Source: a virus. Taken from it: DNA of 64,000 nucleotides. This document shows, piece by piece, positions 1 through 64,000 of this stretch. The first letter of the stretch is position 1; each line of letters starts with the position of its first letter. Both the position numbers and the translations under genes were made by a program. The stretch is from the IMG/VR virus record IMGVR_UViG_3300049846_002130, positions 64,001 through 128,000 of that record. The stretch is one strand, 5' to 3'. The notes beneath the pieces are model-generated. The model searched no databases. It was not told the DNA's origin and saw nothing but the letters and a program-made list of their open reading frames with translations.

Positions 1-49
1 CTTGTAGACATGAGTGCAATAGCCAGTAGCTTGGTTATATAGGTGATAT

Positions 50-475
50 ATGGCCAATTATTCAAAGATTGTTGATTTATATTTTACTGAAAGTGGCGAC
101 TACTTTCTTGGTCAGGATGGAGATATAGCTGATACCAAAGATGAGCTATACCGTGGATTTATCCAGATGGCTCATACAATTATTTCTTCTAGTACCAATG
201 ATTGGAAGTTAGAGCAGATAGGAGCCAACCTGACTTCATTTTTGGGCAAGCCCAATAATCCAGACCTAGCAAGAAGAATACAAGATAGTATATATACTGA
301 AATAGCCAGACATAAGCTGGTTCGTTCTGCGGAACTTAAAGTTGAAGTTCTTCCTATTTCTGAGTCTGCAATAGCTATTGCTATTTTCTTTACACCTTCC
401 GGAACCACCAAGAGAATTACATTAACGTATACCTATGATGTCCGGGATAATAAAATAATGATTAGGAATGTCTGA
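50..475 (+). CDS. Baseplate wedge / sheath-initiator protein (gp25-like)
   Basis: 141 aa directly upstream of baseplate J; size, position and the LYFTESGD...GANL..FLG pattern fit gp25-like proteins. Confidence 0.55.
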   Translation: MANYSKIVDLYFTESGDYFLGQDGDIADTKDELYRGFIQMAHTIISSSTNDWKLEQIGANLTSFLGKPNNPDLARRIQDSIYTEIARHKLVRSAELKVEVLPISESAIAIAIFFTPSGTTKRITLTYTYDVRDNKIMIRNV

Positions 476-1698
476 TGCCAGCACTAGCTCATAAAAACCC
501 AATAGAACTTTTAAGAAGATTCAGAGATGAGTTTTTAACAAAAACAGCTATTACTAATTTTGATAGGCTAAGTAAAACACGGGCTCATTCTGATGCTGTT
601 ACTGATGGGTTCTTAACACTTAGAGAAGAGGCTATTCGAGTAACTCGAAGCCAGGATCCTCTTTTTGCTAAAGGCAGAGATCTTGATGTTTTAGGTGAGC
701 GACTAGGAGTGCTTCGTTTAAAGGCAACATTTGCACAGTCGCAAAGTAGCGAACGTTGTTTTGCGTTCTATGTTTCTAGTGGAACCTTTGGAAATATTAA
801 TTCAAACAATCCTATTTCTATTCCTGCTGGGGAAATAGTATTTACAGATCCAAATCAAAACGAACTTGGCGCATATGTTCAATATGCTTTAACTGAATCG
901 ATTGTGCTTCCTGTTGATACTGCTATAGCTTATATCTCTGTTAAAGCTACGGTTATTGGAGCTGGGTCCAACATTGGAAGTAAAGTTATTAGAAACCATA
1001 ACTTTACCAGCTATACAGATTCTGCTGCCCGGTCACTAAAGATTATTAACTTCTATCCTGTTCTTAATGGTTCAAATGATGAACCTGATGATATCTATAG
1101 GTTTCGAATAGTTAATTTTTACACATCACTTTTGCAGGTTAACGAACAGAAGATAAGGCTTTTGGGTCTAGAAGTTCCTGGTGTTTTAAATGTTAGAGTT
1201 GAACCAGCCTACTATGGAATAGGTACCGCTGGTGCCTTAGTGCTGGGAGCTGAAAACCAAAGTAACCCAAGCTTGGTAGCAGCAGTGCAAAGTAAGATTG
1301 GACAATGGCAGATGCCGGGTGCAGTTATAATAGCTACTGCTGCAACAGAGGTATTCTTTGATTTTAGTATTCGTGTAAGGCCTCACAAGACTCTTACTAC
1401 AAATGAAACTGCCAGGGTTAGAGCCGAACTCAACAAAGCATTTTTAGCATATTTTAAAACTATTAGTTTAGGTGGAACTATAGACCTTGGACTTATTCTA
1501 AAGTATATTCAGAAGAACATCCAGCAGTTTGCTGCTGTCAATCTAAAGGACAGAGAACAAACACTTCGCAAAGTGTTTGTTCGTAAAGGCTATTCTGGAA
1601 GCACAACAGATGAAAGGTCAAAAGTAGTAGGCACAACTTATACACTGGATAGTAATGAGTTCCCTCGGCTAGGTACCTTTGAAGTTGAGATAGCTTAA
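475..1698 (+). CDS. Baseplate J-like protein
   Basis: DLDVLGERLGVLRLKATFA, A...G..GN, G...E.DD.YR.RI and GIGT motifs of baseplate J proteins. Confidence 0.85.
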   Translation: MPALAHKNPIELLRRFRDEFLTKTAITNFDRLSKTRAHSDAVTDGFLTLREEAIRVTRSQDPLFAKGRDLDVLGERLGVLRLKATFAQSQSSERCFAFYVSSGTFGNINSNNPISIPAGEIVFTDPNQNELGAYVQYALTESIVLPVDTAIAYISVKATVIGAGSNIGSKVIRNHNFTSYTDSAARSLKIINFYPVLNGSNDEPDDIYRFRIVNFYTSLLQVNEQKIRLLGLEVPGVLNVRVEPAYYGIGTAGALVLGAENQSNPSLVAAVQSKIGQWQMPGAVIIATAATEVFFDFSIRVRPHKTLTTNETARVRAELNKAFLAYFKTISLGGTIDLGLILKYIQKNIQQFAAVNLKDREQTLRKVFVRKGYSGSTTDERSKVVGTTYTLDSNEFPRLGTFEVEIA

Positions 1699-3290
1699 TG
1701 ATTACTCAACGATTAGTAAATACCTATCCTTCTTGGTCTAAGATTCGTAAAGATCCAAGTAGCTTTGGATTTAGATACAGCTCTGTGGCTGGAGAACACT
1801 TTGATTTTGTTTATTCAGAGTTAAAACAAAACTATCTTTCATTCCAGCTTTTAAAAGAGGGTCTTGGACTTGAGGCTCTCTGGCAGATAGACTTAAGTAA
1901 AGACGATTACATACTCTCAACTTCAACAACTGGTGGAAGTTTGAGTTGGGCTTATCCTCAAGTAGTCGGGGATCTCATTGCTCTTGAGAGAATAGAATCT
2001 TTAGAAGAGCTTTACTGGAGTTTACCAACAAGAATCGGACAGCAAGAGGTCTTTACATCTGATTTTATAATTGCGACAAAAACTTATCTAGAACCACCTG
2101 TAATAAACACTATGTCTGTTAGTAGCCGGCTACGCGTAAGGATAACCAATTCTACAAATTGGTTTAAGAGAACAAGCTTTCTTAATAGGCTTGAGCCTGG
2201 CATTCATCGGGTAGTAATTGAGGGCTACGATATTAATGGTGATCTAGTAAGAGAACATCTAGACGTTCTTGATGATGGAGATTACTTTACAAGAAATATA
2301 TTCAGCGAGATTCTTGATGTAGACAGTCAGGGCTTTGATGGCGACATTACACTAGATATGTATAGCGATAAAGTAACCTTGGAGGATCCGTTTCATTTTG
2401 GTATTAGTGACTCTGGCCTCGAAGGGCCACTCTATCTTGAACTAAGCAATAACCTTATTTCTAATACTGGAGAGATAGCTTATTATACTACCTTGGTAAA
2501 ACAAGGAGAAAATTATAAAGATGGAATGAGTGAGATTCCATATAATAGAGAAGACCTGTGGGTACAGGCTCTGTTTGATTCTAGTGGAGATGAGATAGAA
2601 GTTGTGGATATAACAATTAATCCAAACACAACTCGCCTTTATGCTCTTGATAGTAGTGGGAACATACATATTTACGAATATGGTCTTCAACGGTTTACAC
2701 CTCCTACTCAACAAGACTCCTTAACAAAAGCTACGTATATTGATATAGATGCAACACAGCCCTGGGCATCATATGGGCAAACATTAATGATGTTTACCAG
2801 ATTTAATCGTCCAAGATTTCCCGTAAGTAGTGTTCAAATAAAAAGGATTAGTCCAAGTGGTATAATAAATTATCTGCAAGCGGATAAAACATGGTCTGTA
2901 AGTAATTACAGTTTTCCAGGAGACCCAAATGCTAAAGGACTTTTTGAAAATACTTTTAAAGATATCACCTTTGATAATGAGTTTGATGAGTATGGTCAGT
3001 GGGAATTCTATTGCACTACAAATACTGTCCATGACACTACCGTATCTTATACCGGGGTAATGGTTGATTCATTAACAGCTCTTACTACTCTTAGTACTGG
3101 ATTAGATGAGGTAGTATCTATAAATTACTCACACGATAACTATCTTGTTGTAGCTGTTGAGCCATTAATAATTAATGATCCCTATACTCTTTATAAATAT
3201 AAAGAGTACTCTGATGTTTTTCTTGCTGATGAAGAAAATCAATCTTTGTTCTTTAGAGAAGAGTATGCCAATATAGAGGTAAGTTATTAA
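1698..3290 (+). CDS. Virion structural (baseplate-associated) protein
   Basis: 530 aa, TAATG-coupled within the baseplate cluster; no specific motif recognised. Confidence 0.45.
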   Translation: MITQRLVNTYPSWSKIRKDPSSFGFRYSSVAGEHFDFVYSELKQNYLSFQLLKEGLGLEALWQIDLSKDDYILSTSTTGGSLSWAYPQVVGDLIALERIESLEELYWSLPTRIGQQEVFTSDFIIATKTYLEPPVINTMSVSSRLRVRITNSTNWFKRTSFLNRLEPGIHRVVIEGYDINGDLVREHLDVLDDGDYFTRNIFSEILDVDSQGFDGDITLDMYSDKVTLEDPFHFGISDSGLEGPLYLELSNNLISNTGEIAYYTTLVKQGENYKDGMSEIPYNREDLWVQALFDSSGDEIEVVDITINPNTTRLYALDSSGNIHIYEYGLQRFTPPTQQDSLTKATYIDIDATQPWASYGQTLMMFTRFNRPRFPVSSVQIKRISPSGIINYLQADKTWSVSNYSFPGDPNAKGLFENTFKDITFDNEFDEYGQWEFYCTTNTVHDTTVSYTGVMVDSLTALTTLSTGLDEVVSINYSHDNYLVVAVEPLIINDPYTLYKYKEYSDVFLADEENQSLFFREEYANIEVSY

Positions 3291-4162
3291 TGTCTTATAC
3301 CCCTATTAAACAACAGCCAAGAAACGATTTGGATATTCTAGGAACCTATCTAGGTTTTAATAGACTAAAAGATGAGTCACTTTCTGATTACCGTCGACGG
3401 CTTCTGGGCGAAACAGTAGATCGTTCGGGCGCCACTCAGAAAGAGCTAGTCAGCACACTTTCACGACGAGTTGGAAAGTTTGATCTCCCTGTGTTTGATA
3501 TTGACTTATTAACAGACGGAGATGGTGTTCCTTTAGCTTCAAATCCTATGATTGAAGTTACAAGCAGTCATATTCGAGCTTATCCAGTAGTTGGTGAAGA
3601 TCCTGAAATCGAATTAAACTTCTATAACCCATCTGATGGTAAATTTTTAATAGACATACTAACAGCCTTTTCGGGTAGTAGCTATTTTTCCATTACTTCT
3701 TTGGCTAATTATGAGCCATGGTTAGTCTCGAGAAACCTACAGTTTGGGTCAAGTGTTAACTATGTAGATAGAGAAATCTTATTAGACTCTGTTGAAAATA
3801 AGTTAAAATATAATTTTATTCTTAATCTATATCCTACTAATCCTCAGATATTTGTTACTGAAGTAATGTCTTTAAATGAGGTTACCGAATTAGGTAAATA
3901 CTATGTCGACTATCAGAATGGTGTCATATTTACTTACAGTACTATGGGTGGGATTGTAAGTTATTTTTACAATCAGTTTCCCTATAGGCTATTCTGGCAA
4001 CCCATAAAGATATATCCATATACCGATGTAGACAAAAAGTATTTTCACAGAAATACCGTTATTGATGATGATGGTAATCTTGCATATCAAAGTCTCAACT
4101 CTAAAGGTGTCGAGGTAGCTAATTTGGTATACTCTGCTCATCCACTTACATGGGGTAAATAA
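3290..4162 (+). CDS. Baseplate/tail protein (P2 gpI-like N-terminal motif)
   Basis: LDILGTYLGFNRLKDESLSDYRRRLL matches the LD..G...G..R...E.D..YR.R pattern. Confidence 0.55.
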   Translation: MSYTPIKQQPRNDLDILGTYLGFNRLKDESLSDYRRRLLGETVDRSGATQKELVSTLSRRVGKFDLPVFDIDLLTDGDGVPLASNPMIEVTSSHIRAYPVVGEDPEIELNFYNPSDGKFLIDILTAFSGSSYFSITSLANYEPWLVSRNLQFGSSVNYVDREILLDSVENKLKYNFILNLYPTNPQIFVTEVMSLNEVTELGKYYVDYQNGVIFTYSTMGGIVSYFYNQFPYRLFWQPIKIYPYTDVDKKYFHRNTVIDDDGNLAYQSLNSKGVEVANLVYSAHPLTWGK

Positions 4163-7100
4163 TGGCAATAAGTATTTCTGGAGCAGCTAACACTCTTGTA
4201 ACCGATCAGCGGATGCCTCTATCTGTTTTTCTTTCAGGCACCTTTCCTTTAGCTGAAGAGCCTATGGAGGTAGAGGTCACGAGTGAGGACCTTAGCTATT
4301 CTGATACTTTTTCAGTTACAGTTGTTGGTGAAGCTTTAGCTTTTAACGCTACAACTATTCCAACTGTTCCTGGTGGTAGGTATAGTGCTAAGGTCTATGA
4401 GGTTGGAAATCCAAGTAACTTCGATACCTTTCAGTGGTATATTGTTACTGATAGTTTCTCAGATTCTGATCCAGCCGATATAACTTTTATTGGCTTCGAA
4501 CACAAGGAAGCTCAGCGAGATCCCAGTGACCCTCAAAATCCTCCAGGAGATTGGCTTTGGCCATATGACCAGCCAGGGACTTACTACGATAACTATGAGT
4601 TCCACGATGGAGACTACAAGTCTGTTCTTAGATTCAGCAGTGATTGGTCGCATAAGAGTCCGGGAGGGTTTGGCGGAGACTACTCATTAAAAGTTGGCGG
4701 AGGCGTATATGCACCTTACTATCCATCTTATAGTGGTAATACATATATGTCTTTCTTCCTTTGTCGAGGAGATACATCTTCTAGAGAAGTTAGATATATT
4801 TGGCGGCCAGATCCCTTTTTCGGTGCAGGGTTTATAGAAATAGACTTTATGTCTCATGGGTCTGATAGTCTTGGTGGCTACCTATATTTGTTTCAAGATG
4901 GAGCTGTTGAGCTTTATGATAGTGACTCAAATGTTTGGTATGGGTCGGTAGATCCTACCAATGGTGTTGAGAGTGAGTGGAAGTGGACCATTACTTTTGA
5001 TAACCCAGGTAGTATCAAGTTAGAAGTAGGCGGTGTAACTATTGTAGAAGGCACTGGAAACTTTGACAATAATACAGGTGAGGGTCTTGGAAGTATGCTT
5101 ATCGCCCTCCAGGGAGACTTAAGTGCCGACGCTCAGTATTATATAGACGATCTTTTATGTTTTCCGGCGGGTACTTTATCTTCGACACCTAAGTATGTGC
5201 TAGGTGTAAGTCCATCGTCTGATGCTTCAGTTGTTTCAACTCCAAGCTCAGGTTCTATTCGAAACGCAATGGTTAATGAAGATGGAGCTGCATTTGATGA
5301 TGGTGACTACGTTACTTTTACCACCGCTAACTCGACTGATCTTTATGGGATTGAATTTCCTTGGGATGGGATAGTTTGGGGGGTTGTCGCCTTAGGCAAG
5401 CAACAAAGTGATACTACTGACTATCAAGCTACTTTTAGACATACGCTAAGTGATGGTACTAACACTATTTATGGCATGCTCAAAGCTAATAGTATAGGTA
5501 CAGCTGATTATAGAACCTTAAGTAGTGCATTCGACCTGTCACCAAGTGGCGAAACTTGGACAGGGGAAGCTGTTAGTAACCTACTAGTTGGTATCAAAAC
5601 AATAGATATGGTGAGTAGTAATACTCGCTTATCTTGGTACGGTATTGAAGTTTTATGTGATGAGTTAACAGCAGCTATACCAGAAGAGCCAGAACCGGAA
5701 CCAACACCTGCCGAGTACACAGATATCTTAGTGTCACTAAATATATTTAATACAGATTTATCCTCTCTTACCTTAGACCACTCTGGTTTCCTTTGGGATC
5801 GTAGACGCTTAGAAGACTCTTTAGATATAAAGACTAAGTATGAAACTACTTTTGGAGCAGAGGAGTCTGGTATTCGAGATGGTATTCATTTTGACTGGTT
5901 CTCTTCTGGTGTAACAGCAGGATGCAAATACAAGCAGCTGACAAACAAGTATGTGGGAGATTATAAGACTTGGACGCCTGTTGTAGAAAGAGGAATCTAC
6001 AACACTTCTTATCACTTAAAACCTTTGTTTAGTGATTATAGCTATACCTCTAAGTTTGCTACAGATATTCTTGAAGAAGACTCTATGTATCATGTGTTAC
6101 ATAATGATGTAGTCTACTCAACAATAAGAGTTGCTATCTACAAGCGCGATAAAAACCTTATTAATCCATTTTGGGTCTTCAGTCAAGTTGAAGAATTTGA
6201 TGGAGATATTGTTGATGGTGAGCGGACAACCAGAGGTCTTAGTGGATGGGAAACTAATGGGAATCAACGTAAAAAACAATTTAAAGTTGTAGACAATAAA
6301 GTCTATCTAAATGGTAGTCATTATGTTGATCGTCAAATTAACTCCTCCGCCTTGCCAGACACCTATCCTCAGTTTGTAACTGAATATCTTGGACAGAGTA
6401 CGGGACAAGGGACAGTTTTGTTTACTCAATTTCTTCCTGTCCAGCCAGACAGTGTCAGGCTTTGGGTTAAGTTTGGAGACCAATATACAGAGCTAGAAGA
6501 GATTGAAATCTTAGACTACCAGACTGCTCAAGTGCAGGGTTATCAATTTGATCATGATCTCGGTCAGTTTATTTTGACTGGCTATCAAGCTCCACCAGCT
6601 TATTTAACTCAAGATCTCTTAATTACAGATACAACTGTTCATATGAAGACAGAAAATCTATACCTTGATAATTATCCTAAACGAGGTGTAATCCAAGTAG
6701 GTACCGAACGTATTCTTTATACGGATAGAACAAGAACAGAGCTTGTTGATTGTATTCGTGGATATGATAATACCTCTCCTGGTACATATAGTTCTGGATA
6801 CCCTATATCTCATGTAAAGCAAGGAGCTGATGTTGTTGGCCATCTTTATGTGGAATATAAAGCGGTTCCCAGAATAGACTACGAGATAACTAACCATGAT
6901 CTAAGAACAGCTAATAGAGTTGGCTGGTTAGATATTAGGCCCATAAAGAATGTAAATACTAATAGTCTTCTTCAGATATATCCTGGTCAACAGAATATTG
7001 ACCATATTGATCTGTCTACAACTGCACCTCTGTTGGGCGGAGATCTTTACGGTCCTATATATTTGGGAACCAATACTGCACAGTTAACTGCTACAGTCTA

Positions 7101-8124
7101 TGATAGTTTTGGTCTTCCCGTAGATGACCAATTTGTAACTATAAGACTTTTAGAGGGTGCAGGTTATTTAAATGGTATTGAGTCTGCGTATAAAGGACTT
7201 ACAAATAGTAATGGTCAGATTTTTGCAGATTATTCTATTCCCTATGAAAGTCGATTTGTTGAATCTTATCCAATTGAGATTAGTCATTCTGGGGCCGATA
7301 CCTTAATGACATTGCGTCAAATTGATGGTCAACTAACACCAGAAGATGTTTGGATTTTCCAAATTCTCAAACACGATAAGCTTATTGGTTCGGTTGGATT
7401 AGAGTTATCGGTAACAGATGAAGGCTCTGCTAGTTTACCTTATGGGCAGTATTTCTATACTGTTGACGGATATCTGGATGACAGCTATCTTGGTGGACTT
7501 GTCCGGACAGAGATTTCTAATGTAATCGAATGGAGAGAAATTGTTTGGCTTGAACAGATATTTGATACAACGAACAAAACAAAAGTTTATGTTGATGCTG
7601 GTGGAGCTGTTGGTCCTACAAGTATAAAGGTCTTCAAAAAAGATGAAATAATCTGGAACCCTGTTTTATTAAATGGTGTCCGCCGAATACTTTATACTTA
7701 TGACCCATCTGCAAAGCATCCACTTACGGGTTTGCTAGGGGCCTATTTTCCTGTTCATCCAGATGAAATAGATGGTAATGTTCTTATTTTCAACAACAAA
7801 TTATTACCTCTACCTGATTCAACTGATGATACTAACAATCTTGGGGGATATGTTGTAGTTACTGGACATGAAGCTTTGGCTCGAGCAGAGACAACAGACC
7901 CCCTAACAGGGTGGCTTAAGACATCAAACTCTCTACGATTTTCTGTTCGTATTCCTAGCTTTCTTGTTGGAGTTAGTAATGAGGATGGAATTTATGTTCC
8001 TCATGGGTTTAAACTTATAAGCGAAAGCTTTAACCAGGGAAGTGGACTAGGTCTTCCAAACTTTATAACTATAAATCCTGCTGCATCTGGTATTAACCAG
8101 CTAAACATTCAATTAAGTATATGA
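4162..8124 (+). CDS. Large modular virion protein (beta-rich N-terminal module, PEEPEPEPTP linker, Ig-like segment)
   Basis: 1320 aa; Pro/Glu linker at about 5680-5709; Ig-like TAQLTATVYD..G.PV...FVT segment; operon context. Confidence 0.5.
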   Translation: MAISISGAANTLVTDQRMPLSVFLSGTFPLAEEPMEVEVTSEDLSYSDTFSVTVVGEALAFNATTIPTVPGGRYSAKVYEVGNPSNFDTFQWYIVTDSFSDSDPADITFIGFEHKEAQRDPSDPQNPPGDWLWPYDQPGTYYDNYEFHDGDYKSVLRFSSDWSHKSPGGFGGDYSLKVGGGVYAPYYPSYSGNTYMSFFLCRGDTSSREVRYIWRPDPFFGAGFIEIDFMSHGSDSLGGYLYLFQDGAVELYDSDSNVWYGSVDPTNGVESEWKWTITFDNPGSIKLEVGGVTIVEGTGNFDNNTGEGLGSMLIALQGDLSADAQYYIDDLLCFPAGTLSSTPKYVLGVSPSSDASVVSTPSSGSIRNAMVNEDGAAFDDGDYVTFTTANSTDLYGIEFPWDGIVWGVVALGKQQSDTTDYQATFRHTLSDGTNTIYGMLKANSIGTADYRTLSSAFDLSPSGETWTGEAVSNLLVGIKTIDMVSSNTRLSWYGIEVLCDELTAAIPEEPEPEPTPAEYTDILVSLNIFNTDLSSLTLDHSGFLWDRRRLEDSLDIKTKYETTFGAEESGIRDGIHFDWFSSGVTAGCKYKQLTNKYVGDYKTWTPVVERGIYNTSYHLKPLFSDYSYTSKFATDILEEDSMYHVLHNDVVYSTIRVAIYKRDKNLINPFWVFSQVEEFDGDIVDGERTTRGLSGWETNGNQRKKQFKVVDNKVYLNGSHYVDRQINSSALPDTYPQFVTEYLGQSTGQGTVLFTQFLPVQPDSVRLWVKFGDQYTELEEIEILDYQTAQVQGYQFDHDLGQFILTGYQAPPAYLTQDLLITDTTVHMKTENLYLDNYPKRGVIQVGTERILYTDRTRTELVDCIRGYDNTSPGTYSSGYPISHVKQGADVVGHLYVEYKAVPRIDYEITNHDLRTANRVGWLDIRPIKNVNTNSLLQIYPGQQNIDHIDLSTTAPLLGGDLYGPIYLGTNTAQLTATVYDSFGLPVDDQFVTIRLLEGAGYLNGIESAYKGLTNSNGQIFADYSIPYESRFVESYPIEISHSGADTLMTLRQIDGQLTPEDVWIFQILKHDKLIGSVGLELSVTDEGSASLPYGQYFYTVDGYLDDSYLGGLVRTEISNVIEWREIVWLEQIFDTTNKTKVYVDAGGAVGPTSIKVFKKDEIIWNPVLLNGVRRILYTYDPSAKHPLTGLLGAYFPVHPDEIDGNVLIFNNKLLPLPDSTDDTNNLGGYVVVTGHEALARAETTDPLTGWLKTSNSLRFSVRIPSFLVGVSNEDGIYVPHGFKLISESFNQGSGLGLPNFITINPAASGINQLNIQLSI

Positions 8125-8131
8125 GGAATTA

Positions 8132-9895
8132 ATGTCTGATAAGTTATCTCCTACTATGTCTGTAGAAGTTTCGTTTATAGATTCAGAGGCTCCTACTGGG
8201 CGGAAGTTAAGTGCAATTAGCTCTCAGTTAAAGAGAGTATCTACATTGCTTGAGCAATCAGTTGGTGATATCCATTCTCAGAGCTGGCCATATAGTTCTA
8301 GTAATACTAGTACACTATCTGTTAAGTGGGGGCTAAGGGGTACAACTGGAGCACCTTTAAGTTCATCGGATTATCGGTTTCTCGACATAGCTAATATTGC
8401 TCGTCTTATAGGTCCAAGCTCAAATCTAAACCCACGCTTTTTAGGCGGCGAACAAACAATAACCGAGGATATTCCTGCTGACGTACATGAGTTTTTGCTT
8501 TCTCATCCTGTTACCGTAAGGAATTCTAGCAATCCTATAATCACGGACCCTGGACTTACCAATTGGGTTAGTGGTCCATCTAATATTACTTCTGCGGGTG
8601 ACTACTGGGTTAGTGCCAATGGTAGGGTATTCAGTCATACGGCTACAACTGGTGGAACCATTACCTATACATTGAATCCCAATAAATGGAACGGTGGTAA
8701 GAATTATGCTCAGGCGAAGTTTAATGTAATTCCAGATCCCAATCAGCTAACTGCTGGTGGAGATGGTTGTGCTATAGGAGCCCTAACGCCCCAAAGCCGC
8801 TATCCGGTTACCCTTCCAATATGTACTCATCAACAGTCTAATCTTGCTATTACTTCAGTTGTTTTAAATACGGCTGATATAAACTATAGCCAACAGCTAG
8901 AGTTGCCGGTAGTGTTGGTCAACAACTTTACTTCTGGGGACTCGATACCTAGTGGGTTCTTATACCTTAAGAATTGGACAACTAATGAAATGTATGAAGA
9001 TGCTACCTACTTCTACGACACAGAATCTTCTATAGAAGTTGGCAATGTCGATCTTTCAGACGCTATAGCATCTGGGGATAAATTCTGTATTGTTACTGTT
9101 GGTACTGATATAACAACATCTATAGATGATCTTCGTAATAAAATGTTTCATAATCACGATAGAACTCATGGAGAGCCTTTCGTCGTTGCAGAAGGTATTG
9201 CTGGTCAAGTAGCTCAAGAGGGGGAGTCTGGGCCATTTACTTATTCGAATAGGCCTGGAAATTACTTCCCACAGTATCTACATAGAGATGGTTATACTGA
9301 TACCTATGACAACAATATCAATGCCCGAAATGCTATGCGGGGCGATATTATGTTTGGTTTGTCGCCAGCTACTCTTGGAGCTTATCTTGGTAGTACTGGT
9401 GAAACATATGGGCTAAGATTTGGTGGTATCTCCAATGAGGCCCGGATCTATAGAAACTCTGATGATGATTTACAGTTTACTACTGGCTCTTCAGCTCGGG
9501 CTCATAAGTTTACCGGTGGTCGAGTAGTCTCTACTGTTGGTTTTGCTGGGGACGAAGTTGGATTAATTGGTCCTGTACCATATGCTAGTTATGCTACTTT
9601 CACTCCTAGTGGAACCTGGGCAACTGCTGCTGTGGACAGTCCTCATCAGTTTGTTTTAACAGCTGGGTTAGAGTCAAAGAGTTGGTACCATGTAACTATT
9701 GCCTTTAATCCTACTGGAGATAAGTGGATTCCTCCACATCAAGATATTATTGTTGGAGAGTGGGCATATAATATCTACTGGGAAGAGACGGCAGGGGTTA
9801 GCAGTCTATTCGTTAATTTTACAGCAGCTGAGTGGGCAGGGTTAGCTGGAGCTGTTCCCGTACCTTATAGAATTTTTGTCCAGTATGAAGCTTAA
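8132..9895 (+). CDS. Virion structural / tail-associated protein
   Basis: 587 aa, Gly/Ser/Thr-rich; operon context. Confidence 0.45.
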   Translation: MSDKLSPTMSVEVSFIDSEAPTGRKLSAISSQLKRVSTLLEQSVGDIHSQSWPYSSSNTSTLSVKWGLRGTTGAPLSSSDYRFLDIANIARLIGPSSNLNPRFLGGEQTITEDIPADVHEFLLSHPVTVRNSSNPIITDPGLTNWVSGPSNITSAGDYWVSANGRVFSHTATTGGTITYTLNPNKWNGGKNYAQAKFNVIPDPNQLTAGGDGCAIGALTPQSRYPVTLPICTHQQSNLAITSVVLNTADINYSQQLELPVVLVNNFTSGDSIPSGFLYLKNWTTNEMYEDATYFYDTESSIEVGNVDLSDAIASGDKFCIVTVGTDITTSIDDLRNKMFHNHDRTHGEPFVVAEGIAGQVAQEGESGPFTYSNRPGNYFPQYLHRDGYTDTYDNNINARNAMRGDIMFGLSPATLGAYLGSTGETYGLRFGGISNEARIYRNSDDDLQFTTGSSARAHKFTGGRVVSTVGFAGDEVGLIGPVPYASYATFTPSGTWATAAVDSPHQFVLTAGLESKSWYHVTIAFNPTGDKWIPPHQDIIVGEWAYNIYWEETAGVSSLFVNFTAAEWAGLAGAVPVPYRIFVQYEA

Positions 9896-9906
9896 GGGGC
9901 ATTAAT

Positions 9907-12108
9907 ATGCCAAGTATTCATCTTGAACTTATAGTTGAGACAGATAGCAATTATGGTAATTCAGAACATATTGACTTACCAGTAGCCATCCATGTCCATA
10001 AAAGATTAGAGCAGTTTATCTATACTTCAGCACATAAAGATCCAACTACTGTAATTGCCTATATAGAAAACCCTCCTGTGGATAGTAAGAACTTAAGAAT
10101 AGTTAACAAGACTTCTACTGTTCCTGAAAACAATCATCGATTGGTAAAGGCACAGAATACTAGGTTTGTTAGTGCTAAATCTGTGACTGTAGAATACAGT
10201 CACATACTGGCTACTAATATTTCTACTATGGATAGTAATGGAAAAGAGGCCCCTCTATTTTGGAAGCATTTGCTTCCGGTTGGGGTAACTGGTGTTACCT
10301 TACGAAAGGTGGAAGACGGAATAGATAGTGTTGTAGATACTGGTTTTCTTGTAGATCTTTCAGCAAGATCCCTATATACCAACTATACAAATGAGTTTGA
10401 TGAAAGTACTGGTAAAGTTACTGTTTATTATGTCTATCCAGAATACGATTCGTTTACTACACCGGAAACTGAGAGTGATAGATTTTTATCTTCAACATCA
10501 GAAGATGAGGACCTTGGTGGTTCTGGAGATGTAACTGATTTTCAACCCTCTACAATTACTAGTTCATCCGAAGAAAGGACCAAGCAGCTTTTATCTCTTA
10601 GACCTGTTGTCACAGAAGCAACCTGGGAAGATATAGATGTTTCGACAGGAAACCTATATCCAGACAGACAGGTCTATGTAAAAACCACTACGCCAAGTGG
10701 AACATCATTTGCTTTTAATAAAGGTGATAAGTGGTGGGTCAGGCCATATGAAGAGGGTATGATTCAGCCAATCGCTCCGATTAATACCACTCCAGATTAT
10801 GGATGGTATCTGCATTTTACTAATGGAGATTTTAGAGCTTTAGTAAATTCTAAAGTACGCAGGTTTTATGTACCTGAATTCAACTACCAAAACTTTGTGC
10901 CCTATAAACCGATAAGATATACTACTTATGATTTAGCAAAGATTGCTACAAAGAACCTTCTATTTACTAATAGAAAATCTTTGATGATTGATCCTAGTTT
11001 AGGCCTCAATCTTACGCTTTTTATATATGATGAATCTGACATACTACTTCGTGTATTAACTACTGATAGTAATCTTTCAGGTACTCGCTATAGAGACTCT
11101 GTCTTCTATGAGGGAGGCTTAATAGATGGGTACGATAATACTACTGGCTGTATTGCTGTTGGTCTCGATATTTTTAGCAACCACAAGGTAGTTGCTAGTT
11201 ATTACTATAAAGCCAATGCTTTTGAATATAAGCTTGTTAATGTCAACCCTCTAATCAACTCTTTGATTAGAGATAAGTTGATAGTATTTTATTGTGTGCC
11301 CGATGTTGACGAGGCAGACAGAGCAATTCATTATTTATTGGTTGATACTGCAGGTAAGATCAATTATTGTTCTCAGGGCCTAGGGGTTGGTCATTCTAAC
11401 CTACAGTTAAAGAATCTGGATGGTACTTTTAATATAGATTCAGTAATTGGGATGAAGTATTTTTCTGAGATAGATGCAGATAATTTTATTAATCTATTTA
11501 CTGCCGGATACAATAACACATATGGCTATATGCTTATATGTGAGCTTACTATTAGTGATTATATCCTTGAAGAGAATCAAGAAGTAATTGAGATTCTCGA
11601 ACCAGGAGCGCAGATAAAGGCTGCACTTACGGATACAGCCATCTTGGCAAATCCCAAGATACAAAACTCAGCCTTGTGCAACGCCCCATTTGGATTACAA
11701 ATACCAGAAGAGAATGTAATAGTTGTAGAGCCGCCATACTCTCTCCTAGAAGAGTATGGCGGTGTGCTCAGCAGAGCCCAAGCTGAAAGCTTATTAAGGA
11801 CCCTTATGCCAGTCACAGGATATATGGCAATGAATTGGACCTACCCAAAATCTACTGTAACTGGATACTATAACGATGAAGGAGTTGTTATAGATATTAG
11901 CTTTGAGGGTCTGTACGATTATAAGATTTTTAGAAGCTCACAATCTGAGGAGAAAACCCTTTTAACTACATTCTCTCCAATAAATAGAACTGAGTTAACG
12001 TATACGGACACATCGGTACAGCCAACAACCACCTATACCTACTATATATCTTTAACTGAAAATGATATAACCTATCCTGAAACTGTAGTTAAAGTAAGGG
12101 TGCCATAA
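9907..12108 (+). CDS. Virion structural protein with C-terminal FN3-like domain
   Basis: C-terminal YKIFRS...YTDTSVQPTTTYTYYI is a fibronectin type III-like pattern. Confidence 0.5.
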   Translation: MPSIHLELIVETDSNYGNSEHIDLPVAIHVHKRLEQFIYTSAHKDPTTVIAYIENPPVDSKNLRIVNKTSTVPENNHRLVKAQNTRFVSAKSVTVEYSHILATNISTMDSNGKEAPLFWKHLLPVGVTGVTLRKVEDGIDSVVDTGFLVDLSARSLYTNYTNEFDESTGKVTVYYVYPEYDSFTTPETESDRFLSSTSEDEDLGGSGDVTDFQPSTITSSSEERTKQLLSLRPVVTEATWEDIDVSTGNLYPDRQVYVKTTTPSGTSFAFNKGDKWWVRPYEEGMIQPIAPINTTPDYGWYLHFTNGDFRALVNSKVRRFYVPEFNYQNFVPYKPIRYTTYDLAKIATKNLLFTNRKSLMIDPSLGLNLTLFIYDESDILLRVLTTDSNLSGTRYRDSVFYEGGLIDGYDNTTGCIAVGLDIFSNHKVVASYYYKANAFEYKLVNVNPLINSLIRDKLIVFYCVPDVDEADRAIHYLLVDTAGKINYCSQGLGVGHSNLQLKNLDGTFNIDSVIGMKYFSEIDADNFINLFTAGYNNTYGYMLICELTISDYILEENQEVIEILEPGAQIKAALTDTAILANPKIQNSALCNAPFGLQIPEENVIVVEPPYSLLEEYGGVLSRAQAESLLRTLMPVTGYMAMNWTYPKSTVTGYYNDEGVVIDISFEGLYDYKIFRSSQSEEKTLLTTFSPINRTELTYTDTSVQPTTTYTYYISLTENDITYPETVVKVRVP

Positions 12109-12557
12109 TGGGAAGAGAAAATCTTGTTTTTAAAGTTTCTCAAGAAGTCGTTTATGATCCTCTTGGAGTAACAGCTGGAATCAGCAAGACCATTACGATT
12201 ACTAATATGGGCACTGAAAGCCTTGTGGATCTTGGCCTTTATATTAAACCAGCTACTGGACTTGGTGAATTAGATTATCCTTCTGACTATCCCCCAGACA
12301 CAGACTATCAAGATTTATTAACTTGGGGCGAGAATAGTAACCAAGGCGTTGCCATCAGTGGTGGAATCTATATAACCGTAACTCAAAACTCTGGGATATT
12401 TCAGGGTTATGTAACTAGAATTGCAGGAAGTACCTTAGCAAATAAAATTGCTATTAAGGATCTTGCTGCAGCGGAAGAACTTGAAATTGTTATAGATTTA
12501 GAGACACCACCTTCGGGCTCTCCTCGTCGGCTGTATATCGATCTGGTTGTTGACTAA
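12108..12557 (+). CDS. Small virion structural protein
   Basis: 149 aa, beta-rich, translationally coupled in the operon. Confidence 0.4.
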   Translation: MGRENLVFKVSQEVVYDPLGVTAGISKTITITNMGTESLVDLGLYIKPATGLGELDYPSDYPPDTDYQDLLTWGENSNQGVAISGGIYITVTQNSGIFQGYVTRIAGSTLANKIAIKDLAAAEELEIVIDLETPPSGSPRRLYIDLVVD

Positions 12558-14623
12558 TGCTTAAGCTAAAGACAAGAATATCAAGCATAAACAATTTATA
12601 TTCTGCAGCACAGTATCGAGTCCAAGATTATTTCTTTCTTGATTTAAGTACTAAAGAAATTGACTCTGGTGTTGCCAGCTATTTAAAGCGAGATCGATTT
12701 TTCTTCGAGCAACCTTTAAGGCCAGCAGTTCCAATGAGTTCTGCTACGTGGCGCGAGTATCTTCGCGACCTTAGATTCTTAATTGTATTTTCTAATTTAG
12801 AAATTAATTCTTTAGAAAAAGATATTTTTGCTTTAGCAAAACGCAACTATAAAAAGATTAAAACTGTTCAAAGAGAGCTAAATATTCTTGAATCAGAGGT
12901 GATTGAAGAAGAACTTAAGTTTTATAGAGATTTCGACTTTGTTCATCATAATAACTTTTCAAAGAAAAAGGATAGGAATACAGTAGAAGTTAAAGATTGG
13001 AACTATGACTTCAAGACAGGACTGTCTTTAGCCAATGATAATCTTAGTGAAGTCTATCCGTTTGCTGGCGCAATACTACCTGTAATAGAAGCGCTATCAA
13101 TTCCAGTATCTAATTGTATTGTGGTCGGCGAAGAAACTGATGTTGGGGACACTCAGCAACCTTTAATAAAGACTAATCCCAATTTCTGTGTAATGGATAA
13201 TGAGATATTCAGATACGTTATTATTCGTCGAGAGTTTGATGAGACAAAAAGAAAGTATTCTTATACAGAAAGCTTTCTAACCTTACTTTTAGATTTTGGT
13301 AATATTCAAACAGTAAACTTTTTTGAGGTCGTTCCGGCAGGAGCCAATAGCCTTCAAATTGCTTCAGTTACTTACCTTAATGAAAGTAACGAAGAGGTTC
13401 CTATTGGAACCGAAGTACTTGATGTCCCTAGTGGGCTTAAGATCTTTATGGAGCCGATTAGAGTTAGATATCTTAAACTTAAATTTAAACAATCTGCTCC
13501 GGTTAACAAACAGTCACTTCTTAATAATAATGGCAATGGTGACCTTAATGTTATTCTTCGAGGCTTAGATTGGTCATCTAAGTTTAGAGAAGACAGCTTT
13601 TCTCAAATAGAGGGCAGGGTCTATGACTTTAGTATAAAGGATATTAAAGTCTGGCTAAATAAGTATAATTCTCTTGGCTATTATTGTAGTGATGTTAAAG
13701 AAATTAAACATATGGCTACAGCAAAAGTAGATTCTAGTTTAGAAGAGATTCCTGTTGTTACGGGTGTCAGTTTTTCTGACTTGCTATATAGCTATACAAC
13801 AGGTAGTACTTCGGCAGAATTTTACTTAGGTATTAAATCGAAGCAGCTTAAGAAGAATAAAAACTTCTTTGAAGACCTGATTCCGCTGCAAGATAGTTTT
13901 CCTATTCAAACAGAGACGCTCGTTATTAATGGTGGCTATGCTAAGTTAAAACTATATCCAAATCTTACTTTTGAGGTGCCTAAACTATTGGTGAATTCTA
14001 TTGAGCACCTTTCTGGTGTTCGATATCTGATTACTACTAGTTTGCCCCATGAACTTGTTGAGGACGAAGAATTCTTTATGATAGGTCCGATGGGGAAGGA
14101 TGTAACAGATACTTTCACAGTTTTCTCAGTGGTTAACGATTATACTATTGAGATTAGACCTACCGTAGCTTCGAATTTAGTCATTGATGAAGAGACAAAA
14201 CCAAATACCTATCTTTTCAAATCTAATGTAGTCCCTACGTTTACATTAACCAAAAGTGGAGCGGATCAGGTTATTGGTACTAATTACCAGGTCAGTTTTG
14301 GTGACGGTATCTATTATGACACCTGGGATTATAGTAAGTACACAGAATGGCTTGTTCGTGGACCAAGGGCTGGGGATTTTAGCTTAAGGATTAAAGATCC
14401 GAGTTATATAGAAACTTATTCTATAGATTATCGACCTCTTAAGAATCAGTGGCTTGGTCAGACAAACCTTGTTAGACTAAAGCATGGAGCAGCTGTATTT
14501 GATCCAAAGTTTAAGGATAGTTTATCAGAAGTACAAACTATTGCTTTATTAAGATCTTCTACTCCAAACTACTATACGACCTCAGTTCTTACTTCCTATA
14601 CTCTTGGTATCAAGAGGTTCTAA
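12557..14623 (+). CDS. Virion structural protein (paralog 1 of 3)
   Basis: Helical/coiled-coil N-terminus followed by a jelly-roll-like pattern shared with the next two genes. Confidence 0.45.
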   Translation: MLKLKTRISSINNLYSAAQYRVQDYFFLDLSTKEIDSGVASYLKRDRFFFEQPLRPAVPMSSATWREYLRDLRFLIVFSNLEINSLEKDIFALAKRNYKKIKTVQRELNILESEVIEEELKFYRDFDFVHHNNFSKKKDRNTVEVKDWNYDFKTGLSLANDNLSEVYPFAGAILPVIEALSIPVSNCIVVGEETDVGDTQQPLIKTNPNFCVMDNEIFRYVIIRREFDETKRKYSYTESFLTLLLDFGNIQTVNFFEVVPAGANSLQIASVTYLNESNEEVPIGTEVLDVPSGLKIFMEPIRVRYLKLKFKQSAPVNKQSLLNNNGNGDLNVILRGLDWSSKFREDSFSQIEGRVYDFSIKDIKVWLNKYNSLGYYCSDVKEIKHMATAKVDSSLEEIPVVTGVSFSDLLYSYTTGSTSAEFYLGIKSKQLKKNKNFFEDLIPLQDSFPIQTETLVINGGYAKLKLYPNLTFEVPKLLVNSIEHLSGVRYLITTSLPHELVEDEEFFMIGPMGKDVTDTFTVFSVVNDYTIEIRPTVASNLVIDEETKPNTYLFKSNVVPTFTLTKSGADQVIGTNYQVSFGDGIYYDTWDYSKYTEWLVRGPRAGDFSLRIKDPSYIETYSIDYRPLKNQWLGQTNLVRLKHGAAVFDPKFKDSLSEVQTIALLRSSTPNYYTTSVLTSYTLGIKRF

Positions 14624-17538
14624 TGTCAACATCAAAACTACTTCCTAAAGATTTATTTAAGGTAGCTTCTTTTAAAGCTGTTCTTGCTCGCAATCAGGAT
14701 GCTTGGAGAAGTTCATCAACACTAGAAGATCGGCTTGTGAAAGAGGCTAAAGCTTTAGATTACTTTTTTGATGTCGAAGACAACCATATTGATTACTCCC
14801 CGATAACCCAGTTTGAGTCACCAGATATACAATATCTATCGTCTGTATACGATATGCTTGCTAATTTCAGTGTTAGTAATCGTGCGAAGTACTCTGTGTT
14901 GGCTGACTTATATCTAAATAAATATAACAACAATACTTTGCTTCTTCAGGATCTTCTCAATCAGGTTCGACGCATAAAACAAAAGCATGCTGTAATTAGT
15001 TTGGGTAACAGTAATTTTAGAAAATATGTTGTTGGTGATAGTTTTCTTTCGTTGACTAATCTAGATTATGGGTTCTGCGGTGGAACAAATGCAGAGTTAG
15101 ATCCTATAGCGGGGGCAGCCCACCTACCTGTAACTTTAAGACAACAGCAAACACCAACTAATGTTTTGCTGGGTAGTGAGTCTAATGGGGCAGCTGGAAG
15201 CTCAGACCCAGAAGTAGACTCTACAAACCAAAAGCTTGATAACCTACTAAGCTCAAATAATACTCAGTCTTTCTTTTACGAGCGTTTACAGCAGGGGCCA
15301 TGTAAGCTAGCTCTAACCTTCCAGTTCAATAGACCAACACTTATAAACCAGTTTATTATTAATTTAAACAACATTGATGATGGTGTTGTCCCAGAATTAG
15401 CTAAGGTAAGTTTTGTTACCGCTGACAATCAAAACATAAACTTTAAAGACTTAACAGAACAGAGTATTAAAAGTATTACTCGTGCTGACAATGAGATTGG
15501 GGCTTTATTCCCTCCGATAGAAGTTGTATCGGTTAGCTTCTTGTTAACTCAAAGTAGTGCTGTGTCCTTATTAAATGCTGCGGGCAAGACTATAAAGCAA
15601 TTTGCCATTGTTGTAGACAGTGTTGAGTTTTGGTTAAACCAATATTCGGCTACAGGCTTAATTAATAGTCAACCTGTAGAACTTCCAGCAGGGCTTTTTG
15701 CTTTTGAGCCAGTAATCGAATACTATCCTTCTACTCAAGAATTCTTTGACTTAATTTTAGATGTATCTTTTGATGGGGGAGTTACCTGGACCAAAGTAGC
15801 GGATGAGAACAAAGTGGATATCTCTTTGGTAGAAAGCAGAAACTTTTTGTGGAGATTACGAATAGATCGGATCGATAGTGCTTTTTCTTCTTACTCTTCG
15901 TTTTTAGCAACTGCATTTGACTCAGTTAAACGTAAGTTTATACAAAAGTCTGTTATACCAAATGTTAGTCCTTATAGCTTATCTTTAACTTCAAAGCCTA
16001 AAGGTGAAGAGGATATCTATGTCTGGCAGCCAAAACTTCTTCCTCGTAATGATATTAGCAATGGATTTAAGATTGGGGTTGCCTCTTCTGTTCAGACAAA
16101 AGTAAAGCTACCTTTTGATACTGCGTTCATAGAACCTACTGATTTGAAGATATCTATTGGATCAAATGAGTTGGTATATGTTACACCTGGTAATACTCCA
16201 ACTGGAGAAGAGTGGACATATACAGACGACTTTAAGTCTATTGTTTTAGGTAGTGATGTGGTCTCTGGAGCAATAATTTATGCATCACTTGAGCCAGAAC
16301 AAATACAATTGGTCGATACTTCTGAAGGCTATTTGGCTACTCCTAGCTATCCATTTGATACTGATAAGTCTTGTATCAAGCTCAAAGCTTTTGAACCAAA
16401 GCTTACCCGGAGTACCCTGGTATTACCAAAGTTTAAAACTGTTATCCGACTTGGTAATAGAAATATTAAGCCTAGTAGCTTTGAGTTAATCAGTGCTGCT
16501 GGAGATACCTGGACAGAAGGAATTGATAGGCCAGATATAGACGGTGAGACCGATCAATATTACTTAGATGCTCCTAATGGTGTTCTATACCTAAGTAATA
16601 TTGTTGGAGAGGACAGTGTTAGTGTTAGTTATCAACACTATCAAGATAAAATCTTGTCTGATGAAGACTATGATATCTACTACTCTGGAGCAGTACCTGT
16701 TGGATTTTTGATTCAGAAGAAAGCTCTTCCTGTACAAACAGTAGCAGAAAGAATTGGTAGTTCTCTGATATCAACACTCAATCCTATAACAGGTACCCAC
16801 GAACAAAGACCAACCTATATCGCTTCTTCTTCAACAAGTAAACAATTAGGCTATAAAAATATTATCAAGGGCTCACTACACCATAAGAAAGATCTACTTG
16901 CAAATAATCTTTTAGTAGAAGAAGTAGACTATGTTGATGGTAAGTCAGAGTTTCTAGGTTTGATTAAAGTAGATAAAGAGCTAACAAATGAACAGGAGGC
17001 TGACGGCAGCGGATTGGTATCGTTTTACTTAGGGGCTCGGAGTTTATGGTATAGAGATTTTGGCGTAAGCTTTTCTAGCTCTTATTTCACAACTATGCTT
17101 TCTCCAGGAAGCTCTTTGTCTACAGGTGAATACTATATCCAAAAGAGTGGTCTAGTTGTTGTGAAGGTAGGTGTTGGGAATACCTTGCCCGGGGATATAG
17201 CTTATAGCTACTATTATCGTTCTGAAGAGGCTGACCCTGATAATAAGATATCTGTTGACTACACAAATGGAATTCTTTACTCATACTCTGATCTAAACGA
17301 AGATAGCCAGATTAGTTATTCGGTTTGCCCAACATTGGCCTACTACGATATAGTAAAGCCACTTGCATTTGAATATGATAAGACCAGTAACCAGTTACAG
17401 TTTAGTACCCTTGGTATGGACCCAACAAATAGTTTTGTTAAGGTCTCGTGGATTGAGGCTCCTTTCGATTTAAGTCCAAGTCAGATTAAAGAAAACTTTA
17501 CACCCGTTGTTTCGAGAGTAGGATTTAGGTTTAATTAA
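14623..17538 (+). CDS. Virion structural protein (paralog 2 of 3)
   Basis: 971 aa; same architecture; S.DGGVTW motif. Confidence 0.45.
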   Translation: MSTSKLLPKDLFKVASFKAVLARNQDAWRSSSTLEDRLVKEAKALDYFFDVEDNHIDYSPITQFESPDIQYLSSVYDMLANFSVSNRAKYSVLADLYLNKYNNNTLLLQDLLNQVRRIKQKHAVISLGNSNFRKYVVGDSFLSLTNLDYGFCGGTNAELDPIAGAAHLPVTLRQQQTPTNVLLGSESNGAAGSSDPEVDSTNQKLDNLLSSNNTQSFFYERLQQGPCKLALTFQFNRPTLINQFIINLNNIDDGVVPELAKVSFVTADNQNINFKDLTEQSIKSITRADNEIGALFPPIEVVSVSFLLTQSSAVSLLNAAGKTIKQFAIVVDSVEFWLNQYSATGLINSQPVELPAGLFAFEPVIEYYPSTQEFFDLILDVSFDGGVTWTKVADENKVDISLVESRNFLWRLRIDRIDSAFSSYSSFLATAFDSVKRKFIQKSVIPNVSPYSLSLTSKPKGEEDIYVWQPKLLPRNDISNGFKIGVASSVQTKVKLPFDTAFIEPTDLKISIGSNELVYVTPGNTPTGEEWTYTDDFKSIVLGSDVVSGAIIYASLEPEQIQLVDTSEGYLATPSYPFDTDKSCIKLKAFEPKLTRSTLVLPKFKTVIRLGNRNIKPSSFELISAAGDTWTEGIDRPDIDGETDQYYLDAPNGVLYLSNIVGEDSVSVSYQHYQDKILSDEDYDIYYSGAVPVGFLIQKKALPVQTVAERIGSSLISTLNPITGTHEQRPTYIASSSTSKQLGYKNIIKGSLHHKKDLLANNLLVEEVDYVDGKSEFLGLIKVDKELTNEQEADGSGLVSFYLGARSLWYRDFGVSFSSSYFTTMLSPGSSLSTGEYYIQKSGLVVVKVGVGNTLPGDIAYSYYYRSEEADPDNKISVDYTNGILYSYSDLNEDSQISYSVCPTLAYYDIVKPLAFEYDKTSNQLQFSTLGMDPTNSFVKVSWIEAPFDLSPSQIKENFTPVVSRVGFRFN

Positions 17539-19502
17539 TGAATTACGAGTCTCAAATAAAAGAACTAGTAATCAAAGAGTTTGTATCTGAGAATAATAGG
17601 GTACCCACTCTTCTTGAACTAAAGCAACTTATAGCTGACCACAAAACAAAGTATCCAAATCTCTCTGTTGTTGGTAGGTCTGGGTATGAGGTTGTAAAAC
17701 CAAGTTTTATGTCGGTATCTAGTAGTACCGATGAAAATCAAAATACCGACTCTCTTACTAGTGACTTTATTTTAGCTAGTAAACGAATAGACTACTTAGC
17801 TGAACAACTTGTTTCTACTGATATTGGTTTGAGTTCCACTGTACGTAAGTTGCAGCGAGAGCTTAATACACTAGAGGGCCGACTTGATAATATCTTACTT
17901 TTTACTCAAGAGGACAATCCGTTCTTAATTGGTATCGAGGAGAACTTTGCCAATGGAGATAAGTTTGATTTTAGTAGGAGCACAGCTTCTCTTGAGAGTT
18001 TTGGACTCACCTCTGGTCGTAGAAGTCTTACTCCGCTTAATTTAAAAAACACTAATATTACTTATAGTACAAGTTCAAATAAGGGTTACTTATCTTTCTT
18101 TAATAATTCAACTACTGATTCTTTAAAGGAAGACGATGGCATTACTTGGACTCATCAGGTTTATACTAACTACTCTTCAGGCAGAGTTACATTACAACTA
18201 AATGTTAATTTAAATTCTGAAGAATATGTTTCTAATATAAGGTTAGTGTTTGCTTCATTTAGTAAAGATAGCAACATGCAGGTTTCTACATCATATAGTG
18301 TTGATGGTAAGACCTATTTAACTCTTGAGCCAGCAGAGGTTTCAGTTACTAATCATGAGTACTCTGTAGATGTCGGAATTGGCGGTGTACAAAAGATAAG
18401 ATTTTTAATTAGTAAAGAGTTTGCTGATGCTAAAACAAGTGTTGGTCAACAGCATGTATATCATTTTTCGATTGATAGTTTAAAAATCTATACCAGTGAT
18501 TATTCTGCTGGAGATTCTATTGCTTATCTTGGGCCGTATGAAATGCTTGACGACAGGCTTAATGAATATAATTTTACAAAAGCAACTTGTGAGTTATGTC
18601 TTACTTCTGGTGATAATACAGCTGCAAATGTTTTTCTAAGTAAAGATAATATAACTTATTTCCCATTAAAGAATTCTAACGATTATGTAATTTTTGGAAG
18701 TAGTATAAGTGACTCTAGTGGAAGTCAGATTTCGGAAACAAGTGCCCGCTATTTATTAGTTGATGATAGTGAGTGCGAATACAACTCTTCTAAAGAAGGT
18801 ATCTTAAACTTCTATATACCAACTACATATACTGATCGAGTAATTCCCAAAACACTTTTAGTTAAAAGAAACATAGTCGTTTCTGATAGCTTGGATTTTA
18901 TTGATGGCGTTGATCCTGGTTGGGTTATCAAAGATAGTCTCTATAGAACAACTATATTTGTAGACAATCCTGGTGGGACTGTTATTGATTTGGGACCGAC
19001 AACTGCATATCTAAATGATATAGAGGTTACCGGTAAGGTTTCTTTACCTTATGGTTATTCTGTTTTTGCTACTGGTGCTAATAATTGGCGAGAGATAGAT
19101 ACTGGTGCTTTGTCTCTTGGGGACCTGAAAAACAAAGACAAGCTTTATCCCTATAACCACAAATTAATTATTGAAGGTTATTCTTATCCAAAGGCTTTTA
19201 ATGGCGAGAAAGTTTACTTTGGTTATCAACATTTTGGGCACTATATGAAGTATGTGCCTGCTAGTTATTTTGATTCAGTTGGATATGATCCAACTATATT
19301 TACTTATGAGGAAGTTCCAAGTGGTTGGAAGTTTAAAGTAAAAGTTGATAAGAGTAGAAATAACTGGGCACTAGAAAAGTTTAGTGGAGAGTGGCGACTT
19401 CAAGATACAAGTGGAAATGATTTATGGGTAAAGATTCTTTTAAGGGGAAAAACAAAAGCAAGATCTGCTATTGTTAACTCATTCAAGTTGAGGGTTATTT
19501 AA
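17538..19502 (+). CDS. Virion structural protein (paralog 3 of 3)
   Basis: 654 aa; same architecture; SVDGKTY motif. Confidence 0.45.
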   Translation: MNYESQIKELVIKEFVSENNRVPTLLELKQLIADHKTKYPNLSVVGRSGYEVVKPSFMSVSSSTDENQNTDSLTSDFILASKRIDYLAEQLVSTDIGLSSTVRKLQRELNTLEGRLDNILLFTQEDNPFLIGIEENFANGDKFDFSRSTASLESFGLTSGRRSLTPLNLKNTNITYSTSSNKGYLSFFNNSTTDSLKEDDGITWTHQVYTNYSSGRVTLQLNVNLNSEEYVSNIRLVFASFSKDSNMQVSTSYSVDGKTYLTLEPAEVSVTNHEYSVDVGIGGVQKIRFLISKEFADAKTSVGQQHVYHFSIDSLKIYTSDYSAGDSIAYLGPYEMLDDRLNEYNFTKATCELCLTSGDNTAANVFLSKDNITYFPLKNSNDYVIFGSSISDSSGSQISETSARYLLVDDSECEYNSSKEGILNFYIPTTYTDRVIPKTLLVKRNIVVSDSLDFIDGVDPGWVIKDSLYRTTIFVDNPGGTVIDLGPTTAYLNDIEVTGKVSLPYGYSVFATGANNWREIDTGALSLGDLKNKDKLYPYNHKLIIEGYSYPKAFNGEKVYFGYQHFGHYMKYVPASYFDSVGYDPTIFTYEEVPSGWKFKVKVDKSRNNWALEKFSGEWRLQDTSGNDLWVKILLRGKTKARSAIVNSFKLRVI

Positions 19503-20773
19503 TGTCTAATGTAAGTGATATTGCTTCCACTTTAGTTCAACGATCGGGTATGACTGTAGCTTGGACAAGTACAGCATCGTTAAATAGATTTCAGAATGCT
19601 ATTCAAACAGACATTGCTGGTCTAATAGGACAAATTAATACAGTTTACTACCCTTTAATTTCTAGTTTAGTAACAGATAATGTAGATGTCTTTGATCTTG
19701 GCCTTTCTGGAAATACACTGTATTCTGATGTCGAGGCAACTACTGGTAGTGGGCGCTATCTTTATAGTGCTGATCTTAATAGAAAGCTTTCTATTAAAGA
19801 GTCTATAGATGCTTTAGGTACAGCAATTGACTCTGTGGCGGCAACCACATTGGCTACAGCTACAACAGATTGGCCAGGAGATACGTTCTTAGAGTCTCTA
19901 GATGCCTTTCAGTCTAGCATTGATACTCAGCAAGCCAATCTAGTTCAACTTAAAGTGGATACTTTTGGTAGTGAATATTCTTTAAATGGAGATGGTATTG
20001 GGATATTAAGTTATCCGCTATCTCAATATGTAGATGCTTTGGGTGTCTTCTTTAGTGGGTTTCCTGTTACAGGTAATACCTATACTTCTACTTTTCCAAC
20101 CTTAACATTTTCTGTACCGATAAGTAGTTTAACCTTTGATGTAACTATAGCTCAAAGTTCCATAACAGATTTGTCTACAGATTTAGGTAGTATTCGTAGC
20201 TTTGTTGGAATGGCGACAGTTTCGGAGACCCCAACATATAGTGATCATGGAGATATTACATATGTCTCTGATGGCCAGTCTTTAGAAGAAGCTATTCAGG
20301 TACTTGATGAACAGATAAGCTCTGTAGTGTCTGATCTTTTGGTAACTAAAAATGCTTTTACTGACACTAGTTACTATACCCTTACAACAGATGGGGCTGC
20401 TGTAACTTCTAGTAATATTCTTGTTCTTCCCCAACATAGTGCGGGTTGGCTTAATATTGATTGGGTTACTATGTATTCTGATGGTGGCGGCACACAGAGA
20501 ACAGCGGGGGGCACTCTATATGCTTTAGCTTATAGAACTACAGGCGCTGTTACCGTGGTGGATTATTCTCGCTCGGAAATGACAGATAGTGCAGCTAATG
20601 CGGGCGAACTAACAATAGCTACTGCCGCTACGGTGGCGGCACCAAAACTAATAACTAGTGGTACTGTAACTGGTGGTGTTGAATTTCAATTAGCTTTGAC
20701 TACTGGTGCTGGTAATCCAACTAAAGCTGTCGCTCGTATCAGATATACTACAGTTACCAATACTGGCCCCTAA
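19502..20773 (+). CDS. Ser/Thr-rich virion protein (fibre/appendage-like)
   Basis: 423 aa, conspicuously Ser/Thr-rich; last structural gene before the enzyme cassette. Confidence 0.4.
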   Translation: MSNVSDIASTLVQRSGMTVAWTSTASLNRFQNAIQTDIAGLIGQINTVYYPLISSLVTDNVDVFDLGLSGNTLYSDVEATTGSGRYLYSADLNRKLSIKESIDALGTAIDSVAATTLATATTDWPGDTFLESLDAFQSSIDTQQANLVQLKVDTFGSEYSLNGDGIGILSYPLSQYVDALGVFFSGFPVTGNTYTSTFPTLTFSVPISSLTFDVTIAQSSITDLSTDLGSIRSFVGMATVSETPTYSDHGDITYVSDGQSLEEAIQVLDEQISSVVSDLLVTKNAFTDTSYYTLTTDGAAVTSSNILVLPQHSAGWLNIDWVTMYSDGGGTQRTAGGTLYALAYRTTGAVTVVDYSRSEMTDSAANAGELTIATAATVAAPKLITSGTVTGGVEFQLALTTGAGNPTKAVARIRYTTVTNTGP

Positions 20774-21759
20774 TGCGTAGGAACCAGCGGGTATTGTTAG
20801 CTAAGCAGCCACACCAAGTCCTAGCTGCCAGGAAAGCCAGCTCGGCAGCAACTAGGGAGAATGTTTGGTCTTTCCTAAAAGAAAGACCAAACGCTAACAT
20901 CTTGGTGATTAGAGCCCTTGGTGGGATTGGAGATGTCTTAATGACAACCCCAGCTGTCCGCCAACTTAAAGAAGATTATCCCGGCTGTAGCATAACCTAT
21001 GCCACTGATAGAGATCCGGGTTCGGGCAATGTATATTATGATATCCTAAAGAACGCAGGATTCATAAATAACATTGTTGATGCCAAGCTAATCAATAGAG
21101 ATAGATTTGATAAGTATATTGACATAAGTTCTGTTTGCCTTAAATATGAACATTCTGATTTACCCATAATAAACCGTATTGATATCTTTTCTAAATCAAT
21201 AGGAAACCCTAGGCTTAAAAATCCTTTACCATTCTATAAGGTAGAGGAGTCAGAGCGAGCGGCTGCTCAACATAGAGTGCCACAGAATACAAGCTTAGTG
21301 TTTTATCATACAGCTTCGTTTGATTCTAAACGGACCTGGCCAGTGTTAAATCAACTACAGTTTCTTAAGTTAATGAATCAGCGGATGCCTAATATAAAAA
21401 TTCTTTTGTCTGATTTCAATAATCTAATTAAGAACAAGCAAGAATATCCTAATTGTTTAGACATATCATCATTACCTATTCGTGAAAAGGCTGCTCTAAT
21501 TGAGAGAAGTAATCTCTTTGTTGGGCCAGACTCAGGACTTCTGCATCTTGCGGGTGCGCTTAAAAAGAAAGGACTTGCCTTGTTCGGTAGCATTCCCCCA
21601 CAAGCGCGGATTAATTACTATCAAGGTATTTCTGCACTAACTGTAAATCCAAAGTTGTCTTGTCAATATTGTATTTATAAACCATGTTCTATAAACTTTA
21701 AGTGTATGTCGGATATACGTCCAGAGCACTTGGTCAATAAGATTCAAGAATTGATTTAG
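20773..21759 (+). CDS. Glycosyltransferase family 9 (heptosyltransferase-like)
   Basis: ILVIRALGGIGDVLMTTPAVRQLK; LFVGPDSGLLHLAGALKKKGLALFG; C-terminal CQYC...C...C. Confidence 0.9.
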   Translation: MRRNQRVLLAKQPHQVLAARKASSAATRENVWSFLKERPNANILVIRALGGIGDVLMTTPAVRQLKEDYPGCSITYATDRDPGSGNVYYDILKNAGFINNIVDAKLINRDRFDKYIDISSVCLKYEHSDLPIINRIDIFSKSIGNPRLKNPLPFYKVEESERAAAQHRVPQNTSLVFYHTASFDSKRTWPVLNQLQFLKLMNQRMPNIKILLSDFNNLIKNKQEYPNCLDISSLPIREKAALIERSNLFVGPDSGLLHLAGALKKKGLALFGSIPPQARINYYQGISALTVNPKLSCQYCIYKPCSINFKCMSDIRPEHLVNKIQELI

Positions 21760-21767
21760 GAGATATA

Positions 21768-22511
21768 ATGAAGAGTCTTAACGTAAGAGGTATCCCTTTC
21801 TTCGCTCGCGAAGGTACAGTAGATGAGGGAGTTATTCATGAAGTAGTTGAAGGTGATGTATATCAGCTAGACAAGATAACTCTTCGACCTAATCCCAATA
21901 TTGTAGATGTTGGGGGACACATAGGATCCTTTACTAAGCTAGCTGCATGGAAATGGCCTCATGGAACTTTCTTCGTGTATGAGGCCAATCCTAGAAATTG
22001 GGAAGTCTTAGATGCAAACCTACAGGACATTTCTAATAAGACTTCTATTTTTCATGGGGCCTGTGTTGGTGAAATACCAGTGAACAAACGAATTGTAATT
22101 AGTAAGGATGAGGCCGATAGGATTACTGGGGGCTGGGGAATAGTCTTTACTTCAACTGCATATGAAGAATCTTCTGATTCGGCAACAGAAACAATTGACA
22201 ACTTCTATTCTTTATCGGATTTACTTCCAGCTTTAGATAAAGTGGATATCCTCAAATTAGATTGTGAGGGGAGTGAGTTTAGTATTATTGGAGCTTTAAC
22301 AAAAGAAGAGCTTTATAATATTGATTATATTGTTGCTGAGGTTCATGTCGGAGCCACAAGTCATACGCCAATAAAATATCCAGAGTTTAGGGCAAAAATT
22401 TTACGTCAGTTTGTATGCCCTCAACTTGAGGCCCGTAGGGTTGTCGCTCCTAATGATATCTTTAATATTGTTGCCTGTAATCGCAAGTTAATACCTTCGA
22501 GACAGCAATGA
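21768..22511 (+). CDS. FkbM-family SAM-dependent methyltransferase
   Basis: IVDVGGHIGSFT, YEANPRN, DILKLDCEGSE. Confidence 0.9.
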   Translation: MKSLNVRGIPFFAREGTVDEGVIHEVVEGDVYQLDKITLRPNPNIVDVGGHIGSFTKLAAWKWPHGTFFVYEANPRNWEVLDANLQDISNKTSIFHGACVGEIPVNKRIVISKDEADRITGGWGIVFTSTAYEESSDSATETIDNFYSLSDLLPALDKVDILKLDCEGSEFSIIGALTKEELYNIDYIVAEVHVGATSHTPIKYPEFRAKILRQFVCPQLEARRVVAPNDIFNIVACNRKLIPSRQQ

Positions 22512-22846
22512 GATTCTGTTTTGATCTAGATGGTACCCTGTGCAAAGGTTTACCATACGAAGGAGCAGAGCCCCTTCCCGGAGCAAGAGAACTGTTGCTT
22601 CGATTGAAAGAAAAGGGACATACTATAATTATACAAACTGCTAGAGGTATGGGGACCTCTGCTGGAAATCAGGGTACTGCATTAAGTAAGATAGGACTGT
22701 TAACATTTGAACAGCTCCAAAGATGGGGCTTTGTTTATGATGAGTTATGGTTTGGTAAACCAGCAGCCGATAAGTATATTGATGACAAATCTTGTCAATC
22801 AATTCTTGACTTACTTGAGGATCCAGCCCTATGTCAGATCATTTAG
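22508..22846 (+). CDS. HAD-family phosphatase (EcbF/BcbF capsule-biosynthesis type)
   Basis: FDLDGTLC, TARGM, YDELWFGKP, YIDDK. Confidence 0.85.
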   Translation: MRFCFDLDGTLCKGLPYEGAEPLPGARELLLRLKEKGHTIIIQTARGMGTSAGNQGTALSKIGLLTFEQLQRWGFVYDELWFGKPAADKYIDDKSCQSILDLLEDPALCQII

Positions 22847-23145
22847 TAGTAGAGTATAGATTACAAGTTCTTGAGGAAAACCTTGAGAAGAGCCACGATC
22901 GTCTTTCTGATAAACTAGATACAACAATTGAAAAGCTTGGTCAGGCCACAACAGCTCTTGCTGTGCTAGACGGAAGACTCGAAGCTTTAGAAACAATGAG
23001 CCATGAACTAATTCCACTTAAGGATAGTGTAGCTAATCTTAGTTATAAAATGAAGTACCAGCTGGCACCTGGGGCATTAGGTGGAGGTATAATGACTGCG
23101 GTTATTGAATTAATTCGGGTACTTATGGATAAGCTATGGCAATAA
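22831..23145 (+). CDS. Coiled-coil protein with C-terminal hydrophobic helix (XhlA/holin-like)
   Basis: Heptad N-terminus followed by GALGGGIMTAVIELIRVL. Confidence 0.4.
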   Translation: MSDHLVVEYRLQVLEENLEKSHDRLSDKLDTTIEKLGQATTALAVLDGRLEALETMSHELIPLKDSVANLSYKMKYQLAPGALGGGIMTAVIELIRVLMDKLWQ

Positions 23146-23354
23146 CTGATGATCAGTATGATAGGTTAGTAAATCGTATTACTAGATTAGAAGAGACTTG
23201 TAATAACCTAATCGTTGCACAGTCTAGACTGATAAGTCTTACACAAGTAAATCAATTACTTACTTTAATACAAACACAAGTACAAGACCTTTCTGAACAA
23301 GTAGAAGCTCTTGAGGATAGGGTAAGTAGCATAGAAGAAGAGCCCCTCTCCTAG
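23136..23354 (+). CDS. Small coiled-coil protein
   Basis: 72 aa with a heptad repeat; last gene of the + strand block. Confidence 0.5.
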   Translation: MAITDDQYDRLVNRITRLEETCNNLIVAQSRLISLTQVNQLLTLIQTQVQDLSEQVEALEDRVSSIEEEPLS

Positions 23355-23557
23355 TCTCTAAGACTGTGAGGGGGCTCGCTAGTGGTGGGTAGGAGCCTTA
23401 AAGATAAAGCTTCTACTCTTTTTTCCATTGAGGCTATTTGCTTAAGTTGTTCTTCTATTTTTGATAGGACGACTGTTAGCAGATCAAGCTTGATAGTTAA
23501 GCTTTTACTCTGTTCTTCTAATTGGTTTAGTCTGCTTTCTAATTGGTGTGATTCCAT
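23351..23557 (-). CDS. Small coiled-coil protein
   Basis: 68 aa with a heptad repeat; last gene of the - strand block. Confidence 0.5.
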   Translation of the reverse strand: MESHQLESRLNQLEEQSKSLTIKLDLLTVVLSKIEEQLKQIASMEKRVEALSLRLLPTTSEPPHSLRD

Positions 23558-24080
23558 ACCAAGGCTCCCAATCTGTAGAAGTAACTTTATCCCCAGGAGA
23601 TTTACCAGCGTAAAGACCAGCAGCTAAATCTTCTGCTGTAACAGTTGTTGTCCTGGAAAACTTTTTGGTCTTATCATTAGTTATATAAATACCATCTGGC
23701 TTTACTCTAATACTAACAAGCTTTTCAGTAGAGATGATATTTGCTAGCTGGTCAGCTAATGTAAATCTTCCATTTGGTGTACTGTGCCAAATAGGCTTTG
23801 GTTCTGTTTTTTGAAAGATTTCTTTTCTTATCTCTGGACCGGCAAACCTGTCTGGGTCTTTAGCAAAAGATAAGATGAATTCTGAGAACTCTGCTTTTGC
23901 TCTAAGCCAAGTGTAAATAGCATTCCGTAAGGTCTCCTTTGAGGAGATAACTGAAATTAATTCTTTACCTCCAGGAATGACATGCTTTTCCATTTCTGTT
24001 TTTCTTTTTGTTAATAGGCCAACGATAGCTCCCTGATCAGAGAGACTTGGATCGTTGAATACCTCATACCTTGTTTTCAT
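23505..24080 (-). CDS. Hypothetical protein
   Basis: 191 aa ORF coupled to its neighbours. Confidence 0.5.
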   Translation of the reverse strand: MKTRYEVFNDPSLSDQGAIVGLLTKRKTEMEKHVIPGGKELISVISSKETLRNAIYTWLRAKAEFSEFILSFAKDPDRFAGPEIRKEIFQKTEPKPIWHSTPNGRFTLADQLANIISTEKLVSIRVKPDGIYITNDKTKKFSRTTTVTAEDLAAGLYAGKSPGDKVTSTDWEPWYGITPIRKQTKPIRRTE

Positions 24081-24646
24081 TTAATATTCTCCTTAATGTA
24101 TCTGTAAGGTACTTCCGTGGTAGTAATAGCTTTCAGTCTGGGAAAACTAAATTCTACTAAAGCAATACTATAAACATATCTTTGATATGGGTCCATTCTT
24201 TCAAGTTCAATTTTATTTGAGATACCTTCTTCATCTATATAATGATACTCAAGAGGGGGAGGTATAAAGACTTTACGCTCGGATACCGATGCAATGTAAT
24301 TAGAGACATGGATCACAATCTGTCTTTTTAGAAGTAGGGCGGGAATAGATGGTGTCGAGTGGTTAAATACTTTAAATCCTCTAATTTGTTTTAAGTAAAT
24401 AATTGCTATGTCCTGCCAGGCATCCTCAGAATCTATATTGGTTTTGAACTTACTGAAATCTGCACGATTAAAAAACTCAGCCATTCGATATGAGATATTT
24501 TTTGCTATAGGGTTATATAGCATATCTATCCAATGATCAATATCAGGAATCAGTAGTTGAAATATTTTTTCTACTTCTTTTTGGTTTAGAAGATTTACTA
24601 GTTCCTGATGGGTTATCTGCAGGTTTCTGAAGATTGGCTCTCTCAT
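24077..24646 (-). CDS. Possible sigma-70/ECF-like transcription factor
   Basis: Region 2-like LYNPIAKNISYRM...DSEDAWQDIAIIYLKQIRGF; weak region 4-like LERMDPYQRYVY. Confidence 0.4.
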   Translation of the reverse strand: MREPIFRNLQITHQELVNLLNQKEVEKIFQLLIPDIDHWIDMLYNPIAKNISYRMAEFFNRADFSKFKTNIDSEDAWQDIAIIYLKQIRGFKVFNHSTPSIPALLLKRQIVIHVSNYIASVSERKVFIPPPLEYHYIDEEGISNKIELERMDPYQRYVYSIALVEFSFPRLKAITTTEVPYRYIKENIK

Positions 24647-25094
24647 GTATATAAGTATATCCTAATGCCAGAGCATCTGCTTCATTATCATCTTTTGCTT
24701 CGAAGGAAAAGGTTTTGTTAGCCCACAAAATCATTTCTTCTTTTTGCGCGCGCCCATTACCAGTACAAAATTTCTTAGCTTGAGTCGGGGCAATACCATA
24801 TATGGGAATGTCTTGAAGATATGTCGTGGCCTGGAGCATTGAGACAATTCCGCCATACACTAAGGCAGCTTGTGAACTACTCCAGCGTTTAACAGCCTCG
24901 TATACAACTGTGTCTGGTTTATAGTAAACCAGGAGATTTTTGAATGCCTCAAGAGCATTATTAAATCTTTGTCCAGAATGCTGATTCTTTATTGTAGAAA
25001 AATTAAGAACCCCGCTAGAAACCCTTTGAGAGTCTTCAAAGAAAGCCCAGCCACAAGTGGTTGCTGGGTCTATTGATAATACTCTACTACTCAT
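24543..25094 (-). CDS. ruvC: RuvC-like Holliday junction resolvase
   Basis: VLSIDPATT, VVYE, PTQAKKFCTGNGRAQKEEM, DDNEADALA. Confidence 0.9.
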   Translation of the reverse strand: MSSRVLSIDPATTCGWAFFEDSQRVSSGVLNFSTIKNQHSGQRFNNALEAFKNLLVYYKPDTVVYEAVKRWSSSQAALVYGGIVSMLQATTYLQDIPIYGIAPTQAKKFCTGNGRAQKEEMILWANKTFSFEAKDDNEADALALGYTYIHERANLQKPADNPSGTSKSSKPKRSRKNISTTDS

Positions 25095-25672
25095 TGAATA
25101 CTCCTATATGGAATAATCTTGTCTACAAGTTTATGCTTTTTGGCTTCACGAGCTGTAATGTAATTATGTGTTGTGCTTGTTCCAAATATATCTGCAAAGT
25201 TTTGTTTGTTTATATTTAAACGTTTGGAGATAAGTTCCTGCATTTGGGTATTGCACCATTTATAGTGTTTATAAAGTTCTTCGCCAGCATTGGCACTTTC
25301 TACTATGTTCCAGCTAATCACGTTGTGGTAGAAGAACGTAGTGGCAGGAGTGCACTGTCTAATATCTCCCGCCATATAAACAAGTAGTGCAGCTGATCCG
25401 ACAAATCCAACACCAAAGGCCAATATTGGATTAGGAACTGTTCTTAAGATATCAAATATTGCAAGACCAGCATAGAAGCTGCCTCCAGGAGAATTAATAA
25501 TAACCTGTATGGGGGCAGTTTTATCCAGGGTCTGCAGGGTTAGTATTTGGCCGATTGCCTTGGAAGCTCCTTCGTCTGTTATTTCTCCTGTAATTTCTAC
25601 AGAACGAGTAGTGGGTCCAAAGTAGGAATTTTCTTTTGGCCAAAGTTGAAATTCAGGTTGAGATTGACTCAT
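25091..25672 (-). CDS. clpP: ClpP-family protease subunit
   Basis: INSPGGS, GSAA (catalytic Ser), FFYHN (catalytic His), ITAREAKKHKLVDKII. Confidence 0.9.
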   Translation of the reverse strand: MSQSQPEFQLWPKENSYFGPTTRSVEITGEITDEGASKAIGQILTLQTLDKTAPIQVIINSPGGSFYAGLAIFDILRTVPNPILAFGVGFVGSAALLVYMAGDIRQCTPATTFFYHNVISWNIVESANAGEELYKHYKWCNTQMQELISKRLNINKQNFADIFGTSTTHNYITAREAKKHKLVDKIIPYRSIQ

Positions 25673-26120
25673 TAATTAACTCCAGGAGTAGATTGGCAGA
25701 TAGACTTTCTTTTAATTTATATGGAATTTCCAAATAGTTAAATCCATTTTGTAGAGCAATTCCTTTTTTAGCTGTGTCTCTAAATTTAAGAAGATTGTAA
25801 TTAATTAATTTTTCTCTAATTGAGATAGTGCCAAAGCTAGTTGCTTTATAATGCTGATTACCGTGTAGTTCTATAATTAGCATCAGCTCTTTAATATACC
25901 AATCATAATGATGATTGGTATATTCATATTCAGGAAATAGATCACATACATTAACTTCTTGATAACAAGTTAATTTTGCAAATGGTAGTTCTGTACAAAG
26001 AACTGTTCTTAGGGCTTCGTGAAATTGGCTTTTGTTTGATAGTTGTTCATACTGTGTATGGTATTTTGCCAAAGACAGACAGTCCTTCTTTTCCTGCTTT
26101 AATTTCTCGTCTACTTCCAA
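25653..26120 (-). CDS. DUF559/Vsr-like endonuclease
   Basis: HYDWYIKELMLIIELHGNQHY. Confidence 0.7.
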   Translation of the reverse strand: MEVDEKLKQEKKDCLSLAKYHTQYEQLSNKSQFHEALRTVLCTELPFAKLTCYQEVNVCDLFPEYEYTNHHYDWYIKELMLIIELHGNQHYKATSFGTISIREKLINYNLLKFRDTAKKGIALQNGFNYLEIPYKLKESLSANLLLELINESIST

Positions 26121-26397
26121 TTTCTAAAAGCCTATGTTCATGTAGGAAGGCTATTAAGTCGTAGAACTCTTGGTTATCAGATATTTTTTTAAAGAGACCG
26201 GGACTAGTTGGGTCTACTTCTTCTACCCACATCTTATTAGCCTCTATATCTGCATAGGCACAATATTCTTTAAGCCCACGATGAACCGTAGCTAAATGTA
26301 TATATGGTTGGCCTTTACTATTGCAACCAAAGATTTTCTTATCTAGTGGTTGATAAACATCATTAGTAATAGTAAATCCTGTACCAAAACTTTTCAT
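26047..26397 (-). CDS. Hypothetical protein
   Basis: Start moved to the ATG at 26397, which forms an ATGA overlap with the upstream stop. Confidence 0.5.
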   Translation of the reverse strand: MKSFGTGFTITNDVYQPLDKKIFGCNSKGQPYIHLATVHRGLKEYCAYADIEANKMWVEEVDPTSPGLFKKISDNQEFYDLIAFLHEHRLLEIGSRREIKAGKEGLSVFGKIPYTV

Positions 26398-27158
26398 TTT
26401 AGTCTCCTTGCTGGAAAGCATATAGGTTTAAACTCGCATGAATGTGCGCATGGTGTTAATGGAAAGTGATACTTTGTTTCTAGCAATTTAACTGGTTGCT
26501 CAAGAAACTCAAGCCAGGTTCTTTTTTCCATTGATTTGTCATATTGCAACGAAGTGTAAGCTACATCTTCATTACTATTATTAGTACTAAATAGATGTAG
26601 CTTAGCTTCGGTTGAGGTGGTTGAGAGTGGGGTGTTAGCTCCCAATGTTTGTACCTTAAGTAAACTGATTAGATCAGATTCCATATCTCTTATTGTGTTG
26701 TAAGGTACAAAGCTTATAGCATGTAATGTTTTTGCTCGACTAACCTTTTGGGTTCCCCATACTCTCGGAGATACTAGCTGTAAGGAATTTATATTAAGTC
26801 TTAAGCTCGAGTGGCTTATGTTAACAAAGTAATCAAATGGACCGAATATTGGTATATAGATACTAGGATTTAGGATTTCTAAGACTTGGTTAACTGCTAA
26901 AACAGCATGACGAATATCTTCTTGAATTTCAATAATATTGTTTTTATTTTGTTTTAATAACTTAGTTTCCAAATAGCGACTATGAAAATAAAGGCTTTGT
27001 TTATAATCAAAGTTTATGTCTTTTAAAAGATCTTGAACCAACCTGTTATATAGGTTCTCTACATATTGAAGTTTTTTAGAAGCAGTAAGGTTGCCCCCTT
27101 TGTGATGAAATTCCGAACATTTGATATAGGCTCGGAGTTCAGACTCTTCTATTCTCAT
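26394..27158 (-). CDS. Degenerate PD-(D/E)XK (Cas4/AddB-like) nuclease
   Basis: N-terminal SELRAYIKC and C-terminal PCAHSCEFKPIC Cys frame; no recognisable catalytic D...ExK. Confidence 0.55.
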   Translation of the reverse strand: MRIEESELRAYIKCSEFHHKGGNLTASKKLQYVENLYNRLVQDLLKDINFDYKQSLYFHSRYLETKLLKQNKNNIIEIQEDIRHAVLAVNQVLEILNPSIYIPIFGPFDYFVNISHSSLRLNINSLQLVSPRVWGTQKVSRAKTLHAISFVPYNTIRDMESDLISLLKVQTLGANTPLSTTSTEAKLHLFSTNNSNEDVAYTSLQYDKSMEKRTWLEFLEQPVKLLETKYHFPLTPCAHSCEFKPICFPARRLK

Positions 27159-27661
27159 ACAGCAGTAAAGTAGGCTAAACTATAATTATCAGGGTCTTGT
27201 GTGTACCAGTATCCTGCTGAGGTTATTGGACAATTATAACTGTTGTCATAATTAATCTTAATATCAGTATTAGGAGTTTTAGACCAATTGCCTGGAGCTA
27301 AATAGTGAGACTCAAGCTGAGTTGATCCAACCTTATTGACTTCTACAATTTTGCGAATGTTTTCAATAACTTCTTTAGATAGAGTTTCTGCTTCTTTTAC
27401 TTTAGGATCTAGTTTAGCAGCAGGAGTTATTTGATCGAAGAGTGGAGATAGAACAATGTCACTTAGAGCCTCTTCGTCAATTTCTCGTATATCAGTATTA
27501 GTTGAAACAAAATTATAAGTTGTTTCATCTTCATCTAGATTATCTTTTATTTCAAAATAAAAGAAATCACTATCATATTCGAAGTTTACTAAGGACAAAG
27601 ACATTTCTTCTAAAAGCTCTAGGGTTTTAAGGTAAAGCTTATCTATTAGGAGGTCATTCAT
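27155..27661 (-). CDS. Hypothetical acidic protein
   Basis: 168 aa ORF, coupled. Confidence 0.5.
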   Translation of the reverse strand: MNDLLIDKLYLKTLELLEEMSLSLVNFEYDSDFFYFEIKDNLDEDETTYNFVSTNTDIREIDEEALSDIVLSPLFDQITPAAKLDPKVKEAETLSKEVIENIRKIVEVNKVGSTQLESHYLAPGNWSKTPNTDIKINYDNSYNCPITSAGYWYTQDPDNYSLAYFTAV

Positions 27662-27662
27662 T

Positions 27663-27857
27663 TTAACCTATTCTCCATGCGTTTACTGTATGATGGCGGC
27701 CTTGTGACCAATTAGGTGTAAGTACTTTAACTAATGTGCTCTTGCAAGAGTCACACTCTGGTATTTCATCTGAGGTATGCATTAGCTCTATAAGCATGTC
27801 GTACTTAGCGCATAAAGTATTCTTACATTTAAAATCATTAATTTTCCAGTTGCTCAT
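27663..27857 (-). CDS. FmdB-like zinc-ribbon protein
   Basis: DFKCKNTLC...PECDSCKSTLVKV. Confidence 0.7.
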   Translation of the reverse strand: MSNWKINDFKCKNTLCAKYDMLIELMHTSDEIPECDSCKSTLVKVLTPNWSQGRHHTVNAWRIG

Positions 27858-27882
27858 AATTTCTAGCCTTTAGAAAATATAA

Positions 27883-27905
27883 AGTCTTGCTTTTAAAGCA
27901 AGACT
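27883..27905 (-). terminator. Probable intrinsic terminator
   Basis: agtcttgct/agcaagact inverted repeat followed by ttatatttt on the - strand. Confidence 0.55.
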
Positions 27906-27977
27906 CCAGTTTGATAAAGTACTTGAGATATTCTTGACCCAAGGATTAGGTATTTTATTAACACTGATTTAATCTTG

Positions 27978-28277
27978 TTAATCATCATTGTCCCAAACAT
28001 TTGGAACCTCTACTTCGGGGCTTGAGCTATGAAGTCTCTTAATATGCTCATTTAGAAATATTGGACAGCTTTCTATATTTTTTAGCTTAGCTTCTTTCCA
28101 TTCCATAACAGCAACTGTTCCATCTACGATATCATTGGTTTTAAGTAAGCCTTTAATTACCAAGGTCTGTCTGAGCCTGGGTACTGGATTGCCTAAATAG
28201 ACAATTTTACCGGTCTCTAGAAAATAAAATTTTCTGTCTCTATAGGAAAGAAATCCCTTAGTCTTATCGTTTAACAT
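27978..28277 (-). CDS. Hypothetical protein
   Basis: 99 aa ORF with an upstream GAGG. Confidence 0.5.
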   Translation of the reverse strand: MLNDKTKGFLSYRDRKFYFLETGKIVYLGNPVPRLRQTLVIKGLLKTNDIVDGTVAVMEWKEAKLKNIESCPIFLNEHIKRLHSSSPEVEVPNVWDNDD

Positions 28278-28283
28278 TTAACC

Positions 28284-28670
28284 TCACATATGAACTCTAA
28301 TAGAATCTTTAGAATTATCGTATGTACTTGCTTCAACTAAAAGTACATCACTGGTTAGAGCGCATAGCTGGTGTAAAAATCCAGGGGGCACGACTACAGC
28401 TTCTAAAGGGTTAACTAAGTATTCTTCTGGTTCTGTTGTTACCGGATGAATTGTTTTTAAAAGTAGGGCACCACTTATTACAAGTAATGTTTCATGTTTA
28501 TCAATATGAAAATGCATGGAGCCACAGGAACTAGATTTGATGGTTAGGGTTTTTAGGCAATACTTTTCATTCATATAAGTATTTTCCTCGCCCCATCGCT
28601 TTTCAGTTGTTAGGATACCCTTTTTAAGTATCTTTGCTACCGATTCACTAGCTCCTATTTTATATTCCAT
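28284..28670 (-). CDS. Cupin (sugar isomerase-like)
   Basis: KRWGEE, SMHFHIDKHET, VPPGFLHQL. Confidence 0.8.
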   Translation of the reverse strand: MEYKIGASESVAKILKKGILTTEKRWGEENTYMNEKYCLKTLTIKSSSCGSMHFHIDKHETLLVISGALLLKTIHPVTTEPEEYLVNPLEAVVVPPGFLHQLCALTSDVLLVEASTYDNSKDSIRVHM

Positions 28671-29677
28671 TATACCCCTAATAATCTTTTAATCTTTCTA
28701 ATAAAGTCTTTTCTTTCTGTTTTGCTTGTTAGTTTAGCCTGTCCTAGAATTTTTGCTCTAGTTTCTGGATCTTTATTCCAAGAATCTAACTTGTTATTAA
28801 ACTCATACCTAGCAGCTGCAGTAGTAAGAAGATTAAGTGCTTCTTGTTCTGGAGCAGAGAGACTAATTGTATCACGTTTGAAATCACACCAAGCCATGTA
28901 AGCATATGGGCACCACGCTTCCACTATCTTACCAATAAGGTTAGCTATTTCTCTAATCTCTTGTTGGGCATGTGGGTCTGTTCTTAGCCACATGAAGTGT
29001 AGCAAATTGTGGAGGTCTTGTTTATAATACACCTCCGTATAGGTACTCATTGGTAGATCCTTACGGGCCTGCTCTCTAGCCACACCCAGAGCAAGACGCT
29101 CTAGATATACCTCTCTGGCAAGGTCCTGAAGTTGCTGCTCTCTACTTGAGAGGTACTGGTTTATATCTAAGCCAAGCTGCTCAGCCTCGGTCCACAAGTC
29201 AAAGAGAATATTAGCTTTGCTCCCAAGCAAAGCTAATAGCTCGACCTCTCGTTCAGGACTGATTGGAAAAGGCCAGGCTGTTATAGCTTCGCCAGAGCCT
29301 TGTTTATTGTCTTTGGATTGGGAGCGCCAGGTTTGTGCTGTCATCATATCGTCAATAGCTATGGAATATCGGGTGCTATACTCGTTCACGTTTGCCGTGC
29401 GGTGTCGCACCATTTGGCGCCATGTATCTATGCTTAGCCTAATATGTAATTTAATTTCACATTGCTCTAGTGGCGAAGTGTGGTGATGATTGACCAGGTA
29501 ACGGATAAGCTGCTTATCTTCAGTTACTGACTTGGTCCCGGCACCATAAGATATACGAGCTGCTTGACAGATAGCTTGGTCGTCACCCATGGTGTCAACT
29601 AGGTAAAGCCAGCCTCCAGATCCAAACTTTTGAGGATTGTTAGCTCCAAACTGTTCTAATAGCTCCTGCTTTGTCAT
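28670..29677 (-). CDS. thyX: FAD-dependent thymidylate synthase ThyX
   Basis: AARISY, HTSPLE, RHRTANVNEYSTRY, GVAREQAR. Confidence 0.97.
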   Translation of the reverse strand: MTKQELLEQFGANNPQKFGSGGWLYLVDTMGDDQAICQAARISYGAGTKSVTEDKQLIRYLVNHHHTSPLEQCEIKLHIRLSIDTWRQMVRHRTANVNEYSTRYSIAIDDMMTAQTWRSQSKDNKQGSGEAITAWPFPISPEREVELLALLGSKANILFDLWTEAEQLGLDINQYLSSREQQLQDLAREVYLERLALGVAREQARKDLPMSTYTEVYYKQDLHNLLHFMWLRTDPHAQQEIREIANLIGKIVEAWCPYAYMAWCDFKRDTISLSAPEQEALNLLTTAAARYEFNNKLDSWNKDPETRAKILGQAKLTSKTERKDFIRKIKRLLGV

Positions 29678-29976
29678 TCTGGTATCTCACTACACTGCAG
29701 GAGTACCTCGTGCATTATTTGTTTCTGACATAGTTCGAATACAATTTTGATTAATCTTTTGGGATCCGATTGAAACTGGTAAGTAAGCATATACTTCGAT
29801 ATAGGTGTTTTTATTCTTGCTTCTGTTGCTTTTTTACCACTACGGTATTTGAATGCTACTTCAAGATAATATGTTTCATTAAGTAGGTCTTCTGTTATAG
29901 AGTATCTAAGTCTATTTTTAAGGATATATTTGAACTTAAATGTCTTTAGATATTCTTGAATTTCTTCTAGTGTCAT
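29674..29976 (-). CDS. Hypothetical protein
   Basis: 100 aa ORF with an upstream GGAG. Confidence 0.5.
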   Translation of the reverse strand: MTLEEIQEYLKTFKFKYILKNRLRYSITEDLLNETYYLEVAFKYRSGKKATEARIKTPISKYMLTYQFQSDPKRLIKIVFELCQKQIMHEVLLQCSEIPE

Positions 29977-29988
29977 ATGTCTCCATAA

Positions 29989-30019
29989 AATAGGCCACCA
30001 GTGTTACTGGTGGCCTATT
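29989..30019 (-). terminator. Intrinsic terminator
   Basis: 14-bp perfect stem aataggccaccagt/actggtggcctatt followed by a T run on the - strand. Confidence 0.75.
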
Positions 30020-30037
30020 AGCACATCTGTTAGTAGA

Positions 30038-30409
30038 TTATTCTCTAACTTTTAGAACCTCAGTTTCATCAATCGCTACTTTGTTGGCAGCCATTAGCTT
30101 AAAGAGCCCCTTAAGAGCCTCTCTTTCACCTAAGTACTTTTCCGATACACTTTCTAGAAGGGTTTCTAGAGTATCGTGGCCGGCTTTAATGTCTTCAAGA
30201 AGTAGCTCTTGAACTTCTTTAGCTAGCTCAAGCTCCTCTGCCTTAGCTGCAATTGGTAAACCTAGAAAGCTATTAGGAGCTACAAGAATATAAACAGTTG
30301 ATTCTTGAGTAATAGAGATCTCAACTACTTCTAGTTTAGGTATTCTGCAGATAGATTTATCTTTGAAAGAAACAACATCTCCAATTTTAAAGTCGGTTGT
30401 ATATGTCAT
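30038..30409 (-). CDS. Hypothetical protein (SH3-like N-terminus)
   Basis: FKIGDVVSFK pattern; strong AAGGAGG RBS. Confidence 0.5.
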   Translation of the reverse strand: MTYTTDFKIGDVVSFKDKSICRIPKLEVVEISITQESTVYILVAPNSFLGLPIAAKAEELELAKEVQELLLEDIKAGHDTLETLLESVSEKYLGEREALKGLFKLMAANKVAIDETEVLKVRE

Positions 30410-30458
30410 TGATCTCCTCCTTATTGTTTTGTGACAATGGGTTTAGCTTAGTTTTTAT

Positions 30459-30668
30459 CTAAGCTCCATCGTCTTCTCTATCATTATTAATAAATTGTAT
30501 TTCTTCTGGTAGGTCTATATCAATAAGTTGACCTGACAAATAAGCCAAAAAGAATTTAGCAACCCTTTTTGAATCCGGGGTTAATGTGTTCTTAAGTGAT
30601 ACAAGTTCTTGTTTATAAAACCTTGCGAGACGTCGAGCTAGATATAGCTCTGTTTCTGTGAGTGTCAT
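30459..30668 (-). CDS. Hypothetical protein
   Basis: 69 aa, ATGA-coupled. Confidence 0.45.
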   Translation of the reverse strand: MTLTETELYLARRLARFYKQELVSLKNTLTPDSKRVAKFFLAYLSGQLIDIDLPEEIQFINNDREDDGA

Positions 30669-30874
30669 CTTTTTCCTGTAATAAATTGTATTGGCGATAT
30701 TTGAAAAAAGAATTCGGGATCTTCTTTAATTTGTAAATCTTTTTTAGACGGGAAGGTCCAGTGTTGGGTAATTGGATCCCAGGAGCAGCCCACCATCTTG
30801 TTGTTAAAGATGGTGGGCCATCGACCAATACCGCTAATAGCTATATCTTTAGAAATCTTTATCATCTTCGTCAT
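30665..30874 (-). CDS. Hypothetical protein
   Basis: 69 aa, coupled to the primase-helicase end. Confidence 0.45.
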   Translation of the reverse strand: MTKMIKISKDIAISGIGRWPTIFNNKMVGCSWDPITQHWTFPSKKDLQIKEDPEFFFQISPIQFITGKR

Positions 30875-33356
30875 TATAGTCAGTATCTATTTCTAGACCT
30901 GAACTTATAGCTCTGGGTATAAAGCTACGACTGGGTTCTGTGCTAGGTGCACCATACTCAATTTCTCTAATTGCTTGCTGCATAGTGATTTGTTTTAGGG
31001 TGGTGGTGTCCGGATCTAGATCAACAGCCAATTTATCTTTGAAGGAACTAATCTTGTTCTTAGATATATCAAGAGCAAGTCTTGGTAGCTTCTTTTCTGG
31101 ATGCATTGGGTTAGACCAGAAAATTTCACAATTCTCTTTTCTATCGTTATGATCGTTATAAACATGAATGATTACATCGGCTTTATATTTTAGGCCTCTG
31201 GAATCAGCAATGTCATCATTGGATGGCCATTTAATCTTGCCAGTATCTAGTCCCTGACTGTTCTTTCTATACTCTACGGTAGCCCACATAGCACATTTAT
31301 ATTTAATACCTAGATTCTTTTGAGTCAAAGAAATTAGTTTCATGCGCTGTGTTTGGTCTAGATTAGGATGGTCGGTATAGTCATGAGTATTATCTGCGAC
31401 ACAAAGTAACTTTTTATTTGGATACTTCATTCTCAGATAACGTAATTGCTTTTCAATTACAGATAGGGTTGTCCCATCTTCGCCATCCATAACAATTATT
31501 TTCTCACTAGCTATTAGATTCCTCATGACTAAAGCAGCTGTTTTGTATAGAGCAGATATCTCTGGGTCAGTAATTAGCGTAGGATTGTTAGCATCATAAA
31601 TAGAAAGCTTTTGTTTTTGATGTTGTAAGAAAGCAAAGTTGGTTAAGAATCTACCTTCTAGTTTCTTATAATTATCATCAATAAAATGAAAGAGAACAAC
31701 TACGTCTGGATCACTAAATGCGATATCACAAGCTAGTGCAATCATGGTCGCGGTCTTACCAGCATTTTCGCGCCCACCAAAATAGAAGAGTGAGCCTTCT
31801 GTCCACGGTAGGCCCTTAGCAAATGCATCGGCAAAGAATGTGTAATATCCAAATTGGAATGCATTAAACTTAGCGTTGGCTTCAGTCTTAGCATTTTGTA
31901 ATGCTTCGAACCTTTGAAGTTGATAATTAACACCCATTGTAGACTTAGCGTATTCAAGTTCTATTTGTTGAACTTCTTTCTCGTGGATAGACATAAGAGC
32001 ACTGACACTAGCAGGATCCTGCTCAGCTTGTGCTTTATACTTATCTATTGAATTTAGGATACGCTCACGCTGCTGCTCATAAGATTGATTACGTATACGC
32101 TCAACATCTGAAATAATTGCAGCTTCACTGATACCTGTTAACTTAGAAAGCTGAAGTACTTGTTTTTCTCTCATCATAGCTACGGGTGTGCTTGCTATTA
32201 TTGGAATTATCTTGGCATTGATATCATCAATAGACTTAAGGTTTGTATTTGAACAAATGTAAGTAAACGAGTCTACTACTTTAAGCTCTCCTAGAGCTGG
32301 ACCTATCTTCTCATCCTCTAACTTAGAGAGATATTCATCTAAGTCTTTATATGTATTAGTAGAATCTAGAACTATATATATATTAAATCCAACAATCTTT
32401 TTAGATTGAATTGTTTTCAATACACGTTCAATGCCTTGTTGACCTGCAGTGTCCCAATCTAGACACAAATATAAATTTCTAATTCCAAGATCTTTTAGTA
32501 TATAAAGATGTTGGTCAGTAATTGCTGTGCCAACACAGGCAACGACGTTTGTTTTCCCACCTCTAAGAAGTTGGTTTCTCTCTCCGATTCCCTCGACAAT
32601 CCATAATCCGCTCTGTTTTGCACTCTTGCTCGCAAGATCGATACCTAATAAAGATTGGCTTTTATTAAAAATAAGTGATTCGGTAGAGTGCACATATTTT
32701 GGCTCTCCATCGTCTAGTCTTCTAGATACAAAGGCTATTGGACGTCTACGGACATCTTTAATAACGGTTGTTACGTAAGACTTGCCGATAAATGGATAGA
32801 ACCCGCTAACGTTTTGTTTTCCGATTAGTCCAGTGCGCTCGATAAAATCTAAATCCCAGCCTTTTGTAGCCAGGAATTTAAGTAACTCGTCTGTATTTAC
32901 GGAATAACAAGACTCATATTCATTTAGCCATTTTCGCTGTGTAATATAGTTCTTTGCTTCGTTGGCAGGGTGGACAATAAAGGCTTCGATATCTCCCGCT
33001 AACTTATAATATTCAGTCTTTAGCCTTGCTGTTGGAGATGGCTCTCCAATAGAAACACTAATTCCAAGTTGGGCTGCTAGAGCAGGAATAGTTTCTGTTA
33101 TCCACTCTCGCCCTTCTGTTGGTAGGTTCTCAATAATGTGGGCAGCGGAAAATATATCTAAGTTGGCACCACACCCAAAACAATGTGCGGTTTGTAGTTC
33201 TGTCTTAGGATTAATATGCATTGAGGGGCTGCGCTCTTCATGCACAAGACATTTAAATTTCTTTTTCCCTGGTTCTAGTTTGTTGTGAAGTATTAAATAG
33301 TCTTCTAATTTACTTTTTAATAAAGTTACAACATCTTCTAGTTCTGTTAAGTACAA
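30849..33356 (-). CDS. Fused DNA primase-helicase (CHC2 Zn finger, TOPRIM, SF4 helicase)
   Basis: CLVHEERSPS...CFGC; WIVEG and CLDWDTAG TOPRIM motifs; Walker A GRENAGKT; DSRGLKYKAD. Confidence 0.93.
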   Translation of the reverse strand: MYLTELEDVVTLLKSKLEDYLILHNKLEPGKKKFKCLVHEERSPSMHINPKTELQTAHCFGCGANLDIFSAAHIIENLPTEGREWITETIPALAAQLGISVSIGEPSPTARLKTEYYKLAGDIEAFIVHPANEAKNYITQRKWLNEYESCYSVNTDELLKFLATKGWDLDFIERTGLIGKQNVSGFYPFIGKSYVTTVIKDVRRRPIAFVSRRLDDGEPKYVHSTESLIFNKSQSLLGIDLASKSAKQSGLWIVEGIGERNQLLRGGKTNVVACVGTAITDQHLYILKDLGIRNLYLCLDWDTAGQQGIERVLKTIQSKKIVGFNIYIVLDSTNTYKDLDEYLSKLEDEKIGPALGELKVVDSFTYICSNTNLKSIDDINAKIIPIIASTPVAMMREKQVLQLSKLTGISEAAIISDVERIRNQSYEQQRERILNSIDKYKAQAEQDPASVSALMSIHEKEVQQIELEYAKSTMGVNYQLQRFEALQNAKTEANAKFNAFQFGYYTFFADAFAKGLPWTEGSLFYFGGRENAGKTATMIALACDIAFSDPDVVVLFHFIDDNYKKLEGRFLTNFAFLQHQKQKLSIYDANNPTLITDPEISALYKTAALVMRNLIASEKIIVMDGEDGTTLSVIEKQLRYLRMKYPNKKLLCVADNTHDYTDHPNLDQTQRMKLISLTQKNLGIKYKCAMWATVEYRKNSQGLDTGKIKWPSNDDIADSRGLKYKADVIIHVYNDHNDRKENCEIFWSNPMHPEKKLPRLALDISKNKISSFKDKLAVDLDPDTTTLKQITMQQAIREIEYGAPSTEPSRSFIPRAISSGLEIDTDYNDEDDKDF

Positions 33357-33357
33357 T

Positions 33358-34230
33358 CTATCTCCATTTAGTAATTGGAATCATTAGACTTGGTATTGCT
33401 GTGTAGTTTGTCTGTACTACTTCTAAACAATTAAGTACTGCAAATTGTATTGCGTCACAGATTGTTAAGTAGTCAATTTCTTTTACTTTAGATTGTGTTA
33501 GGTATGTAGCAATTGCTGCAGTAAAACAATCTCCCGCCCCTGTGGCATCTACTACTTTTACTGCAGGTACATGAGTAATTACAACAGTGTTTTGACTTGC
33601 ATCTAGAAGACGTATTGCTTCTGGTCCATTTGTATGGATAGTCCAGTCGAATTTTCTACCGTAATTTTCATCATATTCTTGACCTGTAGCATGCCATATG
33701 GTTGTGTCTGCAATAGCCAAGAGTTTATCGGGTACAGAACGATATCTGGAGTCTACTATGGTAGCAGTTATTTTCTTTTTAGAAATAAGATTAGTCCAGT
33801 GTGGGTTGCTAACTAATCTTTCTAGTGCACCTTTATTGTAATCGGATATAGCCAGAACTACTTCGTCTGTTGGTGAGAATGTCTGAATAGCTGAACAAAG
33901 ATTATTATGGTATTGGTCTATATAAGTTTCCCAATCCGACAGTCTTTCTAGAATTGAGAACTTATAATCCCATGGACTATATCGGATTCTCTTAAGCATC
34001 AAGCTTGCATTTCTAGCATCTGATAAAAACATCTGACTGAGGTAGTCAACATTAAGTGAGTTTTCAAATCCATTGAATCCTTCTAGCTTAGATACATACC
34101 TTAGAGTGGCGGTAGCCCCGCCGTCAAATGACTTAGAATCTACTAGCTCATAATGTTTTTTTAATTCTCTATATTCTTGGTGCATATCAATCAAGAAATC
34201 ACCAAGCACACCTACTACTTTGTTTTGCAT
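33358..34230 (-). CDS. PfkB-family sugar kinase, HldE domain I / HldA-like
   Basis: VGVLGDFLIDM, GGA, ISDYNKGAL, VVDATGAGDCFTA. Confidence 0.85.
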   Translation of the reverse strand: MQNKVVGVLGDFLIDMHQEYRELKKHYELVDSKSFDGGATATLRYVSKLEGFNGFENSLNVDYLSQMFLSDARNASLMLKRIRYSPWDYKFSILERLSDWETYIDQYHNNLCSAIQTFSPTDEVVLAISDYNKGALERLVSNPHWTNLISKKKITATIVDSRYRSVPDKLLAIADTTIWHATGQEYDENYGRKFDWTIHTNGPEAIRLLDASQNTVVITHVPAVKVVDATGAGDCFTAAIATYLTQSKVKEIDYLTICDAIQFAVLNCLEVVQTNYTAIPSLMIPITKWR

Positions 34231-35264
34231 TAAAGCCTCGTTGTTAATCCGTGTGGTTGAGCCTCTATAGCTCCATTAGCTGTAATTTTAATCCATTTTG
34301 TATTTTTATATATTTTTCTAGAGTCTTTAATATTCAAATAGGTGCAGGCTGATCTTAATCCGCCCTCAAACTTTTCAACTATTGATCTTACAGTTGTTCC
34401 ATCCCACATCGTTTCTGGATGTGAAACTCCTTCTGGACATGAGTTAATTTTTGAGTATTGGTCTTGTTGAAACTCAGCAGATGCCTGACCCCTATAAGAT
34501 TTGTAAAGCTTCCCGTCTCTTGGCATCCAGCCAGCAGCCTCTCTTGCCTTAGAAAAAACACTACCAAGCATAGCCCCGTCCGCGCCCAAGGCAAGGTACT
34601 TGACAACATCACCTGGATAACGAATACCACCATCAGCTATTAAGATAATATCCGAGGCAGACGCACTATCTAGAAAGCTTCTAATTTGAAATACAGCATA
34701 GGCATTGGGAACACCAACCCCAGTCATAAGTCTAGTTGTACACCCCGCCCCAGGACCAACTCCTACACGCAGATGTGTTGCACCTGCATTGACACAAGAC
34801 CTTGCTTGCTCGGCAGTACAAATAGAACCTGACATTATGTTCTTGAAGCCAAAGCGCTTCCATTTCTCAATAGCTTTTAATGCTTGGGTTGTAGTTCCGT
34901 TAGCAACATCAATTGCTATCCCAAACTTTTCTAGATCAATATTGGTAACCTTATGAAGGGGTAACGAGAACTTACCATCTAGTCCGGTGGCAAAGAAGAC
35001 TGGCTCTGATGCTGTGCCAATCTCATTAGCTAGTTTTACTGTCTTAATAATTTCTTCTCTAGGTATAAACCTACTAACAACAGGGTTGTGTCCGTACTTT
35101 ATAAGCACAGCTGTCATTGAAGAGCCTGTTACTGTATCCATAGGAGCCGACCACAAGAAATTATGGGTTCTAACATCTTGTCTGCTGTTGACATTACTAG
35201 GAACTGGAATCAAAGTAATATCGTCAACTGTAAATGCTGGTCCACTTGTATATGTTGAAATCAT
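34230..35264 (-). CDS. IMP dehydrogenase / GMP reductase family
   Basis: SAPMDTVT, RVGVGPGAGCTTR, IADGGIRYPGDVVKYLALGAD, YRGQAS; start moved to the ATG at 35264 (GAGG RBS, ATGA overlap). Confidence 0.93.
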   Translation of the reverse strand: MISTYTSGPAFTVDDITLIPVPSNVNSRQDVRTHNFLWSAPMDTVTGSSMTAVLIKYGHNPVVSRFIPREEIIKTVKLANEIGTASEPVFFATGLDGKFSLPLHKVTNIDLEKFGIAIDVANGTTTQALKAIEKWKRFGFKNIMSGSICTAEQARSCVNAGATHLRVGVGPGAGCTTRLMTGVGVPNAYAVFQIRSFLDSASASDIILIADGGIRYPGDVVKYLALGADGAMLGSVFSKAREAAGWMPRDGKLYKSYRGQASAEFQQDQYSKINSCPEGVSHPETMWDGTTVRSIVEKFEGGLRSACTYLNIKDSRKIYKNTKWIKITANGAIEAQPHGLTTRL

Positions 35265-35563
35265 CTGTAAACCTCTGTCGCTCTTTTCTTTAAAATCTTT
35301 AAGCCATTGTCCATATAGCATTCGTAGACATAGCCAATTTTAATATGGTCGATCTCATGTCCACTCAAGCCAAGTATTAGTTGTGGGAAGTCCATCAATA
35401 TTTCTGATGCATCTTCTAGGTTTAAATATGGACCAGCAGACAAAATTGAAGCTCCATTCGGAGCTTCAATTTCTAACTTAATTATAAAAAAGGTGTCTAA
35501 AGAATTTGTTTCTTGTTCTCGTCGTAGCAAACATTTCTCCACGAACAATTGGCACATCTCCAA
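35261..35563 (-). CDS. Hypothetical protein
   Basis: ORF fills the gap between the nuclease and IMPDH genes; start uncertain. Confidence 0.4.
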   Translation of the reverse strand: MEMCQLFVEKCLLRREQETNSLDTFFIIKLEIEAPNGASILSAGPYLNLEDASEILMDFPQLILGLSGHEIDHIKIGYVYECYMDNGLKILKKRATEVYR

Positions 35564-36543
35564 TCGCCCAGTTCAAGTTCTTTCAATTCCTTTTTGGTTT
35601 TCTTACCACTAGAGGCTAACTCTATGTTTTCTTGCTTACGGTCTTCTATCTTTTCAAAAGCTTCTTTATTAGTTTTTGAAAGCTCACCAGCCTCATTGAG
35701 GCGCTGAATATAATCAGAACTATATTGGAGTTGATAATCTGCAGCAGGAATAACAAATTCATTAAAGGCATTCTGAACATAGGCATATTGATCAAGAATA
35801 TTTTCTATCGTTATTGGGGACCTTTCAATAGCTGTTACTATTGGTGATATACCTTTAAAGTATATTTTATGTTCTGAACCTTCAAGTTTGGTTTCAACTA
35901 AGTACTCGGAGAATACACCGGTATCTCTAGCTCCATAAAATAGTCTTTGCTTAAAGTCTTTAATAGACTTCTTTAGGTGCCATTCATAAAGAGCGGCCTG
36001 CATTAGATTACTATCGCGAGGCTTACCTAACTTACCAGTTTTCTTACTGGTTGTTGAACCCAAGACATCTTTTGCTTGGTGGCCATAAACACTTTTAATT
36101 TCTATACCATTAAGGGTTTCATTATTGGGGTCAATAACAATTAAGTCTAGTTTACCAACAAGATTGACTGATGGAATAATTACTTGTGTTTGGGCCTCAA
36201 TAAAGACACCAGACTCTTTTGCTTGCTCAACAATAAAGTCTTCGAATAGGTTACCAGCTGCCCAAATCCACTGCATATATCTATCTGTCGGGAGCTTACT
36301 AACGTTAAGTTTTTCTACTAGGGATTTATATGCGCTATTCTTTTTAGGATCGTAAGTGTAGTTTGTTATTGCAAATCTAAAGAATGTAGCTCGTCTACAA
36401 GCTCCAGTTACACTTGGTTCATTTAAGACAGAGTTAACAACTGCAGACGCTTCGCTTGGCCACAAGGCTGGGGGACGAATATCTCCTAGTCTTGGCCTTT
36501 CAAAGTGTGAGCTTATATGGCTTGCTAGGCTCCAATTACTCAT
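35497..36543 (-). CDS. Cas4/AddB-like PD-(D/E)XK exonuclease with Fe-S Cys motif
   Basis: LWPS..S, GACRR, GNLFE, GKLDLI, IEIKS, QAALY, CANCSWRNVC. Confidence 0.85.
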   Translation of the reverse strand: MSNWSLASHISSHFERPRLGDIRPPALWPSEASAVVNSVLNEPSVTGACRRATFFRFAITNYTYDPKKNSAYKSLVEKLNVSKLPTDRYMQWIWAAGNLFEDFIVEQAKESGVFIEAQTQVIIPSVNLVGKLDLIVIDPNNETLNGIEIKSVYGHQAKDVLGSTTSKKTGKLGKPRDSNLMQAALYEWHLKKSIKDFKQRLFYGARDTGVFSEYLVETKLEGSEHKIYFKGISPIVTAIERSPITIENILDQYAYVQNAFNEFVIPAADYQLQYSSDYIQRLNEAGELSKTNKEAFEKIEDRKQENIELASSGKKTKKELKELELGDWRCANCSWRNVCYDENKKQIL

Positions 36544-36832
36544 CTAGTTTTACTTCAGATTCAGCACCAGAAGTCATCTTTTCGAGACTTTCTTTCTTCA
36601 GTCTCTCTACTTCGTCAAGAATCTCTTTCTGGCGACTAGTAGCGTATTCCTCAAACTTATCCAAATCAATTTGGATTAGTGGGTTGCCGCTAGCATCTTT
36701 AGCCATAACAATATGATCTAGCATGAATTCAATAAGCATTGAGGCTGTAAACATTTGCTCACCAAGTCTCTGTAGCTTTAGCTCATGAGCTTGGAGTACC
36801 CGCATTAGGGTTTCATCAATTTCGGGTTTCAT
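36536..36832 (-). CDS. Hypothetical protein
   Basis: 98 aa helical, coupled. Confidence 0.5.
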   Translation of the reverse strand: MKPEIDETLMRVLQAHELKLQRLGEQMFTASMLIEFMLDHIVMAKDASGNPLIQIDLDKFEEYATSRQKEILDEVERLKKESLEKMTSGAESEVKLDE

Positions 36833-37017
36833 TAGTTCTCCTTATAGTAAACAATAGTTTTAATAACACTTGACGAGTATGCAGATGTAACCTGACCAAG
36901 AATATTAATTCTATCTTTATTTTGTTCTAGCCATTTATCCATACGGTAATTTTCGTTACTATTGGGCTTATGATAAAAAGTTTTTGATAGGGTTTCGCTA
37001 GTCATTTTCCACCTCAA
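36832..37017 (-). CDS. Hypothetical protein
   Basis: 61 aa, coupled. Confidence 0.4.
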   Translation of the reverse strand: MRWKMTSETLSKTFYHKPNSNENYRMDKWLEQNKDRINILGQVTSAYSSSVIKTIVYYKEN

Positions 37018-38107
37018 AATCTAATTTGTTAGCTGGTAGCAGCTGACCACAGTATACAAAGTTTGACCTATTAAAGTCAGTATTACCTTCTTTGTCTTGA
37101 TAAATAACAGCATAGCCATTAATTGAATTGCCATTAATTATTTCTCTTGGCTGCCATGCGTAAGACATATAGTCTGCCATACAACCTTGTTCGATTAGTA
37201 AAAGAGAGTAGGCTATATGTTTACTAACTTTATGAGTATGGCCGCATACGATGGAATCAAAACTTCCTCTAGGAAGTCTTTCTAGAAACTTCTTTGCCCA
37301 GACATCTACTGTGAATCCGGGTTTGGAGCTTCCACGGTTATGAGGATGAACAAAGAGTGTTTTGCCTATTTTAATCCACCAAGACTCATGTTCTTGATAG
37401 TGAACATTTTTAAAGTTTAGTTTTTCGACTAGTTGGCCTTGTCTATTAAGACGCTCACCATTTGCGATTCTAGCAATAAGATCTGTTTCAAAGACAGTGA
37501 GAGCAGCTTGATTTATAGGCGCTTTCTTTAATAAGGAAGAGGTTCTGACATCGTGGTTACCACTAATCAGTATAACCTTAGGAAAGGTTTTTGAACAGTG
37601 CTCTATAAAATCAAATGCAGCCATATATTCTTCTATCGCTGCAATATCTTTATCCTTTTCAAATCTTGATGCTGCATAGCCATCTAAGATATCTCCATTT
37701 AAAACAATGATATCTGCATCTGCATGCTCCTTTAAGGCATGTCTTAGATGATCTTCTCTTGCTAAGGGAAAGTGGATATCAGATAAAGAAAGTATTTTTC
37801 TGCTAGAGGAGTTAACTAAGCCAACATCTGAGAATGAACTTTTATCTCCATGACGTTCTCTAGCTTTTTTTAGCTTGTCCCATGGACTAGCTGAGTTGTT
37901 GGTTGGTAGCTTTTGTTCTTTTCGTTTGTCGATACGTCTTAGTTTTCTTTCAATAGCTTCTGGGCTTCGAAGACTAATATTTGGTTTAGGAGTTGTATTA
38001 AGCTTTTTTTGAAAATAGCTAGCAACTTCTAAATAGCTTAGCCCTTCAGCTATTAGCTCTAATAAGAGCTGCTCTTCTGTATCTGACCACTTATTGGGAT
38101 TCGTCAT
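36998..38107 (-). CDS. Calcineurin-like metallophosphoesterase with N-terminal HTH
   Basis: SDIH, NGDILD, GNHD, HPH, GHTH; N-terminal KWSDTEEQLL Myb-like helix. Confidence 0.88.
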   Translation of the reverse strand: MTNPNKWSDTEEQLLLELIAEGLSYLEVASYFQKKLNTTPKPNISLRSPEAIERKLRRIDKRKEQKLPTNNSASPWDKLKKARERHGDKSSFSDVGLVNSSSRKILSLSDIHFPLAREDHLRHALKEHADADIIVLNGDILDGYAASRFEKDKDIAAIEEYMAAFDFIEHCSKTFPKVILISGNHDVRTSSLLKKAPINQAALTVFETDLIARIANGERLNRQGQLVEKLNFKNVHYQEHESWWIKIGKTLFVHPHNRGSSKPGFTVDVWAKKFLERLPRGSFDSIVCGHTHKVSKHIAYSLLLIEQGCMADYMSYAWQPREIINGNSINGYAVIYQDKEGNTDFNRSNFVYCGQLLPANKLDFEVEND

Positions 38108-40538
38108 TAAAATCTCCGTATAGGGAGTATACCTTAAATACTTTAACTTGTTTTGCTATTGGATTGTCATCTTCATCATAGACTTCCTCTGCAGTAGCTA
38201 GGACTCTTGCACTAACAACTTTATATTTATAGTTATCAGCAGTTTTATTGTTGTTGGTTATTGGAAGCTCTGTATTGTCGGTACCATCTGTAATATTTAA
38301 ATAATGCCTAAAGGATCCATCTTTATTCTTATATGTTTTTGTTTTGTCAACAACTCCACAAACTTCATAAGTACCCTTTTCACTAATTTCTTCTAAAGGT
38401 GTGGTATCGGGATACATCAGTCTTGCTGGGTTGTTAATAAAGCATCCGATTATAGCTCCCTGATCAAGCATTTCTTGAAAGCTAATAGTTAGCTTTTTGC
38501 TTCTTATTAGTTCGGGTAAGGTAGGAAGCTCAGGAACAACTAGTGGTTTTTTCTCTCTAATGCCTTTGTAGGTTTCTAGAAAAGATTGTTCTTCATCTGT
38601 AAGATCTCTAGTTTTTGAAAGTTTTTTAAGTCTTTCTAGTTCTAGTTTGATTTCTATTATACTTTTATTTTCTTTTTCTCGTTGTTCATTTTCAACAAGA
38701 CGCTCTTCAATGATCTTTTGGGTTTCTAGATAAAGTTGCAAACTATCGATTGAATCGAGTATTTGTTGTCTTTTATAACCCATTGAATCAAATGTACCAG
38801 CTATAGTTAAACATTCAAGTATCTTTTTGTTTACCTTGGTTTTTGAGATAAACTCCAAAATATCTTTGAACTTATCTTTTCTTTTATTTAATATTTTTGT
38901 AGCTGCTGTAAAGCCTAGACCCTTAATAGCAGTCAGTCCAAAGTAAATACCATTTCCAGCAATCTCAAAGTCAATGCCTGATCTATTGATGTCTGGTGGC
39001 AAGATTCCGACGTTCATTGCTTCAGCTTCTAAAATTATTTTAGAAACCTTGGCACTCCATTTCTTTGCATCACTTGTAGTTTTGCTGCGGACAGACATAA
39101 GGGCAGCAAAGAACTCTATTAAGTAATAGGTCTTTAACCATGCACACTGGTAAGTAATTAGTGCATAAGAGATCGCATGCGACTTATTAAATGCATACTC
39201 AGCATAGCCAAGGATAATATCGTCCCAATAGTGGATAGCATATGCTTCTGTAATCCCAGCTTTTATAAAGCCTTGTATAAATTGGTCTCTGTATGGCTTA
39301 AGGTATTTGACATTTTTCTTTCCCATAGCCCTGCGCACATCGTCAGCTTCTTTTAAACTAAAGCCAGCAATGTTAGACATGATTTGCATCATCTGTTCTT
39401 GGTAACAAAGAACATAATGTGTGTTTTCTAATACGGTAGCTATTTGATCTGGCAATCCAGAAGGTCGACCCTTATATTTGTTTTCTTGATATTGCTCTAC
39501 GAAGCCAGCTTCAAGTGGACCTGGACGGATTAATGCACTCAGGTCTGCAAGCTCTGATAGGTTTTTTGGCTGTAGCTTTTGAACCGATTGTTTCATCAGT
39601 TCACTTGTTTCCATTTGAAAGATTCCAGCTAGTTTGCCACTATTAATTAGTTCATAAACTTTAGGGTCATCTTCTGGCAAAGAGTCTGGGTCTATAGCTA
39701 TACCATGACGCTGTTTAACTAATTTACATGTCTCTTTAATTATAGATAGGTTTTCTATTTTTAAAAAGTCATACTTAATCAAACCCAAGCTAGCTATCTC
39801 ATTCATATCAAACTGAGTGATCCAGCGATCTGTCTCAACTTTTGTATCTGGATCTTTCATCTTTCGAAACCATAATGGAACAACATTACTTACTGGGTTT
39901 TCGCTGATAACGATGCCAGATGCGTGAGAACTATATGACTTAATCATATTCTCTAACTTTTGAGCTACATTATACCAAGGTCTGTACTTGCCTTCCTTTA
40001 ATTCTGGGTGCGCTATATAACCTTTTTTAGAACTTCCATTAATTGTTTCCTCAAGGGTTGCCTCTTTGCCGAAGAGTGTCTTGGGAATCTTTTCAAGGAT
40101 TTCTGATTGAATCTTCATATGCTCTTTAAATTCTCTAGACTCTCTATCTTTGGGTGCGGTGGCCATAAAATATGAGCGTACAGTTGATTTTGGTTTAAAC
40201 TTTTGAAGAGCAATAATGTTAGCTATGTTTTCTCTGCCCCAGTAATCTATAAGCCAGTCAACTATACGCTGGTAATTAAGTGGGTCAAAGTCTACGTCAA
40301 TATCTGGAGCTGCTCCATCAATAGTATCTGCCCTATTTTTTTCAAAACAAAATTCATTTGTTTTGCCAGTAATATATAGTAATATAGAGTTATGAGGATT
40401 TGGTACAGAACTTGGCTTGAGAGCTAAGATTAGTTTAATATCATCTTCAGATATTAGTTCTTCTTCAAATTCAAGGAAGTCTGGATCTACTTCTGCAAGC
40501 CTTGAATCTATATAAAGCTTTTTTAGATTTTCTATCAT
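38091..40538 (-). CDS. dnaE: DNA polymerase III alpha (DnaE), catalytic C-terminal part
   Basis: PDIDVDF, HASGIVI, LIKYDFL, GIFQME, ALIRPGP, YQEQ, RRAMGKK, YAFNKSHA, PPDINRS. Confidence 0.95.
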   Translation of the reverse strand: MIENLKKLYIDSRLAEVDPDFLEFEEELISEDDIKLILALKPSSVPNPHNSILLYITGKTNEFCFEKNRADTIDGAAPDIDVDFDPLNYQRIVDWLIDYWGRENIANIIALQKFKPKSTVRSYFMATAPKDRESREFKEHMKIQSEILEKIPKTLFGKEATLEETINGSSKKGYIAHPELKEGKYRPWYNVAQKLENMIKSYSSHASGIVISENPVSNVVPLWFRKMKDPDTKVETDRWITQFDMNEIASLGLIKYDFLKIENLSIIKETCKLVKQRHGIAIDPDSLPEDDPKVYELINSGKLAGIFQMETSELMKQSVQKLQPKNLSELADLSALIRPGPLEAGFVEQYQENKYKGRPSGLPDQIATVLENTHYVLCYQEQMMQIMSNIAGFSLKEADDVRRAMGKKNVKYLKPYRDQFIQGFIKAGITEAYAIHYWDDIILGYAEYAFNKSHAISYALITYQCAWLKTYYLIEFFAALMSVRSKTTSDAKKWSAKVSKIILEAEAMNVGILPPDINRSGIDFEIAGNGIYFGLTAIKGLGFTAATKILNKRKDKFKDILEFISKTKVNKKILECLTIAGTFDSMGYKRQQILDSIDSLQLYLETQKIIEERLVENEQREKENKSIIEIKLELERLKKLSKTRDLTDEEQSFLETYKGIREKKPLVVPELPTLPELIRSKKLTISFQEMLDQGAIIGCFINNPARLMYPDTTPLEEISEKGTYEVCGVVDKTKTYKNKDGSFRHYLNITDGTDNTELPITNNNKTADNYKYKVVSARVLATAEEVYDEDDNPIAKQVKVFKVYSLYGDFNDESQ

Positions 40539-40558
40539 ATTGTTCCTTGGAGTAAATA

Positions 40559-40966
40559 ATGGCCATTAGTTACAAGAAGTCTAGCAAGAATGTTCCTCGG
40601 GGACAAAGAGTTGCTCATGTTACAAATATTGGTGCTAGTGACTCAGTAGACATTGTTGAGATTTTAGGGTTTCCAGCTAGGGTCGTAAAAATAGTTACGC
40701 CTGATTCTGGAGATATTTTAGAAATAAAGATTAACAATCGCTATACTTTAGCAGATGTTTATAACATGCCAGCTCATGGAGAACATGGTAGTGTAGATCC
40801 CAGGTCAGCAGTTAGAGTTGTGTCTGAGGGGGCGCAGCATCCAACACATACGCTTACAGGCTCTACTGTGTATTACTCAGAGGATGGATTAGAGATTGCT
40901 TGGCTAGAGCTATCAGATATGACTCCCGCTACAGCGACAGATGTTATTGAGTTAATGGCCTGGTAA
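40559..40966 (+). CDS. Hypothetical beta-rich protein (possibly virion-associated)
   Basis: 135 aa, GGAG RBS; lies between the dnaE halves on the opposite strand. Confidence 0.55.
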   Translation: MAISYKKSSKNVPRGQRVAHVTNIGASDSVDIVEILGFPARVVKIVTPDSGDILEIKINNRYTLADVYNMPAHGEHGSVDPRSAVRVVSEGAQHPTHTLTGSTVYYSEDGLEIAWLELSDMTPATATDVIELMAW

Positions 40967-40970
40967 TGCT

Positions 40971-41534
40971 ATGAACACTGGGCTTAGATGGTTTTCAAAA
41001 GCACTTTTTTCATATAAAGGTTGTGTTAATATTTGGAAGCCTGGTCTATTCTTTTATATAGTAATTTCTTTAGCTATATTACTTTTGGAGCGGAATACTG
41101 TTTACATTGGTGATGTAATCCGAAACAGACAGATTGATCACATACAAACTGTTGCTGTTCTGGATACTGTTTTAGAAGTACCCACAAGAGAGGCAATCGA
41201 GTGGACCTCTGAGCGAGGTTGCTACTTTAAATACGTTGATGATCCTAATATAGCTGAGATCTTTATTCGGCTAGAGGATGAAATTAACTGTGGTGGACTT
41301 TACTCAGCTGGATGCGCTTCTGTTGGTAAAGCAATTAAGGAAATTAGAGTTACAATGCCAGAAGAAATTATTCTTGCTCATGAATTACTTCATGAGCATA
41401 ATCTGACTCATCCTCTAAACCCGCCTAATAAACATATATTAAGTCCTACTTTTGAACATCTAAGCTACAATGATCGTGGAGTTCGGCAGGCGTGTGCTCG
41501 GACTCGAGCCTATCCAATTCCTGTTGCGCAATAG
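40971..41534 (+). CDS. Metzincin-like zinc metalloprotease with N-terminal hydrophobic segment
   Basis: [13 protein letters not shown] = HExxHxxxxxH; hydrophobic [14 protein letters not shown]. Confidence 0.65.
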
Positions 41535-42726
41535 CTTTTGTTGCTTGATCAAAAATTAACGGTAGTGCAGCTCGACCAGGATTAAGCATTCGTTCAAACA
41601 GTAGGTTATATTTAATAGGATCTACTTTTGTAATACCTAAGGCATAGGCAACTAGAGAACCTCCAGCACTGCCACGACCAGGACCGATTGCTATGTCTAG
41701 CTCACGGGCCTTATTAACGTACTGAGCAACAATTAAAAAGTAATCGCTAAAGCCTAGTTTCTTAATAACACCAAGTTCATAAAATAATCTTTCAGTATAA
41801 ACAAATGGCATGGTTGTAAATCTTTTTTGAAGACCACTAATTGCTTCTGCTTCAAGCACTTGCCATGAATGTATACCTGGTGGGCATTCTTTATATTTGG
41901 TGAACCGATTCTTTCTATCAGAGAAATAATCGTTGGTTACCATGTTGGCAATATGTGTAGTATTAGTGAGCGCTTCTAAGGGTACGCTTGCTTGCTTAGC
42001 TAAGTCTTGCATCTCTTGTGGCGAACCAAGAAATACTTCTATGTCTCCAAATGAGAAGCCATCACCAGAACCTTCAGTTGCCATTTTAAGTGTAGTCTCG
42101 TGAAATTGTTTATCATGCTTATGTGTGTAGTGGGCATCAGCTGTCATAATAATTGGCAAGCTATTTCTATTTGCTAGCTCAATAAGAATGCTGTTGACAA
42201 CTTGCTGGTCTCCAGCATGAGCTTGTAGCTCTACGAAGAATCTATCTTTATAGATATCAGCATGCTCTAGCAATTGTTTTTCTGCTTGTTTATAGTCACC
42301 TCTTAAAATTAATTGAGAGAATAGCGATCCTAAACATGCAGTAGTGGCAGCAATACCTTCTGAATAGTCAGCCATAATCTGTTTTGCAATTCTTGGCTTA
42401 TAGTAAAGATTCTCTGTGTATGCTCGAGAGCTTAGTGTCCATAAGTTATGAAGACCTTTATTATTTAGAGCCAGCATGACCATATGATAGTAAGCTCGTT
42501 CTCGCTCATCGGGTTCGCGCACACCATTCGGTAGAACTGATATATATGCTTCTAAACCAAGGATAGGTTTAATACCAACCTTATTACAGTTCTGCCAGAA
42601 TTGGTAATGGCCGACACAATTACCGTGATCGGTTAAAGCGCAGCTGGACATTCCCTTATTTTTAATATGTTGAGGAGTGCTGTCTAGACGATTTACCCCA
42701 TCTAGTGTTGATGCTTCAAACTTCAA
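41446..42726 (-). CDS. dnaE: DNA polymerase III alpha (DnaE), N-terminal PHP part
   Basis: [72 protein letters not shown]. Confidence 0.93.
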
Positions 42727-42788
42727 GAGTGTACATGAAGGTGAACAAATCCACCTTTAGTACACTCTTGCCCTCCTTTATCATTCAT
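42723..42788 (-). CDS. 21-aa mini-ORF carrying the missing first DnaE PHP motif
   Basis: ATG at 42788 reads [24 protein letters not shown]; FVHLHVHS is the canonical DnaE N-terminus, out of frame with the rest of the gene. Confidence 0.7.
42724..42770. repeat. Long hairpin / inverted repeat over the dnaE-N 5' end
   Basis: Perfect 11-bp caagagtgtac/gtacactcttg stem plus an inner aaggtg/cacctt stem. Confidence 0.85.
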
Positions 42789-42972
42789 GACAATTACATC
42801 CTGGGTTACACTGACAGACATCCTCTTCTGCTAATATTTCTTTCTCACACTTATAGCAATATTCGAGATGATCAATAAGTTCTCTAATAAAGTTTAATCT
42901 TTCTAGTGTAGTAGATTCTTGATTACAACTATCTATTAGTTGCCATATCTCTATTTCAAGTTCAGGAGTCAT
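42781..42972 (-). CDS. Hypothetical Cys-rich small protein
   Basis: 63 aa; CYKC and CQCNPGCNC. Confidence 0.5.
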   Translation of the reverse strand: MTPELEIEIWQLIDSCNQESTTLERLNFIRELIDHLEYCYKCEKEILAEEDVCQCNPGCNCHE

Positions 42973-43237
42973 TGCTTACCTCCATGGTTTGATAAGCAAG
43001 GTAGCCAGAATGGTTATTTGTTGGTATACCTATTATCTTTGCGGTAGAATTTGGATTTTGAACTTCGAATATATTGCAAAATGTATTATCTAGTATCTTT
43101 TGTGTCTGCCATTTATTATTTGGTGGATCGTCTAGAGTAGCGACTTTATCATATGCTTCAGAAGTGCTATTGGCCTCTATGTAAACAATAGTTTCTTGCA
43201 TAACTCTTCTATATAAAAAAGCTTTATATGTCTTCAC
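42962..43237 (-). CDS. Hypothetical protein
   Basis: 91 aa, coupled. Confidence 0.45.
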   Translation of the reverse strand: MKTYKAFLYRRVMQETIVYIEANSTSEAYDKVATLDDPPNNKWQTQKILDNTFCNIFEVQNPNSTAKIIGIPTNNHSGYLAYQTMEVSNDS

Positions 43238-43854
43238 TCAAACACCATGGTATTAGCTATCTCCCCATTAGTTAACGCTAGTGGGGCAGCAGTTGGAGTT
43301 TTAGTTGTATCAAATAGAGTATACGAAACAGTTGTTCCGTGACCATGAGATTCTTGTTGTTTTACCAACTCAAGTATTTCGGTTAGGTGTTCTGGGAAGC
43401 GCCACACTTGGCAGCCAGCAGAGTTACGGCCGACATACTTGGAACCATAACCGTGATGGCCATTAACGGCATTACCGGTTCCGGTAATCCATTGAGTCTC
43501 ATCAACTTGTGCGTCTTTGTTATTATCACGCCAATAGGTAAGGGTACCCACTTGCTGTAGTGCAGGATAGCCAGTATGAGTGCCTAGCTTCCATAAAGAC
43601 TTTTGGTGAGTGGGGGCTACTACAAGGCAGCCCATCGAAGTTAATGGGTTTTCTAGGTAGTGAACACCGGGTGTGGTAGTGCCAATCCAGCGCTTTAGAA
43701 CCCAGCGCTTGCCGTCAAAAAACGCACAGCCAAGAGCATCATCCCAACTGTCAGCATGGCCAGAGACTCGGATGCCAAAGACATTGAGATCGTAAGGCCC
43801 AGTATAAAAAGGCCAAGCTTTGTCAGAATATAATTTTCTAAGTGTCGATAGCAT
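43234..43854 (-). CDS. Putative peptidoglycan hydrolase (L,D-transpeptidase-like His/Cys motif)
   Basis: LNVFGIR, DD, GTTTPG, NGHH...SAGCQV resembles the HxxxxxxSxGC motif of YkuD-like phage lysins. Confidence 0.65.
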   Translation of the reverse strand: MLSTLRKLYSDKAWPFYTGPYDLNVFGIRVSGHADSWDDALGCAFFDGKRWVLKRWIGTTTPGVHYLENPLTSMGCLVVAPTHQKSLWKLGTHTGYPALQQVGTLTYWRDNNKDAQVDETQWITGTGNAVNGHHGYGSKYVGRNSAGCQVWRFPEHLTEILELVKQQESHGHGTTVSYTLFDTTKTPTAAPLALTNGEIANTMVFE

Positions 43855-44041
43855 TAGTATCTCCTAATAAAATGGGTCTTGATACGAATGTAAGCTCGTT
43901 TTCAGAAATTAAAGACCATTCGTCGTCTACTTTAATATCTGTAATATATGCTTCGGTAAAGTGCCAGGTTTGTCCATTACTTAACTGGGTAATTAAGTCT
44001 GGTCCATCCCAGTATATCTCAGTGCATTTCTCTGTTTGCAT
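43838..44041 (-). CDS. Hypothetical protein
   Basis: 67 aa, coupled. Confidence 0.4.
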   Translation of the reverse strand: MQTEKCTEIYWDGPDLITQLSNGQTWHFTEAYITDIKVDDEWSLISENELTFVSRPILLGDTNAIDT

Positions 44042-44279
44042 ATTCTTTAATCCCCCAATATGGTAATGGTGCCCACCATTCTGGACCGGTTTGTGTATCG
44101 AATCTATAAGGAGAGTAGGGGTCGTGCTTTAGCCACCAGCCTTTACCAGCATAAGTAAATATCTCATATAGGCCACCACTATAACCAAGCACTCGTTCAT
44201 TGACTTGAGGTTCTTTCTGAGTAAATTCTAAATTTAGATAATAGGTCTTAACCATTAGGTAAACCCCATATAATCGCAC
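44019..44279 (-). CDS. Hypothetical protein (DUF551-like)
   Basis: PQVNERVLGY...WW..LP pattern. Confidence 0.4.
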   Translation of the reverse strand: MRLYGVYLMVKTYYLNLEFTQKEPQVNERVLGYSGGLYEIFTYAGKGWWLKHDPYSPYRFDTQTGPEWWAPLPYWGIKEYANREMH

Positions 44280-44464
44280 TCATCCTCATCTAGAGGGTGG
44301 CCCTCATCCCATTCGTTTTCTTCAGTAGCTATATTTTCAAGATGATGTAGCAACTCATCCTCTAAACCATTTTCCATAATGAAGTCCATTAGTAATACAA
44401 CCAATGTACTTTCAGACCAACATTGTTGCTCTGTTAGTTCAATTAAATGTCGTTCTGTATTCAT
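44255..44464 (-). CDS. Hypothetical acidic protein
   Basis: 69 aa ORF. Confidence 0.5.
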   Translation of the reverse strand: MNTERHLIELTEQQCWSESTLVVLLMDFIMENGLEDELLHHLENIATEENEWDEGHPLDEDECDYMGFT

Positions 44465-44497
44465 AAAAAAATAAGGGGGGCAATTAGCCCCCTCCTT
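44465..44497 (-). terminator. Intrinsic terminator
   Basis: ggaggggctaattgcccccctta stem-loop followed by a 7-T run on the - strand. Confidence 0.75.
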
Positions 44498-44721
44498 TAC
44501 TGTGGTCTACGTAGTTGACGCCACTTGCTAACAGTTACATCCTTTGGATTTGCTTGAGCATAACGCTCGGTAACAAACCGGCCACTGCTATCGCGGAATT
44601 GTGTATGCGTCGCGTAGCGTGGGGCGAACTTACCAGTTGTGTCCCGAAGTGAAGTCTGTGAGGTCGTGTTCTGTACTGATGTGCGAGATTGAGTATTTTG
44701 GTTTCTTTGTGTTCTTGTCAT
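44497..44721 (-). CDS. Small basic protein with two RDxxG[KR]F repeats
   Basis: AAGGAG RBS before the ATG at 44721; RDTTGKFA and RDSSGRFV. Confidence 0.6.
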   Translation of the reverse strand: MTRTQRNQNTQSRTSVQNTTSQTSLRDTTGKFAPRYATHTQFRDSSGRFVTERYAQANPKDVTVSKWRQLRRPQ

Positions 44722-45037
44722 TATTGTCTCCTTGTGTATTAATTTCAATTTTTGCCAAATAGCATAGTTGAAATGGTAGTTGGACTATAAGCTGTCCATA
44801 GCCTTTGTCTATTACTTTGGTCCATTGCCAAAAGTCAGAATCTAAAAAGTAGAGATTGCCATCATCTAATTCTAGCTGTATGGGAAATTTAAAGGATTCT
44901 CTCATTACTAGTAAGCGAAGAGATTCGGTTAATTCTGTAGCTAAATTAGTTATTAGTCTAGGTGTAGCTGAGTGGCCTTGGTATTTTGCTGCTGTGTTGT
45001 TGATGCAGTCTTTAATTAATTTTAACTCGTTATTCAT
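44630..45037 (-). CDS. Hypothetical protein
   Basis: 135 aa ORF; 3' end overlaps the next gene. Confidence 0.45.
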   Translation of the reverse strand: MNNELKLIKDCINNTAAKYQGHSATPRLITNLATELTESLRLLVMRESFKFPIQLELDDGNLYFLDSDFWQWTKVIDKGYGQLIVQLPFQLCYLAKIEINTQGDNNDKNTKKPKYSISHISTEHDLTDFTSGHNW

Positions 45038-45186
45038 CTAAGCAGTCCATTAATTTTTTCTTCTAGGTGTAGGGCAATACTTGGTGGCACATCGGGGCCT
45101 AACATGTGTATTAATAGCAAGATGTCGTTTAATTCATCTTTATTAAATTGTCTTACAACTAGTCTAGTCTTCAGATATATCCACAA
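45034..45186 (-). CDS. Small hypothetical protein (50 aa, not in ORF track)
   Basis: TTG start inside the recA end; MWIYLKTRLVVRQFNKDELNDILLLIHMLGPD...; its TGA overlaps the next ATG. Confidence 0.35.
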   Translation of the reverse strand: MWIYLKTRLVVRQFNKDELNDILLLIHMLGPDVPPSIALHLEEKINGLLR

Positions 45187-46258
45187 TAGAATCAGAATCA
45201 TCATCATCAATTGTTCCCGCTAATTCTTTATCTGCGCTATAACACATTGTTTCTAATTTTTGCATCATATCTGGATTAGTTCTTAGGGCTTCTACGAAGC
45301 CTGCTTTGCCACCTGTTGACCAAAGGGTTTCCCAGTCGCTATCTCCTGTACCAGTTCTTATTAATGTACTTTGACCAGCATGCCTTATTATACCAAGAGT
45401 TTTTGCATTAAGCATTAGGTCACTTGGCTTATCAACGCCTCTGGCGTAAACGAAATGATAGTTTATTTCGGCAGCAATTGGCGGACTACATTTGTTCTTA
45501 ACAATTTTTAGTCTACCCATAAACGCATTAGCAACTTCCGTAGAAGGCTTTTGAGGTAAAGTCTTGAGTCTTACAGAAGAGTAAAATTTAAGAGCTGTAC
45601 CGCCAGAGGTGGTCTCTGGATTACCCATACGAGCGCCGGGGTTATATTTTAATTGATTTAAAAAGATAGAAGTAATATCATTTTCTGCAGCTATTTTAGA
45701 ATACTCTCTAAAGAATCTGCTTGTATCCTTAGATATACCACCAACATCTACTTCACTTACATCTCGCTGTAACTGCCTTTGATTTTGTAACGCATCAATA
45801 GAATCTAGTAAAACAAAGCCAACCTGTCCAGTCTTGCCTAAGTCTAGTAAGGTTTGGAATGCTTCCTCGGCAGTATCAACCCGACAGTACAAGACTCGGT
45901 CCATGTCCACACCCATGCTCTTAAAGAAAGAGCCAACCATGGTGTGCTCAGCATCAATGACAAGAGCTACACGTCCACCGTGTAGCTCACGGCCCTCAGT
46001 AGTTTGGTCTTGCCAGTCTTGGTAAGCTTTAATAGATGCTAAGGCCAGGCTTGTTTTGCCGCTAGATTCAGGACCATAAATTTCTACGATACGTCCGCGG
46101 GGCCAGCCCCCAATACCCAAAGCTAAGTCTAGAGAGAATACACCAGACGGGACAGGTTCAATCTTTTGTTTAGTGGTTCCAAAAGTAATGAAATCTTTTT
46201 TAGAGAACTTCTTTTCAAGTTGCTCAATTGTCTTTTTTAATAATAGGTTTCCTTTCAC
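45164..46258 (-). CDS. recA: RecA recombinase
   Basis: GGWPRGRIVEIYGPESSGKT, IDAEH, LDSIDAL, ETTSGGTALKFYSSVRL, VKNK. Confidence 0.97.
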   Translation of the reverse strand: MKGNLLLKKTIEQLEKKFSKKDFITFGTTKQKIEPVPSGVFSLDLALGIGGWPRGRIVEIYGPESSGKTSLALASIKAYQDWQDQTTEGRELHGGRVALVIDAEHTMVGSFFKSMGVDMDRVLYCRVDTAEEAFQTLLDLGKTGQVGFVLLDSIDALQNQRQLQRDVSEVDVGGISKDTSRFFREYSKIAAENDITSIFLNQLKYNPGARMGNPETTSGGTALKFYSSVRLKTLPQKPSTEVANAFMGRLKIVKNKCSPPIAAEINYHFVYARGVDKPSDLMLNAKTLGIIRHAGQSTLIRTGTGDSDWETLWSTGGKAGFVEALRTNPDMMQKLETMCYSADKELAGTIDDDDSDSIVDISED

Positions 46259-46944
46259 ACTGTCTCCAACTGAGAACTGAGTTCTAGTTTAGCCTTGGCA
46301 ATACTGCTAGATAAATAATTAGTTACATATGTTTTATGCTGTAGCTTTGTTTTGGGAAGGTGACCGCTCCCAGAATAATATGTATCTAAAATATTCTTTC
46401 CAGCTCTAATTAACTTTGTGTTAAGGTCTTTTAGCTCCAACCAATTGGACTTAACTTTCTTGTTAACTCTAGCTGCAGCAGGATGATGGTGGTATGCCAT
46501 CTCAATAACCAACGCAAGCTGATCAATATATTTAATTAGCTGGTCGTTTCTATAGTCTAATGGTAAACCAATAGATTTATGAACATGAATCTCAGCTTTG
46601 TGTTCGATCTTAATATAGTCTGGTAAATAAGGTTTAAGGCCCGAAGGAATATCAACAACTAAATATTCATGTAAGTCGTGAGCAACAGCATAGCCTCGCT
46701 GGACGACTAAATTATTAACAAAGTTATTTTGAGTTGTAAAGATATCTGGTAAGACCTTGAGAGCATCTACTAATTTTCCACACAGATATAAATGCTCTGC
46801 TAACGTAACGTCAATTGCTCCTAGATAGCGCCTCATATTAAAAATATGCTTAAAGATATCACTTAGCTGTACATTCGTTGTTTCTAATGCATCAAAATAA
46901 ACTAGGTTACCTTCAGCAGTTGTCATATCAGGATATCTGTTCAT
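46255..46944 (-). CDS. HD-domain 5'-deoxynucleotidase (YfbR-like)
   Basis: RRY, LAEHLY, HDLHEY..DIPSGLK, IKYIDQ. Confidence 0.85.
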   Translation of the reverse strand: MNRYPDMTTAEGNLVYFDALETTNVQLSDIFKHIFNMRRYLGAIDVTLAEHLYLCGKLVDALKVLPDIFTTQNNFVNNLVVQRGYAVAHDLHEYLVVDIPSGLKPYLPDYIKIEHKAEIHVHKSIGLPLDYRNDQLIKYIDQLALVIEMAYHHHPAAARVNKKVKSNWLELKDLNTKLIRAGKNILDTYYSGSGHLPKTKLQHKTYVTNYLSSSIAKAKLELSSQLETV

Positions 46945-47449
46945 CGGACTCCTTAGGTTCCTTGTCTGGATTTAGGGTAAGAAATTTAACTCTATTCTCC
47001 TTAACAGCTTCTTTGATTGCTTTTTGAACTTTACTAAGTCTAGATTTACTAGTCTTTACTTCTATAAAAAGTATCTCGTTTACAGTTGGCTCAGTATCGC
47101 GGCTATTATGAACACCTGAAAATACGATGTAGTCTATAGGATCTCCCAGATGTCTAAAGTCACGGGGATTCAGATTACCAATTGCAAACGGTATAAAGGT
47201 CTCAGCTATATTGCCTCTAGTTACTGCTTTACTTTTTACTATTGCTTCTGCCCTAGCAGTGGTTAGGGATTGCTGATGGTTCAAATTTTGATCTAGTAGT
47301 TCTTTTTCTAAGGTTTCTATTTTTAACTTAGTGACTTTTCTTTCTTCTGCCAGCTGAGTTTTAGTAAACTGATTAAGGCTTATAGTAAAGATTAGCATGA
47401 CAGATAAAAGAATACATGCAACAGTTAATAAAATTAAGGATGTGTCCAT
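46928..47449 (-). CDS. Holliday-junction-resolvase-like endonuclease with N-terminal TM helix
   Basis: RGNIAE.F.PF, DFRHLGDPIDYIVFSG, FIEVKT...LSKVQ. Confidence 0.8.
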   Translation of the reverse strand: MDTSLILLTVACILLSVMLIFTISLNQFTKTQLAEERKVTKLKIETLEKELLDQNLNHQQSLTTARAEAIVKSKAVTRGNIAETFIPFAIGNLNPRDFRHLGDPIDYIVFSGVHNSRDTEPTVNEILFIEVKTSKSRLSKVQKAIKEAVKENRVKFLTLNPDKEPKESDEQIS

Positions 47450-47843
47450 GGAACCTCATAATGTGCAAGTACTTTGCTCTGGGTATTTTAATCTATTACA
47501 TGCTGGCCATGTTGAGCTGTTAGCTTTTGCTTCTAAGTATGGGAAAGTAACAGTAGCTATTAATGATGATGAGCATTGTCAAAGAAAATATGGAACAAAA
47601 GCTATGTTGGCTTCCCATCGGTTGTATTGCTTAAATGCTTGTAAGTATGTAGAAAGTACTTGTGTCTTTGGCGAAGACACGCCCTCTGAATTAATACTAA
47701 GACTAAAGCCCAAGTATTATATACGAGGCTATGACTATGCTAATAAAGCACTTCCAGAAGAAGCTGCTCTAGAGCTTGTTAAAGCACAAACCATTATATT
47801 CAAGAGTAAGCAAATTAAGATTCATACTTCTGACTTTCTTTGA
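47448..47843 (+). CDS. Cytidylyltransferase-family nucleotidyltransferase, HldE domain II / HldC-like
   Basis: SGYFNLLHAGH (HIGH-type), VAINDD, FGEDTP.ELI..LKP.YYIRGYDY; start at the ATG 47448 after AAGGA. Confidence 0.88.
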   Translation: MEPHNVQVLCSGYFNLLHAGHVELLAFASKYGKVTVAINDDEHCQRKYGTKAMLASHRLYCLNACKYVESTCVFGEDTPSELILRLKPKYYIRGYDYANKALPEEAALELVKAQTIIFKSKQIKIHTSDFL

Positions 47844-48453
47844 TTACAGCAGTAAAACAATTATTCATCTTTAGCAAAAGATGAAAATACTTTGCTAGTT
47901 CTTTAAGTTCAATATTGGTCATACCAACATCAAGTTCTAAACATAGGGCAACAAAAACTGCTTCAAGTAACTGAACTTCAGCACGTTTGCCATCCTTATT
48001 GATACGGATAATTTTTTCTTCTGTGTCTACAGGAGGCAAAGAATTGTCTGTAAACTTTACATCTTCATGAAGAACTTCATAAACCTTACCGCAGATATTA
48101 ATACTCTCCGGAATATGATCAAAGATTTGCATGTCTTTCTCGGTCCAGTACTGAATTGTTTCTTTAATGGCATACTCTTTCATTTGTTCTAGATTAACTT
48201 TCTCACTTTCTAGAATCTCTTTTACCATGGCTTCTACGCTCATGGTGTTGTTATAGCCATCAAATACATTAGCTAGTTCATAGTCATTATCAAATAAAAA
48301 GGCAATGGCGGTTAAGTATGCTTCTTGCAGATACTTTTTTCTTCTTGTAATTGGATGTTGTAGTTTTATGTAATCATCAATTGCCTGGCGTAAGATGCCA
48401 AGAAGCAAGTTACGCCAGTCAACATGATCCATATAGTCAATGTCTTTATTCAA
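47815..48453 (-). CDS. Hypothetical two-domain protein
   Basis: N-terminal LLLGILRQAIDDY helix; C-terminal degenerate zincin-like segment without HExxH. Confidence 0.45.
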   Translation of the reverse strand: MNKDIDYMDHVDWRNLLLGILRQAIDDYIKLQHPITRRKKYLQEAYLTAIAFLFDNDYELANVFDGYNNTMSVEAMVKEILESEKVNLEQMKEYAIKETIQYWTEKDMQIFDHIPESINICGKVYEVLHEDVKFTDNSLPPVDTEEKIIRINKDGKRAEVQLLEAVFVALCLELDVGMTNIELKELAKYFHLLLKMNNCFTAVIKESQKYES

Positions 48454-48465
48454 TATTTTGTCCGA

Positions 48466-48816
48466 CTAGACTTCTTCTACTGGATCTTCAGGAACTTCAA
48501 ATCCAGTAGTTTCGTCAAATTGGATACCTATAAAGTCATCAACGCTACTTTCTATATCTTCTAGATTCTCTGTAGCTATGTCCCAGAGTTCATGTAAATA
48601 ATCAGGCACATCTGCTGGTTTGATTCCAAGAAGGAATGCTAGTAGATCTACTGGAGTTTCTTTAAGCAATGGCCAAAAGTCAGCAGCATCTACACGATCT
48701 TCTAAAGCATCGTCTATATCGTTACCTAATAGTTCAAAAAGAAGTATTTGATGTTCTAGCTTTGCATCTTCCGATGCCTTTATAAGTTCATCAAGGTGTG
48801 TCATTAAGTCTCCCAT
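48466..48816 (-). CDS. Hypothetical very acidic protein
   Basis: 116 aa, Asp/Glu-rich. Confidence 0.5.
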   Translation of the reverse strand: MGDLMTHLDELIKASEDAKLEHQILLFELLGNDIDDALEDRVDAADFWPLLKETPVDLLAFLLGIKPADVPDYLHELWDIATENLEDIESSVDDFIGIQFDETTGFEVPEDPVEEV

Positions 48817-49042
48817 ATATCATTGTAGCGATATTTGCTAATAAGCCTGCAGTAATTGCAGCAATAACAGCTACTAATGATTGGCTAATGCTTGTTACTG
48901 TTATATAAACAGATAGGGTAAACATTAGTTCACTAATTATAAAATGTTTAATACTGAAATTTTTAAGCCACTGTGGCAAGTGCATCCAAGTAAAGACTGT
49001 ACTTGCAAAGATAAGACATCCAAAAACAATACCATCAATCAT
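48791..49042 (-). CDS. Small membrane protein
   Basis: Three hydrophobic segments. Confidence 0.5.
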   Translation of the reverse strand: MIDGIVFGCLIFASTVFTWMHLPQWLKNFSIKHFIISELMFTLSVYITVTSISQSLVAVIAAITAGLLANIATMIYGRLNDTP

Positions 49043-49608
49043 TATGACTCTAGGTGTCTCATTTCTACAGCTTGAGAAATAGCAATAGAGTTTAAAGACT
49101 TCTCAACTTTATCTAACATATCAAGTTTTTCTCTCCAGTAATGTTTAAACATTGCTGAGGTCATAGATATATTATTAAGTTTCTGTAGAATAAGGTTTAC
49201 CATTTTTTCAAGTTGTGCTTGAGAGGGCGCTCTTATATTTTTCGAACTATATTCTAATAATAAGGAATTTATAACATCTGTCTTCTTAACAGATAAACTG
49301 TTCTTTAATGCAGTAGCACCAAGAGTACATATACTGTAATAATGACTAGCTATTTGAATGTTATTAGCAATTACTATATGTAGTTCTCTAATCATATCTG
49401 GAGATAGTTGTTTTGTAGAGGGGAAGGCTATAGCAAAACTTTCCTCCCACTCGTCAATGCTTTTACCAAAGAATTTAATTTGTGAAGAAAATATTTTGAT
49501 AAAAGCTTCTGCGTCTATCACATCCTCAAGTGCATCATCTAAGACTTTTTGAGAATCAACAACTGTAGCTTTAAGTTCTTTAGTTACTTCTTGTTCTATC
49601 AGGTCCAA
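49042..49608 (-). CDS. Hypothetical helical protein
   Basis: 188 aa, coupled. Confidence 0.5.
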   Translation of the reverse strand: MDLIEQEVTKELKATVVDSQKVLDDALEDVIDAEAFIKIFSSQIKFFGKSIDEWEESFAIAFPSTKQLSPDMIRELHIVIANNIQIASHYYSICTLGATALKNSLSVKKTDVINSLLLEYSSKNIRAPSQAQLEKMVNLILQKLNNISMTSAMFKHYWREKLDMLDKVEKSLNSIAISQAVEMRHLES

Positions 49609-49988
49609 GGATTGCTTCTTTTAGCTGTTGTTTTTGCTGTAGGACGCGATGTGGTTTCTGGAGCTGCAGGAGCAGAAGTAGGCGCAGTACTAGAACCTAG
49701 GTACTCTTTAACGATAGCGTTAAGAATTTCTGCTTCCATGGTTGTTTGCTTAGCATCTTCAAACTCTTTGGGGTCTATAAAGTAAACAGTTGGCCACCAT
49801 ACCTTTTGTCCATTATCATCTACTTTACTACTAAGTTGAGATGGAGGCTTTGCAAATGGCTCACCAGCCTTACTTAAAAAGATTTTAAAGTCTTTAATTA
49901 CCAATGTGTCGTCAATAACTAGGTCACAAAAACCTGCAAGACTACCCATTGGACTTTGAAGCTTACGAAGTTTTAGAGAATAATTCAT
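49599..49988 (-). CDS. spoVG: SpoVG-family nucleic-acid-binding protein
   Basis: LAGFCDLVIDDTLVIKDFKIF...PFAKPPS...EAEILNAIVKEY matches the SpoVG pattern. Confidence 0.8.
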   Translation of the reverse strand: MNYSLKLRKLQSPMGSLAGFCDLVIDDTLVIKDFKIFLSKAGEPFAKPPSQLSSKVDDNGQKVWWPTVYFIDPKEFEDAKQTTMEAEILNAIVKEYLGSSTAPTSAPAAPETTSRPTAKTTAKRSNPWT

Positions 49989-50154
49989 TTTGAGCTGTCT
50001 CCTTTTCTAATCTATGTAAATGAGTTGCAATATAAAATGCAAATTTGTCTAGAATCGAGTCATACATATTTGTAGCTTGACCGAGTAAGCCCAAACTAGC
50101 TGCTAACTGAGCTGAATTCGGTGTCTTGGGCTGAGTTGGATTCGAACGTGACAT
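49963..50154 (-). CDS. Hypothetical protein
   Basis: 63 aa ORF. Confidence 0.35.
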   Translation of the reverse strand: MSRSNPTQPKTPNSAQLAASLGLLGQATNMYDSILDKFAFYIATHLHRLEKETAQNELFSKTS

Positions 50155-50389
50155 CGTTTTTCTCCATAAAAATTCTATATATATAGCCTAATCTAAAGGC
50201 TGTTGTGAACAGAACGCGAAAAGTCGAGTCTGAAAGATGCTGAGATAGAGCTTCTAAAGCTTTGTTAATAAATAGCTGTTGGTCTTCTTTCTCTGGATTA
50301 GCCATTAGTTTATTAAACAATAAGTCTACTAATTCTTTATTCGTGTATTTAGAAGTACCTGCTGAGGTTTTAACAGACCACATCACCAA
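50096..50389 (-). CDS. Hypothetical protein
   Basis: 97 aa ORF. Confidence 0.45.
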   Translation of the reverse strand: MVMWSVKTSAGTSKYTNKELVDLLFNKLMANPEKEDQQLFINKALEALSQHLSDSTFRVLFTTAFRLGYIYRIFMEKNDVTFESNSAQDTEFSSVSS

Positions 50390-50829
50390 CCTAACATCTT
50401 GGGTAAGGCTGTTCGTATAAGTATACCTAGGGCAGAGAACTCTCCCCCTGAGAGCGAAACTGTTATCATACGAGAGGTTCTATCAGCATCTGTTTGTCTG
50501 ATAGACATTAACCAAGTCCCAGCATACCGCTCATCTGTACTTTCCTTAAAAGAGATGGATTTAGTTGTTCCTTGGTACTCGTGAACAATCTTTGTTGTTT
50601 CTGGGTTTTCTAGTAAATGACAAAGATCTGCAGTACCTAATGCAATTGAAATTTTACCATCTTTCCAGTCGTATAGTTTATTTTCTCCATCTGTTCCAAC
50701 TACTTTTGCTGCTTCAACAAGAATTGCTCCTGCTTTATCCATCCAATCATTGTCTTTAGCTCTGGGAGCAAGAAATGAGAATTTGGCTGCAGCCGAGCCT
50801 TTAAAAATATCAAATGAGCCTGGCTTCAT
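50383..50829 (-). CDS. Whirly-like ssDNA-binding protein
   Basis: IFKGSAAA, GAILVEAA, YDW, ..H., EFSAL...LPKMLGW parallel the plant Whirly motifs YKGKAAL, GFVLLQFA, YDWS, FFHD, EFAVL...PYLLGW. Confidence 0.75.
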   Translation of the reverse strand: MKPGSFDIFKGSAAAKFSFLAPRAKDNDWMDKAGAILVEAAKVVGTDGENKLYDWKDGKISIALGTADLCHLLENPETTKIVHEYQGTTKSISFKESTDERYAGTWLMSIRQTDADRTSRMITVSLSGGEFSALGILIRTALPKMLGW

Positions 50830-51091
50830 TATTGGTCCCCTTGTTTGAATACCATGTTTGCATTAAAAGACCTTGTGCAATTAATGCGTTCTCTGGTGTT
50901 TCACCATATGTTTTTCTATGCTGATGCAAATAGTCTACTAGCTCTTGATAGCTGATAGATTCTGCCCCAGTCTTACTTAATCCAATATTAATGAGAACGT
51001 CGGCAAATATACCGATGATCTCCTTTGTTGTCAAAGTTGTACTATTAAGCAGATTAATAATTTGATCTGCTATATCTTCTTCTAGTTTCAT
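50810..51091 (-). CDS. Hypothetical protein
   Basis: 93 aa helical ORF. Confidence 0.5.
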   Translation of the reverse strand: MKLEEDIADQIINLLNSTTLTTKEIIGIFADVLINIGLSKTGAESISYQELVDYLHQHRKTYGETPENALIAQGLLMQTWYSNKGTNNEARLI

Positions 51092-51103
51092 TTTTTAAAA
51101 ATT

Positions 51104-51134
51104 AAAGTGGTCGGAGATTAACTCCGACCACTTT
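51104..51134 (-). terminator. Probable terminator closing the Ubl operon
   Basis: 13-bp perfect stem aaagtggtcggag/ctccgaccacttt overlapping the stop at 51118. Confidence 0.65.
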
Positions 51135-51291
51135 CTACCTGTATGTTCCAAGCTTTTAATCCTCTATAAACTTCATACATTTTTATATCAGGATTTTGTT
51201 TACATCTTTCGATGAAGCCAGGAACATTGGCTTTGATTTGAGATAAGGCTTCTTTACATTGCTTAGGGGAATATACTTCCGTCCCAAACAT
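51118..51291 (-). CDS. Small hypothetical protein coupled to Ubl
   Basis: ATG at 51291 overlaps the Ubl TAA (TAATG); 57 aa. Confidence 0.55.
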   Translation of the reverse strand: MFGTEVYSPKQCKEALSQIKANVPGFIERCKQNPDIKMYEVYRGLKAWNIQVESGRS

Positions 51292-51512
51292 TAGAAAGCG
51301 CCTTTGGATCCCTGGACTGCCCAAATCTCTTCTACGCCATCTACACAGGTAGTAGAGAACTCACTAGGAGCTACCTCAGTTTCGCCACCAAGAAGAATCT
51401 TATAGGTGCTATCGATCTGTAGGTGAGACACTACATCTTGAACGGTAGTGCCCTGGGTAACTTGGACTGTCTTGGTGTTCCCCGCGGGAACAAATAGTAC
51501 ATGAATTGTCAT
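51291..51512 (-). CDS. Ubiquitin-like (beta-grasp) protein
   Basis: 73 aa; TIHVLFV / TKTVQV / TVQDVVSHL / YKILLGG / EIWAV beta-grasp order; tail QGSKG-AF; adjacent to E1. Confidence 0.8.
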   Translation of the reverse strand: MTIHVLFVPAGNTKTVQVTQGTTVQDVVSHLQIDSTYKILLGGETEVAPSEFSTTCVDGVEEIWAVQGSKGAF

Positions 51513-52222
51513 TCTATCTCCTTTAAGTTGTATTGCTTTACAAATAGTTTACTATCTTTCATAACTGTAATTGTTCCATATGGATATTTAAAGGCACTAG
51601 TTGTTGCTTTAGCAACCAGTAGCGTACAAATATATTGTACCATATAGGCAGATATCGTAGTTACAAGAGTGGAACATAGACGCTGATTACAAGGGCCTTC
51701 TGGAATGAGGCTATCATCCATAAAGCTATCTGTCCACTGTCTATATAGTTCAGAGTTTAAAGGATTTATTACATGTATTTCTCCATGTTCAAATCCAAGG
51801 CGTGCTTCAATAGCTAACAGTATATTTGTGTTATACAAGATACCTTGTGATATATCTTTTCGACTCTTCATAGAGTCGGTAGCTATTATTAAAAAGCCCT
51901 CCACATGCGCAGCATCAGCTGCGCTAGTATAAAACCTATTATATGTTTTTACTTCTATGTCTGGATTAAATTCACGAAGCAACTCTGACAATGCTTCTAC
52001 TTTAGATTTTCCTATATGTTTGGGAAAGAACTGCTGATTTGCTAGATTATAGTCTTCAACAACATCTGCATCATAAAGAACAAACTTTTTAAATCCCATA
52101 CGGGCCGCGATCATAGCAACATTAGAGCCAACACCCCCACATCCAACAATAACTATTGGATGTGTTATCATATTTGGATGTAGCCATCCAGAATGTCTTA
52201 GAAATGATGGCTTATTCTCCAT
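51509..52222 (-). CDS. E1-like / ThiF-family adenylyltransferase
   Basis: IVGCGGVGS, YDADVVEDYNLANQ, GKSKVEAL, ATDSMKSR; candidate Cys in EGPCNQRLC. Confidence 0.92.
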   Translation of the reverse strand: MENKPSFLRHSGWLHPNMITHPIVIVGCGGVGSNVAMIAARMGFKKFVLYDADVVEDYNLANQQFFPKHIGKSKVEALSELLREFNPDIEVKTYNRFYTSAADAAHVEGFLIIATDSMKSRKDISQGILYNTNILLAIEARLGFEHGEIHVINPLNSELYRQWTDSFMDDSLIPEGPCNQRLCSTLVTTISAYMVQYICTLLVAKATTSAFKYPYGTITVMKDSKLFVKQYNLKEIE

Positions 52223-52733
52223 ACTCGATTCCTTTAAAGAGCATTAATAGTTCTTTTAATACTTTTACTTTTTCTGTAGAGCTAGATTCTTTAAATACGG
52301 AGTTATCAACAAGATATAATGTTGTAGCTAAAAGTAAAACTAATACATTTGCATCAACAGCAGTTGTAGAAAACATCTTAGTTATTTCTGATAAGCTTAC
52401 TGGCTCAAATATATCTTTTATTGGTACTTTCTTTTCTTTAGCCGAAGTAACTATACGATGAAGCCTTATTGTAATACCTAGCCATCGTAATGCTTTATTT
52501 CTATCAAGTCCCCAACCTTTCAATAACAAAAGGAATCTATCTAAATGAGTCTGGATAGATGAAGGAGTCATTGCTTCCACTAAGGATTCACCTGCTTCGA
52601 GTAGGTAGCTAAGTTTATATGGCTCGAAATCTGGTGACTCAATAATTTTAGTAATGAATTGATTTTTATTTATAAAGTCTATCTGTTGTTTATCAAATAG
52701 ATTTATAAATTTATAGTTACTTCGGCCTAGTGT
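52212..52733 (-). CDS. Helical domain, probably the -1 frameshift extension of the JAB protein
   Basis: Frame is open 51 codons upstream of the annotated GTG (52580), back to the G-GGA-AAA site at 52739-52733. Confidence 0.55.
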   Translation of the reverse strand, partial: TLGRSNYKFINLFDKQQIDFINKNQFITKIIESPDFEPYKLSYLLEAGESLVEAMTPSSIQTHLDRFLLLLKGWGLDRNKALRWLGITIRLHRIVTSAKEKKVPIKDIFEPVSLSEITKMFSTTAVDANVLVLLLATTLYLVDNSVFKESSSTEKVKVLKELLMLFKGIEYGE

Positions 52734-53467
52734 TTTCCCATATAGTGAAACACAAAATCAGTTTGATCAGTAGTCGTTGTAGTGTCTTTCGAGGTCGTCG
52801 TACCAGCATACACGCTCTGAGCTAAAGGGGCGGGTGGACTTCCTCCAGAAGTTACTGTAACTACAGAACTCTTTTTACTAACCAAAGAGCTGATAGCACT
52901 ATCTATTTTCTTATAGTTATAGCTGTTTTCAACAGCTATTGGAGGCTGCTCGATTATAATCCCATCTAGACTTGGATCAAAGACTCTGCAATAAATATCA
53001 CGTTTCTGATTAAAGATTAGCATTGCTTTTGGTGTAGTAGCATCTTTAATTAGAGCTGTCCAGTTTTCTTGATCAGTACCAGTAGGCTTTGCTTCCATAT
53101 TAACATGGGAATGGCACCAAGCTCCTGCCTCAGACATCAAAGTCTTAAGCTCCGTAGCAGTAAGATTACGGTCTTTCTTAAGTTGTTGCCACATCTCAGC
53201 TAAGTCTGCTGGCTCACTATCAACTGTTATTGTGGTAACAGTTTGCTTTGGTATAAAGATATCACTAATTCGATAAAATATCTTACCGTTTTGACGCTCT
53301 GAATAATCTGGTATTATTCTAGAGTACCACTGACCCTCAAACGTCTTAAGTTCATCTACAAAGTATTCGCTTAACTCTAAACATTCTTGATCAAAAACCA
53401 CATAATATTTATAAGCAGTAGTAAGAGTTGGAGTCCTTTCTGCTATTAGTTTCTTAGATAGTGTCAT
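52727..53467 (-). CDS. JAB/MPN+ metallo-isopeptidase
   Basis: FEGQW, ISDIFIPKQTV, WCHSHVNMEAKPTGTD (JAMM HxH-x7-S/T-x2-D). Confidence 0.88.
   Translation of the reverse strand: MTLSKKLIAERTPTLTTAYKYYVVFDQECLELSEYFVDELKTFEGQWYSRIIPDYSERQNGKIFYRISDIFIPKQTVTTITVDSEPADLAEMWQQLKKDRNLTATELKTLMSEAGAWCHSHVNMEAKPTGTDQENWTALIKDATTPKAMLIFNQKRDIYCRVFDPSLDGIIIEQPPIAVENSYNYKKIDSAISSLVSKKSSVVTVTSGGSPPAPLAQSVYAGTTTSKDTTTTTDQTDFVFHYMGKH
52733..52739 (-). promoter_or_regulatory. Candidate -1 ribosomal frameshift heptamer G GGA AAA
   Basis: X-XXY-YYZ in the correct frame, one sense codon before the JAB stop; -1 frame open for 173 codons. Confidence 0.6.
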
Positions 53468-53474
53468 CTATTTT

Positions 53475-55175
53475 TTAACCTTCTTCGTAAAGTGGAAACC
53501 ATGTATACTCTGCTCCCCACTGGTCCTTACTGTTAACCGATGTAACCCATGAATCAACTGCGTAAAACAACTGACCCAAATCTCCCTCAGAGATTGCCCT
53601 TTTAATATTTGCTTCTGCTTCTCCGAAACAAATTTTAGTTGGTTTATTATAAGCTGATTTTATGCTTTTGACATCTTTTCTATTCATAGCTGTTGCAGCT
53701 GAGTGTGGATGAGCCTTGATATTTACAATATCTCCTATAGCTGGAGAGATACCTATAATAGAACTTAAATCTAGAGGATATATTTTTCCAATTAGATCTC
53801 CTCTATAAGAATAACCAATACTTATTCTGTAGGGTCCTGCTACAACTAAAGTTGTATTAGTTCCTTTTTCTGCTTTATCAACATATAGAATTGAAGGCTT
53901 TATAGTCTGCAGCTCAATATTTAAACTTTGAATTCTATCTTTTTCTTCTATAAGCTCTTTTAAAAAGATACTGTATTTATCTTCTGTATTTAAATCTAAC
54001 TCTGTATAAGAATTATACATGGTCTCTATAGTAATAGCTTGTAAGCTATAATTAGATAAAAGTCCAAGGCCCAAAAATTTACAGAATGTTTTTGTATTTT
54101 TAAGTGTATTAAGATATATTTCTGCAGCTAAGTTACTATTGGTTTTCGCTATAGTTAAACTTTCTTTAATCTTTTGATGGGTTTCTAGATAACCTTTAAG
54201 CTTTAATTCAAGATCTTTAATAAGATTTTGATTACTTTCTACATTTTTTGTAACTGAAAGATCCTCAGAAAGAAGGGTATTTAAAAGATTAGTTTTAGTT
54301 TGAAATTCTTTTGCTCTTTCTTTTAATAAGATATATTCTTGTGATGGTCTTGGAATAAAGAGAGGCTCAGCTTTAAAGTCTTTGTCTACTTGTAGCTCAG
54401 TATCAATCTTATTTGCATCTTCTGGTGTAAGTAGCTCTGCTAAAACATTCCAGTTTTTAGTTAAGCTATTAAGATTAGTTAGGTCAATAGGCTTATTGAA
54501 AGCTGCGGCCCCACTATTAAGATACTTAATCATAAACTCGTGAATAGTTTTACCATAGGTGGCATATAGCTTTGCACTACATTTTGGTAAAACCATTACA
54601 TTGTGATTAACTATAGTATTATTAGCTTTTATAAATGGTAGGTTTAAGAAGAATACTTTTGGTGTCCTTGGATTCAAGGGCAAGTCTTCAACAACCACAT
54701 CCTTTAGAGAATTGGTCACGATATCGAAAACTGTAATACTATCTTTTGGTAATTGAGTTTTTAATATATTTAATAATGAATTATTAGAAAAGATAAAGGT
54801 TGAGTAGTCTCCAACATGACCATTAACTTTAGAACACCAACTTAATGCTTCTGTATACTTTATTGAATGCCAATCTTTGTCTAGTAGACTAGTTAAGCTT
54901 TCTAACTGTTTATAACTTAAATTAGGTAAGCTTGGTATTTTAAAATTAGGTAGTGTTGGATGTATGAATAGCAATATCTTAGGAATAAGATTGCTATAGT
55001 ATAATTCTCTTCCTCCTGGAAGTGTTTGGGGCTCAAAGGTGGAGGAAAGTGAAATTTTTGATTCTACGTAAACGTTATTTTCTTTTCTTCTATACATAAC
55101 TAACTGTTTAGTAGCAGACTGTGCTTCTAAAAAGTGGTTGCCTATTAATGCGTCAGTTGATAAAACAATACTCAT
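53475..55175 (-). CDS. Large protein with C-terminal E2 (UBC-like) domain
   Basis: GPYRISI...AHPHS...KICFGE...W...N..D.WG resembles the E2 HP(N/H)...C motif; located between the JAB gene and upstream operon genes. Confidence 0.65.
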   Translation of the reverse strand: MSIVLSTDALIGNHFLEAQSATKQLVMYRRKENNVYVESKISLSSTFEPQTLPGGRELYYSNLIPKILLFIHPTLPNFKIPSLPNLSYKQLESLTSLLDKDWHSIKYTEALSWCSKVNGHVGDYSTFIFSNNSLLNILKTQLPKDSITVFDIVTNSLKDVVVEDLPLNPRTPKVFFLNLPFIKANNTIVNHNVMVLPKCSAKLYATYGKTIHEFMIKYLNSGAAAFNKPIDLTNLNSLTKNWNVLAELLTPEDANKIDTELQVDKDFKAEPLFIPRPSQEYILLKERAKEFQTKTNLLNTLLSEDLSVTKNVESNQNLIKDLELKLKGYLETHQKIKESLTIAKTNSNLAAEIYLNTLKNTKTFCKFLGLGLLSNYSLQAITIETMYNSYTELDLNTEDKYSIFLKELIEEKDRIQSLNIELQTIKPSILYVDKAEKGTNTTLVVAGPYRISIGYSYRGDLIGKIYPLDLSSIIGISPAIGDIVNIKAHPHSAATAMNRKDVKSIKSAYNKPTKICFGEAEANIKRAISEGDLGQLFYAVDSWVTSVNSKDQWGAEYTWFPLYEEG

Positions 55176-55178
55176 TTG

Positions 55179-55637
55179 TTACCCATTGTTAATAAAAGCT
55201 TTTGCTAAGTTTTCAATAAAATAATTAAGCACAAGGTTTCTTGATTTAGTATCATCAAGAATTTTAGGCCCTAAGAGAGAGATACCTAATTTAGTGGCTG
55301 AATTATTTTTTCTGTTATCCAGTCCAAAGTCTTCTAAGATCAGATCTACTTTTTTAGTATCAAGATAAATAAACTCTTTATTTAAGATTGTTTTAATTAT
55401 TCCTGCAGGCATGGGGAATAAGGTTGCTGCACCACGCGCAAAACAAGCACTTGACTGAAAATCAAAATATGGAGAAAGAATGTTTATTACTTCAGTATCC
55501 AACAAGCAGCCTTCTCTCATATAATAACCTAACAAAGCTTTCTGTAGGTTTGAGTAAACAAATGGGTTATTTAAATCCCATTTGTTCATATATATACTCC
55601 AACACATCTGCCCCATCAGGGGCATTGATAAGCTCAT
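55179..55637 (-). CDS. Hypothetical protein in Ubl operon
   Basis: 152 aa, coupled. Confidence 0.45.
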   Translation of the reverse strand: MSLSMPLMGQMCWSIYMNKWDLNNPFVYSNLQKALLGYYMREGCLLDTEVINILSPYFDFQSSACFARGAATLFPMPAGIIKTILNKEFIYLDTKKVDLILEDFGLDNRKNNSATKLGISLLGPKILDDTKSRNLVLNYFIENLAKAFINNG

Positions 55638-55833
55638 CTATATCTATAGATATACCTATCGAATAGCAGATAGGACAAATATTACTTATATCGTCTCTAG
55701 TTGCTTTATAGCCACATTCTAATTCTGAACATATAAAGTACTTAGAAGCCAATTCCTGGTTTTCTGCTAGGGGTGGCTTTAGATTTTCTACTAATGACAA
55801 ATTCTTCATCCTTAGCAATATGTTTCTGTACAA
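55567..55833 (-). CDS. Zinc-ribbon protein
   Basis: CSELEC...CPIC; start uncertain. Confidence 0.5.
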   Translation of the reverse strand: MYRNILLRMKNLSLVENLKPPLAENQELASKYFICSELECGYKATRDDISNICPICYSIGISIDIDELINAPDGADVLEYIYEQMGFK

Positions 55834-57046
55834 GAAGTAGTTTTAAGTTTTTTTCTATTGTTCTTATACTGTCGTGAGTTAGTAGATTACTAATATCTAA
55901 GTCATTAGTAATAGTGTCTGAAATAGATAATTCTTTAGAAATCTTTGGAATAAGTTTGTTTTTTATAAGTTCCTTAAGCTCTTCAGTAGAATAGTTTCTG
56001 AAATGAACTTCGGTTAATCGATCTCTAAACGGCTTAGATAGTTTAGTATTGTCATTACTTGTAAATATAAAGGTAATGTTAGAAACATCAATAGGTTGAT
56101 TTATATAAGCATCTACCCAATTGGTATTCTGGCTTGGATCTAATAAACTTAAAAAGCTATTTTGTACTTCCGTGGAGCTTTTATCTATCTCGTCACATAC
56201 AAGAATTGGGTTTAAGCATTTGGTATTAATTAGTTCTTGAACTATAATTCCTGGAGAACTATTTGTATACGTTCTTAGGAAGCCAGAAACATAATTTTTA
56301 TCAGTCTTATCTCCGAGACTAAACACTCTCATTGGAGTTTCTAGTAGCTTTGCTAAATCATATGCAAACGTAGTTTTACCTACACCAGGAGGCCCACTAA
56401 ATAATAATGGTGGAAGGCCAGGCTTATCTAAGAAATAAGAGTAGCGTATGGTTAAGTACAACATAAGCTGATCTTCTTTTGATAAAGGTAAGACTTCTAT
56501 AAGATTTTTTATCTCTCCAATAGCATATTTTAAAGGTAGAGTTGTTTTAGGGATTTGGTCTAGGTACTGAATATAATTATTTAGATTATTATATTCAGTA
56601 GATCCAGGAACGAGTTTAGATAAACTGGACTTTAAAGAAAGCAACTTATTTGTTTTTTCTAAAAGAAACATAAGTGCTTCTTGAGAAGATAGCTCAAGAT
56701 ATTTTGCTCTTTCCTCTAAAGATGTCAGTATTAGTTCTGCTTTGCTATCTAATTCTTCAGTTGAAAAGCAATTAAGTGCATTAGCTTCTAGGGGCTCTGC
56801 AGAAATTGGTTCATATATATTACTTGTATAGTCTCTACAGAATATTTTAGATGTTGGTACAAATCTAATATTAGAGTCTTCAGGAAAAGCAGAGCCTATA
56901 TAACCTATAGTAAGTAGTTTGTCTTTATATGTAATTAGAACTACTGCTTCATATGGTTCTTGCGAATAGGGCTCAATATTAATTAATTTAAAACTTTGTA
57001 AGTATATAGGAATATGTACTTGTAATGGGACTATATGTATTCTCAT
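55742..57046 (-). CDS. Lon-type AAA+ ATPase lacking the protease domain, C-terminal IGF
   Basis: PGSTEYNNLNNYIQYLDQIP, GPPGVGKT, YTNSSPG.IVQ, NPILVCDEIDK, LLDPSQN..WVD.Y, FRDR; ends RKPGIGF. Confidence 0.85.
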   Translation of the reverse strand: MRIHIVPLQVHIPIYLQSFKLINIEPYSQEPYEAVVLITYKDKLLTIGYIGSAFPEDSNIRFVPTSKIFCRDYTSNIYEPISAEPLEANALNCFSTEELDSKAELILTSLEERAKYLELSSQEALMFLLEKTNKLLSLKSSLSKLVPGSTEYNNLNNYIQYLDQIPKTTLPLKYAIGEIKNLIEVLPLSKEDQLMLYLTIRYSYFLDKPGLPPLLFSGPPGVGKTTFAYDLAKLLETPMRVFSLGDKTDKNYVSGFLRTYTNSSPGIIVQELINTKCLNPILVCDEIDKSSTEVQNSFLSLLDPSQNTNWVDAYINQPIDVSNITFIFTSNDNTKLSKPFRDRLTEVHFRNYSTEELKELIKNKLIPKISKELSISDTITNDLDISNLLTHDSIRTIEKNLKLLLVQKHIAKDEEFVISRKSKATPSRKPGIGF

Positions 57047-57050
57047 TTAG

Positions 57051-57320
57051 TTATGATTTAACTAGACGAGTTACGAAAGCTTGAACAAGATCTTGTATTT
57101 CTTTTCTTAATAAATCACTGTCTTGTTTAGCTAACCTTCGCTCTTCCTTCTCCTCTTTTAAAAGACTATTCAGAAACTGAACTTCTTTTTGTGTATTTGT
57201 TGGAAACCATTTGGCTCTTATATAATGATATAAGAGTATGCCTACTGTGCTTTGACCAATAAAAGAAAATAATACTGTGACTGTAAACCAAAAGGTTACA
57301 AAGCTATCACTCAATATCAT
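57051..57320 (-). CDS. Membrane-anchored coiled-coil protein
   Basis: Hydrophobic N-terminus followed by a charged heptad. Confidence 0.5.
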   Translation of the reverse strand: MILSDSFVTFWFTVTVLFSFIGQSTVGILLYHYIRAKWFPTNTQKEVQFLNSLLKEEKEERRLAKQDSDLLRKEIQDLVQAFVTRLVKS

Positions 57321-57540
57321 CTTTTTTCTTTAGTTGACGTTTGGCTGGTTGAGGCTCTAACTTCGATTCTGACTTTGGTTCAGGAGTTGGTTTGCTATCA
57401 ACACTAATCAATGCTTCTAGCCTTTTAACGCTTTGCTCCAAAACTTCAATTCGGCTTCTTAAAAGCTTAATTTGTTTTGCCTGATGTATTGCTGTCATCA
57501 GCTCTTGACTCATAGCTCCTCCACGATACTTATTGCCCAC
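57307..57540 (-). CDS. Hypothetical coiled-coil protein
   Basis: Likely starts at MSQEL after a GAGGAG RBS. Confidence 0.45.
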   Translation of the reverse strand: MGNKYRGGAMSQELMTAIHQAKQIKLLRSRIEVLEQSVKRLEALISVDSKPTPEPKSESKLEPQPAKRQLKKKDDIE

Positions 57541-58112
57541 GCAATGTCTTCTACCAGAGTACTTCTCTTACTAGGATTTCTAAGAATATAGCTTGGATGA
57601 TATGTAGTCAAGACCAATATATCTTGTATAGTAAATCTTTGACTAGCAAAGGCTCCAAATCGATCTATTCTTGCTAGGCGACATAATGTATCAGCTGCCA
57701 CACGGCCCAGTCCAAGTATGAACTTAGGTTTAACCAACTGTATTTGTTTTACAAGAAAAGGCTGACAAGCTAGTTGTTCTTCAAGCAAAGGGGTTCTGTT
57801 ATAAGGTGGCCGATGTTTAACTACATTGGTAACAAATGTCTTATGTCTTTTGTTATCCCACCCAGCTTCAGTCAAGACTTGCTGAAGTAGCTGACCGGCG
57901 GGCCCGACAAGGGGCACGCCGAAGCCGTCATCATAAAGCTCTGGATTACTTTCTACCTCACCAGGAGCCTCAGCACAGATAAATAGCTCAGCAGAGCTAT
58001 GGCCCTCTCCAGGCACCGGAAGCCATGGGCTAGAGTGATCGGTATTTAATATACAGCCTGTGCACTGCTTAATTTGGGTTCGAAGACTCTGTAGTGAGTA
58101 AGGCTCTGACAT
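57510..58112 (-). CDS. udg: Uracil-DNA glycosylase family 4
   Basis: CTGC, VPGEG, AEAPG, LVGPAG.LL, TNVVKHRPP.NR.P, TYHPSY. Confidence 0.93.
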   Translation of the reverse strand: MSEPYSLQSLRTQIKQCTGCILNTDHSSPWLPVPGEGHSSAELFICAEAPGEVESNPELYDDGFGVPLVGPAGQLLQQVLTEAGWDNKRHKTFVTNVVKHRPPYNRTPLLEEQLACQPFLVKQIQLVKPKFILGLGRVAADTLCRLARIDRFGAFASQRFTIQDILVLTTYHPSYILRNPSKRSTLVEDIAWAISIVEEL

Positions 58113-58932
58113 GGTTAGGAACCTCTAACGAATAACGATTAGCATATTTAAGTATGCGTTGAGAGACTATATCTAGATGACGAGATATTATCTTATGTCT
58201 TGGTAAGGAGAACATATCTAGTTGTTCTTGAGTTAAGGAAAGCTTACTATCAATAATATCTAAAATAGTTGCATCAGAGACTATTACTGTTTTTAGAATA
58301 GAGTCGTTAAATACAATAGCTACTTGAGCATGAGTAATATCAAAAGAAGCTAGATATCTAATTACATCTTTATAAAAACATTCAGCATCTAAATCTAGTA
58401 CATATTGAGCCGAGAGGGGAATCTGATTGACAACTTTACTAAGTGAGTAAGTGGCCAACCTTTCTATTACATACCCTCGATGTTTAGTAAATCTTGTATA
58501 GGATCTTAATAGGTTGCTTAAGATTACAGCTGCAGGGTTACAATTAACTATTTGTATACCATTTATATATATATTAGGTAAGGTTGGTTGAAAGTTAAAA
58601 TCTATAACCGGAACTTTTGTATACGAGGGAAATGGATTATTAACGACGGAATGCTCTTTTCGAAACTCTTCATAAGCTGGTGAGGCTCTATCTAAATAAA
58701 TATCTAGATCCTGAGTATAAGTATAAGTAGGGCCTAGGCCTAAGCTTAATAAAAGATATGTTAATGCTGCGCCACCACAAATTGCCCACTGTCCAGATTG
58801 ATATTTAGATTTCTGTAGGGTCTCAAATACATTAGAACCTAATATAGCTAATTCTGATTTAATGTTTTCAGGAACCGGATTACAAGAAAATGTTTGCACA
58901 TATTTCTCAATGTCTCCTATTGAGTATTTCAT
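58069..58932 (-). CDS. Pol-beta-superfamily nucleotidyltransferase (tRNA nucleotidyltransferase/poly(A) polymerase-like)
   Basis: ICGGAA...DLDIY; SFDITHAQV. Confidence 0.6.
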   Translation of the reverse strand: MKYSIGDIEKYVQTFSCNPVPENIKSELAILGSNVFETLQKSKYQSGQWAICGGAALTYLLLSLGLGPTYTYTQDLDIYLDRASPAYEEFRKEHSVVNNPFPSYTKVPVIDFNFQPTLPNIYINGIQIVNCNPAAVILSNLLRSYTRFTKHRGYVIERLATYSLSKVVNQIPLSAQYVLDLDAECFYKDVIRYLASFDITHAQVAIVFNDSILKTVIVSDATILDIIDSKLSLTQEQLDMFSLPRHKIISRHLDIVSQRILKYANRYSLEVPNHVRALLTTESSNPN

Positions 58933-59126
58933 GAATCCATCTCCTTTCTTCTAGAGTCTAGATAGCCTTGTATGCCTAACCAGAGCATAGTAATCATCAT
59001 CCAGCTATTAGCATCTATATAACGAGTAAAGAGTGCAATAGTAGCAATAGTCCAAGCTATAAATTTCCTACTATTTGCCTTATTAACAAAATTTTCTATG
59101 TGTTGGCAAAGTTTATCAAGTGTCAT
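58929..59126 (-). CDS. Holin-like small membrane protein
   Basis: SRKF followed by two hydrophobic helices. Confidence 0.5.
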   Translation of the reverse strand: MTLDKLCQHIENFVNKANSRKFIAWTIATIALFTRYIDANSWMMITMLWLGIQGYLDSRRKEMDS

Positions 59127-59143
59127 AAATAATATGAGAGCGC

Positions 59144-59614
59144 CTATTCAGCGCTCTCATCCTCCCATAAAGATGGAATCTGCTGTAAAGCTAGATCCCT
59201 AATTGTACGAATATATTCCTGTATAGCAAGAATATCTTTAACCACATAAATCTTTTCTAAGAAGTCTCGTCCAGATACAGTAGGTATTTGGGAAATCCTC
59301 ATTGCCTTTTTAGTAATGAAGTCATCTTCATCTAAACTCAAGAAGTAATTAAATTCGTTGAGTGTATGATGGGCTTCATATGGACTAACTTCATGTAGCT
59401 TGTTATAGAGTTTAGCTACAAGGGTTGCCATCGGTCCGCAAGGTAAAAGTTTAGTAGTAAGAGTAAAACTACCAATAGCTATTCTTCTAAACAAATCAGC
59501 ATAGGGTAATAGAATTGCAAATAAAGCATCGTCAACATTCTGACTAGTAGCATTATCTAAATCTTTGTTCTCTAGGTTTGGATTATAGGCAATAGCCTCT
59601 GGTTTCAGTTTCAT
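59144..59614 (-). CDS. Hypothetical protein
   Basis: 156 aa; GGAGG RBS. Confidence 0.5.
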   Translation of the reverse strand: MKLKPEAIAYNPNLENKDLDNATSQNVDDALFAILLPYADLFRRIAIGSFTLTTKLLPCGPMATLVAKLYNKLHEVSPYEAHHTLNEFNYFLSLDEDDFITKKAMRISQIPTVSGRDFLEKIYVVKDILAIQEYIRTIRDLALQQIPSLWEDESAE

Positions 59615-59871
59615 TATCAGCCTCCAATAAGAATGAGTCTAACAAATTAGGTTAGCTTAGAAAAGACAAACTTTATAGTGCCTGCCACAGGATACTGTCT
59701 AACCCAGTATTGATAGAGTTGAACTATCCACTTATACGTACAAGGTATTAAATGTAATCTTTTCTACATTTAAACTCAAACTTATTATAGGTGGGTAAGG
59801 CATCGAGTTCAACGATGCTTTCTACTAGCTACAAGCTAATCTGGATTGTCTTCTTACACATACCCAAGTAA

Positions 59872-59953
59872 TTGGAGAGACTAGATTTGAACTAGTGAAC
59901 CTTTTGGGAACGGTTTTACAGACCGCATGCTTTAGCCTCTTGCATACTCTCCA
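59872..59953 (-). tRNA. tRNA-Tyr (GTA), long variable arm, no encoded CCA
   Basis: TGGAGAG TA TGC AAGAGGCTAAA GCA T GCGGT CTGTAAA ACCGT TCCCAAAAGGTTC ACTAG TTCAAAT CTAGT CTCTCCA A. Confidence 0.85.
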
Positions 59954-60115
59954 AAAAAACTAGTGTAGATAGATGCTCGGCTCAGCGAATAAACACCTTA
60001 AGTGATCAGACAAAAAGTTAATCATTCTTTTCAGCTTTGCTACAGGATGATCTTCCCAGCTGTAATTTCTTCTACCAACAGCTTTTTACACTAGAGCCCG
60101 GTACCAGGCTTTTAA

Positions 60116-60189
60116 TGGCCAAGGTAGGAGTCGAACCTACGACGCATAGCTCTTCGGGCTATCGCTCATACCAACTGAGCTACTCGGCC
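60116..60189 (-). tRNA. tRNA-Phe (GAA), no encoded CCA
   Basis: GGCCGAG TA GCTC AGTTGGTAT GAGC G ATAGC CCGAAGA GCTAT GCGTC GTAGG TTCGACT CCTAC CTTGGCC A. Confidence 0.9.
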
Positions 60190-60286
60190 TAAGGTGTAGA
60201 TAACAATTTAAACAACTTATTAGTTTAATTCCAATTATAAATGTAAAGTTGTTAGCATTTATCTACAAGATAGATTTATCTAGAAA

Positions 60287-60469
60287 CTAAAAGACTTTTT
60301 TGGCTTTAGTATAAGCAAAACCCTTTTTGCCTATACGAGTAGTAACTTGGCCTTTAGAGTTTAGACCTACTCTCGCACCAGGGATACCAATACTAGTGGA
60401 TATACCTGTTTTACTAATTGTAATGTTTATTGGACCTACTTTGAAGGTCTTAGATGCAGAGAGTTTCAT
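60287..60469 (-). CDS. DUF4236-like small basic protein
   Basis: KTFKVGPINITISKTGISTSIGIPGARV. Confidence 0.75.
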   Translation of the reverse strand: MKLSASKTFKVGPINITISKTGISTSIGIPGARVGLNSKGQVTTRIGKKGFAYTKAKKVF

Positions 60470-60485
60470 TACTCCTCCAATAGTA

Positions 60486-61109
60486 CTAGATTAATCTAGA
60501 GCCTACCTTATTTTCAACTGCAGCAGAACGATCAGCATCTGTAAAGAAGTTGTCGCCACTAACCTTATCTTCAGCCCAGCCATCGATAATATTTAGCAGC
60601 GAATTCAATGCTGCTTCAAAGTTATGAGCTGTGTTGCTCATCTGCAATGTTTTGCCTGGTTTGATACCTAGCTTAGTAGAATATTCGATAGCTTTCTTAT
60701 CTGTACCCATAAAAAGCCAATCCCACCGCAGCGCAGTTTCCATTGTTCGAATACGCTCGCAAATGTTTTTGGCTGTACCAGAATCATAGTGACCATCTTG
60801 TCCATCAGTGAATACGATGGAAAGTACTTTATCTGTAGGCTGAAATCCTGTTGAAGTATTTAAACTATCTAAAAATTTAGATAGTGATCCACAAATATCA
60901 GTATCACTACCGTTTGCTGAATAGCTTCTACGAAGGTCAGCAACAGAAACATATTCGTTTCCAATATAGCCGGAGAAAGTTCTGGCATATAACTGGACAT
61001 CCTTCTTATCTAGTAAAAGCTGTAGCCTATCTAGAAAAGAGCGTAGTGTATGTTTATGGCTTGCCATCGAGCCTGAATCATCTAATAATAATGCTAATTT
61101 CTTTTGCAT
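60486..61109 (-). CDS. vWA (MIDAS) domain protein
   Basis: LLLDDSGSM, DTDICGSL, IVFTDG, WDWLFMG. Confidence 0.85.
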   Translation of the reverse strand: MQKKLALLLDDSGSMASHKHTLRSFLDRLQLLLDKKDVQLYARTFSGYIGNEYVSVADLRRSYSANGSDTDICGSLSKFLDSLNTSTGFQPTDKVLSIVFTDGQDGHYDSGTAKNICERIRTMETALRWDWLFMGTDKKAIEYSTKLGIKPGKTLQMSNTAHNFEAALNSLLNIIDGWAEDKVSGDNFFTDADRSAAVENKVGSRLI

Positions 61110-61268
61110 GTAAGTCTCCTATGCAATGCCTTCGTTAGAAGGCTTATATTTTAGTACAAAGCCTAGCCAAGGCGACCATTAGGTCGCCTCCCAGCCCCAG
61201 GGTTAGGGACTATATAAACTTATTCATAATTTATCAGGCTGACTATTTTTTTAATATAATTTTTAAAA

Positions 61269-62264
61269 TTACCAGCCCCAATCGCCCATTAAATTACCAA
61301 CACTGTAATCGCTCACCCTCCCCTCAAAGAAATTTTTCAAACTATCTCCACTCATAATCCAGTCTAACCAGGGTAGTGGATTTGTTTCTATTTCATAGTT
61401 TGCTTTAAGGCCAAGCATTTGAAGCCTACGATCAGCAATATATCTTATATATACTTTCATTTCTTCTGGTGTTAGGCCTTCAATTGGTCCCATAGCAAAA
61501 GCTTTATCTATAATAATATCTTCAACTTCTACAGCTTGACGGTACATACTGTAGATATATTTTTTAAATTCATTACTAATAATTTGGGGGTGCTCTTCGC
61601 AGAACTTTTTAAATAGCCAGCTCATGCCTTGTAGATGTAGTGTTTCGTCCCTAATAGACCATTCAACTACAGTGCACATGCCCTTCATCTTACCAAAGCG
61701 TTGGTAGTTCATTAACATGGCAAAGGCACTAAAGAGGCTCATGCCTTCATTGCATACTGTATGAGCTAGCTGATAAGCCATAGTCTTTATTTCTGCTTCT
61801 CTTATAGACGCTTCATTAGGAAAGGCTCCTACAGAATGATAATCAGACATAAGATCTACTTTGTGTTTCATATCTTTATCAGATAAAAAAGCACCGTACT
61901 CAGATTCATCCATACCTAATGTATCGTTTAACAACGCATATGCTCGCTGATGAATTGCTTCGCGAGAAGCGAAGCTCATGAGCATTTGTCGTATCTCATG
62001 ACTTCTAAAGAACGGAATGAATCTGTCACAGTAGTTAGAGGCGACCTGCACATCAGTCTGAGTAAACAGCCGCAGAATTTCCGTTATATGGTTCTTCTCT
62101 GCAGGGGTTAGGATTCCAGTTTTCCATTGTTTAATATCTTCTTGAAGTTCTGCTTCCCATTCACCCCACGCAGCGCGATCTGACTGAATGGCAAAGTCAA
62201 TTGCTTCTGGATATTTAAATGGCTTATATGTTTGGCTATAATGTTCTAAGCTCATAGTTAACAC
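61269..62264 (-). CDS. nrdB: Ribonucleotide reductase class I beta subunit
   Basis: FTQTD, REAIHQRAY, EGMSLFSAF, WSIRDETLH, NFFE.RV.DY. Confidence 0.96.
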   Translation of the reverse strand: MLTMSLEHYSQTYKPFKYPEAIDFAIQSDRAAWGEWEAELQEDIKQWKTGILTPAEKNHITEILRLFTQTDVQVASNYCDRFIPFFRSHEIRQMLMSFASREAIHQRAYALLNDTLGMDESEYGAFLSDKDMKHKVDLMSDYHSVGAFPNEASIREAEIKTMAYQLAHTVCNEGMSLFSAFAMLMNYQRFGKMKGMCTVVEWSIRDETLHLQGMSWLFKKFCEEHPQIISNEFKKYIYSMYRQAVEVEDIIIDKAFAMGPIEGLTPEEMKVYIRYIADRRLQMLGLKANYEIETNPLPWLDWIMSGDSLKNFFEGRVSDYSVGNLMGDWGW

Positions 62265-62497
62265 AGTCCACTAACAAGAATAGGCTTGTAACCAACACTT
62301 GTATGAAAAGTACGCAATTCTCCAGAAGGTGCTTTTGCTAACAAACAGAAAGAACCATCTCTTGGATCTATTGATAGACCAACTAATGTCCATGATTGAT
62401 CATATATTTTAAATGTAGTACCTAGTTGCAAGCTTGTTACAAAATTTTGTGTAATTATTTTTTCCATAATTTTTCCTACGCATGGCAAGCCATGCAT
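62258..62497 (-). CDS. Hypothetical protein between nrdA and nrdB
   Basis: 79 aa ORF overlapping both neighbours. Confidence 0.4.
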   Translation of the reverse strand: MHGLPCVGKIMEKIITQNFVTSLQLGTTFKIYDQSWTLVGLSIDPRDGSFCLLAKAPSGELRTFHTSVGYKPILVSGLC

Positions 62498-63999
62498 TCG
62501 TCTTCATCTTTAGCCATATAATCTTTAAGAGCTACTCGCTGTATTTTATTAGCTACTTTATCAGCCTGAACAGTAGAACTAGTTCTGTAGTAGTACAAGC
62601 CTTTAACCCCAGATTTCCAGGCTTTAAGATGGACCTTATTAACATAAGCCCTATCTACATTTGCTGGAAAGAATAGATTAACTGACTGACCCTGACATAT
62701 ATAATGTTGTCTGTCAGCAGCATGTTGAACTACCCATTCTTGGTTTAGCTCAAAAGCTGTTTTATATATGTGTTTTTCATGCTCATCTAATTCTTGTAAA
62801 TGTTGTACTGACCCATTACTAAGAATAATGGAATTCCATATTTCATCTAATTTGCTACTACTATAACCTTTAGAGATAAGTAGAGCTTCTAGATGCTTGT
62901 TCTTAACTAGCCAACTACCCACACGGGTTCTATGTGTGTAGGCATTAGACTTATTAGGTTCAATACTGGGGCTGGTATTGGCAATGATAGATGTATTGGC
63001 GTTAGGCGCTATAGCTAATAGATGTGCATTACGTCTGCCTGTACCTATTCCACCTGGATACTCTCCACGTTCTAAAGCTAATTGCTTAGTAGATTTAATA
63101 GCTTCCTGTTGAATATGAGAACTCATATTATGATTAACTATAGAAGCTATTGCAGACTCCCATGGAATACCATTCTTTTGTAAATAAGAATGAAATCCCA
63201 TCAGACCTAAGCCTAACGAACGTTCATTTATAGCTGCTTTAATAGCAGAGCTTAGCTCTACAGGGGCATGGCTAATAAAGATATCTATTACATTATCTAG
63301 TAATCTAATAGCATCTTGAACAATTAATGTATCTTTCCAATCATCATAGTGTTCCGCAACTAATGAGCTTAAACAACAGACAGCTGTATAATTGTTGTCT
63401 GTTGGAAGCTCAATCTCAATGCACAGATTTGAACCTCTGATTTTTAGGCCTTGGTCTTTAAGTGTTTGTGGCAATGCTTTATTAGCTGTATCAATAAAGT
63501 GTAAATAAGGCTCTCCAGTTCTAGCTCTGGTTTCTAATATCTTATGCCAAAGCTGACGAGCATTAATTTGTTCTTTAACTTCATTGTTGTGTGGATCAAT
63601 TAAATTAAACAAGGAATCGTTTTGAACACAATGCATAAACTCATCTGTAATATTAATAGCATTGTGTAGATTAAAACACTTTCTGTTTTCGTCACCACCA
63701 GTTGGAACTCTTATATTTAAGAACTCAACAATATCTGGGTGTGATATATCTAGATATGCAGCATAAGAGCCGCGCCGGCTGCCTTTCTGATGGTAGGCAG
63801 TCATATCGGCATCAACTGTTTTTAAGAATGGAATGGGCCCTGGCGACTTCTTGCTAACAGCACGAATGTCAGACCAATGGCCTCCGACACCGCCACCCTT
63901 AACAGAAAGCCAACGTAGCTCAGAGCTATGGCTAATTAAAGAATGGAGATTATCGTCCACATAGGTTAAGTAACAACTAATTGGTAAGCCCTGCCAAGG
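62476..63999 (-). CDS. nrdA: Ribonucleotide reductase class I alpha subunit (5' end beyond the window)
   Basis: Frame open to the window edge (GLPISC); GSNLCIEI, RSLGLG, AIAPNANTS, KGLYYYR, C-terminal CMACH. Confidence 0.96.
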   Translation of the reverse strand, partial: PWQGLPISCYLTYVDDNLHSLISHSSELRWLSVKGGGVGGHWSDIRAVSKKSPGPIPFLKTVDADMTAYHQKGSRRGSYAAYLDISHPDIVEFLNIRVPTGGDENRKCFNLHNAINITDEFMHCVQNDSLFNLIDPHNNEVKEQINARQLWHKILETRARTGEPYLHFIDTANKALPQTLKDQGLKIRGSNLCIEIELPTDNNYTAVCCLSSLVAEHYDDWKDTLIVQDAIRLLDNVIDIFISHAPVELSSAIKAAINERSLGLGLMGFHSYLQKNGIPWESAIASIVNHNMSSHIQQEAIKSTKQLALERGEYPGGIGTGRRNAHLLAIAPNANTSIIANTSPSIEPNKSNAYTHRTRVGSWLVKNKHLEALLISKGYSSSKLDEIWNSIILSNGSVQHLQELDEHEKHIYKTAFELNQEWVVQHAADRQHYICQGQSVNLFFPANVDRAYVNKVHLKAWKSGVKGLYYYRTSSTVQADKVANKIQRVALKDYMAKDEDECMACHA

Positions 64000-64000
64000 C

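What the first reader, a model, noticed from the sequence alone, without database searches (positions are those of the whole stretch)
51118..55175. Phage-encoded ubiquitin-like conjugation system: E2-like, JAB, E1 and Ubl in one operon
Seen: contiguous coupled genes for a C-terminal E2-like domain (HPH...ICFG), a JAMM peptidase (HSH-x7-T-x2-D), an E1/ThiF enzyme (GCGGVG; Cys in GPCNQRLC) and a 73-aa beta-grasp protein, closed by a terminator. No thiamine/molybdopterin or sulfur-transfer genes are nearby. Known: bacterial E1-E2-JAB-Ubl systems (CBASS Cap2/Cap3, Bil, PRTRC cassettes) conjugate proteins, and Bil ubiquitylates phage proteins as a host defence. Inference: the phage carries its own ubiquitylation machinery to tag host defence factors or its own proteins, or to counter host Ubl defences.
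Basis: partly seen in the sequence, partly recalled or inferred. Interest (0 to 1): 0.92.

Follow-up and report, generated by a model that had tools for sequence, protein, structure and literature searches.

The report
Phage-borne ubiquitin-like tagging cassette
A complete 183-kb uncultured phage carries its own operon for a small ubiquitin-like tag, the enzyme that activates it, a trimming protease made in two forms by a ribosomal frameshift, and a large protein with an invariant cysteine that probably passes the tag on; such kits have so far been characterised only as bacterial anti-phage defences.

Summary
The genes, motifs and terminator are at the stated coordinates, in a complete 183,528-bp phage genome with direct terminal repeats.

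**Well supported:**
- A ThiF/E1 enzyme with a full adenylation site and an invariant crossover-loop Cys178.
- A JAB/JAMM peptidase.
- A 73-aa beta-grasp protein whose family ends in an invariant Lys-Gly followed by a variable tail, so it is made as a precursor.

**Not shown:** that the 566-aa protein is an E2.
- Its C-terminal domain defines a large, un-catalogued family of 278 clusters. HPH, Cys516, GP and D-x-WG are invariant.
- No E2 profile matches it. Foldseek finds nothing for a confident model.
- E2 enzymes only head a weak list (best Z 4.6), tied with Rad50 lobes.

**New here:**
- The order Cys-domain protein, JAB, E1, Ubl holds in 11 of 11 loci.
- The apparent 147-nt gap is coding. 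A -1 slip at GGGAAAA joins JAB to a 173-codon extension. Three relative lineages use three different slippery sites, and most relatives are fused.
- The whole genome holds no sulfur-relay partner.

**Reading:** a virus-owned protein-tagging pathway with an unknown target.

This scan has noted similar phage cassettes on other DNA. I found no paper describing one.

The parts
53475..55175 (-). 566-aa protein with three regions: a variable, poorly modelled N-terminal part (about residues 1-270), a long coiled coil (279-369), and a conserved C-terminal Cys/His domain. It is the candidate Ubl carrier or ligase (functional E2 or E2/E3 hybrid).
   Evidence: ORF. AlphaFold2 with 124 sequences gave pLDDT 70.8, with helices at 279-369 and the C-terminal domain above 90. 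Relatives run from 550 to 1150 aa, nearly always with the domain in their C-terminal part. N-termini vary, and 4 of 62 carry a WGR domain.
53478..53933 (-). C-terminal Cys/His domain (residues about 415-566). It carries G447-P448, H489-P490-H491, C516-x-G518-E-A, W543, D551-x-W553-G554 and F560-P561.
   Evidence: 278 clusters at 50% identity match the domain profile, 246 of them at E <= 1e-10. The Cys, the second His and the Asp are 150/150, and the first His is 147/150. The domain model has pLDDT 91.8 and pTM 0.85, with the Cys at the N-terminal end of a helix. No Pfam family matches. Best solved-structure matches are E2 enzymes at Z <= 4.6.
52727..53467 (-). JAB/JAMM metallopeptidase, short form of 246 aa (E44 ... 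H119-S-H121-x7-T129-x2-D132). It probably trims the Ubl tail and may also remove conjugates.
   Evidence: PADLOC JAB models at 0.0026-0.018. 34 of 60 family members match Pfam Prok-JAB, best 5.1e-6. The catalytic residues are invariant in 60 relatives. 131 relatives were found, and one source names one of them RPN8/RPN11.
52733..52739 (-). Slippery heptamer G-GGA-AAA, 10 nt before the JAB stop codon (TAG at 52729-52727). This is the proposed programmed -1 frameshift site.
   Evidence: Sequence. The same heptamer lies at the same distance from the stop in L002 and L009. L003 and L010 have A-AAA-AAA / A-AAA-AAG, and L011 has an A9 run, each where the -1 frame opens.
52212..52733 (-). -1-frame extension of JAB: 173 codons plus the stop. 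It gives a 418-aa long form (JAB 1-245 plus 173 residues). The domain is helical and of unknown function. The mechanical ORF list shows only its last 122 codons (52212-52580).
   Evidence: The -1 frame is open from just before the heptamer to the E1 start, with no ATG, GTG or TTG before 52580. The -1 translation is conserved from the first codon after the heptamer, at 42% identity to L009 and 19% to L002. About 100 of the 120 listed relatives are single 336-421-aa proteins. The gene is fused in L004, L006 and L012-L014.
51509..52222 (-). Minimal ThiF-type E1 of 237 aa. It has a complete adenylation site and an invariant Cys178 (Cys183 nearly invariant) in G-P-C-N-Q-R-L-C.
   Evidence: Pfam ThiF 5.2e-28. 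The best solved relative is UBA5 at 6.4e-12, and the EGPC segment lines up with the EGVC segment of UBA5. Invariant residues are listed. PADLOC CBASS 'E1-E2' models match only residues about 21-95.
51291..51512 (-). Ubl precursor of 73 aa with a beta-grasp fold. It ends ...Q-G-S-K70-G71-A-F, so the predicted mature C-terminus is Gly71.
   Evidence: The ESM Atlas model has pLDDT 0.78. Its structural neighbours are ThiS clusters (TM 0.74-0.77) and ThiS/SAMP2 (0.72). K-G is invariant in relatives and is followed by A, AF, ASVT, ADEV, N, NI or a long tail. L014 has a tandem di-Ubl.
51118..51291 (-). 57-aa ORF coupled to the Ubl gene through a TAATG overlap. Its function is unknown, and its membership of the system is not established.
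   Evidence: Sequence. A clear homologue sits at the same place in L002. No BLAST similarity to the ORF at that place in L004.
51104..51134 (-). Intrinsic terminator closing the operon.
   Evidence: 13-bp stem with 7 G-C pairs, a 5-nt loop and a T-rich tail. It is the strongest of 6 terminator-like sites found, against 2.4 expected.

Best explanation
This is a phage-owned ubiquitin-like protein-conjugation pathway expressed as one operon.

Steps inferred from family knowledge and the anatomy:
1. The 73-aa beta-grasp protein is made as a precursor. The JAB peptidase cuts after Lys70-Gly71 to expose the glycine.
2. The minimal ThiF-type E1 adenylates Gly71 and takes the Ubl onto Cys178 as a thioester.
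3. The Ubl passes to the invariant Cys516 of the C-terminal domain of the 566-aa protein. There the invariant His489/His491 and Asp551 shape the active site.
4. The variable N-terminal region and coiled coil of that protein choose the target, so it acts as an E2/E3 hybrid in function.
5. JAB also reverses conjugation.

JAB is made in two forms. A 246-aa enzyme ends at the stop codon. A 418-aa enzyme arises by a -1 ribosomal slip on G-GGA-AAA and carries a helical extension that may dock it on a partner.

Shown here: the identity of E1, JAB and the Ubl precursor, the invariant Cys/His domain, the strict synteny, the frameshift architecture and the lack of sulfur-relay partners.

Inferred: every chemical step, the role of Cys516 and the target.
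For: **E1.** Pfam ThiF 5.2e-28. The adenylation residues and Cys178 are invariant. The Cys segment aligns with the UBA5 catalytic-Cys segment.

**JAB.** The motif is invariant. 34 of 60 relatives match Prok-JAB.

**Ubl.** The predicted beta-grasp fold resembles ThiS and SAMP2. K-G is invariant with variable tails, and one relative has a di-Ubl. Some BilA homologues likewise carry 2-9-aa overhangs after their conserved Gly.

**Cys/His domain.** 150/150 Cys and 150/150 His. The model is confident. About 24 of the top 50 rows in an exhaustive structure comparison are E2 or UEV chains, each aligning over about 105-112 residues.

**Co-inheritance.** All four genes appear in the same order in 11 of 11 loci. 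Those loci were retrieved through three different components.

**No sulfur partners.** The whole genome has no ThiG, MoaE, rhodanese or TtuA-type partner.

**Frameshift.**
Against: - No E2 sequence model matches the domain or 62 relatives.
- Foldseek finds no E2.
- The best Z of 4.6 is below the usual noise level for unmatched models and is tied with Rad50 head lobes at Z 4.2.
- The HPH-to-Cys spacing is 24 residues with an inserted strand and helix, against about 7-8 in classical E2s (my knowledge).
- I could not see which residues the structural alignments pair, so Cys516 has not been placed on the E2 catalytic Cys.
- The E1 has no ubiquitin-fold domain to recruit an E2.
- JAB, E1 and a tailed Ubl also occur in sulfur-carrier pathways such as QbsCDE and CysO/Mec+ (my knowledge).
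- No experiment exists, and the target is unknown.
- The frameshift has no well-placed stimulator. The nearest hairpin starts 22 nt after the heptamer.
- The extension shows no detectable homology to the C-terminal part of fused relatives.
Confidence: 0.6

Rival explanations
1. The system conjugates without an E2, as archaeal SAMP/UbaA and Thermus TtuB/TtuC do. E1 alone transfers the Ubl. The 566-aa protein is then not a carrier. It could be the main substrate, a scaffold, a thiol isopeptidase or a Cys-dependent E3-type ligase that merely travels with the operon.
For: The domain is not recognisably an E2 by any sequence model or by Foldseek. Structure matches are weak and tied with unrelated folds. 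A Cys at a helix N-terminus with nearby His residues also fits thiol hydrolases (for the position; the rest is my knowledge). The minimal E1 lacks an E2-docking domain.
Against: An invariant Cys, two His and an Asp across 150 diverse representatives point to catalysis rather than a substrate or scaffold. No papain-like, NlpC/P60 or other thiol-peptidase fold appeared in any structure search. E2 and RWD chains are by far the most frequent class among the top matches. A JAB peptidase is already present for cleavage.
Confidence: 0.2
2. The biochemistry is the same but the role differs. The cassette would be a weapon against competing phages (superinfection exclusion) or against host Ubl-based defences, rather than a core part of the phage's own replication cycle.
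For: The characterised relatives Bil and type II CBASS act in phage-host conflict. The N-terminal region of the Cys-domain protein is highly variable, as expected for a part under arms-race pressure.
Against: The cassette has the same position and order in every relative, between the replication genes and the Whirly, PhoH and SpoVG genes. It is not in a variable island. Distant [unknown]-[JAB]-[ThiF] triads in crAss-like and FpV4-like phages also sit next to primase and uracil-DNA glycosylase genes.
Confidence: 0.12
3. The small protein is a sulfur carrier of the ThiS/MoaD/QbsE/CysO type. E1 makes an acyl-adenylate that becomes a thiocarboxylate, JAB only trims the tail, and no protein is tagged. 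The sulfur would go to a cofactor, a tRNA or DNA.
For: The nearest named sequence models of the E1 are ThiF and MoeB, all far below their cut-offs. The Ubl's structural neighbours are ThiS clusters. JAB-trimmed sulfur carriers exist (my knowledge; gene neighbourhoods of this class are tabulated in Iyer et al. 2006). The phage carries tRNA genes.
Against: The complete 183-kb genome has no MoaE or rhodanese and no ThiG above the cut-off. Its only PP-loop enzyme is TilS-type, which uses no sulfur. The strictly linked Cys/His-domain protein with a coiled coil has no place in a sulfur relay. A di-Ubl precursor occurs in a relative.
Confidence: 0.08

Closest known systems
Bil (BilABCD, types I/II; operon class 6d of Iyer et al. 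2006), a bacterial anti-phage Ubl conjugation system
   Same: Four separate genes for Ubl, a Cys-bearing carrier, a JAB peptidase and a ThiF-type E1. The Ubl ends in a conserved Gly that in some homologues is followed by a short overhang. The presumed chemistry runs through E1 and carrier thioesters.
   Different: - This cassette is encoded by a lytic-type 183-kb phage, inside its replication module.
- The carrier is the C-terminal domain of a 566-aa (550-1150 aa in relatives) coiled-coil protein from a family with no Pfam or PADLOC model.
- Its HPH motif lies 24 residues before the Cys.
- JAB has a frameshift-made extension.
- The gene order differs.
- PADLOC matched only CBASS-type E1-E2 and JAB models.
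Type II CBASS Cap2 (E2-E1 fusion) and Cap3 (JAB)
   Same: These give the best defence-library matches: the E1 Rossmann region to 'E1-E2' models at 1.4e-17 and JAB at 0.0026. Both systems have a minimal E1 with the catalytic Cys inside the adenylation domain.
   Different: There is no CD-NTase substrate, E1 is not fused to E2, and a free Ubl is present. The matches cover only about 75-100 residues of the E1.
UBA5 (E1 of UFM1), a minimal non-canonical eukaryotic E1
   Same: It is the best solved-structure sequence match, at 6.4e-12. It is a single adenylation domain whose catalytic Cys sits in the E-G-x-C segment that aligns with E-G-P-C178 here.
   Different: That segment's alignment is not significant on its own. 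There is no UFC1-type E2 and no UFM1-interacting tail.
E2-less prokaryotic Ubl systems (SAMP/UbaA/HvJAMM1; TtuB/TtuC)
   Same: A ThiS/MoaD-like beta-grasp tag, a MoeB-like E1 and a JAMM peptidase. SAMP2 gives weak profile hits to the Ubl.
   Different: Those tags end in free Gly-Gly and double as sulfur carriers alongside sulfur-relay partners. Here the tag is a tailed precursor, no sulfur partner exists, and an extra invariant-Cys protein is always linked.
Lambda/T1 tail-assembly TAPI (Ubl) and TAPK (JAB + NlpC/P60)
   Same: It is the only phage-borne Ubl plus JAB pairing I found in the literature.
   Different: It has no E1 and no carrier, and it lies in the tail module. This cassette is in the replication module.
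Programmed -1 frameshifts that make two isoforms (dnaX tau/gamma; lambda G/GT at G-GGA-AAG)
   Same: An X-XXY-YYZ heptamer just before a stop codon, giving a short and a C-terminally different or extended product. The heptamer differs from lambda's by one base (my knowledge).
   Different: This one sits in a JAB peptidase gene. No close stimulatory structure was found, and the efficiency is unknown.

Membership tests
ThiF/MoeB/E1 adenylating enzymes (PF00899) | Profile match above the curated cut-off | tested here: met
   98.2 bits against a cut-off of 28.1, E 5.2e-28, residues 23-208. The whole-genome search gives the same single hit.
ThiF/MoeB/E1 adenylating enzymes (PF00899) | ATP-binding GxGxxG, N-terminal Arg finger, ribose- and Mg-binding Asp residues, and a conserved Lys | tested here: met
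   R9, G27/G29/G32, D51, N59, Q63, K74 and D116 are invariant in 17 relatives. Assigning them to MoeB positions is my inference.
Thioester-forming (conjugating) E1 | Catalytic Cys in the crossover region that forms a Ubl thioester | tested here: inconclusive
   C178 is invariant and C183 nearly so. The segment lines up with the EGVC segment of UBA5, but that alignment piece is not significant by itself. Thioester formation cannot be tested here.
JAB/JAMM/MPN+ metallopeptidases | E ... HxH-x7-S/T-xx-D metal site | tested here: met
   E44, H119, H121 and D132 are invariant in 60 relatives. Position 129 is Ser in at least 90% of them and Thr in the window.
JAB/JAMM/MPN+ metallopeptidases | Profile match to JAB families | tested here: inconclusive
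   The window protein gives only PADLOC JAB hits at 0.0026-0.018 and no Pfam hit. At family level, 34 of 60 relatives match Prok-JAB at E <= 0.01, best 5.1e-6.
Ubiquitin-like beta-grasp modifiers | Beta-grasp fold | tested here: met
   The ESM Atlas model has pLDDT 0.78 and pTM 0.70. TM is 0.72-0.77 to ThiS and SAMP2 clusters over 66-71 residues. This compares predicted models only. Sequence profiles give only weak SAMP2 hits.
Ubiquitin-like beta-grasp modifiers | Conserved C-terminal Gly, free or exposed by processing | tested here: met
   K-G is invariant in 12 Ubl ORFs from 11 loci, followed by 1-4 variable residues, a long tail or a second Ubl domain. The cleavage itself was not tested.
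E2 / UBC superfamily (UQ_con, Prok-E2_A-E) | Profile match to an E2 family | tested here: not met
   No Pfam, NCBIfam, PADLOC or PHROG match for the window protein. No Pfam E2 match for 5 domain sequences or 62 full-length relatives. No PDB sequence match with profiles. The only trace is an ESM Atlas feature lead to Prok-E2_D at 0.88, below the tool's own 0.9 line.
E2 / UBC superfamily (UQ_con, Prok-E2_A-E) | UBC alpha/beta fold | tested here: inconclusive
   The model has pLDDT 91.8. Foldseek finds no hit at E <= 0.001. In the exhaustive comparison, UBE2S scores Z 4.6 at rmsd 3.8 A over 109 residues. About 24 of the 50 rows are E2 or UEV chains and about 6 are RWD domains. All are below Z 5 and tied with Rad50 lobes.
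E2 / UBC superfamily (UQ_con, Prok-E2_A-E) | HPN-type motif shortly before a catalytic Cys that lies between the sheet and the crossover helix | tested here: inconclusive
   HPH and the Cys are invariant. The Cys sits just before a helix that follows the sheet. However, the spacing is 24 residues with an inserted strand and helix, and I could not obtain residue-level superposition on an E2.
Bil (BilABCD) operons | Recognisable BilA/B/C/D homologues in one operon | tested here: inconclusive
   The four functional classes are present, but PADLOC returned only CBASS 'E1-E2' and 'JAB' models. I did not verify which Bil models that library holds.
PRTRC cassette | PRTRC-type ThiF (TIGR03736) above its cut-off | tested here: not met
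   37.2 bits against a cut-off of 144.75.
Sulfur-carrier systems (ThiS/ThiF, MoaD/MoeB, TtuB/TtuC) | A sulfur acceptor or relay enzyme (ThiG, MoaE, rhodanese, TtuA) in the genome | tested here: not met
   The complete genome has no MoaE and no rhodanese. ThiG gives only a 15-bit sub-threshold hit. The one PP-loop enzyme is TilS-type at 5.6e-34. Host enzymes could still serve.
Programmed -1 ribosomal frameshift | An X-XXY-YYZ heptamer in the 0 frame at the point where an open, conserved -1 frame begins | tested here: met
   GGGAAAA lies 10 nt before the stop in the window, L002 and L009. Other heptamers lie at the frame junction in L003, L010 and L011. All six downstream ORFs are in the -1 frame. 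The -1 peptide is conserved from the slip site.
Programmed -1 ribosomal frameshift | A stimulatory element 5-9 nt downstream, or an upstream Shine-Dalgarno-like element | tested here: not met
   The only stable hairpin starts 22 nt after the heptamer (-12.7 kcal/mol, z -2.75). The stop codon one codon after the site may serve instead (inference).

The most novel reading that the evidence does not exclude
A broad clade of 150-200-kb aquatic phages carries, as a core replication-module function, a self-contained ubiquitin-like conjugation pathway. Its carrier enzyme belongs to a previously uncatalogued Cys/His domain family: either a new branch of the UBC superfamily too diverged to recognise, or an independent invention. 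That enzyme is built as an E2/E3 hybrid with a swappable N-terminal targeting region. Its deconjugating JAB enzyme is produced as two isoforms by a programmed -1 frameshift that has been re-invented with three different slippery sites. Viruses of bacteria would then use protein tagging offensively or for their own replication, mirroring the host's Bil and CBASS systems.
Probability: 0.4. Interest if true: 0.85.

Novelty: new variant of a known kind. Interest (0 to 1): 0.72.

Why it matters
Ubiquitin-like conjugation in the bacterial world has been shown only for host-encoded defences (type II CBASS, Bil, Bub). A complete virus-encoded version would show that phages also use protein tagging, and it would give a compact six-gene system to test.

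The version here is widespread: 278 clusters of the carrier domain at 50% identity. It is fixed in the replication module, and it is built around a carrier domain that no catalogue recognises.

It also raises a concrete evolutionary question: is the Cys/His domain a very deep branch of the E2 fold or a convergent thioester carrier?

Finally, the repeatedly re-created -1 frameshift in the JAB gene is a clean comparative case of selection for two enzyme isoforms.

Tried and rejected
- **Nucleotide search against GenBank phages.** No match for the cassette. tblastn with the Cys/His domain also found nothing.
- **IMG/VR scans.** The three-sequence full-length alignment and the single E1 found nothing. 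The domain alignment found three loci.
- **Genome-contig scans.** They could not be run because no alignment stretch was conserved enough. Whether cellular genomes hold the family is therefore untested.
- **Structure searches with the whole 566-aa model.** Foldseek found nothing. The exhaustive aligner returned only coiled coils. I therefore folded the domain alone.
- **PDB sequence profiles.** Those of the domain, JAB and Ubl gave nothing usable. The deep full-length profile gave only coiled-coil noise.
- **crAss-like and FpV4-like phages.** Both have [about 400-aa unknown]-[Prok-JAB about 425 aa]-[ThiF] triads. I tested whether their upstream protein belongs to the same family. My HMMs found nothing and hhalign matched only the GGPY patch. 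Their Cys-x-Gly lies before GGPY and they have no HPH. I rejected them as members and kept them as a lead, because BFVD gave weak structural hits to them.
- **Homology of the frameshift extension to fused relatives.** Not detectable against their C-terminal part.
- **Flanking ORFs.** The upstream 152-aa ORF and the downstream 57-aa ORF are conserved only in the close clade, so I did not count them as core parts.
- **PP-loop enzyme elsewhere in the genome.** I considered it as a TtuA-type sulfur acceptor and rejected it as TilS-type.
- **Literature.** Seven searches and five papers turned up no description of a phage-encoded E1/carrier/JAB/Ubl cassette. The library lacks most subscription journals.
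- **Lost tool.** The script machine failed, so the E1 residue tally was redone with the alignment tool.

Full report
**Context.** The window is bases 64001-128000 of a 183,528-bp virus record with direct terminal repeats, rated 100% complete. It encodes a baseplate wedge protein, a primase-helicase, a DNA polymerase, a UvsX-like recombinase and ribonucleotide reductase, plus two tRNAs. The cassette is therefore phage-encoded. No GenBank phage matches it at the DNA level.

**Observation.** On the minus strand lie ORFs of 566 aa (53475-55175), 246 aa (52727-53467), 237 aa (51509-52222) and 73 aa (51291-51512).
- The genes are separated by 7 nt or overlap by 11, 4 and 1 nt.
- A 13-bp G+C-rich hairpin with a T-tail at 51134-51104 closes the run.

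**E1.** The 237-aa protein matches Pfam ThiF at 5.2e-28, well above the cut-off.
- Seventeen relatives keep an N-terminal Arg, GxGxxG, the Asp, Asn, Gln, Lys and Asp residues of the adenylation site, and Cys178.
- Its best solved relative is UBA5 at 6.4e-12. The E-G-P-C178 stretch lines up with UBA5's E-G-V-C stretch, which I recall as the catalytic Cys250. That piece of the alignment is not significant alone.
- It is far below the cut-offs of ThiF, MoeB, PRTRC and SAMP-E1 equivalog models.
- It is a minimal E1 with a cysteine where conjugating E1s of this type have theirs.

**JAB.** The window protein alone gives only weak PADLOC JAB hits.
- A profile search found 131 relatives.
- 34 of 60 relatives match Pfam Prok-JAB.
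- E44, H119, H121 and D132 are invariant.

**Ubl.** Sequence profiles give only marginal SAMP2 and ubiquitin-like hits.
- The ESM Atlas holds a fair model (pLDDT 0.78). Its structural neighbours are ThiS and SAMP2 clusters at TM 0.72-0.77.
- In 12 Ubl ORFs from 11 loci, Lys-Gly is invariant. It is followed by A, AF, ASVT, ADEV, N, NI, a long tail, or, in L014, a second Ubl domain.
- This is the signature of a precursor whose glycine must be exposed by a peptidase. Some BilA homologues likewise carry 2-9-residue overhangs after their conserved glycine.

**The 566-aa protein.** A word-indexed search found only two relatives. An exhaustive profile search with its last 150 residues found 278 clusters, 246 of them at E <= 1e-10. 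The domain nearly always lies in the C-terminal part of proteins of 550-1150 aa.
- Across 150 representatives, G-P, H-P-H, C-x-G-E/D-A, D-x-W-G and F-P are invariant or nearly so.
- AlphaFold2 models the N-terminus poorly, shows a long coiled coil at 279-369, and gives a confident C-terminal domain.
- Folded alone, the domain reaches pLDDT 91.8.

**Is it an E2?**
- Against:
  - No Pfam E2 family matches it or 62 relatives.
  - Foldseek finds nothing significant in the PDB.
  - The best exhaustive match is only Z 4.6, below what unmatched models usually reach.
- For:
  - That best match is UBE2S, at 3.8 A over 109 residues.
  - About 24 of the 50 listed rows are E2 or UEV chains, and about 6 are RWD domains of the same superfamily.
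  - The order of elements is sheet, HPH, Cys at the start of a helix, then two helices, which is E2-like.
- Rad50 head lobes tie with the E2s at Z 3.5-4.2.
- My conclusion is that an E2-like fold is possible but not shown.
- The functional argument rests on the invariant Cys/His site and on strict linkage to the other three genes.

**Linkage.** I retrieved loci through three different components: the big protein (L002, L012-L014), E1 (L003-L006) and JAB (L009-L011). Every locus has the Cys-domain protein, JAB, E1 and Ubl in that order. Most lie on contigs of about 150-200 kb, beside Whirly, PhoH and SpoVG genes.

**Frameshift.**
- JAB ends ATG GGA AAA CAC TAG.
- The -1 frame is open from just before G-GGA-AAA to the E1 start codon, with no start codon for 50 codons.
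- L002 and L009 have the same heptamer at the same distance from their stop.
- L003 and L010 have A-AAA-AAA / A-AAA-AAG, and L011 has an A9 run, each exactly where their -1 frame opens.
- The -1 peptide is conserved from the first codon after the slip site.
- About 100 of the 120 listed relatives, and L004, L006 and L012-L014, are single proteins of 336-421 aa.
- The window should therefore make a 246-aa JAB and a 418-aa JAB with an extension.
- Weak points:
  - There is no well-placed stimulatory hairpin.
  - The extension shows no detectable sequence homology to the tails of the fused forms.
  - On the A-runs, transcriptional slippage is an alternative.

**Sulfur-carrier rival.** The complete genome has no MoaE, no rhodanese and no ThiG above threshold. 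Its one PP-loop enzyme is TilS-type, not TtuA-type. Host enzymes cannot be excluded.

**Comparison with known systems.** The system works like Bil, with four separate genes and a Gly-ended Ubl that has overhangs in some members. It is not demonstrably a member of that family.
- It shares the minimal-E1 design of Cap2 and UBA5.
- It differs from all of them in being phage-encoded, in its unrecognised carrier domain on a large coiled-coil protein, and in the frameshifted JAB.
- The only phage Ubl/JAB pair I found in the literature is the lambda TAPI/TAPK tail-assembly pair, which has no E1.
- Seven literature searches found no description of a phage E1/carrier/JAB/Ubl cassette.
- Within this scan, similar phage cassettes have been noted repeatedly on other DNA. 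One of them has Gly-Asn-ended tags like those of L011-L014. Those are unchecked notes and not evidence.

**Verdict.** The cassette is a real, widespread, phage-owned Ubl system in which E1, JAB and the Ubl precursor are solid. The E2 is a candidate carrier of an uncatalogued family, and the target and biological role are unknown.

Noticed in passing
window 52212-52739 (minus strand): A programmed -1 frameshift at G-GGA-AAA joins the JAB peptidase to a 173-codon extension. Relatives use three different slippery sites or are fused.
   Followed up: yes
window 55742-57046 (minus strand): A 434-aa AAA+ ATPase (Pfam AAA 6.4e-14; phrog_15585) lies two to three ORFs upstream of the cassette. AAA+ genes also lie upstream in L003 and L004. 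Whether it acts on Ubl-tagged proteins is untested.
   Followed up: no
L003 2027-2584, L004 2094-2795, L010 258-908, L011 1-552: A Trypsin_2 serine protease gene sits on the opposite strand just upstream of the cassette in four relatives. I did not look for one in the window.
   Followed up: no
L014 7411-7698 and 7767-8198: One relative has two Ubl genes. One carries a long Gly/Arg-rich tail after K-G. The other is a tandem di-Ubl, like a polyubiquitin precursor.
   Followed up: partly
L007 (Flavobacterium phage FpV4, 2548-5618) and L008 (crAss-like Kolpuevirus, 2298-5705): Cultured phages carry [about 400-aa unknown]-[about 425-aa protein with Prok-JAB]-[ThiF] next to uracil-DNA glycosylase and primase genes. 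The upstream protein shares a GGPY patch and gives weak BFVD structural hits, but its motifs are in a different order. This may be a distant analogue of the cassette.
   Followed up: partly
relatives of the 566-aa protein (alignment A9): 4 of 62 family members carry a WGR domain (best 1.5e-14) in the variable N-terminal region. This hints that some members are aimed at nucleic-acid-bound targets.
   Followed up: no
G000:C1:170500-174000 (L015), outside the window: A run of small auxiliary genes: a TilS-type PP-loop enzyme (5.6e-34), a RelA/SpoT-family fragment, a NADAR-family protein and a Nudix hydrolase.
   Followed up: partly
window 55179-55637 and 51118-51291 (minus strand): Two small ORFs abut the cassette. 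The upstream one probably starts at Met17 and is 44% identical to its L002 counterpart. The downstream one is a 57-aa ORF overlapping the Ubl stop. Both are conserved only in the closest clade.
   Followed up: partly
window 50383-50829 and relatives: Whirly-domain, PhoH and SpoVG genes follow the cassette in the same order in most relatives. This is a conserved replication-module backbone.
   Followed up: no

Follow-up and report, generated by a model that had tools for sequence, protein, structure and literature searches.

To our knowledge, well-established programmed frameshifting in phages is largely confined to tail chaperone genes and to a small number of genes for replication and for transposases, and ubiquitin-like protein (Ubl) conjugation systems, which have recently been characterised in bacteria, are essentially unstudied in phages. 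The lambda G/GT tail chaperone shifts on G_GGA_AAG, a heptamer located right where the upstream gene ends; there and in its tailed-phage analogues the shift adds a C-terminal domain, the short and long proteins share an N-terminus, and in systems of this type the site is kept while the sequences diverge. The dnaX gene of E. coli uses a −1 shift on A_AAA_AAG to produce tau and gamma, two enzyme isoforms differing by their C-terminal domains, in this case through truncation and with a defined SD-like element and hairpin that stimulate the shift. On the protein side, the bacterial JAB/JAMM peptidases BilC, CBASS Cap3 and BubCD (type I Bub) have an MPN fold and a zinc motif, and their JAB genes sit beside an E1 gene and a neighbouring Ubl gene whose product carries a C-terminal extension to trim. 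Type I and II Bub operons are further marked by BubE (DUF6527) and by the fused BubAB and BubCD (PMC11601596); that paper contains no mention of frameshifting, and a full-text literature search brought up no report of frameshifting in JAB genes.

The locus described here lies in a window of 64,000 nucleotides (the whole stretch of DNA analysed) from an uncultured phage of 183 kb, and all coordinates are those of the window, on the minus strand. We propose that it holds a new and well-supported example of a familiar recoding mechanism, in which a programmed −1 ribosomal frameshift very probably extends a deubiquitinase-like (JAB) peptidase of a phage; the slip, how often it occurs and what each isoform does are what we infer from the sequence. 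The resemblance to lambda G/GT lies in an almost identical heptamer in the same terminal position, in a C-terminal domain that would be added to a shared N-terminus, and in a site kept among diverged sequences, whereas the gene here is a JAB/MPN peptidase gene in a Ubl module, the last base of the heptamer is A instead of G, and distant relatives have both parts in one ORF, which is not typical of G/GT. As in dnaX, two enzyme isoforms with different C-terminal domains would arise by a −1 shift, but the shift here would extend the protein rather than truncate it, and no conserved stimulator was found. The likeness to BilC, Cap3 and BubCD covers the MPN fold, the zinc motif, the neighbouring E1 gene and a candidate Ubl; the differences are that the present system is phage-borne, that its JAB domain would be fused to an unclassified helical domain and not to E1, and that its ThiF is minimal.

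The upstream gene (52727–53467, 0 frame) encodes a short product (P0001) of 246 aa, consisting of a catalytic domain, a Ser/Thr/Gly-rich linker and a tail ending in FVFHYMGKH. The zinc motif H-x-H-x7-S/T-x2-D of JAB/MPN (JAMM) peptidases is present as HSH-x7-T-x2-D (HSHVNMEAKPTGTD, residues 119–132); H119, H121 and D132 are invariant across family alignments A1 and A3, and the upstream glutamate of the JAMM motif, E44 (EGQW), is nearly so. Searches of the window protein against Pfam and PDB sequences gave no match, and the evidence on fold comes from a homologue, P0018 (profile E = 9e-24 to the window clade), rather than from the window protein. A structural model of P0018 adopts the MPN fold, with a Foldseek probability of 1.00 to Rpn11, BubCD (9ea4), AMSH and CSN5, an E-value of 5e-8 to Rpn11 (5u4p) and a further match to 8tyx. 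Motif and family fold agree with the identification as a JAB gene in the earlier note, made from the sequence of the window, and support a JAB/MPN+ metallopeptidase whose peptidase activity is predicted from context.

That context is a ubiquitin-like module. A ThiF-type E1 gene (51509–52222; Pfam PF00899, E = 5e-28), here a single 237-aa ThiF domain, is translationally coupled to the −1 ORF, whose end overlaps the ThiF start by 11 nt, and is followed by a gene for a 73-aa candidate Ubl whose translation ends in GSKGAF (51291–51512), the likely substrate of the JAB peptidase. ThiF takes the same place after the gene for JAB and its C-terminal domain (CTD) in all relatives examined, and a gene of 69–83 aa comes after ThiF in all relatives. 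No DUF6527 protein was found among the nine neighbouring proteins scanned. By its gene content, the module would work like the Bil and Bub systems but does not appear to be a member of them, with its single-domain E1, a JAB unfused to E1 and no DUF6527. The earlier note singled out the 147-nt space behind the JAB gene as the operon's one large gap; this is roughly right, but a gap of 104 nt also occurs at 55638–55741.

The JAB ORF ends in ...CAC TAT ATG GGA AAA CAC TAG and contains, as the earlier note had read it, an in-frame G_GGA_AAA (52733–52739). This proposed shift site stands in the canonical X_XXY_YYZ register of the 0 frame (codons ATG GGA AAA), one codon before the TAG stop (52727–52729). 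Translation likewise bears out the claim that the −1 frame continues into the next ORF: it reads GK-TLGRSNYKF... and stays open for 173 codons up to the stop at 52214–52212 (52212–52733 with the stop), which makes the conceptual long product 418 aa in length, and the stop-to-stop −1 ORF opens just 7 codons 5′ of the heptamer. Among the in-frame heptamers in window ORFs of at least 80 aa (n = 102), the median −1 run is 6 codons, against 173 here, and runs longer than 173 codons occur only in spurious ORFs over real genes. A T_TTA_AAG heptamer at 35293 with a long −1 run was rejected as a candidate; it lies inside a spurious 100-aa ORF that runs across the intergenic terminator separating a nuclease gene from a GMP-reductase-like gene. 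Read-through of the TAG under an alternative genetic code was also discarded, given that the 0 frame meets a TAA seven codons further on and that relatives have TAA in place of the TAG. In E. coli, X_XXA_AAA is less slippery than X_XXA_AAG; the host here may differ.

The product of the −1 frame is modelled by AlphaFold2 as a single helical domain (mean pLDDT 86.8, pTM 0.85). Foldseek searches of the PDB with this domain returned nothing significant (best E = 0.33), comparison with the ESM Atlas gave no relative by shape (TM ≤ 0.40) and only helical-repeat leads by features (≤ 0.88), and HMMER searches of the −1 product against 1.8 billion representative sequences recovered only itself and two spurious long proteins. 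As modelled, the extension is an ordered all-helical domain for which no sequence or fold relative was found. In public gene calls the −1 ORF appears as fragments of 54, 103 or 139 aa.

Whether this domain is joined to the JAB protein or made separately turns on where translation of the −1 frame could begin. The first canonical start in the window is a GTG at 52580–52578, 53 codons past the heptamer, whose product would be 122 aa. The claim that no start or ribosome-binding site precedes 52580 held for the codons (there is no earlier ATG, GTG or TTG), but not for the binding site: the GTG has an SD-like AGGTGA (52593–52588) 8 nt upstream, at normal spacing, and an independent start there is therefore possible. 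A gene fission that leaves the domain to be made solely as a protein of its own, with the heptamer and the open stretch as ancestral leftovers, would fit this GTG, the decision of gene callers to annotate a separate second gene (103 aa in the window, 139 aa in the L008 lineage), and the ATG or GTG near the overlap in two further split lineages, L013 and L015. Several features of the start-less stretch speak against this: its 53 codons would be free of stops by chance with a probability of about 0.03 (a rough estimate from window base composition), residues 11–55 of the −1 product, upstream of the GTG, are ordered and helical in the model (pLDDT 81–93), and the encoded protein sequence is conserved in relatives from the first codon past the heptamer, as set out below. 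We consider such a fission improbable, although a free C-terminal fragment could also, or instead, be made from the GTG of the window or from an ATG at +32 codons in L008.

The close clade consists of three diverged lineages in six independent assemblies (the window, L002, L003, L008, L009 and L010), with JAB identities among the three lineages of 60, 56 and 49% and ThiF identities of 67 and 64%. All six read xxG GGA AAA Cxx TAR, with G_GGA_AAA identical in the other five and the stop at the same position (CAC TAG in L002, CGT TAA in L003 and L008). The codon supplying the first G varies between ATG, TCG and TTG (Met, Ser and Leu), of which TCG (6%) and TTG (10%) are rare codons in the window phage; retention of this G through rare codons despite the amino-acid changes suggests that selection acts on the nucleotide sequence and not on the encoded protein, and a leftover heptamer would not be expected to survive in this way over 40–50% protein divergence. 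From heptamer to ThiF start, the −1 frame is open for 175, 176 and 171 codons in the three lineages, and their −1 ORFs, at 20–43% identity, align with in-frame gaps only. The first canonical −1 starts lie at non-homologous positions (+53 codons in the window, +122 in L002 and, as the ATG mentioned above, +32 in L008), and an independent start in L002 would yield only 54 of 176 residues, which speaks against a domain made solely by separate initiation; the joint chance of such start-less open stretches in all three lineages is about 1e-6 (again a rough figure from base composition). Over the first 33 codons past the heptamer the window and L002 share 18 identical residues, compared with 27 of 121 further downstream. 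Just past the heptamer, the Thr and Leu codons change synonymously in the −1 frame (ACA CTA to ACG TTA), whereas in the 0 frame those bases replace His by Arg and TAG by TAA. Over the −1 ORF the copies in L003, L008, L009 and L010 do not differ, and a comparison of synonymous and non-synonymous changes among them is uninformative. Conservation of the heptamer and of the open −1 frame, which the earlier note had put forward as a check, was thus found in all three sequenced lineages. No further close relative turned up in IMG/VR or in metagenome contigs of JGI, whether by protein, by alignment or by a junction DNA pattern, and GenBank phages, searched by DNA and protein, offered no usable relative.

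The same comparison weighs on the possibility that the split is an artefact, through an assembly or sequencing error in what is really a single ORF, or the mark of a decaying pseudogene with a dead second half. Single-ORF forms are in fact the commonest state in the wider family, but here six independent assemblies from three lineages agree in the frame relation, the heptamer and the stop, the site contains no long homopolymer (the assembled letters are GGGAAAAC, with longest runs of G3 and A4), and the −1 ORF has stayed intact through its divergence and models as a confident domain. For the window clade these observations contradict such an explanation, which we regard as scarcely credible and which persists only for L013 and L015. 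In these two split lineages ORF2 likewise lies in the −1 frame, an arrangement that counts in favour of the frameshift, and the overlap has an A9 run that contains A_AAA_AAG or A_AAA_AAA. Slippage of RNA polymerase, adding one base at GGGAAAA so that some mRNAs encode the fusion, would have the same outcome at the protein level, and the A9 run of L013 and L015 is long enough for it. Efficient transcriptional slippage needs runs of about 7–9 or more, and the G3 and A4 of the window clade fall short of this; what is conserved, moreover, is the 0-frame register of the heptamer, a feature relevant to ribosomes and not to polymerase, and we judge transcriptional slippage to be very unlikely at this site.

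Programmed −1 shift sites may have a stimulatory element, either a hairpin or pseudoknot 5–9 nt downstream or an SD-like element upstream, and the AT-rich hairpin reported behind the site does exist: it occupies 52668–52710, starting 22 nt past the heptamer, and the 146-nt segment that contains it folds at −23.2 kcal/mol (z = −3.4 relative to shuffled sequences), with a possible long-range stem (52727–52719 with 52630–52621) enclosing it. It is, however, specific to the window lineage and not kept in L002 or L008, where z-scores are −1.2 and −2.3 and the shapes differ, and since it is not conserved in relatives it is not established as a stimulator. Each of the three lineages can form an irregular AU-rich stem-loop starting 5–12 nt downstream. 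No SD-like stimulator was seen upstream near the heptamer in the window or its relatives, and the shift region has no Rfam match; the sole conserved feature neighbouring the heptamer is the adjacent 0-frame stop.

Evolutionarily, the conceptual long form has counterparts. In at least 15 homologues of greater divergence the gene is a single ORF of 363–470 aa, and a profile of four short JABs retrieved 13 clusters of homologues of 377–440 aa. In each of four loci examined, one ORF of 415, 440, 470 or 363 aa fills the same slot, in the order large gene, JAB ORF, ThiF, Ubl ... Whirly, SpoVG, and its size corresponds to 246 plus 173. Distant homologues thus carry JAB and a C-terminal domain together in one ORF, close to the size predicted in the earlier note and syntenic where checked. 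A model of a single-ORF homologue comprises JAB (14–206), a disordered linker (213–256) and a helical domain (260–407), and in MAFFT alignments the post-linker motif of single-ORF proteins (for example IVRAGRSMLGAE and IVKYGRTMLGAE) aligns across FVFHYMGK|TLGRS. Direct comparisons of the −1 product with the CTDs of single-ORF relatives were not significant by BLASTP and reached a probability of 0.2% in hhalign, and an HMM of the CTD alone gave E ≥ 0.4 against the ORFs of split lineages. A HMMER alignment of the full-length single-ORF profile does pass through the junction of the conceptual products, but is not independent evidence because its CTD part alone is not significant. The suggested equivalence of the −1 domain and the single-ORF CTD rests on position, size, architecture and the short junction motif.

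All four single-ORF genes that were read also carry in-frame heptamers in their linkers (L004, G_GGA_AAA at codon 250; L006, A_AAT_TTT at 243; L016, A_AAA_AAA at 233; L017, A_AAA_AAG at 219–220), after which the −1 tail runs for 13–26 codons. As a speculative extension, which we think unlikely, the whole JAB-linker-helical family may slip in the linker to give JAB-only and JAB-plus-domain isoforms: split lineages would shift to extend (on G_GGA_AAA here, on A9 runs in L013 and L015) and single-ORF lineages would shift to truncate, in the manner of dnaX tau and gamma. Lys-rich linkers in AT-rich genomes easily yield such heptamers. If slippage were family-wide, the isoform ratio could strike a balance, in the course of infection, between Ubl maturation and deconjugation or targeting.

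Returning to the programmed −1 frameshift in the window clade, we posit that most ribosomes would stop at the TAG (52729–52727) and release the 246-aa JAB and linker protein, while a fraction would slip on G_GGA_AAA, the P-site Gly-tRNA exchanging GGA for GGG and the A-site Lys-tRNA pairing with AAA before and after. The two forms might be made at a fixed ratio, as the earlier note proposed. Slipped ribosomes would then read 173 codons in the −1 frame and complete a 418-aa JAB-linker-helical protein with the junction ...HYMGK-TLGRS.... The long form would correspond to the single-ORF protein of distant relatives, and the short form would be the extra product of the split. Functionally, both forms would act in the Ubl module (E2-like, JAB, ThiF E1 and the 73-aa Ubl), where the JAB domain may trim the Ubl precursor, strip conjugates or do both, and the helical domain would probably provide docking or targeting. 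If this is true, public gene calls for the JAB-linker-helical family are wrong, and the peptidase would exist in two forms, only one of which carries the domain without known relatives; fixing the frame in either state would separate the roles of the two forms. Single-ORF and frameshifted genes could, by the same reading, replace each other within one family.

A −1 ribosomal frameshift at the end of the JAB-like gene (53467-52727, minus strand), yielding a short JAB protein and a long protein in which JAB is joined to a helical domain, is the best reading of this locus, and we consider it very probable. The gene closes CAC TAT ATG GGA AAA CAC TAG, in which G_GGA_AAA (52739-52733, minus) fits the X_XXY_YYZ heptamer pattern when read in the 0 frame, and the 0-frame stop comes one codon past it. 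The −1 frame is closed up to seven codons before the heptamer and then runs open for 175 codons (GK plus 173) until the stop codon 52214-52212, sharing 11 nt with the start of the ThiF gene; conceptual translation gives products of 246 and 418 aa. The sequence details given in the earlier note are all correct. Across 102 in-frame heptamers in window ORFs the median −1 run is six codons, and this heptamer alone has a long −1 run in a genuine gene. The same note had placed neither a start codon nor a ribosome-binding site before 52580, and indeed the first −1-frame ATG, GTG or TTG is the GTG at 52580, 53 codons past the heptamer, but a Shine-Dalgarno-like AGGTGA upstream of that GTG had been missed. 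The public call for this ORF (P0003; 52212-52580, minus) is a 103-aa fragment from an internal TTG.

The IMG/VR virus record holding the window (its bases 64001-128000) is 183,528 bp long with direct terminal repeats and is rated complete; the window has a G+C content of 37%, and its genes abut, almost all with ATG starts, and have GGAG-type ribosome-binding sites. The minus-strand gene run comprises, in order, a 434-aa AAA+ ATPase (57046-55742; PF00004, E = 6e-14), two genes of 152 and 566 aa, the JAB-like gene, the −1 frame stretch, a ThiF-type E1 (52222-51509; PF00899, E = 5e-28) and a 73-aa gene (51291-51512), with a terminator-like hairpin after it (51134-51104). L004 and L006, two distant relatives, likewise have an AAA+ gene ahead of the JAB module. 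Downstream is a conserved Whirly-family ssDNA-binding protein gene (50383-50829, minus; PF08536, E = 8e-6), followed in most relatives examined by a SpoVG-like gene and in some also by a PhoH gene. Elsewhere, the window carries a phage-borne gene of the IMP dehydrogenase/GMP reductase family (34230-35321, minus; PF00478, E = 7e-56), with a terminator-like hairpin ahead of it at about 35470-35440, and genes for tRNA-Tyr (GTA) and tRNA-Phe (GAA) (59871-60189, minus); the window yielded no tRNA-Lys or tRNA-Gly that might affect slippage on GGA AAA.

Homologues of the short JAB fall into three clusters, with 60, 56 and 49% of residues identical and lengths of 243-252 aa, and the DNA comparison took in two of these lineages, represented by five metagenomic assemblies (L002; L003, L008, L009 and L010). 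The heptamer is conserved, with xxG GGA AAA Cxx TAR present in the window and all five. GGA is preceded by ATG in the window, by TCG in L002 and by TTG in L003/L008, and the residue at this codon varies between lineages (Thr in the fourth, by protein alignment), while the third base is G throughout the DNA compared. Since this G is kept through rare codons as the amino acid changes (TCG accounts for only 6% of Ser codons and TTG for 10% of Leu codons in the window phage), selection appears to act on the nucleotide string itself. Polymerase slippage at the shift site, made unlikely by the G3A4 run, is a very improbable source of the long product.

The −1 frame is likewise open in the relatives, for 176 codons in L002 and 171 in L003/L008, reaching the ThiF start. 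Its first canonical start lies 122 codons past the heptamer in L002 and 32 in the L008 lineage; stop-free stretches of 53, 122 and 32 codons have estimated chances of about 0.03, 2e-4 and 0.1 at window base composition. The gene caller output for this ORF is 54 aa in L002, 139 aa in the L008 lineage and 103 aa in the window; if the shift is real, the family is systematically mis-annotated. Alignment gaps among the −1 products of the three lineages are all in-frame, and conservation over the first 33 codons past the heptamer is no lower than over the remainder. The first two codons differ synonymously in the −1 frame (ACA CTA to ACG TTA), and the same bases read in the 0 frame replace His by Arg and turn TAG into TAA. 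No conserved near-cognate start was found near the overlap among the lineages compared.

Modeled from the three-lineage alignment, the −1 product forms one domain made wholly of helices (mean pLDDT 86.8, pTM 0.85), with residues 11-55, ahead of the GTG start, predicted to be ordered (pLDDT 81-93); the PDB and ESM Atlas gave no significant match to it. Independent initiation alone, as the source of the second protein, is thus improbable, as it leaves unexplained both an N-terminal third of this domain that is conserved, ordered and devoid of starts, and the retention of the heptamer via rare codons, although some internal initiation may accompany the frameshift. Assembly error or gene decay is hardly credible, with six assemblies in agreement and the −1 ORF intact and confidently folding.

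A profile of four short JABs recovered 13 clusters of longer proteins (377-440 aa, 28-36% identity), and ThiF-anchored look-ups added two more single-ORF forms, 470 and 363 aa long. Gene order in four fetched loci is that of the window (large gene, JAB-plus-domain ORF, ThiF, a small gene resembling those for ubiquitin-like proteins (Ubl), Whirly, SpoVG), and therefore one ORF of about 363-470 aa occupies the slot of the window's 246 + 173 codons. In these proteins a low-complexity linker precedes a motif (IVRAGRSMLGAE, IVKYGRTMLGAE, LVRAGRGLLSAG) that aligns by MAFFT across the window shift site, FVFHYMGK/TLGRS (slash at the shift). Past this junction motif, divergence between the −1 product and the single-ORF C-terminal domains leaves no significant match, and their equivalence rests on position, size and architecture. 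In all four single-ORF genes read, the linker between the domains holds a slippery heptamer in frame, namely G_GGA_AAA at codon 250 (L004:6001-7248), A_AAT_TTT at codon 243 (L006:6001-7323), A_AAA_AAA at codon 233 (L016:1620-3032) and A_AAA_AAG at codon 219-220 (L017:1909-3000), with −1 tails of only 13-26 codons; a shortened isoform with JAB alone could result, or the heptamers may be no more than a product of Lys-rich linkers in AT-rich genomes.

Two other lineages are split, with a second ORF in the −1 frame relative to the JAB ORF: L013 (246 + 162 aa as called; L013:2944-3034) and L015 (305 + 194 aa; L015:3816-3918). Each overlap contains an A9 run, giving A_AAA_AAG and A_AAA_AAA, respectively, and each has a start codon nearby. 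The overlaps could be recoding sites, ribosomal or transcriptional, or homopolymer assembly errors, and we count them as weak support.

As for stimulators, the AT-rich hairpin noted earlier exists in the window but is not conserved in relatives. An irregular AU-rich stem-loop is possible 5-12 nt past the heptamer in each lineage, with differing shapes, and among these only the window's folds clearly better than shuffled sequence; Rfam gave no match. Around the heptamer, conservation is limited to two features: the stop that ends the 0 frame one codon later and, about 5 nt past the heptamer, a patch rich in G+C (GGCCGARG or GCCGGGCGAGC).

The window JAB protein had no match in Pfam or PDB sequence searches. 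In the model of P0018, a single-ORF homologue, an alpha/beta domain (14-206) is joined through a disordered linker (213-256) to a helical domain (260-407). Matches to its N-terminal domain at probability 1.00 are Rpn11, Citrobacter BubCD, AMSH, CSN5 and a bacterial Ubl-deubiquitinase. Because of these predicted fold matches and the H-x-H-x7-S/T-x2-D motif, invariant in family alignments, assignment of the window gene as a JAB is supported.

Frameshifting to −1 is a classic mechanism (lambda G/GT, dnaX, IS3), for which the JAB gene family and its system are new. A full-text literature search found no paper on frameshifting in a JAB gene, and the Bub paper (PMC11601596) does not mention it. The 73-aa protein ends ...QGSKGAF, with no Gly exposed at its C-terminus; it would have to be trimmed ahead of adenylation, in keeping with a JAB peptidase that processes it. 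If the JAB domain acts like the Bil, Bub and CBASS peptidases (PMC11601596), it would cut the Ubl precursor to length (...GSKG/AF) and/or strip conjugates, and the helical domain may serve in docking or targeting.

Follow-up and report, generated by a model that had tools for sequence, protein, structure and literature searches.

A large uncultured freshwater phage, with a complete genome of 183.5 kb (G000), encodes a LonA-type AAA+ ATPase that lacks the peptidase domain and ends in a conserved IGF tripeptide. The gene stands at the head of a Ubl cassette, and the genomic link between ATPase and cassette is genuine. We give an even chance to the whole reading: a Lon motor whose IGF tether docks on ClpP and which, as an accessory of the Ubl cassette, feeds Ubl-handled proteins to that peptidase.

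Lon is the textbook fusion of motor and peptidase in one chain, and ubiquitin and Pup direct proteins to an unfoldase and its protease. To our knowledge, every known ClpP partner falls in the ClpX or Hsp100 clades. If the proposal is true, a Lon-clade motor docking in trans by its terminal IGF would represent a novel class of ClpP activators, and the IGF-tailed motor would be a natural experiment in the modular assembly of AAA+ proteases. Moreover, an ATPase that heads a phage's Ubl genes provides a way to ask if proteins bearing prokaryotic-type Ubl tags are ever routed to an unfoldase and its protease. Practical uses can also be imagined: the motor might become a new tool for targeted degradation, and the tail peptide a ligand that activates ClpP.

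A LonA-type motor without its peptidase

The window analysed here is a stretch of 64,000 nucleotides (positions 64,001 to 128,000 of IMG/VR record IMGVR_UViG_3300049846_002130). The ATPase gene and its parts are as follows.

55742..57046, minus strand: LonA-type AAA+ ATPase gene without peptidase (P0001), 434 aa; stop codon at 55742-55744
56804..57046, minus strand: N-terminal beta-rich domain, a shortened LonA-like N-domain, residues 1-81 (AF2 pLDDT 92-96)
56432..56761, minus strand: helical region including the LonA-type three-helix bundle ahead of the AAA+ module, residues 96-205 (4ypn, Z=24.9 over model residues 133-351)
55997..56407, minus strand: AAA+ alpha/beta domain, residues 214-350 (motor motifs, family matches)
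55811..55987, minus strand: AAA+ lid (small helical) domain, residues 354-412, with sensor-2 R395 (family alignment, AF2 model, structure alignment)
55745..55810, minus strand: disordered basic C-terminal tail, residues 413-434, the proposed peptidase-docking peptide (pLDDT <50 along most of its length)

An earlier note on this DNA had read a LonA pre-AAA helix and AAA+ motifs in the open reading frame at 55742-57046. The frame is exact, on the minus strand; the fold is that of LonA; and the motifs are intact. These comprise Walker A (GPPGVGKT, residues 218-225, at 56372-56395); Walker B (D285/E286, at 56189-56194); the pore loop (RTY, residues 258-260, with aromatic Y260); sensor-1 N331; the Arg finger R343; and sensor-2 R395. 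All six are invariant or at least 90% conserved in a 40-sequence family alignment.

P0001 is a LonA-type motor, outside the ClpX and Hsp100 AAA+ clades. Pfam AAA matches it at 6.4e-14, and its best solved relatives are LonA AAA+ modules throughout (3m6a, 7.7e-33; human LONP1, ~1e-31; phmmer with query residues 131-403). NCBIfam TIGR00763 'lon' reaches 1e-41, yet the score is 143 bits against a cut-off of 608. The P0001 model aligns with the LonA AAA+ structure 6n2i (Z=26, rmsd 2.9 A, 284 residues, model residues 132-419), and full-length Lon 7fid is colinear with the model from residue 1 to 426. Non-Lon clades are far weaker: ClpA/ClpC D2 reaches ~1e-6 versus 1e-33 for Lon, and ClpX a Z of 13.8 versus 26. 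The substrate-binding family LON_substr_bdg (PF02190) has no Pfam match in P0001 and matches seven of the 40 family members.

The chain stops at the expected start of the LonA peptidase domain, 22 residues past the lid. The Lon_C family finds no match in the complete genome or in two other ATPase-bearing phages (G001, G009), whereas control genomes do match, so the absence of a Ser-Lys peptidase domain, as claimed earlier, holds genome-wide. P0001 thus shares with LonA (3m6a; LONP1 7ksm/9cc0; M. taiwanensis Lon 7fid) the fold, the order of probable N-domain, helical region, AAA+ and lid, and the RTY pore loop, but has a disordered basic IGF tail in place of the Ser-Lys peptidase domain, and its N-terminal domain is shortened.

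Among GenBank phages, megablast with the region and tblastn with P0001 returned no relative, ordinary Lon fragments being the sole matches; IMG/VR scans with the single family proteins P0174 and P0188 gave no match; and a viral scan with a three-protein query that included P0001 turned up nothing closely related to the subclade of the window itself.

The C-terminal tail

P0001 ends SRKPGIGF, with the codons for I432-G433-F434 at 55745-55753. Across 40 IGF-tailed members at about 25% identity, G433 is invariant and F434 at least 90% conserved, in an alignment picked for presence of the motif. In the unselected count, 56 of the 90 Lon-like proteins without a peptidase have [ILVMF]G[FY] among their 10 final residues, versus 1 of the 163 peptidase-bearing Lons, and chance expectation is about 0.8%. 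Family variants are IGF, LGF, VGF, FGF, MGF, and IGY, and most protease-less members carry a net-basic stretch ahead of the motif. Such conservation marks the terminal IGF as functional; it is a family trait and no accident. The earlier note had pointed out the tripeptide, with the caveat that AAA+ proteins generally may end this way; the single case among 163 control Lons gives that caveat no support.

The docking tripeptides of Clp ATPases have the form [I/L/V]G[F/L], which the family's variants resemble in sequence. The tether from the sensor-2 Arg to the motif spans 33-51 residues, and the motif lies 0-6 residues from the chain end; such a position would fit binding in a cleft with no need of a free carboxylate. 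In ClpX and ClpA, the tripeptides (IGF and IGL, respectively) are borne on internal loops (PMC7707817). By analogy with ClpX, ClpA, or ClpC bound to ClpP, a P0001 hexamer may dock by six flexible hydrophobic-Gly-aromatic elements; it differs in that the motor belongs to the Lon clade and the tripeptide is at the chain C-terminus, rather than on an internal loop of the large domain.

A sister viral clade of protease-less Lon motors ends instead in HbYX, with Tyr in the penultimate position (28 of 31 sequences in a first sample and about 16 further ones in a second). These counts use a strict penultimate-Tyr rule; a looser pattern also hits 72 of the 163 canonical Lons, in many cases redundant ones. 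Tail type tracks the clades, with support of 0.96 for the IGF clade and 0.85 for the HbYX clade, and P0001 itself, ending G-I-G-F without the penultimate Tyr, has no HbYX. HbYX is a motif for docking on the proteasome (PMC12352868). That the sister clade ends in HbYX speaks for taking both tails as docking peptides in place of the lost peptidase domain. The HbYX-tailed clade resides in putative giant-virus contigs, which suggests the same trick played against eukaryotic proteasomes. A literature search found no account of Lon motors with IGF or HbYX tails; its one match concerned plant LON-like proteins that consist of the N-domain only.

The Ubl cassette

Within the window, the ATPase gene shares a run with the following features.

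59134..59160, minus strand: strong terminator-like hairpin ahead of the run
55567..55833, minus strand: 88-aa ORF in another frame, overlapping the ATPase 3' end; four-Cys zinc-ribbon-like motif; ends EQMGFK; predicted only
55179..55637, minus strand: 152-aa ORF with no assigned function, between the ATPase and E2-like genes
53475..55175, minus strand: 566-aa E2-like protein (putative E2), family-invariant HPH...C
52212..53467, minus strand: JAB/JAMM-type peptidase in two ORFs (52727-53467 and 52212-52580); H-S-H-x7-T-x2-D
51509..52222, minus strand: ThiF-type E1, 237 aa (Pfam ThiF, 5.2e-28)
51291..51512, minus strand: 73-aa Ubl precursor, ending GSKG-AF
51104..51134, minus strand: strong terminator-like hairpin right after the Ubl gene, closing the run

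The hairpins at both ends enclose the ATPase and the Ubl cassette in one run. The ATPase lies on the same strand as E1, 3.5-6.2 kb upstream, at 13 loci from about 10 distinct phages, and the order ATPase, E2-like, JAB, E1, Ubl (with further genes after the ATPase) is colinear in G000, G001, and G009 at 25-42% identity. In a metagenome scan, the ATPase was present at 10 loci; each copy has the IGF tail and lies on the same strand as E1, 4.0-6.2 kb upstream of it. Every IGF-type gene with readable context occupies the slot at the cassette head (13/13 loci). The shared gene run that the earlier note had proposed thus stands, by its bracketing hairpins and by a position conserved in some 10 phages.

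Across loci, the ATPase shows clean presence or absence at this single slot. The E1 tree places it as ancestral to the lineage and lost at least twice; the Ubl cassette was kept in two clades after the loss. In G000 the slot is constant though RNR genes and other blocks have shifted relative to the cassette. The wider gene order round the cassette, including Whirly and neighbouring genes, is conserved in the lineage, and all placed IGF-type genes belong to that one lineage, so the adjacency may partly reflect inheritance and not selection.

The E2-like protein is 960-1115 aa long in relatives that lack the ATPase, versus 566-767 aa in those that have it. No small ORF or other cassette protein was found to be limited to ATPase-bearing loci, and hence there is no adaptor candidate. 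Profiles of the JAB-like and E2-like families gave no useful match to PDB sequences. An 864-877-aa Walker-A protein at the equivalent slot in gut-phage loci was considered as an unfoldase and rejected as SbcC/Rad50-like.

A candidate peptidase

The window also encodes a possible partner.

25091..25672, minus strand: divergent ClpP-family serine peptidase, 193 aa, candidate docking partner (Pfam CLP_protease, 3.1e-25, 89.6 bits versus 20.2)

ClpP is the sole chambered-peptidase family detected in ATPase-bearing phages; proteasome and HslV families are absent from G000, G001, and G009. The earlier note had remarked on a ClpP at 25091 with no ClpX or ClpA partner, and this can be extended to the complete genome, where no ClpX/ClpA/ClpC-type unfoldase was found. 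The only other AAA+ unfoldase in the genome, a 741-aa protein encoded outside the window, is ClpB (7.7e-228 to 1qvr); it was considered as the true ClpP partner and rejected, having an M-domain and no docking loop. ClpP is therefore still without a canonical partner, and it is a plausible candidate partner for the IGF-tailed motor.

The phage protein is divergent. Ser93 and His116 of the triad are present, and the Asp position is His; in the relatives' ClpPs this position is Y/F (MAFFT) or S/N (register from the conserved E-A), in no case acidic. The N-terminus of the phage ClpPs is non-canonical. In G000, I and T stand at the equivalents of E. coli ClpP Y62 and F82, which we take to be pocket-lining positions. 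Positions 62/82/90 read I/T/F, F/I/I, and Y/T/V with the motor versus L/Q/H without it, no more than a hint of covariation in six genomes. The AF2 model of this ClpP, from a five-sequence alignment, has a pLDDT of 55.7, which is too low for interpretation.

The highest NCBIfam score for a ClpP model is 88.7 bits (cut-off 228), the head-maturation protease family NF045542 scores 57.9 bits (cut-off 120), and PHROGs places head-maturation proteases at top rank. The gene sits beside RuvC and ThyX, on the opposite strand, with about 53 kb between it and the portal-MCP block. The head module yielded no other recognisable prohead protease, so the phage ClpP may serve in morphogenesis.

ClpP lies 30-46 kb from the ATPase, never adjacent to it. 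It occurs in all three ATPase-bearing IMG/VR records and also in relatives without any Lon-like or Clp ATPase (G006, 100% complete; G008, 87%), and is thus independent of the Lon-type motor. Of the co-occurrence check suggested in the earlier note, the part concerning the ATPase and the Ubl genes came out positive (13/13 loci), whereas that concerning the ATPase and ClpP is uninformative, since ClpP is constant in the lineage (six IMG/VR records).

Proposed mechanism and alternatives

In the favoured explanation, Lon's covalent Ser-Lys peptidase domain has been swapped for a basic and flexible tether, about 20 residues long, with IGF at its tip. P0001 would assemble as a hexameric unfoldase. 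Judging by LonA geometry, its six tails would depart from the lid domains at the exit face of the ring, the site of LonA's own peptidase ring. A chambered peptidase, separate from the motor, would receive them in its hydrophobic clefts, in the way that ClpP takes up the IGF and IGL loops of ClpX and ClpA. The likeliest peptidase is ClpP, either the phage's own divergent copy or that of the host. The ATPase gene would be an ancestral yet dispensable accessory of the lineage's Ubl cassette; because it always heads the Ubl genes, it may belong to a viral tag-and-destroy machine. Its presumed role is to unfold proteins handled by the Ubl system and deliver them to ClpP, with the JAB peptidase at hand for tag recycling, as Rpn11 is at the proteasome. 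That the ATPase and ClpP carry out Ubl-directed degradation is a step that we only infer.

Other readings keep the motor but change its address. The ATPase could be a segregase or remodeller of the Ubl pathway, similar to Cdc48/p97 and independent of any protease, with IGF binding the E2-like protein, the JAB protein, or the products of small downstream ORFs. The position of the gene is strictly tied to the cassette, as this would predict, whereas ClpP is never adjacent, does not depend on the ATPase, and has a non-canonical pocket; the longer E2-like proteins of ATPase-less relatives could mean a compensating change of partner. However, the motif has the hydrophobic-Gly-aromatic form of ClpP-docking tripeptides; the tether leaves the exit face of the ring, which is the place of a peptidase; the proteasome-docking HbYX of the sister clade argues for a chambered-peptidase address; and no cassette protein is specific to ATPase-bearing loci. 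We consider this reading unlikely. The same grade goes to a general unfoldase for the phage ClpP, or for a hijacked host ClpP, whose Lon-type N-domain would recruit proteins of host or phage for degradation and whose place beside the Ubl genes would be due to inherited synteny. The family seems to retain the LonA-type substrate-binding N-domain, with no Ubl-binding element identified; the Ubl kit persists without the ATPase in two clades; and gene order round the cassette is broadly conserved. Such synteny sits poorly with a slot left unchanged in G000 when blocks such as the RNR genes moved, with its recurrence at all 13 readable loci, and with the terminator-bounded run that ATPase and cassette have in common in the window.

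A further alternative removes docking altogether, the C-terminus serving as a degron or regulatory tail (for example a MuA-type signal for host ClpX) or as an element of hexamer autoinhibition or assembly. Some C-terminal recognition signals for ClpX consist of basic residues followed by a hydrophobic end, as this tail does, and the AF2 model shows it disordered. But an invariant Gly and near-invariant aromatic at about 25% identity, the tolerance of 0-6 residues past the motif, and the clade-wise change to strict HbYX would all be left unexplained, and we regard this alternative as very improbable. The docking reading can, conversely, be enlarged: viruses would repeatedly have made Lon a detachable motor (IGF to ClpP in phages, HbYX to the 20S proteasome in giant viruses), and the IGF motor would be the unfoldase arm of a phage tag-and-degrade pathway of Ubl, E1, E2-like protein, JAB, Lon motor, and ClpP, a minimal proteasome-like system. 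We offer this larger scheme tentatively, as rather doubtful in its entirety.

Comparison with known systems

The docking proposed for P0001 has an analogy in the HbYX activators (PAN, Rpt subunits, Mpa, and Cdc48), where the C-terminal peptide of a flexible tail on an AAA+ ring binds in pockets of a chambered peptidase; the sister viral clade bears just such a tail. P0001 differs from these in that it has no penultimate Tyr, the motif of its family can lie up to six residues from the end, and the phages have no proteasome-family peptidase. The parts list of the phage, namely Ubl, E1, probable E2, JAB, unfoldase, and chambered peptidase, matches that for tagging, unfolding, tag removal, and degradation in the 26S proteasome with Rpn11, Pup-Mpa-20S, and archaeal SAMP with PAN/Cdc48; in the phage set, no tag receptor has been identified, a role of the Ubl in marking proteins for degradation is hypothetical, and the Ubl kit exists also without the ATPase. 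Prokaryotic-type sets of E1, E2, JAB, and Ubl are found in Bil/Bub and in CBASS with Cap2/Cap3 (PMC10557695, PMC11601596, PMC10097602). Those are anti-phage systems of bacteria and are not known to have an associated unfoldase. The present cassette, in contrast, is encoded by phages, and in much of the lineage a Lon-type motor stands at its head.

A Lon motor without a peptidase

P0001 is a protease-less LonA-type motor. Its best matches among solved structures are LonA AAA+ modules without exception, spanning residues 131-403: B. subtilis LonA (3m6a) at 7.7e-33 and human LONP1 at about 1e-31, with midasin (about 1e-9) and ClpA/ClpC D2 (about 1e-6) far weaker. Pfam places the AAA domain at residues 214-347, and the NCBIfam 'lon' equivalog model matches at 1e-41, though its 143 bits fall well short of the cut-off (608). 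An AlphaFold2 model built from a 40-sequence family alignment (mean pLDDT 89.9) gives the following organization.

Gene and predicted domains of P0001
55742-57046, minus: P0001 gene, a single ORF, 434 aa, C-terminus ...SRKPGIGF
residues 1-81: beta-rich N-domain
residues 96-205: helical region
residues 214-350: AAA+ alpha/beta domain
residues 354-412: lid
residues 413-434: disordered end, pLDDT <50 across most of it

Foldseek again ranks Lon structures on top (E about 4e-24). In an exhaustive structural comparison, the Lon AAA+ domain 6n2i superimposes on residues 132-419 (Z=26; rmsd 2.9 A; 284 residues), and full-length Lon 7fid is colinear with residues 1-426. P0001 therefore ends at the expected start of the LonA peptidase domain. 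The motor motifs are complete: Walker A (218-225); Walker B (D285/E286); pore-loop Y260; sensor-1 N331; the arginine finger R343; and sensor-2 R395. The earlier note's description of this ORF, a LonA-type ATPase that lacks the peptidase and ends in IGF, is thereby borne out. No description of a protein like P0001 was found in the literature or among GenBank phages, and ESM Atlas gives such proteins generic names only.

The terminal tripeptide

A word-indexed search returned one full-length relative, P0002 (44% identity), which keeps the IGF end despite a diverged preceding linker. Exhaustive HMMER searching added P0122, ending in LGF, and dozens more representatives (clusters at 50% identity) of 430-600 aa without the Lon peptidase motif, each with a basic stretch and then [I/L/V/F/M]G[F/Y] at the end. 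IGF, LGF, VGF, FGF, MGF and IGY all occur. Across 40 aligned proteins that were selected by their tail motif and share about 25% identity with P0001, G433 never varies and F434 is conserved to at least 90%. Of 90 protease-less single-AAA Lon-like proteins, 56 have the motif within their final 10 residues, versus 1 of 163 peptidase-bearing Lons; the composition-matched chance expectation is 0.8%. The motif starts 33-51 residues (median 44) past the sensor-2 arginine, and 0-6 residues come after it. These motors share, as a family trait, a C-terminus that is conserved, tethered and of hydrophobic-Gly-aromatic form. ClpX and ClpA insert flexible loops into hydrophobic ClpP clefts through tripeptides of the same form, IGF and IGL respectively (PMC7707817).

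A sister clade carries a different tail. Most protease-less Lon-like ATPases of the viral contig collection end in hydrophobic-Tyr-X, with Tyr strictly penultimate (...GMYT, ...SLYA, ...HLYT): one scan gave about 16 such loci, and a second 28 out of 31. This HbYX motif docks proteasome activators on the 20S core (PMC12352868). The viral proteins may likewise act as activators by docking on the 20S proteasome; a literature search found no paper on them. They form a large clade of 335-806 aa, some ORFs being cut at contig ends, and many of the contigs bear a giant-virus MAG label.

HbYX-tailed IMG/VR loci
L012-L018, L020-L024, L028, L033, L035, L068, L155-L171, L175-L178, L181, L189, L190, L193, L204, L206, L211

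In a tree of AAA+ modules tail type follows clade, and peptidase-bearing Lons are separate. The large IGF clade (44 of 45 leaves IGF) has support of 0.96 and the HbYX clade 0.85; P0001 groups on long branches with P0002 and P0122, with support of 1.0 for the trio itself and not for its deeper position. The IGF and HbYX clades of peptidase-less Lon motors thus both end in peptides known to target chambered peptidases, which suggests a docking function for the IGF tail. This pattern is the strongest indirect argument for such a role.

Position in the Ubl cassette

The P0001 gene heads the phage Ubl cassette, in a position that is fixed and ancestral.

Cassette genes downstream of P0001, and hairpins
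53475-55175, minus: E2-like gene
52727-53467 and 52212-52580, minus: JAB/JAMM peptidase, H-S-H-x7-T-x2-D
minus: ThiF-type E1 (Pfam, 5.2e-28)
minus: Ubl, 73 aa, C-terminus ...GSKG-AF
59160-59134 and 51134-51104, minus: strong terminator-like hairpins
58000-57983, minus: weak hairpin, the sole other minus-strand candidate between them

The strong hairpins flank a co-directional run of about 8 kb whose genes overlap or abut, with UDG, the ATPase and the entire Ubl cassette inside, an arrangement in keeping with terminator-promoter cassettes in other parts of this genome. Gene order from ATPase to cassette is colinear in two other IMG/VR phages, G001 and G009, at 25-42% protein identity. A metagenome scan with the lineage-specific E1 as handle gave about 20 loci with sufficient upstream sequence. 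A Lon-like ATPase is present in 10, always IGF-tailed, on the same strand and 4.0-6.2 kb upstream of E1; the gene run shared with the Ubl system, as claimed earlier, is supported. Flanking ORF families are common to loci with and without the ATPase, which is therefore a clean presence/absence at one slot. On the E1 tree it is scattered across the main clade (support 0.96) and absent from a single monophyletic group (support 1.0) as well as one more locus, implying an ancestral gene with at least two losses. The genomic association is solid; the Ubl kit is clearly able to work without the motor.

E2-like proteins reach 960-1115 aa in ATPase-less relatives (L081:5876-8866, L083:5992-8874, L111:5541-8888, L119:5937-8864), versus 566-767 aa where the ATPase is present. 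More distant phages on human-gut and other contigs of 43-174 kb (L134-L138, L143) have a reduced kit: the lineage-type E1 adjoins a dUTPase, an SF2 helicase and an SbcC/Rad50-like ATPase, with no E2-like gene or Lon motor there.

Candidate peptidase partners

ClpP is the sole chambered-peptidase family found in these phages. The G000 record is complete (183,528 bp with direct terminal repeats; the window is bases 64001-128000) and holds one ClpP-family gene and no Lon_C or proteasome/HslV family member.

ClpP-family genes and the other unfoldase
25091-25672, minus: phage ClpP
L076:1405-2040, L088:1468-2100, L087:1462-2097, L096:1453-2100: phage ClpP orthologs
G000:C1:154936-157161 (L007:1177-3402), minus, outside the window: ClpB, 741 aa, the sole other AAA+ unfoldase in the genome

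The 741-aa protein matches T. thermophilus ClpB (7.7e-228) end-to-end from ClpB residue 153; it lacks the N-domain, retains the complete M-domain and shows no alignment gap at the ClpP-loop site of ClpA and ClpC. As a disaggregase without the docking loop, it is ruled out as a ClpP partner. The premise of a ClpP lacking a canonical Clp ATPase, drawn from the window, is consequently valid genome-wide.

All three ATPase-bearing IMG/VR records encode ClpP, which, with the lack of a canonical partner and of any other chambered-peptidase family, favours ClpP as the partner of the motor. Against this, ClpP lies 30-46 kb from the ATPase, and relatives that encode neither a Lon-like nor a Clp ATPase have it just as well: G006 (complete), G008 (87%) and G007. 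As a positive control, identical searches detect the ATPases of G000 and G001. Co-occurrence, which the earlier note proposed as a check, links the ATPase to the Ubl cassette; ClpP is constant in the lineage and does not depend on the motor.

The phage ClpPs, a further point against, are themselves divergent. In all six the catalytic Ser and His are conserved; the residue in place of the triad Asp is never acidic, and the N-terminus departs from that of canonical ClpP. At E. coli-equivalent positions 60/62/82/90/112/114, which we take to line the cleft, the G000 protein has Q/I/T/F/Q/T. Scores are 88-98 bits against true ClpP subfamilies and 46-58 against ClpP-related head-maturation proteases, far under both cut-offs. 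The phage ClpP may instead mature heads, since the stretch from portal to MCP revealed no other recognisable prohead protease; its gene, however, adjoins RuvC and ThyX on the strand opposite to the head genes. The tail could equally well target host ClpP. Docking of the Lon-type motor on ClpP, phage or host, through its IGF tail strikes us as an evenly balanced proposition. That the motor would feed Ubl-handled proteins to the docked peptidase seems rather unlikely.

Small ORFs beside the motor

In relatives the interval from the ATPase slot to the E2-like gene holds a gene of about 250-310 aa with SGSY...DIDxYF, typical of Pol-beta-type nucleotidyltransferases (L009:10944-11762, L095:11601-12359, L081:4891-5664, L122:5925-6659, L101:3896-4837), and, after it, a conserved ORF of about 70-90 aa. 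The two small ORFs in this slot of G000 have no detectable kinship with either. A predicted 88-aa ORF (55567-55833, minus), read in a different frame, overlaps the final 30 or so ATPase codons; its features are a zinc-ribbon-like motif with four Cys (CSELEC...CPIC) and a C-terminal ...MGFK of its own.
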